40,494 nt of DNA. Source: Alphaproteobacteria bacterium (GTDB lineage Bacteria; Pseudomonadota; Alphaproteobacteria; Rs-D84). A model generated the notes under the pieces. It ran no database searches. It saw nothing but the letters and a program-made list of their open reading frames with translations, and had not been told where the DNA came from. Numbering within the stretch: the first letter of the stretch is position 1; every line of letters begins with the position of its first letter. The stretch covers positions 1 through 40,494 of the forward strand of contig JAGCDW010000025.1 in the NCBI GenBank assembly GCA_017650945.1, given 5' to 3'. Positions 1 through 40,494 of this stretch are shown piece after piece. The translations under genes were made by a program, and so were the position numbers.

Positions 1-2085
1 GCCGGTGGCAGTCCGATAGTTTCTTATCTTTTTGATAATGAGTGTGGGGTTACGGTTAAAGCGGTGACCGATGTGCATCAGGATAATGATGTGGCCAAGC
101 CTGTTACGCATAAAAGAGTAACGTTTAAAAACACATGTACCAATACGGAGCTGAGTGAGCACGCGGATGTTCCGGTTGGTACTGATGGTGCCGCATGCGG
201 AGCAGAAGTGGTAACTACGGCGTGTGGTCCGGAGGGCGTGGCGTCGGTACGTTGCGCCGATACAACGAAACGTGGTATCAAGGTTGAACACAAGAATTGT
301 TTAGGCCAGATTGTTGATGCTGATACGCAATATATATATAATGGCGATGATGGCACATCGTTTAAATACATGGGGACAGTTCCAAATTGTGATGCGTTGG
401 AGAACATTTCTAATCCGGCACAAAATGATGCATACATCGTTAATGGTGATGGAAATGGGAAATTGTGTATTTATAACGGTTCTGCGTGGCCAACATGTCC
501 AAGTGGTTGTGCGGAGTTTACCGGGCCTGCGGGCGCAAACAATTGTACAGGGTTTGAAAATTCGAATACGGCCGTGAGAAACACTACATTGGTATATGAC
601 GCGCCAATTAAAACCAATCAATCAGATGCATATTATACGGGGCGTGGAGGAATATTTCGGACAAATGTTATGTGCAATCCAAATTTGACTAATACAATAG
701 AAAAATTGGAAGATACTTGTTTCCAAATAGTAAAGCCAACGAATAGTGCATGTACTGGGGTATATATGGAATGCACTCCTAAGGGAACCTATGAAGGAAA
801 TACAAGTTATTCAAAATATAATCTGTGTGAGGCAGCGACCGGAACAACGATTGAATCTGCATTGAATGGCAAGGAAGATGCGTTATGTGTGGGAAATAAC
901 GCGAATTCTTCAAATGTGGAGAGAAAAAAGACCGTTGAGTATAGCGAACCGACCGGTGATGGAAGTGGTGGGGGATATTTTTGGAAAACCAGTATTGGCG
1001 GGTTGGAAAACAAGAGTGTGAAGTGTGATGATAGTTCTGTACCAATAGGTTTTACACCTGATAAGTGCGAAGAAATTGAGCGGCCGAATAGTAATGTTTG
1101 TACCGGAAATGGCAATGTTTATTATCGATGCACAAAACAAAATGATAATACGACAAAATATAACCTTTGTGCAAGTGGTACATCTGTTTTAGATAAAATT
1201 AGTACGGCACAATCTGCGGCCGCCAGCGCGGCCAGCGCGGCCAGCGCGGCGAATCCGTGTGCAAGTAATCCAAATTCAAATACAATAATAAAAAGTACGA
1301 CAAGTACATCGTATAGTCGCGGTACGAAAAGTAATGGTTTGTATCCGGATATAGGTAGTAAAACTGTTACAAAGACGGCATGTGATGGCACAACAACATA
1401 TACAACAACAGAGCAAGATTTTTGTGTAGAGATTGCCAAACCGGTTAACGTTTGTACGGGGGCAACATCAGCATATTTGCGTTGTTATAATGACCAGGTT
1501 TCATCAGATAAAACGTATCATGTTTGCCAGGATTTGGGTACCGGGAATAATTCGTTAGCAAATAAGATTGACGCTAAGGCAGATGCGAGTGCGGTGACAC
1601 TCAATGCGTTAGCAACCACTTTGGGAGATACCTATTTGAAACCAACTGATAATATAAATGCTAGTAATTTAACAGGGACAATTAATGCTGAAAGATTGCC
1701 GGGTAATGTCTTGACAACGGACAATATCGAGGAGGAACTTGAACGTCAGTTGGATGAAGGTGGTTCATTAGAGAATGTTGTGACGAATGGTAATATCGCA
1801 GACAAGCTTGCAGAGCAGTTGGAATCAGGCGGTGCGTTAGAGGATGTCGTTACTACGAGTAATTTGGCGGATAGTCTTGCAAATGATACTGAGGCTGTTT
1901 TCAATTTTGGAACAAACGGCAGTCAGGTAAATATAACGTTTGGTGATGTTATAGAATTGTTACATGCCATTACAGGAGATTGTACGGTAAATACCAATAG
2001 TTTGCAACGGACGGTTTCATGTAGTAATGGTGAACTAGGTAAACAGCTAAATGTAAATAGGCAAATTGGTATGGCAACACCATAA
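1..2085 (+). CDS. Large Cys-rich secreted/surface protein, 5'-truncated by the window edge, with a tail-fibre-like C-terminal region
   Basis: Frame 1 is open from nt 1, with no stop before the GTG at 64; stop TAA is at 2083-2085. It contains three ~110-aa six-Cys modules (C..I.KP...CTG...Y..C....KY.LC). It also has the motif INASNLTGTINAERLPGNV and 21-aa acidic repeats. No enzyme motifs were seen. Confidence 0.7.
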   Translation, partial: AGGSPIVSYLFDNECGVTVKAVTDVHQDNDVAKPVTHKRVTFKNTCTNTELSEHADVPVGTDGAACGAEVVTTACGPEGVASVRCADTTKRGIKVEHKNCLGQIVDADTQYIYNGDDGTSFKYMGTVPNCDALENISNPAQNDAYIVNGDGNGKLCIYNGSAWPTCPSGCAEFTGPAGANNCTGFENSNTAVRNTTLVYDAPIKTNQSDAYYTGRGGIFRTNVMCNPNLTNTIEKLEDTCFQIVKPTNSACTGVYMECTPKGTYEGNTSYSKYNLCEAATGTTIESALNGKEDALCVGNNANSSNVERKKTVEYSEPTGDGSGGGYFWKTSIGGLENKSVKCDDSSVPIGFTPDKCEEIERPNSNVCTGNGNVYYRCTKQNDNTTKYNLCASGTSVLDKISTAQSAAASAASAASAANPCASNPNSNTIIKSTTSTSYSRGTKSNGLYPDIGSKTVTKTACDGTTTYTTTEQDFCVEIAKPVNVCTGATSAYLRCYNDQVSSDKTYHVCQDLGTGNNSLANKIDAKADASAVTLNALATTLGDTYLKPTDNINASNLTGTINAERLPGNVLTTDNIEEELERQLDEGGSLENVVTNGNIADKLAEQLESGGALEDVVTTSNLADSLANDTEAVFNFGTNGSQVNITFGDVIELLHAITGDCTVNTNSLQRTVSCSNGELGKQLNVNRQIGMATP

Positions 2086-2093
2086 AGTAACAC

Positions 2094-2122
2094 AAAAGGG
2101 TTCGGAAATCCGAACCCTTTTT
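2094..2122. terminator. Bidirectional rho-independent terminator between convergent genes
   Basis: Perfect 12-bp stem aaaagggttcgg / ccgaaccctttt with loop aaat, flanked by A/T runs. Confidence 0.7.
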
Positions 2123-2140
2123 ATATTTAAATATAATAAG

Positions 2141-2554
2141 TTATTCGTTTTCGGTAAGTGATTTTAGCAAAGCCATCACGGATTCGCGTTGTTTATTACT
2201 GGCCAATTTCCAATACATGCGGATTAATTCCAAACTTTCCGTGCGAATCAACGGGTCATCCGAACTTGGTGAATGGACGTGTATTGACTTGCTAGATTTC
2301 GTTTCGTCCGGCATATTCCCGGGCAGTCCAACAAAAAAGAACGATACCGGTGTTTGCATCGCGCGCCCTATTTCGAACAAGCGTGATGCAGATATGCGGT
2401 TGTCCGCACTTTCGTATTTTTGAATTTGCTGAAAAGTAACGCCACATACATGCGCCAAATCCTTTAATGACATGCCCATCATGGTGCGACGTAACTGCAT
2501 CCGCTTTCCGATATGTTGGTCAACTGTCGATGGTATATATGCTTTCCCAGACAT
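2141..2554 (-). CDS. XRE/Cro-C1 family helix-turn-helix transcriptional regulator
   Basis: The sequence IGKRMQLRRTMMGMSLKDLAHVCGVTFQQIQKYESADNRISASRLFEIGRAM is a classic HTH_3 pattern. AAAGGA lies upstream of the ATG. Confidence 0.8.
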   Translation of the reverse strand: MSGKAYIPSTVDQHIGKRMQLRRTMMGMSLKDLAHVCGVTFQQIQKYESADNRISASRLFEIGRAMQTPVSFFFVGLPGNMPDETKSSKSIHVHSPSSDDPLIRTESLELIRMYWKLASNKQRESVMALLKSLTENE

Positions 2555-2610
2555 AATTTGTCCTTTTGTATGATACGTTTCCTATCTTTTATACAATGTT
2601 TTTTTTTGTT

Positions 2611-2639
2611 TTGCAATCAAAAAAGCCCTGTGTTATTAT
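2611..2639 (+). promoter_or_regulatory. Putative sigma70 promoter for gpmI
   Basis: TTGCAA (2611-2616), 17-nt spacer, TATTAT (2634-2639), about 24 nt upstream of the AGGAG/ATG. Confidence 0.4.
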
Positions 2640-2662
2640 GTTTTTCGTACAGGAGAAAAGAT

Positions 2663-4135
2663 ATGAAAAAGACAGTTGTTTTATGTATTTTGGATGGGGT
2701 CGGCTATAACGCGGATACGGTGCATAATGCGGTCGCGATGGCAAAAATGCCCTATTTTAATAGGTTGATAAAAAAGTATCCGAATTCACTTTTGCGTGCT
2801 TCCGGCACAGCGGTTGGATTGCCTGGAAATTTAATGGGAAATTCAGAGGTTGGACATATCTGCATCGGTGCTGGACGCGTAGTGATGCAATATCTGTTGC
2901 GTTTTGCACGCGAAGATTGGGTAAAAAATAAACCGCTGAACAAATTTATTGCAGATGTTCGACGCGATGGCGGGATTGTGCACTTTGCGGGTCTGATGTC
3001 CGATGGGCGCGTGCATGCGGACGTGCGCGACGAAGTAAAGATTATGAAATATATTTTGGATGCGAAATTGCGGGTATGTATTCACTTTATTGCCGATGGG
3101 CGCGACACGCCACCTAAATCGGCGTTGAAATATGTGCGAACGATTAAACGCATGCTAAGTCCATATTTTGCGGACGGACGGGTGTTCTTTGGGACACTGT
3201 CTGGGCGATACTATACGATGGATAGGAATAAAAATATGGATCGCACAGAAATGGCGTTTAATGCGATTGCAAATGCCCGCGCGGATTCATCGGCACCAAC
3301 AATAGAAGATGCAATCAAACAGTCCTATGCCGCCGGTGTGACGGACGAATTTTTCAAACCGACCATTATCAATCCGACACCGATTTCGGCGCGCGATGGG
3401 TTCATTTTCGGTAATTACCGCAGCGATCGTGCGCGGCAAATCGTTCGCGCATTGTTAAAGACACAGGCGCATATATTGTGCTTTTCGCAATATGGCGAAG
3501 GGTTAAATGGACATTGCCCTGCACTGCTTACTGATATCCCAGTTGACAATACTTTGGGTGATGTTGTCGCGGCGGCGGATCTTTCGCAATTGCGAATTGC
3601 GGAAACGGAAAAGTATAACCATGTTACTTATTTTATGGATGCGGAACGGACGGTTGACTATCCGAACGAAGAAAAAGTCTTGATTGATTCGCCTGCGGTT
3701 GCAACCTTTGATATGAAGCCGGAAATGTCCGCTAATGAAATTACGGCGGCGCTGTTGCCACGGATTGGGCGGTTCGATGTTGTTATGTTGAACTTTGCCA
3801 ATGGTGACATGGTTGGGCATACCGGAAACGAAGCGGCGACCGTGCGGGCGATGGAGTGTTTGGATAAACAACTGGCCCAGATCGTGCCGGCGGTGCTTTC
3901 GGTCGAAGGTAAGATGCTTATTATCGCAGACCATGGAAATGCGGAAAAAATGTGGGATGACAAGGCAAATGCACCTTGGACCGCGCATACCAACAACAAA
4001 GTGCGGGCGATTTTGGTAAGCGAACCAAAGTACAAGAAAATAAAGAACGGTGGCCTTGCCGATGTCGCCCCAACGATTTTGAAATTGTTGGGGGTGTCGC
4101 AGCCGGCGGAAATGACCGGAAAGTCGCTGGTTTAG
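2663..4135 (+). CDS. gpmI: 2,3-bisphosphoglycerate-independent phosphoglycerate mutase
   Basis: MKKTVVLCILDGVGYN...VGLPGNLMGNSEVGHICIGAGRV...ADHGNAE are iPGM motifs. The start was moved to the ATG at 2663, which follows AGGAG. The ORF-track extension from 2513 overlaps the divergent regulator. Confidence 0.9.
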   Translation: MKKTVVLCILDGVGYNADTVHNAVAMAKMPYFNRLIKKYPNSLLRASGTAVGLPGNLMGNSEVGHICIGAGRVVMQYLLRFAREDWVKNKPLNKFIADVRRDGGIVHFAGLMSDGRVHADVRDEVKIMKYILDAKLRVCIHFIADGRDTPPKSALKYVRTIKRMLSPYFADGRVFFGTLSGRYYTMDRNKNMDRTEMAFNAIANARADSSAPTIEDAIKQSYAAGVTDEFFKPTIINPTPISARDGFIFGNYRSDRARQIVRALLKTQAHILCFSQYGEGLNGHCPALLTDIPVDNTLGDVVAAADLSQLRIAETEKYNHVTYFMDAERTVDYPNEEKVLIDSPAVATFDMKPEMSANEITAALLPRIGRFDVVMLNFANGDMVGHTGNEAATVRAMECLDKQLAQIVPAVLSVEGKMLIIADHGNAEKMWDDKANAPWTAHTNNKVRAILVSEPKYKKIKNGGLADVAPTILKLLGVSQPAEMTGKSLV

Positions 4136-4150
4136 TGGTTAGTGTTAGTG

Positions 4151-4176
4151 AAAATCCCGCATGCGCGGGATTTTTA
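4151..4176. terminator. Hairpin terminator; first copy of the reused AAAATCCCGC..GCGGGATTTTTAGTAC element
   Basis: atcccgc-atgc-gcgggat followed by ttttt; it lies between convergent gpmI and the 4174-4635 ORF. Confidence 0.6.
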
Positions 4177-4635
4177 GTACTGTTTTTGCAACCTAAAGAA
4201 CTCGGCCATCTTTTCTTCCATTGTAAAATTACGCAATATCTTATACTCGTTGGTTCTATCATGGGCTACATCCGGTTTGACCAAAATTTTGTCGCCAGTT
4301 TTTGTGGGATAAAATTTCCATTGCCATGCAAATTCGATGTTGTTGATTAAATCTAGGATTATAAGGCCAAATCGTTTACCAATAATTCGTAGTTCTTTCG
4401 TGCTGTCATTGTTGAGGGAGTTTACGTCAAGAACCAGCATAATATCACAGTCGCGCATATTATACCGAACTGGTCTGATGGTGTTTTTACTGCTAAGCCA
4501 TACCAAGGTGCCTATGTCAAAACCAATCCAGTTTTCGCGACCTTTGAATGTTATAAGTTCTGGGTAATAAGACATTGTTGGAACCAATGTGACGCGTTGT
4601 GTCGATTTGCTTGGGTATCGTTTGTCGGCAATCAT
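4174..4635 (-). CDS. Hypothetical protein
   Basis: Long ORF. The start was set to the first ATG (M44 of the track ORF) that does not overlap tadA. There is no clear SD and no recognisable motif. Confidence 0.45.
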   Translation of the reverse strand: MIADKRYPSKSTQRVTLVPTMSYYPELITFKGRENWIGFDIGTLVWLSSKNTIRPVRYNMRDCDIMLVLDVNSLNNDSTKELRIIGKRFGLIILDLINNIEFAWQWKFYPTKTGDKILVKPDVAHDRTNEYKILRNFTMEEKMAEFFRLQKQY

Positions 4636-4693
4636 ATATTCTTGGTATAATAATCTTTCTTCTCTTGTTAATTTGGGGTCGGTATTCTTTTTT

Positions 4694-5152
4694 TTACTCC
4701 TTTTTGTTATCTTTCCGCCGTTTGGCGAAGAATTCGCGCAGCAGTTCGGCGGATTCGTTCGCATATTCGGGCAATTGAATTATATTTGGGTGCCAAAGGT
4801 GTTTGTCGTTGTCGAAAACCCGCGCATTTGCGGTTATGCCCCCGCCCTTTTCGTCCGTTGCCGCAAAGTAAATGTTGTGGATTCGTGCAAAAGAAATCGC
4901 GGTCGCGCACATGGCACAGGGTTCCAGCGATACATATATATCGCAATCGTCAAGGAATTTGACCCCTAGTTTTTTACATGCGCGGTTTATTGCAACAATT
5001 TCCGCATGCAGTGTTGGGTTTTGTTTTCGTTGGACCAGGTTTTCCCCACGGGCAATAATTTTGCCCGCGCGCACAATCGCCGCGCCAATCGGCACATCGC
5101 CCGCCGCGCCTGCGCGCCGCGCTAAATTTAAAACTTGCTTCATTATGTTCAT
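4694..5152 (-). CDS. tadA: tRNA-specific adenosine deaminase
   Basis: HAEIVAI...SLEPCAMCATAI is the CDA zinc motif (H-A-E, PC..C). The start is ambiguous (5170, 5152 or 5143). Confidence 0.88.
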   Translation of the reverse strand: MNIMKQVLNLARRAGAAGDVPIGAAIVRAGKIIARGENLVQRKQNPTLHAEIVAINRACKKLGVKFLDDCDIYVSLEPCAMCATAISFARIHNIYFAATDEKGGGITANARVFDNDKHLWHPNIIQLPEYANESAELLREFFAKRRKDNKKE

Positions 5153-5170
5153 CGTTGTAAAGTTTTGCAC

Positions 5171-5737
5171 ATGGATTCAAAATTGCAAGTGATTTCTGGG
5201 GCGTATCGTGGGCGAAAACTCATGTTGCCCCGCTCTGCACGGCCGACCCAGAATATGGCGCGGGCGGCGGTGTTTAATATGCTCGGCGAAATACTTTTGG
5301 AACCGTTTAGCAAACTGAACGCATGGGACGCTTTTGCAGGGTCGGGGGCACTCGGGGTCGAAGTTTTGTCGCGGTATACGGGTTCAACGGTTATATTTAC
5401 CGACACATCGCCCGATGCGGTGCGTGCGATAACCGAAAATGTGCATGGCGTTGATTGGGCGCGGTATAAAATCGATGCATCTGATGCGGCAACCCGTATT
5501 TGGAAATACGGTCCGCGCGTGAATTTGGTGTTTGTTGACCCGCCTTATGAAGATGCGCGTGTTGGAATTGACTTTGTGGCAAATTTGGCGGATTCTGTGC
5601 GTGCAGGTACGATCGTTGTTCAAGAAATTGAAAAGGTAGTGCCCTATTCGCCCGATGAAACAAAATGGGAAATTTTGCGCGACAAAACATACGGCCGGGC
5701 ACGTTTTTTGATTTTACGGCGGCACAATTTGTGTTGA
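5171..5737 (+). CDS. rsmD: 16S rRNA (guanine966-N2)-methyltransferase
   Basis: VISGAYRGRKL..P...RPT....R.AVFNML, DAFAGSGALGVE and VFVDPPY are RsmD/N6-MTase motifs. Confidence 0.85.
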   Translation: MDSKLQVISGAYRGRKLMLPRSARPTQNMARAAVFNMLGEILLEPFSKLNAWDAFAGSGALGVEVLSRYTGSTVIFTDTSPDAVRAITENVHGVDWARYKIDASDAATRIWKYGPRVNLVFVDPPYEDARVGIDFVANLADSVRAGTIVVQEIEKVVPYSPDETKWEILRDKTYGRARFLILRRHNLC

Positions 5738-5761
5738 CTTTTGTTTTTGCTTGTCTATAAT
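5734..5761 (+). promoter_or_regulatory. Putative sigma70 promoter
   Basis: TTGACT (5734-5739), 16-nt spacer, TATAAT (5756-5761), 30 nt upstream of the ATG at 5792. Confidence 0.5.
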
Positions 5762-5791
5762 ATTCGTACAAACAGATTTAAGGGCTTATCT

Positions 5792-6337
5792 ATGGTGAAT
5801 TATAAGGAATTAGACCCGAGTGTTTTGGCACTATTTTTAGGGTATGAAACTGATGGAAATAACGAAAATTATGCCACAAGCATATTGTTGAATCCCCGTC
5901 CAGAACAGGATGCGTTTCTGCGGCACTCTAGTGTAAAGGGTGGATATTGGGTGCCATTGATGCGCGTGCATACGATTGATGATAGATTAAAAAATGTTGC
6001 TATTGGTGTAAGCCCCAGTTTGTGTGGTACCCCATTTGCTTTTGAACAGGTTAAAGTTCCATTGCTAAAACGTCTGCCTGGGGGTGAATTCGCGTATCAT
6101 GTTGCCACAGTGAAACAGCTTGATGATTTTCATGCAACAGTACATTTTGAAGATAATGATCGACTGGTACCGGTAAAATCGCGCAGAATCAAATTGCAGA
6201 ATACTGGTAATATTTCAATCAAATGCGGTGATGCGATTTTGTTGAAACGCCTTTTGGGAAAGTGGGCAGTTGTGCAAAATATTACCCAGGCAAAGAAAGC
6301 GTTTGAATTAAACTTAGCGGCTTCAAAAAACGCTTGA
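5792..6337 (+). CDS. Hypothetical protein
   Basis: 181-aa ORF downstream of a near-consensus promoter; no recognisable motif. Confidence 0.55.
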   Translation: MVNYKELDPSVLALFLGYETDGNNENYATSILLNPRPEQDAFLRHSSVKGGYWVPLMRVHTIDDRLKNVAIGVSPSLCGTPFAFEQVKVPLLKRLPGGEFAYHVATVKQLDDFHATVHFEDNDRLVPVKSRRIKLQNTGNISIKCGDAILLKRLLGKWAVVQNITQAKKAFELNLAASKNA

Positions 6338-6362
6338 TTTTTCGATAATTTTGTTTCATAAT
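6334..6362 (+). promoter_or_regulatory. Putative sigma70 promoter for rplY
   Basis: TTGATT (6334-6339), 17-nt spacer, CATAAT (6357-6362). Confidence 0.45.
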
Positions 6363-6453
6363 ACGGTCCGCACAACACCCTTGGAGGTTGTGTATAACAA
6401 TAAAAATTTCCCCCGCCGCCAAGGCTTCGGGGGACAGACAAAAAGGACTTAAA

Positions 6454-7089
6454 ATGGCAATCGAATTAAATGCAGAGATTCGCAATGTTGCTGGCAAGGG
6501 GGCCGCACGTGCAATTCGTAATAACAAAAATATCCCCGCTGTGATTTATGGCGAAAAGAAAGACCCGGTCGCAATCGAAATTTCTGGCCGTGATTTCGCG
6601 CCTATTGTTCAGATTCCGGCGCTGCGGACAAAACTGTTTCATATTACGACAAAAAATGGTAAAGAAGACGCGATGTTGATGGATATTCAATATCACCCTG
6701 TGTCTGATAAAATCGTTCACGTTGATTTCAAGCGCATTGATGTTAAAAAGCCCGTTTGCGTGTCCGTTCCGGTAGAGGTTATAAATGCCGACACGTCCAA
6801 GGGGTTGAAACTTGGTGGTGTTTTGAATTTTGCGGTGCGTAAGGTTTCTTTGGTCGCGTTGGTTGATAAATTGCCGGAAAAAATCGTTTTGGATTTGGCG
6901 AATTTGAATATCGGCGATACTGTTCATGGTTCGGACTTGGTTTTGCCGGACGGTGTGTCATTGGGCTTGCACCAGGCGGATTTAGCGTTCGCAACAATTG
7001 GTGGTAAGATGCCGGAAGAAGCCGATGCCAAGAAGCCGGCAGCGGCGGCAACCGCGGCACCTGCGGCGGCGGCACCTGCGAAGAAGTAA
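6454..7089 (+). CDS. rplY: 50S ribosomal protein L25 / general stress protein Ctc
   Basis: MAIELNAEIRNVAGKGAARAIRNNKNIPAVIYGEKKDPVAIEI is the L25/Ctc N-terminus. It has an Ala/Pro/Lys-rich tail. The start is at the ATG after AAAGGA. Confidence 0.9.
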   Translation: MAIELNAEIRNVAGKGAARAIRNNKNIPAVIYGEKKDPVAIEISGRDFAPIVQIPALRTKLFHITTKNGKEDAMLMDIQYHPVSDKIVHVDFKRIDVKKPVCVSVPVEVINADTSKGLKLGGVLNFAVRKVSLVALVDKLPEKIVLDLANLNIGDTVHGSDLVLPDGVSLGLHQADLAFATIGGKMPEEADAKKPAAAATAAPAAAAPAKK

Positions 7090-7110
7090 GTTTGATGTAA
7101 ATAATAAGTA

Positions 7111-7140
7111 TGAAACGGCGCAATGCGCCGTTTCTTATTT
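7111..7140 (+). terminator. Rho-independent terminator of rplY
   Basis: aaacggcgc-aat-gcgccgttt followed by a T-rich tail. Confidence 0.7.
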
Positions 7141-7204
7141 TTACTTGACTAAAATTTATGAAATTTGATAAAATTATTTGTGTTAAAAGGAACAGGAGAG
7201 TTAA

Positions 7205-7828
7205 ATGCGTATCCGGAATATTTGGGCGTTCTGTTTAGTGGTGTTTACGGTTTGTGCGGCCTATGCAGAAGGCGGAACGTCTAATGCCCTGCCAAGGCCT
7301 ACAACAAAAAATTATGTTGATACCATGGCCGCCAACAAACAAGAAAAAATTTCTGCGCAGACTGGAAACTATGTCGTTATGTATCCGGATAACACAAGTG
7401 GTGATATTAATCACGACGGTGACGGTGAAATTGATGCGCGGCACGTGTCAGATGTTTTGACGGGAACGGCATCTGATAATGTTGCGGTGGCGGATGTCGA
7501 TATTCCGACCGTTGGTGCGGTAAATGCGGGGCTTGGTGGAAAACAGGCGAATATTCCGGCGGGAACTGCGGGAAATATTGTTACATATTCGGGAACGGCG
7601 GGAACGGTTCAATCGCATGATTTGTATAGGGCCAATCAGGCATATAATGCCAATGGACTTATAGAGGCGAATCATGCCAATACCGCGATTCAAACAGGTC
7701 TAAATAGTCACCTTAGTTGCACAAACAATACCGGTCCCAATAACGAATGTTGGTTGTATAAAATAAATACTCAGGCGGCTGGAACGGTTTATACGCCAAC
7801 GGCGCCCAGTGGTGGTGGTAACGGATAA
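7205..7828 (+). CDS. Secreted protein, distant member of the YVD..QEKI N-domain family (no knottin array)
   Basis: Signal peptide MRIRNIWAFCLVVFTVCAAYA. KNYVDTMAANKQEKI and the C-x8-C-WLY segment parallel the 12.5-15 kb paralogs. GGAGAG SD. Confidence 0.7.
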   Translation: MRIRNIWAFCLVVFTVCAAYAEGGTSNALPRPTTKNYVDTMAANKQEKISAQTGNYVVMYPDNTSGDINHDGDGEIDARHVSDVLTGTASDNVAVADVDIPTVGAVNAGLGGKQANIPAGTAGNIVTYSGTAGTVQSHDLYRANQAYNANGLIEANHANTAIQTGLNSHLSCTNNTGPNNECWLYKINTQAAGTVYTPTAPSGGGNG

Positions 7829-7843
7829 ATTTTTCGTTTTATA

Positions 7844-7870
7844 AAAAAAGATGCCTTGGGCATCTTTTTT
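7844..7870. terminator. Bidirectional terminator
   Basis: aaaaaagatgcc-ttg-ggcatctttttt is a perfect 12-bp stem between convergent genes. Confidence 0.7.
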
Positions 7871-7873
7871 AAT

Positions 7874-15963: not shown

Positions 15964-16417
15964 TAATCGCATCTTGGTTGGAAAAATTGTTGCACCCCAA
16001 GGAATTCGGGGCGAGGTTCGCGTTCAGACCTTTACCGAAAAACCGTCGGACTTTCAAAGTTTGGCGGTTTTCGGCGACAAAATTCCGGCCGGCACGTTGC
16101 ACTTTGTGCGCATAGTTCCAAATACAAATGTCGTGATTGCCCGCGTTGATGGGGTCGGCGATCGGAATATGGCAGAAACTTTGCGTGGCACAGAATTGTA
16201 TGTCAATCGTGATGATTTGCCCGCGCCGCGTGATGGCGAATATTATCAGGCGGATTTGATTGGTATGACCGTTGTGCGTAGCAGCAAAGAATTGGGGCGT
16301 GTTGCATGCTTTCAAAACTTTGGTGCCGGCGACATTATGGAATTAGAAAATGGCGAAATGGTGTCTTTTGCTGGGGCGAGTGTAGATTTCGAAAAGAAAA
16401 TAATAACGGTAAAATAA
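15953..16417 (+). CDS. rimM: Ribosome maturation factor RimM
   Basis: ILVGKIVAPQGIRGEVRVQTFTEKP is the RimM N-terminal signature; operon context. Confidence 0.88.
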   Translation: MKSDNRILVGKIVAPQGIRGEVRVQTFTEKPSDFQSLAVFGDKIPAGTLHFVRIVPNTNVVIARVDGVGDRNMAETLRGTELYVNRDDLPAPRDGEYYQADLIGMTVVRSSKELGRVACFQNFGAGDIMELENGEMVSFAGASVDFEKKIITVK

Positions 16418-16433
16418 TAAAAAGGGGGAAAAT

Positions 16434-16646
16434 ATGTATAGAACCTTTAATATTCAAATTATAAGTGAACAATGTCCAGATGGCCAGAAAACTTGTCCGG
16501 TTCAAGAATATCTTGGAAAACAGCAATTGCTCCGTCCAACAATAAATGAATCTTTATATGCGCCTGCAAAATCGCTTCAGGTGGACGAATTTGTTGCGCT
16601 TTGGAATGAGATGAAAAACATTTGCGCGAATTGCAAGAGCAAATAA
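16434..16646 (+). CDS. Small Cys4 protein, paralog 1 (70 aa)
   Basis: AAGGGGG SD. MYRTFNIQ..CPDGQKTCP....ICANC. Confidence 0.6.
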   Translation: MYRTFNIQIISEQCPDGQKTCPVQEYLGKQQLLRPTINESLYAPAKSLQVDEFVALWNEMKNICANCKSK

Positions 16647-16659
16647 AAAAGGGACACCT

Positions 16660-16926
16660 ATGCGAACGATATATATAAATGAAGAACCTGTGCGTGTTGA
16701 AACCGGATGTGGATTGCGGCCGCTGCATAAATGTCCTGTTCAGGTTTGGGCCGAACGCCCAAATATTACCGCTACTATAAATAGAATTTTGCCGTGGCGG
16801 CCGATAATTCGCCTATGGACATATGACGCCCCAAGTAGATTTAGCAAACAAGTTCAAAACCTGTGTGATAGTTGTTGCTATGGCGAGGCGTTTAAAATAA
16901 GACAAAAGCAACAGGCTTCAAGATGA
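16660..16926 (+). CDS. Small Cys4 protein, paralog 2 (88 aa)
   Basis: AAAGGGA SD. MRTIYINE..CGLRPLHKCP....LCDSCC. Confidence 0.6.
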   Translation: MRTIYINEEPVRVETGCGLRPLHKCPVQVWAERPNITATINRILPWRPIIRLWTYDAPSRFSKQVQNLCDSCCYGEAFKIRQKQQASR

Positions 16927-17093
16927 ACATGTTTGAACGGTTTGTTTATTCAATGATAACTAGCAGGGATAGAAATTGTCTGCCGCCCGAAGAATGCCCG
17001 GCAATAAAGGCGGAATGCGATAAAAAAAGCGCACAAGATGTTCTCATATTATGCGAACAGTGCTGGAATAAGTTAAATAAAAAACAAAGGTGA
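16923..17093 (+). CDS. Small Cys-rich protein, paralog 3 (56 aa, not in the ORF track)
   Basis: ATGA start/stop overlap with paralog 2. ..CLPPEECPAIKAEC....LCEQC. Confidence 0.5.
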   Translation: MNMFERFVYSMITSRDRNCLPPEECPAIKAECDKKSAQDVLILCEQCWNKLNKKQR

Positions 17094-17099
17094 AATAAC

Positions 17100-17354
17100 A
17101 TGCGAACTTTTTATGTAAACGAGGCAGAAGTCCAAAAATCTTTAAAATGTCCGGCGGGATTCGCAACGTGCCCGGCGTTCGATTTTTTAAAACTTTGTCC
17201 GAATGTGCGATACAGTATGCAAGGGCCGTTTAATGTGTCGGTTTTTATTGGACCGGTACAAAATCCAACTGCGATTTCTTTAAAGATTCAATCACTTTGT
17301 GATGAATGTTTGCCACGTGAAAAACACCATATAAGACCCCAAAGGGAGCGCTAG
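17100..17354 (+). CDS. Small Cys4 protein, paralog 4 (84 aa)
   Basis: AAAGGTGA SD. MRTFYVNE..CPAGFATCP....LCDEC. It ends 1 nt before the trmD GTG. Confidence 0.6.
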   Translation: MRTFYVNEAEVQKSLKCPAGFATCPAFDFLKLCPNVRYSMQGPFNVSVFIGPVQNPTAISLKIQSLCDECLPREKHHIRPQRER

Positions 17355-17355
17355 G

Positions 17356-18045
17356 GTGCACTTTAATATACTGACTGTTTTTCCAGAAATGTTTCCGGGG
17401 ACCCTTGGTGCCGGGGTGGTTGGGCGTGCGCACGCCAATGGAATCTGGTCGTACACGGTCATAAATATTCGCGACTTTGCCATAAACGATTACGGCAGTG
17501 TTGATGACACTCAATTCGGTGGTGGCGCGGGCATGGTTATGCGCCCCGATGCATTGGGGGCGGCGATTGATTCAATCAAAAATCCGGGGAAAATTATATA
17601 TTTTTCGCCGCGGGGGGCGGCGCTCTGTCAAAAAATGGTGCGCGGGTTTGCGGAAAATCCGGAAAATGCGGTTTATACCCTGCTCTGTGGTCGGTACGAA
17701 GGAATTGACCAGCGGGTTATCGAAGAGTATAATATCATGGAATTATCCATTGGCGATTACATCTTATCTGGTGGTGAAATTGCCGCGCAAGTTTTTATTG
17801 ACAGCACGGTTCGCGTGTTGGATAATGTCCTTGGTGGCGGTGCGGAATCGACCGCTGCGGAAAGTTTTGAAATCGGGGGGTTGGAATGGCCGTTATATAC
17901 CCGCCCGTCGGTATGGCGTGGACGGAAAGTCCCAGAAGTCCTGCTGTCTGGCCATCACGGCAATATAGAACGGTGGCGGAAACAACAATCGGACGAAATA
18001 ACAAAAGAACGTCGTCCGGACTTAATAAAGGAAAATGAAAAATGA
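17356..18045 (+). CDS. trmD: tRNA (guanine37-N1)-methyltransferase
   Basis: [14 protein letters not shown]..., RYEGIDQRV and [11 protein letters not shown] are TrmD motifs. GTG start after AAGGGAG. Confidence 0.92.
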
Positions 18046-18449
18046 ACATTATTAAAAAAATCGAAGAAAAAAATATCGCAAAGGTCAAAGGCGACAAGGT
18101 TATTCCGAACTTCAAGGCCGGTGATACTTTGCGTGTGCATGTGAAAATCAAAGATGGCGACAAATTCCGTATTCAGTTATTCGAAGGTGTCGTTATCGCG
18201 CGCGATGGTGGCATGGGTAATACCGCATCGTTCACGGTTCGCCGCGAATCTTATGGTGTTGGTGTTGAACGCAAGTTCCCACTGTACAGCCCGGCAATCG
18301 AAAAGATTGAAAAGGTTCGTATCGGGCGCGTGCGTCGTGCGAAATTGTTCTTTTTGCGGAAATTGTCCGGTAAAAAGGCGCGTATTGTCGAAGATTTGGC
18401 GGCGGCAAGCGCAGAAAAAGGCGCAAAAGCCGAAAAGAGCGAAAAATAA
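18042..18449 (+). CDS. rplS: 50S ribosomal protein L19
   Basis: [33 protein letters not shown]...RRAKLFFLR. It overlaps the trmD stop (ATGA). Confidence 0.92.
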
Positions 18450-18466
18450 ATTCCCATCTGATTCAC

Positions 18467-18494
18467 AAAAATCCCGCAAATGCGGGATTTTTTT
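18467..18494. terminator. Bidirectional terminator; second copy of the AAAATCCCGCA..GCGGGATTTTTAGTAC element
   Basis: atcccgca-aa-tgcgggat plus a T7 run, between rplS (+) and the PQ-loop gene (-). Confidence 0.7.
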
Positions 18495-18498
18495 AGTA

Positions 18499-18789
18499 CT
18501 AGCATCTTTTTTTACGTTTGTTGTGTTTTTGATAATATGCGGTTAGCAAGAATACGGTCACAATAAATACCAAATCTAGTGTGGCGATAAATATCACACC
18601 AACCTCTGGTGTTTCCAACAGAACATACCCCAAATAAGACAAATCGGTTGTGATCCACACGAACCAAGATGTTAAACTTAAATCATCGGCATGCCGTGTC
18701 TTTAATATCTTAATAATCTGGGGAATATAGGCAACAAATTCCAAAATGGTATAAACAGATAAAAATGCATAAGCAATTATTTCCTTCAT
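18499..18789 (-). CDS. PQ-loop / SemiSWEET-like 3-TM membrane protein
   Basis: 96 aa with three hydrophobic segments and the PQ motif (YIPQIIKILKTRHADDLS). Confidence 0.6.
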   Translation of the reverse strand: MKEIIAYAFLSVYTILEFVAYIPQIIKILKTRHADDLSLTSWFVWITTDLSYLGYVLLETPEVGVIFIATLDLVFIVTVFLLTAYYQKHNKRKKRC

Positions 18790-18863
18790 AAAAATCCCCT
18801 TTCAAGACAACAGGAGAATTATATCATAAAATCGGTGTAAAGGATAGGATTTTTAATAATCCA

Positions 18864-19247
18864 TTATTCGCGACCACCGTTTATTCTGTGCAGCAAGTTA
18901 CCATCGATCATCCTTTGGTTCCTTGCCTTAATATTATCGTCCATCTGTTTGTCTAATTTTGCAAGATCCCGGCGTTGTTCTGCAATCCAATTTTCATCGC
19001 TTGCGTGGTTAGTAAAGTCCCGCAATATAAAATCCAGGTCGCCACCACGAGCCAAACTATTGGTCGCATTTTTATATTCTTCCGATCGCGGCCTATAAGC
19101 CAAAACTTGTTCCGCATACCATTTAACGGCTCTTATTTCCTGGTCGGTCAATGCTCGACCCAATTTTTCATTTTTTACTTGTTCCAAAGGTAAATTACCG
19201 GATTTGACCTTTTTTGTACCGGATTCAAAATCTTTTTTTGTGACCAT
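18864..19247 (-). CDS. Hypothetical protein, tandem paralog B (127 aa)
   Basis: AAGAGG SD. MVTKKDFESGTKKVKSGNLPLEQVKNEKLGRALTDQEIRAVKWYA is co-linear with the 19294-19638 product. Confidence 0.6.
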   Translation of the reverse strand: MVTKKDFESGTKKVKSGNLPLEQVKNEKLGRALTDQEIRAVKWYAEQVLAYRPRSEEYKNATNSLARGGDLDFILRDFTNHASDENWIAEQRRDLAKLDKQMDDNIKARNQRMIDGNLLHRINGGRE

Positions 19248-19293
19248 ATTTACACCTCTTTTTTTATTAAAACACAAACCAAACAATCGTGGT

Positions 19294-19638
19294 TTATAAA
19301 CGCCCCGGTTTACCAAGGTTTTTCATACACACCCGATGTTTCATAGCCTCCATTTGGCTTTTATTTCGTTGTTTTTTCATCTGAGACCAAGCTGTATCAT
19401 TTCCATGTGCCTTAAAAGATTGCAATATATTATCAATATTTCCAGCAACAACCAGTTCCCGAACCCCGCTTTCATAGCTTTCTGAATTCGATGCCAAAAT
19501 CGCAGCCCACCATTTAACGGCGGTTAATTCTTCTTTGGTCAACACACGTTTCAGTCCTTCGTTTTTTAGTTGTTCCAGAGGTTCCACGCTGGATTTAACC
19601 TTTTTCGTACCGGCTTCAAAATCTTTTTTTGTGGCCAT
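19294..19638 (-). CDS. Hypothetical protein, tandem paralog A (114 aa)
   Basis: AAGGAG SD 6 nt upstream of the ATG. MATKKDFEAGTKKVKSSVEPLEQLKNEGLKRVLTKEELTAVKWWA. Confidence 0.6.
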   Translation of the reverse strand: MATKKDFEAGTKKVKSSVEPLEQLKNEGLKRVLTKEELTAVKWWAAILASNSESYESGVRELVVAGNIDNILQSFKAHGNDTAWSQMKKQRNKSQMEAMKHRVCMKNLGKPGRL

Positions 19639-19752
19639 AATCAACTCCTTTGTTCATTACAGATGCCCAAATTATATCACAAACCATTCCAAAAAGCAAC
19701 TTTGCCGACACTTCACTTTTGTCGTACAAACGGCAATCTGTCGCGCAGTTTT

Positions 19753-20097
19753 TTATCTTTGGTTTTCGATTGTTCCTTTACCAAAAAATCTTTTTATTTT
19801 TGTGCTAATTGGCAATTCTTTTTGTCTTTTGGATAATTCTTGTTGTCTTTTCTTCATCTCGGCGGTCCAAATTGGGCAATCGGGGACCAATGGCGGCAAC
19901 CCCAGGCAGGCGTTTACTTCTTTGACCGAAATCAGACGTTTAGATTTTACATTCGCCAAGTCGTCTATAAAGGATTTAAATTCCCGAAAATGTTCGCTGG
20001 CCCGTTCACAGATTTGGCCATTTACACTGCAAATATATGTTTGTGTGTCCCAATCTTGCAATTCATACAAAGGTTCCATTTCAATTTCTTTTGCCAT
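19753..20097 (-). CDS. Hypothetical protein (114 aa)
   Basis: ORF co-oriented with its neighbours and 23 nt downstream of the 302-aa gene; no motif. Confidence 0.5.
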   Translation of the reverse strand: MAKEIEMEPLYELQDWDTQTYICSVNGQICERASEHFREFKSFIDDLANVKSKRLISVKEVNACLGLPPLVPDCPIWTAEMKKRQQELSKRQKELPISTKIKRFFGKGTIENQR

Positions 20098-20120
20098 TTT
20101 TATTGTCCTTTTTATATGGT

Positions 20121-21029
20121 TTAATCGCTATAATCTGCGGCGACAAGATGCCCCTGTAATCGCACCGCCAATTGGTGCCATGTTTCCTGGTATTTATCGA
20201 TAATTGCCCCAATCTCGCTGGGTTTGGTTTTATACGGCACATCGATTTGCACACCGCGGAACACCATCCAAACATTGGTTTGATAATCGTACGATATCTG
20301 AATTGATGCACCAACCGCAGTTTCGACATACGTTCCAACAGATGGGGTAAATTTTATACTGGGCCATGGTCGCCCATCGAATTCATTTGGCATATGCATG
20401 ACATAGGATCCAACCAGTTTGTTATCATCGGAATAGTATTTGTATGGTCGTATATGACTGCGAATAATTTGTTTAAGGGTTATTCCCGATTTTGGCTTTT
20501 TACAGTTAAACCGAAAATATACACCATTGGCATCACATGGCCGGCCATATTCTTCGGAATCGTGACAAAGTGTCATAAGTTTAGATTTTGCCAGATTTTT
20601 AACATTACCATTTTTATCAATTGCGCCACTTTTTACATCATCGCGATATGCATACACCAATTTTGATACCGCGTTCGGTTTGATAACGTCCCACAATATC
20701 CCATATTTAAAAATAACCTCGTTATAATATGTGTTTGAAATATCCCGAAATTTTTCAGGCATTGTTCGAATCAGACGTGCGGCCACTAAACTGGCCAGGG
20801 TAAGTTCGGGGCAATCCGAAAATTTTTCTGGGTTGACTTCTTGCAAGGCACCAATTCGGACACGAAATATTTCCGGCAATTGGTCAATTTCGGATTTGTG
20901 CCGGTCCAATTCCTTATTCAGTTCGATTGTTTGTTGATCGCGAAATTCTTCCTCTGCCTTGGCCGCAATCTTTGCCATTTCTTCATCCGACTTAACCCTA
21001 TAGACATGTTTATCATACGAATTCGACAT
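20121..21029 (-). CDS. Hypothetical protein (302 aa)
   Basis: Long ORF with a coiled-coil-like charged N-terminus; no recognisable catalytic motif. Confidence 0.6.
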   Translation of the reverse strand: MSNSYDKHVYRVKSDEEMAKIAAKAEEEFRDQQTIELNKELDRHKSEIDQLPEIFRVRIGALQEVNPEKFSDCPELTLASLVAARLIRTMPEKFRDISNTYYNEVIFKYGILWDVIKPNAVSKLVYAYRDDVKSGAIDKNGNVKNLAKSKLMTLCHDSEEYGRPCDANGVYFRFNCKKPKSGITLKQIIRSHIRPYKYYSDDNKLVGSYVMHMPNEFDGRPWPSIKFTPSVGTYVETAVGASIQISYDYQTNVWMVFRGVQIDVPYKTKPSEIGAIIDKYQETWHQLAVRLQGHLVAADYSD

Positions 21030-21116
21030 GTTTTGCCTTTTTATTATCGCGAAATTTTGGTTATTTTATTGAATAATTCAACCAAGATCACCGAAAATTT
21101 ATGCTTTACAATTTTT

Positions 21117-21266
21117 TTATTTTTTCTTCTCCATGGCACCCACCAAGAACTTCAATTTCTTATCAAGTTCCTTTTCAAACAAAGAAGCGGCGTTTATTTC
21201 TGGGACAAACCAACCATCACCCATATCAACATAATTAACATAATTGTGTTTATTATTTTGAGCCAT
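21117..21266 (-). CDS. Possible small protein (49 aa)
   Basis: AAGGATG SD then ATG. MAQNNKHNYVNYVDMGDGWFVPE...; first gene after the putative promoter. Confidence 0.3.
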   Translation of the reverse strand: MAQNNKHNYVNYVDMGDGWFVPEINAASLFEKELDKKLKFLVGAMEKKK

Positions 21267-21301
21267 TTTTCATCCTTTTTATTACCTTTGGTTTTATGGG
21301 T

Positions 21302-21329
21302 ATGGTACTATAAAATCACGGCAAGTCAA
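21302..21329 (-). promoter_or_regulatory. Putative promoter of the minus-strand accessory cluster
   Basis: Minus strand: TTGACT (21324-21329), 16-nt spacer, TACCAT (21302-21307). Confidence 0.35.
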
Positions 21330-21342
21330 CGATAAATACCCC

Positions 21343-21372
21343 CACTAACACTAACCACTTGCACTAGCCACT
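21343..21372. promoter_or_regulatory. CACT-periodic repeat array in a divergent promoter region
   Basis: cactaa cactaac cacttg cactagc cact: CACT recurs every 6-7 nt. The 11-mer CACTA(A/G)CCACT occurs at 21349-21359 and 21362-21372. Confidence 0.4.
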
Positions 21373-21417
21373 TTTTTTAATTTGACTTATCGGCGATATG
21401 GCGGTAGTATATGGGTG

Positions 21418-21762
21418 ATGAAAAAAGTTTTCGTTTCTTTGTTGGTCGTGTTTTCTGCGTTTGCGGCGCATGCGTATATTGACCGTGATACCGCGGTGCT
21501 CCAGGTTATGAACAAGGCCGCCGGCAAGACGCAAACGATTATGGCGCCCGTTGGGCGTGCGGTCGGTTTTGAAAAGTTAAATATAACCGTGCGCGCGTGC
21601 AAGCAATCTGATCCTTTTGATGCGGAAAATTTCTACGCGTTCACGGAAATTTCGCGTGGCGATGGTGGTATGATTTACAGCAACTGGTTAGATCGCAACA
21701 ATCCTGGTAAAAACCCGGTCCAAAATGCCGACTATGATATATGGCTTGTGCGGTGCGAATAA
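21418..21762 (+). CDS. DUF2155-family secreted protein
   Basis: Signal peptide MKKVFVSLLVVFSAFAAHA. Pattern ..VLQVMNKAAGKT......VG....FEKLNITVRAC......DAENFYAF.EI.....IYSNWL...NP......ADYDIWLVRC. Confidence 0.6.
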   Translation: MKKVFVSLLVVFSAFAAHAYIDRDTAVLQVMNKAAGKTQTIMAPVGRAVGFEKLNITVRACKQSDPFDAENFYAFTEISRGDGGMIYSNWLDRNNPGKNPVQNADYDIWLVRCE

Positions 21763-21782
21763 TTCCGAATTGGGGGGATGAT

Positions 21783-22103
21783 ATGAAAAAAATTCTTGTT
21801 CGTGGGATAGTTTTTTTCGTCGGTGTTGGTGTGTTGCTGCTCGCAATATTTGTGTTCTTTACTTTGCCACGGCGTGATGCCGCGTTGGAAAGCGCTTACT
21901 TGAAAGATTGGCGTGGTGCAACGGTTGAGCGGCGGATTGCCGCGGCGCGCGTTTTGACCGCATCTGAAAAGAATCTTGAATTGTTGGTGGCGTGCGTGGA
22001 TAAAATGGCTACACTGCCAGATTCCGCAGATATGCAGGTGCGCGATGCAATGGAACTTTGTTTCGTTGGAATACAATTAAAGAATAGTACATACGAAGAA
22101 TAA
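21783..22103 (+). CDS. Hypothetical single-TM protein
   Basis: GGGGGGATG SD-like upstream; TM segment GIVFFVGVGVLLLAIFVFF. Confidence 0.5.
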   Translation: MKKILVRGIVFFVGVGVLLLAIFVFFTLPRRDAALESAYLKDWRGATVERRIAAARVLTASEKNLELLVACVDKMATLPDSADMQVRDAMELCFVGIQLKNSTYEE

Positions 22104-22795
22104 TGTGGCGTTTAATATTTCTGGTTCTTTTGTTTGGGTGCATAGGCGGCAATTTGGACTCGGATTTTGGCGCGGGCTATGTTGGTGCGCGGTATGTAAA
22201 TGACCCGTTGGGTGAAGGGCGCGCGCCGGATAACGACCCGCTTATTCGATTTGATGCGTTCGATTGTACAACCTTTGTTGAAACGGTTTTGGCGGACGGT
22301 GATGTTCAGAAATTAAATAAGATTAGGTATGCGAATGGCGTGCCGGATTTTGTTCAGCGAAATCATTTTATCGAAACAGATTGGATTACCAATAATTCTG
22401 ATATTGTTAAAAATGTGAGTGGTCGATATGCGCCGACCGCTGTGCATACGGTTACAATTGACAAGAAAAACTGGTTCAAATCGAAGCATAATATGGATAC
22501 TGATTTTGCGCCACGCACCGTGCGTTTGGAATATATCCCGTACAGGTATGCCGCGGACATAAAGGTTGCGCGGCCGGTTGTGGTTTTGTTCCTGCGCGAT
22601 AATCCAAAGATTCGTGATAAAATCGGCACTGATTTGGCGGTGCGACATATGGGATTTCTGTTGCCGGCGGGTACCTTGCGCCATGCTTCGCGGCGGGCGG
22701 GCGCGGTTGTTGATATGGACTTTCGTAAATATGTGCAAAGAATGATGGAAAGTCCAAAAAATTTGGGTATAATGATTCTGGAAATAAAAAAATGA
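22103..22795 (+). CDS. DUF1460-like (N-acetylmuramoyl-L-alanine amidase-like) protein
   Basis: YVNDPLGEG....DPLIRFDAFDCTTFVETVLA is as remembered for DUF1460. Probable lipoprotein or signal N-terminus. Confidence 0.5.
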   Translation: MWRLIFLVLLFGCIGGNLDSDFGAGYVGARYVNDPLGEGRAPDNDPLIRFDAFDCTTFVETVLADGDVQKLNKIRYANGVPDFVQRNHFIETDWITNNSDIVKNVSGRYAPTAVHTVTIDKKNWFKSKHNMDTDFAPRTVRLEYIPYRYAADIKVARPVVVLFLRDNPKIRDKIGTDLAVRHMGFLLPAGTLRHASRRAGAVVDMDFRKYVQRMMESPKNLGIMILEIKK

Positions 22796-23913
22796 CGAAC
22801 GATACGATTATTAAAATGGATATGGGTGCGGTCGCCGGCAATAGGTCGGCTGGCGATACAGTGCTGTGTTTGGGCATTGAATCTTCGTGCGATGAAACAA
22901 GTGCGGCGGTCGTTGATTCAAACAAAAATATCCTTTCTCACATAATATATTCACAAATTCCGGAACATCAGAAATATGGTGGTGTTGTGCCAGAACTGGC
23001 GGCGCGGGCGCATATATTGGCGATTGACGAAGTGATAAATCTTGCGCTGTCGCGGGCAGGCAAAACATTGGCAGACATCGATGTTATCGCGGCGACCGCG
23101 GGGCCGGGCCTGATTGGTGGGGTCTTGGTCGGGTGGATGGCGGCGACCGGTATGGCCCAGGCGACCGATAAACCATTGGTGGCCGTGAATCATCTGGAGG
23201 GGCATGCGTTGGTGCCGCGCCTGTGCGCGACAACGGCGGACGATACACGCGCAAATGTCGATGTGGAATTTCCTTATTTGCTTATGCTTGCGTCTGGCGG
23301 GCATTGCCAGATTTTATTGGTGCGTGGTGTTGGACAATATGAACTGATCGGGCAAACATTAGACGATAGCGCGGGCGAAGCGTTTGACAAGGTTGCAAAA
23401 ATGTTGGGGCTGGGGTATCCCGGCGGGCCGATTGTTGATAAATGCGCAAAGTTGGGCAACCCGCGGGCCTTTGATTTTCCGCGCCCGCTAACCGACAAGC
23501 CGGGCTGTGATTTTTCATTTAGTGGTATCAAAACCGCGGCGCGTGCAATGCTGGCCAAACATGAAGCCCCCTATTCTGACGAATTCATCAATGATTTTTG
23601 CGCATCGTTTCAGGCATCTGTTGTCGATTGTATTATAAACCGCCTTGGTAACGCTATGAAGTCGGATGCTGTTCGGGCGTATGCACCAAAAACACTAGTC
23701 GTTGCGGGCGGCGTTGCGAAAAACAGCGCGATACGCGCGGCGATGGAGGATTTGGCGCGCCAGCACAATATGATTTTTGCCGCACCGCCGATGAATTTGT
23801 GTACCGATAATGGCGCAATGATTGCATGGGCGGGAATTGAAAATTACCGTGTGGGCAAAATAGTGCATGAACCGATTGCACCGCGCCCGCGTTGGCCATT
23901 GACAGAGTTATAA
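22792..23913 (+). CDS. tsaD: tRNA N6-adenosine threonylcarbamoyltransferase
   Basis: LGIESSCDETSAAVV...YGGVVPELAARAH...SGGH. ATGA overlap with the upstream gene. About 25-aa N-terminal extension if 22792 is the start. Confidence 0.9.
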   Translation: MTNDTIIKMDMGAVAGNRSAGDTVLCLGIESSCDETSAAVVDSNKNILSHIIYSQIPEHQKYGGVVPELAARAHILAIDEVINLALSRAGKTLADIDVIAATAGPGLIGGVLVGWMAATGMAQATDKPLVAVNHLEGHALVPRLCATTADDTRANVDVEFPYLLMLASGGHCQILLVRGVGQYELIGQTLDDSAGEAFDKVAKMLGLGYPGGPIVDKCAKLGNPRAFDFPRPLTDKPGCDFSFSGIKTAARAMLAKHEAPYSDEFINDFCASFQASVVDCIINRLGNAMKSDAVRAYAPKTLVVAGGVAKNSAIRAAMEDLARQHNMIFAAPPMNLCTDNGAMIAWAGIENYRVGKIVHEPIAPRPRWPLTEL

Positions 23914-23934
23914 AATCCGTGTAAAATAGCCCTT

Positions 23935-24414
23935 ATGAAAACTTATGCGGAAAGATACGAAGATTTTACAAGGGCGACGGTGGAACTCGCCGAAAAGATT
24001 CAGGCGGCAAATAAAGATAAATTTGCCGCGGAATATACTTTGCCCCAGGTTACTTTTGCATTACGAAATATATATAAAGATCCGATTTTTCATACTAAAT
24101 TTGTCAGCAGCAAAATGGAAGATAACAAATGGTCTTCGGGATTTTGTGCAATGGCAAGTGTAATTATTTATGAGATGTTCGGTGGCGCGGATGTTTGGAA
24201 TTTGATGGCAATACGGTACAATGATTGGAAACTTGGGTCTGTCGTTTTTCTTCAAGATAAGGCCACTGGAATAAATTTCGGCACAACAGGTGAACACTTT
24301 TACCCTGAAAAAGTTCCGTACGAGATTGGCAAACCATTGAATATTGAAAGGTTAAAAACTCCAAATAAAGAATTGCTTAAAAAAGTTTTGAATTTTGAAC
24401 TAAGGAAGTTATAA
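23935..24414 (+). CDS. Hypothetical protein (159 aa)
   Basis: ORF between tsaD and xseA; no motif. Confidence 0.5.
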   Translation: MKTYAERYEDFTRATVELAEKIQAANKDKFAAEYTLPQVTFALRNIYKDPIFHTKFVSSKMEDNKWSSGFCAMASVIIYEMFGGADVWNLMAIRYNDWKLGSVVFLQDKATGINFGTTGEHFYPEKVPYEIGKPLNIERLKTPNKELLKKVLNFELRKL

Positions 24415-24417
24415 GTT

Positions 24418-25653
24418 ATGCAAAAACCGGAACCGTTTGTTAAACCTGATATGATTTTTTCTGTGACCGATGCTTCGGCATTGCTTAAAAACGTGGTTGA
24501 AACCGCGTTCCCGGTTATAAAGATTCGCGGTGAACTGTCGCAAATCACGCGTGCGACTTCGGGGCATATGTATATGACGATAAAGGATTCCGGGGCCGCA
24601 ATGTCTGTGATTATTTGGCGCGGAACACCGGTGAATTTTGCGCTGTCCGAGGGATTAGAGGTTATAATTACCGGAAAACTTACGACTTACCCGGCGCGCA
24701 GCAATTATCAGATTGTGGCAAACAGTATTGAAATGGCCGGCGTTGGTGCAATCCTTAAAATGCTTGAAGAACGCAAACAGAAATTGGCGGCCGAGGGGTT
24801 GTTTGACACATCGCGTAAAAAGCCGTTGCCAAAATTGCCAACTACAATCGGTGTGGTAACAAGTCCGACCGGTGCCGCGTTCCAAGATATTCAGAACCGC
24901 CTGCGCGAACGGTTTCCGGTGCATGTGATTTTGTATCCTGCGACCGTCCAAGGCACAACCGCCGCGGCTGAGGTTGCGGCCGGTGTCGAATACTTTAACC
25001 GTGCGAAAAATGTTGATGTTATAATTGTGGCGCGTGGTGGGGGGGCATTGGAAGATTTGTTGCCCTTTTCCGAAGAAATCGTTGTGCGCGCGGTCGCAAA
25101 CAGCCAAATTCCGGTTATAACCGGCGTTGGACACGAACCGGATTGGATGTTGGTTGACTTTGCGGCGGACTTTCGGGCACCAACACCAACCGGCGCGGCT
25201 GAGGCAGTTGTGCCAACGAAAATATCACTCGTTCAAGACCTGGAAAATCTGGGGCATCGGTTGTCGGTGGGTTTTGCGACAAAGTTCATAAACCTTAAAC
25301 AAAAAATTGAAAACATAAATGTAAAAAGCCCGCGGCAAATGCTGATGGAGCGGACGCAAAGAATTGACGATATCACGCGAACGCTGGGTGTTATAATAAA
25401 TGCAAAAATGACTGACGCGAAACATAAAATGGAAATTGTTGCGCGTATGCCTGATATACTAAACAATAAAATGTTAAACCTGCGGCGCGGATTGGAACAT
25501 ATGGGGCAAATGCTAAATTCGTTGGGGTATAAGAATGTGCTAAACCGCGGTTACGCCATTGCGCGCGCGGCGGACGGCGCGATTATATCAAGTGCCGTGG
25601 TGACCACCAAAATCGCATCGGTTGAATTTGCAGATGGAATTATAAATATCTAG
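24418..25653 (+). CDS. xseA: Exodeoxyribonuclease VII large subunit
   Basis: OB-fold N-terminus (IKIRGELSQITRATSGHMYMTIKD). IGVVTSPTGAAFQDI and ARGGGALEDL motifs. Confidence 0.9.
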   Translation: MQKPEPFVKPDMIFSVTDASALLKNVVETAFPVIKIRGELSQITRATSGHMYMTIKDSGAAMSVIIWRGTPVNFALSEGLEVIITGKLTTYPARSNYQIVANSIEMAGVGAILKMLEERKQKLAAEGLFDTSRKKPLPKLPTTIGVVTSPTGAAFQDIQNRLRERFPVHVILYPATVQGTTAAAEVAAGVEYFNRAKNVDVIIVARGGGALEDLLPFSEEIVVRAVANSQIPVITGVGHEPDWMLVDFAADFRAPTPTGAAEAVVPTKISLVQDLENLGHRLSVGFATKFINLKQKIENINVKSPRQMLMERTQRIDDITRTLGVIINAKMTDAKHKMEIVARMPDILNNKMLNLRRGLEHMGQMLNSLGYKNVLNRGYAIARAADGAIISSAVVTTKIASVEFADGIINI

Positions 25654-25655
25654 GA

Positions 25656-26036
25656 TTATTTTTGTTTTGTTTGTAAAATATATTCCTGTACGTCCATGGC
25701 CGTATTTTCGTTTAACCATTGTGCCACAATGTGTCGATGGCAAAACTTTTCCGGCGTTTCGAAACACAGTAAAACGATATCTGTTCCAAAATTTTGAAGT
25801 TCGCTTGCCACCACGATTGGATTGAGTGCGGCCAATACAGTTTCATTGTATTTTACGGTGTACCATTCCTCGGATAATTTTTTATCGTGCCATTCCTTCC
25901 ACCATGAATACTTCGGTGCCAATTTTTTATATGTTTTTCCTGTGTATCCGTCAGGTGTCCACCCAGATATTCCAACCGGAGTCAGGCCATTTTGTTCGTA
26001 TTCTTTGGTTTTTGCCCAATATCCTGTATATATCAT
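25656..26036 (-). CDS. DUF488-like protein
   Basis: The C-terminal LLCFETPEKFCHRHIVAQWL resembles the DUF488 LLC.E....CHR motif. It lies 4 nt downstream of recN. Confidence 0.4.
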   Translation of the reverse strand: MIYTGYWAKTKEYEQNGLTPVGISGWTPDGYTGKTYKKLAPKYSWWKEWHDKKLSEEWYTVKYNETVLAALNPIVVASELQNFGTDIVLLCFETPEKFCHRHIVAQWLNENTAMDVQEYILQTKQK

Positions 26037-26040
26037 GGCT

Positions 26041-27693
26041 TTATTCCTTTATTAATGTTTTTGCGGTGGCGATTGATTCAGGGGTTATTTCCGCACCACT
26101 GATTATTCGTGCAATTTCGTTTAATCTTTCATCGCCGGTAATTTCGCGCACGTCCGTTGTGGTGGTTTCGCCGTTCGTTGTCTTTTCAATTTTGAAATGG
26201 CGGTCGGCAAAGCCCGCGACCTGGGCCGAATGGGTTATAACAATTGCCTGGGAATCATGTGCAAGGCGATTTAGACGACTGCCAACTGCACTTGCGGTGG
26301 CACCGCTGATTCCGGTGTCAACCTCGTCAAAAACAAAAGTATGCGATGCATCGTTGTCCGCCAAGACCACGCGCATGGCAAGCATCAAACGCGCAAGTTC
26401 ACCACCCGATGCCGCGCGATGTAGTGGTGCAAACGGCATGCCGGGGTTTGTTTTTATCATAAATAACACATCGTCCGCGCCCGTCGCCGATGGTTCGCGC
26501 GGCATGATTTCAATATTAAAATCCGCATTTCCAAGTTTCAAATCCGGTAATTCGCAGAGCAACCGCGACCGCAATTCTGCCGCCGCACGACCACGTCCAT
26601 TGGTCAGTTCCCGCGCCGCCGATTGATATGCGTCGCGCGTTTTCGTAACAATTGACTTTAACCGTTTTAATTCGTCATCTGAATTAGTTATGGTGTGTAA
26701 CTCTGATTCCATCTCTGCCAATTTTTGTGGCAATTCATCGGCCACAACATGATGCTTGCGTGCCGCTGCACGAATTGCAAAAAGTCGTTCCTCTATCGAA
26801 TCAACAGTATCCGTATCAATTTCGTTTGGCGCGATTTGTTCGGCAACGCGCGCGACAATTTCCGCCGCGTTATACAGGTTGTCAATTTGCTCTGAATACG
26901 GATTCGGTTCGCCCCGCACCCGTTCCAAGATATGCGCAACCGTGAAAATTTGCGCGTCCAATGTGTCGCCACCGCGACCCATCGCCGCAACCGCATCCGC
27001 CAAAACCGCCGCGTTCTTTTCGGCGTTTATCATATCGGCGCGTTTGTTGGCAAGTTCGGTTTCTTCGCCGGGATGCACGTTTAATGCGCGCAGTTCCGCA
27101 ATGTTGTGTTCCAAATATTCCTGTTCCGCCGCGTTTTTATTAAGGAAATCTTGCACTTCTTGTAACTTTTTCGTTGCTGCATGATATTCGTTATATGTGT
27201 TCGCCACACGTTCCAAGATATTTGCAAAACCGTCAATATTCTTGGTTGCAAAATTATCAAGTGCGACGCGATGTGTTGTCGGGTCAAGCAATGTGTGATT
27301 TGCAAACTGACCGTGGATTTCCAACAATAAATCACCGACCGATTTAAGAACACGCACCGAAACCGGTGTGTCGTTTATCCAGGCGCGGCTTTTACCATCC
27401 ATACCAAGTGTTCGGCGCAATATGATTGTACCATCACATTCGATTCCTGTGTCATCAAGAATCGCATTCGCGGCCATGGGACACGAATCAAATTCCGCCG
27501 TAACCGATGCGCTGTCAGTGCCATGACGAATGAGGCCAATATCCGAACGTGCACCAAGCGCAAGCGATAACGCGTCAAGCAATATACTTTTTCCGGCACC
27601 CGTTTCACCTGTCAGAATATTCAACCCCGAACCAAATTCAAGATTTAGTTTATCAATAAGAACTATGTTAGAAATCGTTAAATGTGTCAGCAT
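26041..27693 (-). CDS. recN: DNA repair protein RecN
   Basis: MLTHLTISNIVLIDKLNLEFGSGLNILTGETGAGKSILLDAL, and SGGELARLMLA...FDEVDTGI. Confidence 0.92.
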   Translation of the reverse strand: MLTHLTISNIVLIDKLNLEFGSGLNILTGETGAGKSILLDALSLALGARSDIGLIRHGTDSASVTAEFDSCPMAANAILDDTGIECDGTIILRRTLGMDGKSRAWINDTPVSVRVLKSVGDLLLEIHGQFANHTLLDPTTHRVALDNFATKNIDGFANILERVANTYNEYHAATKKLQEVQDFLNKNAAEQEYLEHNIAELRALNVHPGEETELANKRADMINAEKNAAVLADAVAAMGRGGDTLDAQIFTVAHILERVRGEPNPYSEQIDNLYNAAEIVARVAEQIAPNEIDTDTVDSIEERLFAIRAAARKHHVVADELPQKLAEMESELHTITNSDDELKRLKSIVTKTRDAYQSAARELTNGRGRAAAELRSRLLCELPDLKLGNADFNIEIMPREPSATGADDVLFMIKTNPGMPFAPLHRAASGGELARLMLAMRVVLADNDASHTFVFDEVDTGISGATASAVGSRLNRLAHDSQAIVITHSAQVAGFADRHFKIEKTTNGETTTTDVREITGDERLNEIARIISGAEITPESIATAKTLIKE

Positions 27694-27713
27694 ATCAATG
27701 TAATAATACCCCT

Positions 27714-28163
27714 TTATATTACATTTTCCAGTGTAAAATCATTCAGCCAAAGGATTTTACATTTGATGTTAAAGTCCGGAAAAATTTCCTTTAACAATTT
27801 ATAATATTCCATTAATTGCACGCGATATTTTTCATAATACTTTTTCTTGTTCGCATCTGTTTTGTAATCTAAAACAACAACTGTTTTTGTGTCTTTGTTC
27901 ACATACAACCGGTCGACACGGCGACTTAGGAACACGCTATCGACATAACCCGCCAACGGAACTTCGGTCCGCGAAAGCGGTCCCATAATTTCAGATAATT
28001 CTGTATGAGTTTTTATCTTTGAAACTATATCTGCCGGCCCAACAAAATCACCATTTTGAAATCTAATCTTTGCCATTTGTGCATGCATATCTGTACCAGC
28101 GGCGGTTGCAAATTCTGCCGATTCAATATCATGCATAATTTTGTTTAATTTAGTTTGCTGCAT
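27714..28163 (-). CDS. PD-(D/E)xK (RecB-family) nuclease domain protein: detached C-terminal part of AddA
   Basis: GYVDSV...VDRLYV, VVVLDYKT and QLMEYY match the RecB-nuclease motifs (D, DxK, QxxxY). It overlaps the helicase ORF by 14 nt in another frame. Confidence 0.65.
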   Translation of the reverse strand: MQQTKLNKIMHDIESAEFATAAGTDMHAQMAKIRFQNGDFVGPADIVSKIKTHTELSEIMGPLSRTEVPLAGYVDSVFLSRRVDRLYVNKDTKTVVVLDYKTDANKKKYYEKYRVQLMEYYKLLKEIFPDFNIKCKILWLNDFTLENVI

Positions 28164-30747
28164 TAGAAATCCTTATAATACCATCGGTTACACCAACCTT
28201 TTCTGCCAAGGTTTTCCATAACATATTATGCCAAGAAAGTTCGGGGGCGTTTTTGTTCTGCGAAAAACCATATATATAAAGTTCATCACGCGCGCGCGTC
28301 ATCGCAACGTAAAGCAAGCGGAAGTTTTCTTCGGTTGATGCACGTGTCGTGCGCGATTTAATTTTCTCAAATTCAGGGCTATATTCTTTTGGCGCGCGCG
28401 CAGTCCAAAGCCAAACTGGCAAATCATCAACATCTCCCGCAAGGTTATATAATGATACAGGTCGTGGCATCGATACAGTATCAATCAAAAATACCACGCG
28501 CGATTGTAGGCCTTTGCTGCCATGAACCGTTACTATACGGACCCCGCCCCCAGAATCCATATCGCGCTTTATTTCCGCCGCCCCCGTTATGAACCATTTG
28601 ATAAAGTGCCGTAATGTTCCAGGACACGTTCTTTCGTACGACAAGCAAATCGTCATAAATTCTTCCAATGGATCAAGTATATGCACACCTAATGCCGCAA
28701 CCATTTTTTCGCGCATACCACGATGATTCAAAACATAACTAAAAAATGTATAAGGGCCAGATATATTATAAACCTGAATAAAATCAGAAAGAATTTCAAA
28801 TACATCTTTATGTTTTTCGGCCAGCAAACCAAAAACACTTTTATCTTTATTTCTGTTCGCACATAACTTATAAATATCGTTTTCAGCAAACCTAAACATC
28901 GGGCTTTTTAGCACACAACACAAACTGTAATCATCTTTTGTGTTCATACAAAACCGCAACAGATTCATCAAATCTTTGATAACAGGAAATTCTGGCAAAA
29001 CAATCCTGTCGCTACCCGCGACCGATATTCCGCGCTGTTTAAGGGCAAAAGTCATGGGCGCAACAAGTGGCGCACGCTGACGCACCAAAATCATAAAATC
29101 ATTTGGTTTATACTTTCCTGTTGATAAAAGCATTGCGATTTTGTCGGCTATATTCGACACATATTGTTTGCGAACTTTTTCTGTTGAAAGTTCAGAATCG
29201 CGCGACGACACCAATTCGTGCATTTCAACCAAACCGGGCACGCCAACCCGAAAACATTTGTGCGGATTATTTATAAACCCGGTCTCAAACGCAACATTTT
29301 CATCACCGAAAAACATATCAACCGTTTGCAAAATCGGCTCGGTTGAACGAAAACTTTGTGTAAGTGGAACTTCCCTAATTTCACGAACATTGTTTTTGAT
29401 ATATTTTGATATTTCCTGTTTGCTCTTTATAAAAGCATTTGCATCCGCGCCTTGGAAACCATAGATAGATTGCTTTGTGTCCCCAACAACAAACAGCGAA
29501 TGCGGCATATCGGACGCATCACCTTCGGTAAAAAAGTCGCCCGCCAACATTTGCAGAATTTCCCATTGTATAGGCCCGGTATCTTGCGCTTCGTCCACCA
29601 ATATATGTGATAAAGACAAATCAAGCCCAGACAAAATCCAGCCCATAGTTTCAGGGTTAGAAAACAAACGATGTGTGTATAAAATCAAATCTTCAAAATC
29701 GAGGACATTTTGTACCGCCTTTAATTCGCGGTATTTTTGTGCAAATGCCGCCGACAAATCAAAAAGCGCAAGTGAATCATAATAAATTTTTTCGTTTATA
29801 TGTCGAACATTTAATTCAAAAACACGGCGGCTTTCATCTGCCAAATATGAATAGTTTAGACCGGTTTTTATCGGTGTACCATCGTTGGTTAAATATGCGT
29901 GTTTATATTGTTCGAAATCTATTGATGAATCAATGTATTGTTCGGTCAATTCAATTAAATTTTTTAATTTTGTTCCAATCTTTTTTTCGGTCCTGGCTTT
30001 TTCGACTATTTCTTTTAACTTTTCGACAGAAATATCAGGATAAGTATCGTTTTTTTCAAAATGTAAATTAAGGTTTTTTTTAATCGTATCAATGAAATAA
30101 TTCCTATATTTAACAAAATCTTTTACCATAAAAAAATGCTTTACCTGCTGTTCAAGATACTTTAATAAATCATCAATTTTATGCTCTGATATTGTTCCAA
30201 CAAGGTAATCAAACGCATTACTAACCCGTGTATCGTTGTGCGAAGAATTAACAAGTTTATCGAGCGCATCGTGCAACAAAACCCTTTGTGGTGCATCGGA
30301 TATCAATGACCATGACGGGGATATGCCGGCCTCGGTTGGAAAACGGTGTAAAATTTCTTCACAAAACCCATGTATAGTTTTTATTTTAAGCAAGTCAGGG
30401 TTATCAATATACCTAAAAAAAACCGCCCGCGCGTGTGCGAGATCAGCGTCCGTAGGCGCGGTGTTTTTTGATACGCCTAAAAGCAATTCGCGCAACTCAT
30501 CATCATTTGCCATTGCCCAATTCCGTAGCGCACCAAGTATGCGTCCGCGCATTTCGCCCGCCGCCGCGTTGGTATAAGTAAGGCATAAAATTCCAGAACT
30601 TGGCGAATTATCACGAAACAGAATACGCAACAATCGTTCAATTAACACGCTCGTTTTTCCGGTGCCGGCGTTTGCCTGGACCCAGACATTTCTTGTTGGT
30701 TCGGCGGCAAATTCTTGTTCGGGTGAAAGGGTATCTTTTTTTATCAT
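28150..30747 (-). CDS. addA: AddA-like UvrD/Rep superfamily-1 helicase (helicase part only)
   Basis: NVWVQANAGTGKTSVLIERLLRIL (Walker A), ILVDEAQDTGPIQ and YVAMTRARDELYIYG. It ends about 40 aa after motif VI. Confidence 0.75.
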   Translation of the reverse strand: MIKKDTLSPEQEFAAEPTRNVWVQANAGTGKTSVLIERLLRILFRDNSPSSGILCLTYTNAAAGEMRGRILGALRNWAMANDDELRELLLGVSKNTAPTDADLAHARAVFFRYIDNPDLLKIKTIHGFCEEILHRFPTEAGISPSWSLISDAPQRVLLHDALDKLVNSSHNDTRVSNAFDYLVGTISEHKIDDLLKYLEQQVKHFFMVKDFVKYRNYFIDTIKKNLNLHFEKNDTYPDISVEKLKEIVEKARTEKKIGTKLKNLIELTEQYIDSSIDFEQYKHAYLTNDGTPIKTGLNYSYLADESRRVFELNVRHINEKIYYDSLALFDLSAAFAQKYRELKAVQNVLDFEDLILYTHRLFSNPETMGWILSGLDLSLSHILVDEAQDTGPIQWEILQMLAGDFFTEGDASDMPHSLFVVGDTKQSIYGFQGADANAFIKSKQEISKYIKNNVREIREVPLTQSFRSTEPILQTVDMFFGDENVAFETGFINNPHKCFRVGVPGLVEMHELVSSRDSELSTEKVRKQYVSNIADKIAMLLSTGKYKPNDFMILVRQRAPLVAPMTFALKQRGISVAGSDRIVLPEFPVIKDLMNLLRFCMNTKDDYSLCCVLKSPMFRFAENDIYKLCANRNKDKSVFGLLAEKHKDVFEILSDFIQVYNISGPYTFFSYVLNHRGMREKMVAALGVHILDPLEEFMTICLSYERTCPGTLRHFIKWFITGAAEIKRDMDSGGGVRIVTVHGSKGLQSRVVFLIDTVSMPRPVSLYNLAGDVDDLPVWLWTARAPKEYSPEFEKIKSRTTRASTEENFRLLYVAMTRARDELYIYGFSQNKNAPELSWHNMLWKTLAEKVGVTDGIIRISNAAN

Positions 30748-30837
30748 TTATGTCCTTGCTTTATTGTTTAAATTTTATTATAAATAACACCGAACTGCAA
30801 GGAATAATAAAATTTCACATTACTGTGGGGGGAAAAG

Positions 30838-32766
30838 ATGACTTTGACAGATATATGGATTATGGTTGGTTCGGTAATTGGCGCATTATTTGTCGGCGTG
30901 TTGATTGCGCTGTTCTTTATTTCCCGCCGTTCACAGCGTGTGATGCAATCTGTGCTTGACATTATGACGGCACCTGACCGCGCACGAATAACGGATGCTT
31001 CGCGTGTTTTACAAACAATTATGGCGGACGAAATTGCTAAAATTTCCGCGTGTTTTACCGAAATTCGCGAAACATTAAAAACACAAATTGGTGTGGCAGA
31101 AAAGTTACGCGGCGAACTTGCCATGCGTAACGAGAGTTTGGTCAATATCGCGAACGATGCGGTTATGCGCGTTTCACAAATGACGGATAGGGTTGATAAT
31201 ACTGTAACAGGGTTGCGTGAGGTTGTTGATTCTGAGGCATGGGGTGATGTTGCGAACGCGACCGATAGGTTTGCCGCAACGGTTTGGGAAACACTTACAA
31301 AAATAACAGAAACAACTAAGGATTCATCTGATAAAATTGCAACAATTGACGAAAAAATTGCCGATTGGACCGAAAGCACAAAAAATCTCGCAAATGAATT
31401 AAATGGCACAATTGATACGGCGGTGGAAAAATTTCAACAAATGTCAAATGAATCTGATGGCATGAAAAATGATATTACCGAATTGACCAAGGACGCGGTC
31501 GAAGGTTTCGGAAATATCAAGTCATCCGCCACAAATTATGAAGGCATTCTGAATAATAACAATAAAATATTGAATACGTACCTTACAAAACTTGAAACTT
31601 TTGACCGTCAAAGCAAGAAACAATTGACAAGTCAGATGAACACCCTTACTAATACCGCAAATATTGTCGGGGCTCAGGTTATGTTGACGGAATCTTCGGT
31701 TGAAAAGCAATTGCGCAAACTTACCGAAATTGTCGAAATGGTTATCAAGAGTGCGACTGAAACAGAAAGTTCTGTGCGAGGTATATCGAGTGAGTTGTCC
31801 GGCCTTACCAATCATTTCGAAACGGAAATCAAAGAATTTGCGACTGATGTCGTTTCCGAACTGCAAACCGTAGCTGGGGTTGCAAATACAACGCTCAAAG
31901 ATACCAAGACGGCTGCTGGTGCGTTTTCTGAATCTGTAAAATCCATGGCGACCGGTGTGCGTGAAACACTTATCGAAATGAACGCGGCACATACGCAATT
32001 GTCCGGTCAATCCGAAGGCCTTATCAAGATGTCTGTGGACACAACCGCACAGTTAAAGCCGTTGTCTGAATTGATTGAAAAATATTATGCCGCCCTGCCC
32101 GCGTTGGCGCAAAGTTCGGATGATGCCGGCGTGCGCCTTGGTGCGATTGTCGCCGAATTGGACGCCAAGATCTCGACTATGCGCGATACGGTCGCAGGGG
32201 CAACGGAATCTGTTTCTGAATCTGCGGCGAAACTTGATACCCTTGCGGGTGCATCACGTCAACAGATGATAGATTTAATGTCTGACTATGCCAAGGCGGT
32301 TGATACGATGCAGACGCTTAATAAACAAATGGCTGTTGCGCGTGCCGCCGCACCAATGGAAGCGATAAGTACCTTGACCAAGGGAAACCCGGCACCCGCG
32401 GCCAGCAGTCATGATTTCCTTGCACAATCTACACGTGAATTTGATAAGATGTACGAGCAGACGATTGACCTGACCCGCGCGATGGGGACTGATATACCGG
32501 ATATTGTTTGGAAAAAGTATCATGATGGCGATAAGACAATCTTTGCCAAATGGATGGCCAAGGTTGTAAAGGCTGCAAATAAAAAGCAAATTCGCGATTT
32601 ATTAAAGAATGATTCTGTATTCCGGTCCCAATCTGCACAATTTGTGCGTGCCTTTGACCGTATCTTGTCGGCGGCGAAACAAACAGATACGGCGGACAAA
32701 CTGACCGCCGCACTGATTAAAACCGATTTGGGTATTATATATTCCGCCCTTTCGGCCCAGGTTTAA
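30838..32766 (+). CDS. Membrane-anchored long coiled-coil protein
   Basis: N-terminal TM (IWIMVGSVIGALFVGVLIALFFI) followed by about 500 aa of heptad-like low-Cys sequence. GGGGGGAAAAG SD. Confidence 0.7.
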   Translation: MTLTDIWIMVGSVIGALFVGVLIALFFISRRSQRVMQSVLDIMTAPDRARITDASRVLQTIMADEIAKISACFTEIRETLKTQIGVAEKLRGELAMRNESLVNIANDAVMRVSQMTDRVDNTVTGLREVVDSEAWGDVANATDRFAATVWETLTKITETTKDSSDKIATIDEKIADWTESTKNLANELNGTIDTAVEKFQQMSNESDGMKNDITELTKDAVEGFGNIKSSATNYEGILNNNNKILNTYLTKLETFDRQSKKQLTSQMNTLTNTANIVGAQVMLTESSVEKQLRKLTEIVEMVIKSATETESSVRGISSELSGLTNHFETEIKEFATDVVSELQTVAGVANTTLKDTKTAAGAFSESVKSMATGVRETLIEMNAAHTQLSGQSEGLIKMSVDTTAQLKPLSELIEKYYAALPALAQSSDDAGVRLGAIVAELDAKISTMRDTVAGATESVSESAAKLDTLAGASRQQMIDLMSDYAKAVDTMQTLNKQMAVARAAAPMEAISTLTKGNPAPAASSHDFLAQSTREFDKMYEQTIDLTRAMGTDIPDIVWKKYHDGDKTIFAKWMAKVVKAANKKQIRDLLKNDSVFRSQSAQFVRAFDRILSAAKQTDTADKLTAALIKTDLGIIYSALSAQV

Positions 32767-32819
32767 CGCCCACGGTCGTTATTTTTCGCCTTTTCTTGAA
32801 TTAATTCCCAATCTTCATA

Positions 32820-32966
32820 TTATTTTTCGCCTTCTTTTTCTTCTTTGCGTTTTTCGCGCGTTGTATATGAACGCAGGTTATAAAACAAACCTTCGGGCAA
32901 ATTTTGAACAAAAGTTGTTTTTCCACTTCCAGACTTACCGACACAGCAAAGTAATGACCTTTTCAT
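32820..32966 (-). pseudogene. Truncated P-loop (guanylate-kinase-like) N-terminal fragment
   Basis: AAGGAG SD. MKRSLLCCVGKSGSGKTTFVQNL....SYTTREKR..E then an early TAA (48 aa). Confidence 0.35.
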
Positions 32967-32988
32967 TTTTTTCTCCTTTGGTTATTTT

Positions 32989-33016
32989 AAAAAAAACGGT
33001 CACCAAAAGGTGACCG
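32989..33016 (-). terminator. Rho-independent terminator of rpoD
   Basis: Minus strand: cggtcacc-tttt-ggtgaccg followed by T8. Confidence 0.7.
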
Positions 33017-33022
33017 CGGTTA

Positions 33023-35107
33023 TCAATCTTCCAAAAAGCTGCGTAGTTTGCGCGCCCGCGTTGGGTGCTTTAACTTGTTCAGTGCCTTTTGTTCAATCTG
33101 TCTTATACGTTCGCGCGTAACGCCGATGTATTCGCCGACCTCTTCCAATGTACTGGTTTTATTAGTACTCATTCCAAAGCGTTGACGCAGAACGGTTTCT
33201 TCTTTTGGATCCAGTTCCGATAGAATCTGCGTTACAATTTTACGCAAATTCTTTTGTGCCGCCGAAGTGAACGGATTCTTCGCTGTTTCATCAGCAATAA
33301 TTTCCATACGTGAACTGTCGTCTTCGGTGCCGACAGGTGCCTCCAAAGAAATCGGACGAACATTGACTTTCATCGCCTTGTGAATCTTGTCCACAGGCAA
33401 ATATATTATCTTGGACAATTCTTCGGCGGTTGGCTGACGGCCGTATTTGTGCATAAACTGACGCGATGCGCGTTGGATTTTGTGTATGTTATCAATCATA
33501 TGAACCGGGATACGAATTGTTCGTGCCTGGTCCGCAATACTACGCAAAATCGCCTGTTGAATCCAATTTGTGGCATAGGTTGAAAATTTATTTCCCAAAC
33601 GATAGTCGAATTTATCAACCGCCTTCATAAGGCCGATATTGCCGTCTTGGACCAAATCCGAAAAATCAAGCCCGAGTCCCCTATTACTGCTCTTTTTCGC
33701 AAATTTTATGACAAGACGCAAATTCGCCTCTATCATTTCGCGTTTTGCGCGCGCGGCCTCAGTCTGGCCACGGCGGACTAGTTCAACCACCTTTTTATAT
33801 TCTGCGGTTGGTTGTCCGGTTTCATCAGCAATCGCGGTAATTTCAGATTGAATCTTTAATATATCATCGCCATGCTTTTTCGCGAAGGCCACCCAGTGCG
33901 GATTCTTGTGCTTTAACAACTTTTTCACCCAATTGCGGTTTAATTCATTACCAATATATTCGGCCAAGAAATCTTCACGTTTAATCTTATTCGCAAGCGC
34001 AAGACGCAACAATTTCCCTTCTAGTCCCATAAGCAACTGGTCGCGTTCCGTCAGGCGATCCATAATTTCCGCGATACGGTCGTCGTTCATGCGAATCTTG
34101 CTAACACTTTCAAAGAGCGTAAGACGCATTTTGTTATATTTCGCCTCTAACGCTTCATCAGGTTTCGAAGAAGTCAGCAATTTTTCCATACGCTGGGCCT
34201 GAAGTTTTTGCATACTATTAAATGTACGTTTTATCTTGGTGAACAGTTCAGTAATTGTCGGCATCAGCGCTTCTTCCATCACCGGAATCGGAACACCAGA
34301 GGTGCTGCGTGGGCTATCATCGCGCTTTATTTCTTCGTCTTCGTCATCATCATCTTCGTCTTCATCGTCCATGTCGTCTTCGACGGTTGGCTCGGTCAGA
34401 TCTTCAAAATCTTCGTCCGACAAATCATCAACCTGCTCTACGCCTTTCGACTTTAATGTTTCAGAAAGCGCCGCAACCGATTTTTGTTCGGACTCACTGG
34501 AATACATCGCCTCCAGATTGATTATATAGCGCAGACGAACTTCTTCATTCAAAAGTTGCTGGTACCAATCAAGCATTGCCTGAATTGTCATCGGGCTTTC
34601 GCAAAGGCCGTATATCATTAAACGCGATGCGGCCTCTATACGCTGGGCAATTGCAACCTCGCCCGCCGCGGTCAGTAATTGCACAGTGCCGATTTGTTTC
34701 AAATACGATTGGACAGAATCCTGGACCCCCAAAACAAGTGTGCCGGTTTGGCTGCGTTCCAATTGTTTGGCATAATGTTCGTAATCTTCGTCAGAATCAA
34801 CCTGTTCCGCATCATTATTTAACAAATTGCGGTATTTTTCGGCGTTTTCGTCAGAATCTTCGTCATAATACCTTTCAATGTCCTTTTGATAATTGCCGGT
34901 TTCTAATACCTCCAGCCCTAGGTCCTGCTTAAAGAAATCAAGGACTTCTTGGTGTTCTTCTTCGGGAATTTCGTCAGAACCGCATGCGGCATTAAAATCC
35001 ATTTGTGACAAATAGCCGTTTTCCATCGAAGAAACAGCGAGTTTTTGCAGATTTTCCGGCAATGAATCAACCAATAACCTTGTTGCATCATCAAGTTTTT
35101 TGGACAT
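33023..35107 (-). CDS. rpoD: RNA polymerase sigma factor RpoD (sigma70)
   Basis: Regions 2-4 ([48 protein letters not shown]). Acidic non-conserved insert. Confidence 0.93.
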
Positions 35108-35131
35108 AAAAAACCCTTATGATTTTTTAGT

Positions 35132-40494: not shown

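Follow-up and report, generated by a model that had tools for sequence, protein, structure and literature searches.

Organization of the rimM-trmD junction

The window, by which we mean the whole stretch of 40,494 nucleotides that was analysed, contains the genes rpsP, rimM, trmD and rplS, whose identities are backed by Pfam. Between rimM and trmD lies a slot of 938 nt with four tightly packed ORFs on the same strand (window positions 16434-17354), which encode proteins of 70, 88, 56 and 84 amino acids and are here designated o1 to o4 (Table 1). In the direction from rimM to trmD, the successive gaps are 16 nt, 13 nt, an ATGA overlap, 6 nt and 1 nt. When the ORFs were listed anew, the coordinates, lengths and spacings that the initial annotation had given for the four slot ORFs matched exactly. 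Its central observation, namely that four small Cys4 proteins are inserted into an otherwise conserved rpsP-rimM-trmD-rplS operon and coupled to their neighbours, was likewise borne out. The genes that neighbour the slot are housekeeping genes. The lineage-specific ORF at the rpsP-rimM junction had no match in Pfam or NCBIfam; tblastn matched it at the same junction in 22 related loci, and genes of 79-82 amino acids were called at this junction in loci L001 and L084-L086.

Table 1. Genes and ORFs of the rpsP-rplS operon, with coordinates in the window
Feature	Coordinates	Strand	Evidence and characteristics
rpsP, first in the operon; ribosomal protein S16 carrying an Ala/Glu/Lys-rich C-terminal extension	15284..15721	+	Pfam Ribosomal_S16, E=1.7e-21
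80-aa lineage-specific ORF at the rpsP-rimM junction	15721..15963	+	One Cys; unrelated to the Cys4 family
rimM, 16S rRNA processing protein	15953..16417	+	Pfam RimM, E=1e-16
o1, 70-aa Cys4 protein	16434..16646	+	C14-x6-C21-P ... C64-x2-C67
o2, 88-aa Cys4 protein with basic C-terminal helix	16660..16926	+	C17-x7-C25-P ... C69-x2-C72
o3, 56-aa short-form Cys4 protein	16923..17093	+	C19-x5-C25-P ... C44-x2-C47; start overlaps o2 stop (ATGA)
o4, 84-aa Cys4 protein	17100..17354	+	C17-x6-C24-P ... C67-x2-C70
trmD, tRNA m1G37 methyltransferase	17356..18045	+	Pfam tRNA_m1G_MT, E=2.5e-43; GTG start 1 nt past o4 stop
rplS, last in the operon; ribosomal protein L19	18042..18449	+	Pfam Ribosomal_L19, E=1.9e-41

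Shine-Dalgarno-like sequences precede o1 (GGGGGA), o2 (AGGGA), o4 (AAGGTGA) and trmD (AGGGAG), the last of these being located within the 3′ end of o4. The idea that each small ORF has a Shine-Dalgarno site of its own was therefore upheld for o1, o2 and o4, where the sites are clear, but not for o3, where the site is weak and translation relies instead on the ATGA overlap with the o2 stop codon. All of the cysteine motifs that had been quoted previously were present as well, except that the first pair of o3 is spaced C-x5-C rather than x6/7. Within the slot, neither a promoter nor a terminator is readily apparent. An Rfam search found no family in the slot, and sub-threshold 'leader' matches occurred only at the 3′ end of rplS. 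Between positions 15900 and 17500, DNA repeats were absent with the exception of one 15-nt inverted pair attributable to chance. Since the spacers are only about 12 nt long or overlapping, and since no promoter or terminator is conspicuous in the slot, o1 to o4 are most likely expressed from the operon transcript, with predicted translational coupling.

The slot ORFs are real genes

The four slot ORFs are real protein-coding genes. Chance was modelled by simulating the 938-nt slot 5000 times with a first-order Markov model, and it is excluded as an explanation. ORFs of 50 amino acids or more cover 96% of the actual slot, while a coverage of 90% was reached in 0 of the 5000 simulations. Furthermore, a motif-bearing ORF arose in 0.04% of the simulations, as compared to 4/4 ORFs in the slot. 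Against orthologues in related genomes, dN/dS amounted to 0.09-0.39 for o1, 0.09-0.21 for o2, 0.04-0.21 for o3 and 0.30 for o4, values that are approximate since dS was often saturated, and clear in their direction. The possibility of random ORFs that lack conservation in relatives, which the initial annotation had named as the finding that would overturn it, is thus at odds with the existence of orthologues and a dN/dS range of 0.04-0.39. When all related loci were considered, a Shine-Dalgarno motif was located upstream of 67% of the slot ORFs compared to 15% of background positions, and the spacer between slot ORFs had a median of about 12 nt. Slot ORFs were also predicted independently by the gene callers of NCBI, JGI, ENA and Logan, all of which label them 'hypothetical protein'.

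Paralogy and family searches

The relationship among the four proteins was evident from BLASTP, which connected o2 with o4 (E=4e-8) and o1 with o4 (E=1e-4), linked o3 to o4 at E=0.023 only, and gave no alignment between o1 and o2. In an alignment of o1 to o4 the four Cys columns are invariant. Together, the BLASTP links and the invariant cysteines substantiate the previous view of the four ORFs as one paralogous family. Orthologues of each were found in relatives: those of o1 comprise P0013-P0018 and also occur in loci L001, L003, L004, L009 and L011; those of o2 are P0003, P0004 and P0007-P0012; those of o3, with 54-63 amino acids, are located in L004, L005, L007, L010, L013, L015, L020 and L030; and those of o4 are P0002, P0005, P0006 and P0028, plus one in L005.

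We defined the slot Cys4 family as proteins of 55-125 amino acids with the pattern C-x4-9-C-[P] ... [LIV]C-x2-C, whose genes lie between rimM and trmD on the same strand as the operon. An iterated family HMM matched o1, o2 and o4 with E-values from 1e-14 to 1e-20. In contrast, o3 is part of a short, conserved subfamily whose members the iterated HMM mostly leaves unscored (the L004 member reached 2e-4). The o3 protein itself is not HMM-significant and has the motif and location of the family. Accordingly, o1, o2 and o4 are members by HMM and o3 is a member by motif and location.

When a profile was built from the four copies, it picked up 18 unnamed proteins from metagenomes, 70-91 amino acids in length, which are orthologues of o1, o2 and o4. 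HMMER, run exhaustively against 1.84 billion representative proteins, yielded 44 matches at E<=1e-3, of which about 40 are 69-90 amino acids long and carry the same motif, the others being long Cys-repeat proteins that appear to be spurious. With only 44 matches in a collection of this size, the family is narrow. Among 5.8 billion proteins, no more than 8 weak matches were obtained with a profile of 73 divergent slot ORFs; this profile carried too little information, and narrower profiles worked. Every database relative with a readable context was located between rimM and trmD, so that the search with an HMM built from the four copies, which had been proposed as a check on the initial annotation, did recover relatives, and recovered them at the same junction.

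None of the four proteins matched a Pfam family at E<=1 or any NCBIfam entry, and a PDB sequence profile search returned 0 matches at E<=10. PADLOC and PHROGs produced noise only (E=0.033 and E=0.099). The previous remark that the family was not recognised therefore still holds after searches of Pfam, NCBIfam, PADLOC, PHROGs and PDB sequences. In the literature searched, nothing was found on small proteins between rimM and trmD, and the descriptions of Enterousia/Rs-D84 are at the genome level only. The family is undescribed in the libraries and papers searched, and its predicted fold, described below, is without a structural match.

Host and distribution of the family

The DNA comes from Candidatus Enterousia, an uncultured gut bacterium of the alphaproteobacterial order Rs-D84. 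Enterousia genomes are smaller than 1 Mb, lack a TCA cycle and a respiratory chain and encode few transporters, and the predicted lifestyle is probably that of an obligate symbiont or parasite (PMC12306168). A genome scan with the window TrmD yielded at least 80 species-representative genomes with TrmD 82-95% identical. These are labelled Candidatus Enterousia or uncultured gut or rumen Alphaproteobacteria, and one of them is circular with a size of 958 kb.

Our survey of the slot comprised the 77 loci that contain both rimM and trmD. In these loci the rimM-trmD distance ranged from 2 nt to 3387 nt, with 0-9 small ORFs tiling the slot on the operon strand. The iterated HMM, seeded on the window copies, recognised 87 of the 127 tiling ORFs. 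When the o3-type subfamily was included, at least one family member was present in 59 of the 77 loci, with 0-6 copies each; nine slots were empty, and another nine contained only other small ORFs. The comparison of rimM-trmD synteny in relatives, which the initial annotation had recommended, thus showed the family in 59 loci and empty slots in 9. Among the 6876 six-frame ORFs from the 40-kb window and all loci, 100 matched the HMM, and all of these were located in the slot on the + strand, one of them being scored outside only because the start of its longest ORF falls within rimM. As the HMM had been trained on slot ORFs, this result is to be read as an absence of matches elsewhere. The small-protein family is restricted to Alphaproteobacteria of the gut and rumen that resemble Candidatus Enterousia (order Rs-D84).

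Gene turnover in the slot

BLAST clustering divided the 127 slot ORFs into 52 groups, and even species with TrmD 92-95% identical to that of the window differ sharply in the content and order of their slots. Specifically, L003 carries o1-o2, L005 carries o3-o4, L007 carries only o3, L011 has the order o2-o1, and in L004 an o1 type is accompanied by a 120-aa ORF and an o3 type. Among the loci surveyed, the combination o1-o2-o3-o4 was found in the window only. The small proteins diverge much faster than their neighbours: they were 37-70% identical at the amino acid level, compared to 69-86% for RimM and 85-95% for TrmD between the same two genomes. Gene fusions were observed too: in a close strain, o2 and o3 are fused in frame to a protein of 140 amino acids (P0068), and P0032 is a fusion of an o3-type and an o1-type protein. 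In the longer members, no two-domain HMM architecture was detected.

On a neighbour-joining tree of TrmD and RimM, empty slots occur at no fewer than five separate places, nested among occupied ones. This scattering implies that the family was ancestral to the sampled clade and was lost repeatedly; the empty slots reflect at least five independent losses in a family that appears to have been inherited vertically in one slot. The array is the product of a birth-and-death process of tandem duplication, divergence and loss, and is not a mobile cassette. With 0-9 ORFs per slot, at least five losses, fusions and changes in order, it constitutes a natural experiment in gene birth and death. The rpsP-rimM-trmD-rplS arrangement is among the most conserved in bacteria, and one of its junctions has served as a long-lived nursery of small proteins. 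That the array expands and contracts within a genome undergoing reduction (<1 Mb) is unusual genomic behaviour.

The putative Cys4 site and the predicted fold

In 73 divergent members, the mean column identity was 14%, and only the four cysteines were conserved at 90% or more. The motif C-x4-9-C ... C-x2-C was present in 128 of 138 members, with a proline after Cys2 in 94; the linker between the Cys pairs spanned 18-78 residues with a median of 44 (138 members). Family-wide, the only constraints are the four cysteines, in the pattern C-x4-9-C-[P] ... [LIV]C-x2-C, and a hydrophobic core. Within orthogroups, many non-Cys surface residues are strongly conserved, such as GCGLRPLHKCPVQVWA and VQNLCDSCYYGE in the o2 type. 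The proteins are about 55-100 amino acids long and mildly basic, have no recognisable signal peptide, and show a median pI of 8.8, with the net positive charge residing mostly in the last 12 residues. The basic bias of the C terminus is partly forced by the Shine-Dalgarno sequence of the following gene, as exemplified by AAACAAAGGTGA, which is read as K-Q-R-stop.

Structure prediction for o2 depended on the depth of the alignment. With 25 sequences, AF2 gave an unusable model (pLDDT 48); this was remedied by an alignment of 40 sequences, from which a ββ-α-ββ-αα model was obtained with a pLDDT of 91.3 and a pTM of 0.79. In this model, β1 (2-6) and β2 (9-14) are followed by a loop with C17 and C25, α1 (26-30) capped by P26, β3 (37-41), β4 (49-53), α2 (58-71), which contains C69 and has C72 just beyond its end, and a basic α3 (76-87). 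Foldseek found nothing significant for the o2 model in the PDB, where no match had E<1 (best E=2.3, TMq up to 0.36), nor in BFVD (best E=0.46). The weak likeness to ferredoxin-like or RAM domains, with TMq values no higher than 0.36, was dismissed as noise. The family thus offers a confidently predicted small fold without a match among PDB or viral structures.

The initial annotation had proposed a zinc-ribbon or treble-clef site, and this assignment was not supported, because the Cys pairs occupy different positions in the AF2 model and Foldseek finds no known Zn-finger structure. A zinc ribbon consists of two β-hairpin knuckles with CxxC/CPxCG motifs, whereas the first pair of the family is spaced C-x4-9-C (x5-x7 in the window). 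In the o2 model, the first pair is located in the β2-α1 loop, where the proline following Cys2 caps the helix, and the second pair lies at the end of α2. Pfam zinc-ribbon models did not match o1 to o4. A treble clef combines a knuckle with two ligands in the first turn of a helix, while the o2 model contains no CxxC knuckle and C69 and C72 are placed at the C-terminal end of α2. The short o3 resembles a pared-down version of the protein: a far shorter linker separates its two Cys pairs, and it presumably lacks the β3-β4 region.

Judging from the sequence, the four cysteines probably make up one structural metal site, with zinc as the likeliest metal. Such a site would allow a very small domain to fold while the remaining sequence diverges into many orthogroups. 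Presumably, the surface of this tiny ββαββαα domain has diversified accordingly.

Comparison with known systems

The Cys4 zinc-binding ribosomal proteins are one point of reference. The 'C+' forms of bL31, bL32, bL33, bL36, uS14 and bS18 are likewise small and basic, contain four cysteines and have their genes in or close to ribosomal operons, and the number of their paralogues varies between genomes as well. However, they have two CxxC knuckles rather than the C-x4-9-C ... C-x2-C pattern, and they are zinc ribbons, whereas the slot family has a predicted ββαββαα fold, is dispensable and is confined to one genus-level clade. The proteins o1 to o4 had no Pfam, NCBIfam or PDB-profile match to L31, L32, L33, L36, S14 or S18.

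Trm112/YcaR (PF03966) is a small Cys4 zinc-knuckle protein tied to RNA methyltransferases, and the slot genes are located directly upstream of trmD. Membership in that family was not supported by Pfam (0 families at E<=1) or by Foldseek. Moreover, the slot family is absent from 18 of the 77 relatives with TrmD 82-95% identical. TrmD, a SPOUT enzyme, is not known to require a partner.

Firmicutes have an rpsP-ylqC-ylqD-rimM-trmD-rplS operon, in which a small KH protein of the YlqC/KhpA type is encoded between rpsP and rimM. It sets a precedent for small, lineage-specific RNA-binding proteins within the trmD operon, but YlqC/KhpA occupies another junction, has a KH fold and lacks a Cys4 site. 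The Pfam KH models matched neither o1 to o4 nor the 80-aa ORF between rpsP and rimM. The Zn domain at the N terminus of Ada (PF02805), with Cys38, Cys42, Cys69 and Cys72, is also a small α/β domain in which the Cys4 site is formed by a loop pair and a C-x2-C pair. It differs in the spacing of the first pair, and the slot family had no Pfam, PDB-sequence or Foldseek match to Ada.

A different kind of resemblance concerns the orphan immunity-gene arrays of polymorphic toxin systems in gut bacteria, which consist of tandem, same-strand, packed genes for small α/β proteins with a fast turnover between strains. In the slot, on the other hand, no toxin accompanies the genes and no known immunity family is matched, the array lies inside a housekeeping operon, and its main members are built on one Cys4 scaffold.

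Alternative explanations and possible functions

That we are dealing with a real gene family in a slot-restricted array is, in our assessment, close to certain. Were the ORFs a spurious feature of a long spacer without coding function, or of a leader that regulates trmD, they would be expected to be short and without annotated function, as they are, and o3 is indeed uncalled in NCBI records. Yet dN/dS values below 0.4, the retention of four cysteines across sequences that are about 14% identical, the confident AF2 fold, the enrichment of Shine-Dalgarno sites, a tiling of ORFs that the simulations never reproduced, and the absence of any Rfam family from the slot leave this explanation with practically no probability. 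The conservation pattern has already refuted it, and we consider it essentially excluded. Only slightly more room is left for a mobile or selfish array of cassettes, resembling an integron or derived from a phage, with the rimM-trmD junction as its target. Such an array would fit the strong variation in slot content and the presence of several unrelated families of small ORFs. Nevertheless, there are no direct or inverted repeats or attC-like sites, no integrase or transposase lies within 4 kb in any locus, a viral-contig scan with o2 found no relative, spacers of about 12 nt are too small for recombination sites, and the distribution of the family tracks the TrmD+RimM tree, with losses. Membership among integrons or mobile gene cassettes was rejected on the same grounds, there being neither flanking sites nor repeats and only housekeeping genes as neighbours; the cassette explanation is very improbable, largely refuted and essentially excluded. 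Of the 'selfishly amplified insertion' suggested earlier, the amplification is retained, in the form of tandem duplication and divergence, whereas the selfish element is not, since repeats, viral relatives and mobility genes are lacking.

With respect to function, our ranking places accessory factors of translation ahead of proteins of conflict or partner interaction, which are nearly as likely, and both of these ahead of a metal-centred role. A translation-related accessory role is put forward tentatively: the Cys4 proteins would be non-essential RNA- or ribosome-associated factors that are made in proportion to ribosome synthesis. An accessory RNA or ribosome role is suggested because the proteins have a basic C-terminal helix or tail and their expression is locked to that of genes for ribosomal proteins and rRNA/tRNA maturation. 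The operon context and the basic C-terminal helix count in its favour, and small Zn-binding ribosomal proteins provide a precedent. The 9 empty slots among 77, the at least five independent losses and the rapid turnover speak against a core role in translation, and the fact that the proteins evolve much faster than RimM and TrmD makes them a poor fit for binding a conserved ribosomal target. The nearest alternative is that of proteins of conflict or partner interaction, such as inhibitors, immunity-like proteins or effectors, that borrow the strong constitutive transcript of the trmD operon for a role in the symbiont or parasite lifestyle unconnected with translation. Supporting this somewhat less probable idea are the rapid birth and death (52 BLAST clusters from 127 ORFs, with close species differing in content and order), the copy number of 0-9 with repeated losses, and the restriction of the family to one lineage (44 matches in 1.84 billion representative proteins). 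As small α/β domains arranged in tandem, the proteins may also be likened to orphan immunity-gene arrays. The host, moreover, is a predicted obligate symbiont or parasite with a genome of less than 1 Mb (PMC12306168). On the other hand, the proteins have no signal peptide, no toxin, secretion or defence gene is nearby, PADLOC and PHROGs give nothing, the orthogroups are under purifying rather than positive selection (dN/dS 0.04-0.39), and a ribosomal operon is an atypical home for conflict genes. Membership in a known anti-phage defence or phage family was rejected, as the PADLOC and PHROGs matches were noise and no viral-contig relative was found. A metal-centred role, in which the proteins buffer or store Zn or Fe or act as small redox or Fe-S carriers and copy number sets the dose, is unlikely. 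It would account for the family-wide conservation of the four cysteines alone, for the variable copy number, and for the presence in the slot of a second, unrelated family with four invariant cysteines (see below); co-expression with ribosome genes would conceivably scale the dose with growth. However, the conserved non-Cys surface residues within orthogroups point to specific partners, a single site per 55-100 amino acids makes a poor buffer, and there is no likeness to rubredoxin, ferredoxin or metallothionein.

The best overall explanation, which in our judgement could equally well prove right or wrong, is a slot-restricted Cys4 array of putative Zn-stabilised RNA- or ribosome-associated modules tied to the trmD operon. 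The fusions of o2 with o3 and of an o3-type with an o1-type protein suggest that the paralogues work jointly as modules. Whether as translation factors or as factors of partner interaction, the Cys4 proteins are lineage-specific candidates in a gut symbiont that apparently depends on a partner. If they bind the ribosome or TrmD/RimM, they would add to the few lineage-specific ribosome-associated proteins of bacteria. If they do not, they would exemplify accessory genes that exploit an essential operon for their expression. It is rather speculative to go further and see in them a new class of lineage-specific, Zn-stabilised accessory proteins of ribosome or RNA maturation with a new fold, whose repertoire, reshuffled between species, would allow Enterousia to tune ribosome assembly or tRNA modification in a species-specific manner, or else a new type of conflict or immunity array deliberately wired to the transcript of ribosomal-protein genes.

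Other small ORFs in the slot

In other species the slot is occupied by a second family of about 100 amino acids with the consensus LPRTFV...C-x3-C-x21-C-P-x9-C, in which four cysteines are invariant. A relationship with the first family was rejected on the basis of hhalign (probability 2.3%). The occurrence of a second, unrelated four-Cys family in the same slot suggests that the slot may favour small metal-stabilised proteins. In other species, too, the slot contains a Cys-free ORF of about 47 amino acids. Pfam returned no match for ten other slot ORFs from relatives, and neither the second family nor the Cys-free ORF is matched by a Pfam model.

Small-protein content of the rimM-trmD and rpsP-rimM junctions

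The four tandem small Cys4-protein genes between rimM and trmD (o1 to o4) have relatives that are joined in single polypeptides. In a close strain, on a 316-kb JGI contig, o2 and o3 are fused in frame into one 140-aa protein (P0068), and a second database relative, P0032 (L084:1391-1789), combines an o3-type and an o1-type unit in one 132-aa protein. These natural fusions suggest that paralogues of the family cooperate as modules. The biggest rimM-trmD gaps were those of the related loci L017 (2490 nt, five tiled ORFs) and L019 (3387 nt, nine tiled ORFs). They include proteins of 140-165 aa, some of which match the profile HMM seeded on o1 to o4 over one domain only, and for several of the ORFs relatives were not detectable.

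In other Enterousia species, the same junction holds a second small-protein family of about 100-128 aa (alignment A5), with the consensus 'LPRTFV..YVP...C-x3-C..QF..YP...G.R.IP...CP', in which four Cys residues are invariant. Comparison by hhalign gave a probability of 2.3% for a match between this family and that of o1 to o4, indicating that the two are unrelated. Upstream of the A5-family ORF there is often a shorter one, about 47 aa long and lacking Cys ('IIVHPDQNIIAKIAK.LEKTK').

Relatives differ in the spacing between rpsP and rimM as well. The 80-aa ORF located at this junction had no match in Pfam or NCBIfam, but tblastn showed it to be retained there, at 33-79% identity, in 22 related loci. 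With it, the trmD operon has a second small protein specific to the lineage. The preceding S16 protein carries an Ala/Glu/Lys-rich low-complexity C-terminal tail of about 60 aa past its Pfam domain.

One compared contig, L043 (CAVGNU010000005.1), is titled 'Bacteroides fragilis isolate ... cleanbin', yet its trmD operon is Enterousia-like and its TrmD is 85% identical to that of the window. This contig is probably mis-binned or mislabelled.

Other genes in the window

Features in the window and members of the A5 family
Feature	Position	Strand	Remarks
673-aa ORF	64-2085	+	
389-aa Cys-rich protein	13949-15118	-	N-terminal hydrophobic (signal-like) segment; weak Pfam match, Dickkopf_N (E=2e-5)
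Ribosomal protein S16, C-terminally extended	15284-15721	+	Pfam domain, residues 9-71
80-aa ORF, rpsP-rimM junction	15721-15963	+	11-nt overlap with rimM start
150-aa ORF	18864-19316	-	Paralogue of adjoining 116-aa ORF
116-aa ORF	19294-19644	-	Tandem and overlapping with 150-aa paralogue
642-aa ORF	30838-32766	+	
A5 family	L051:3688-3993		Also L040, L059, L076, L062, L081, L079, L080, L056, L031, L025

The 389-aa gene is transcribed divergently from rpsP. The C-terminal ~200 aa of its product are extremely Cys-rich, with knottin-like repeats, and it is possibly a secreted or surface protein in a partner-dependent bacterium. Neither the 150-aa nor the 116-aa ORF had a Pfam match; they have in common 'TKKDFE.GTKKVKS...LEQ.KNE.L.R.LT..E..AVKW'. 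Likewise, the 673-aa and 642-aa ORFs contained no Pfam domain at E<=1e-5. The rest of their neighbourhood is housekeeping in nature (iPGM, PFK, GDH, TsaD, XseA, RecN-like, UvrD, RpoD, CysRS and TrpRS/TyrRS-type).
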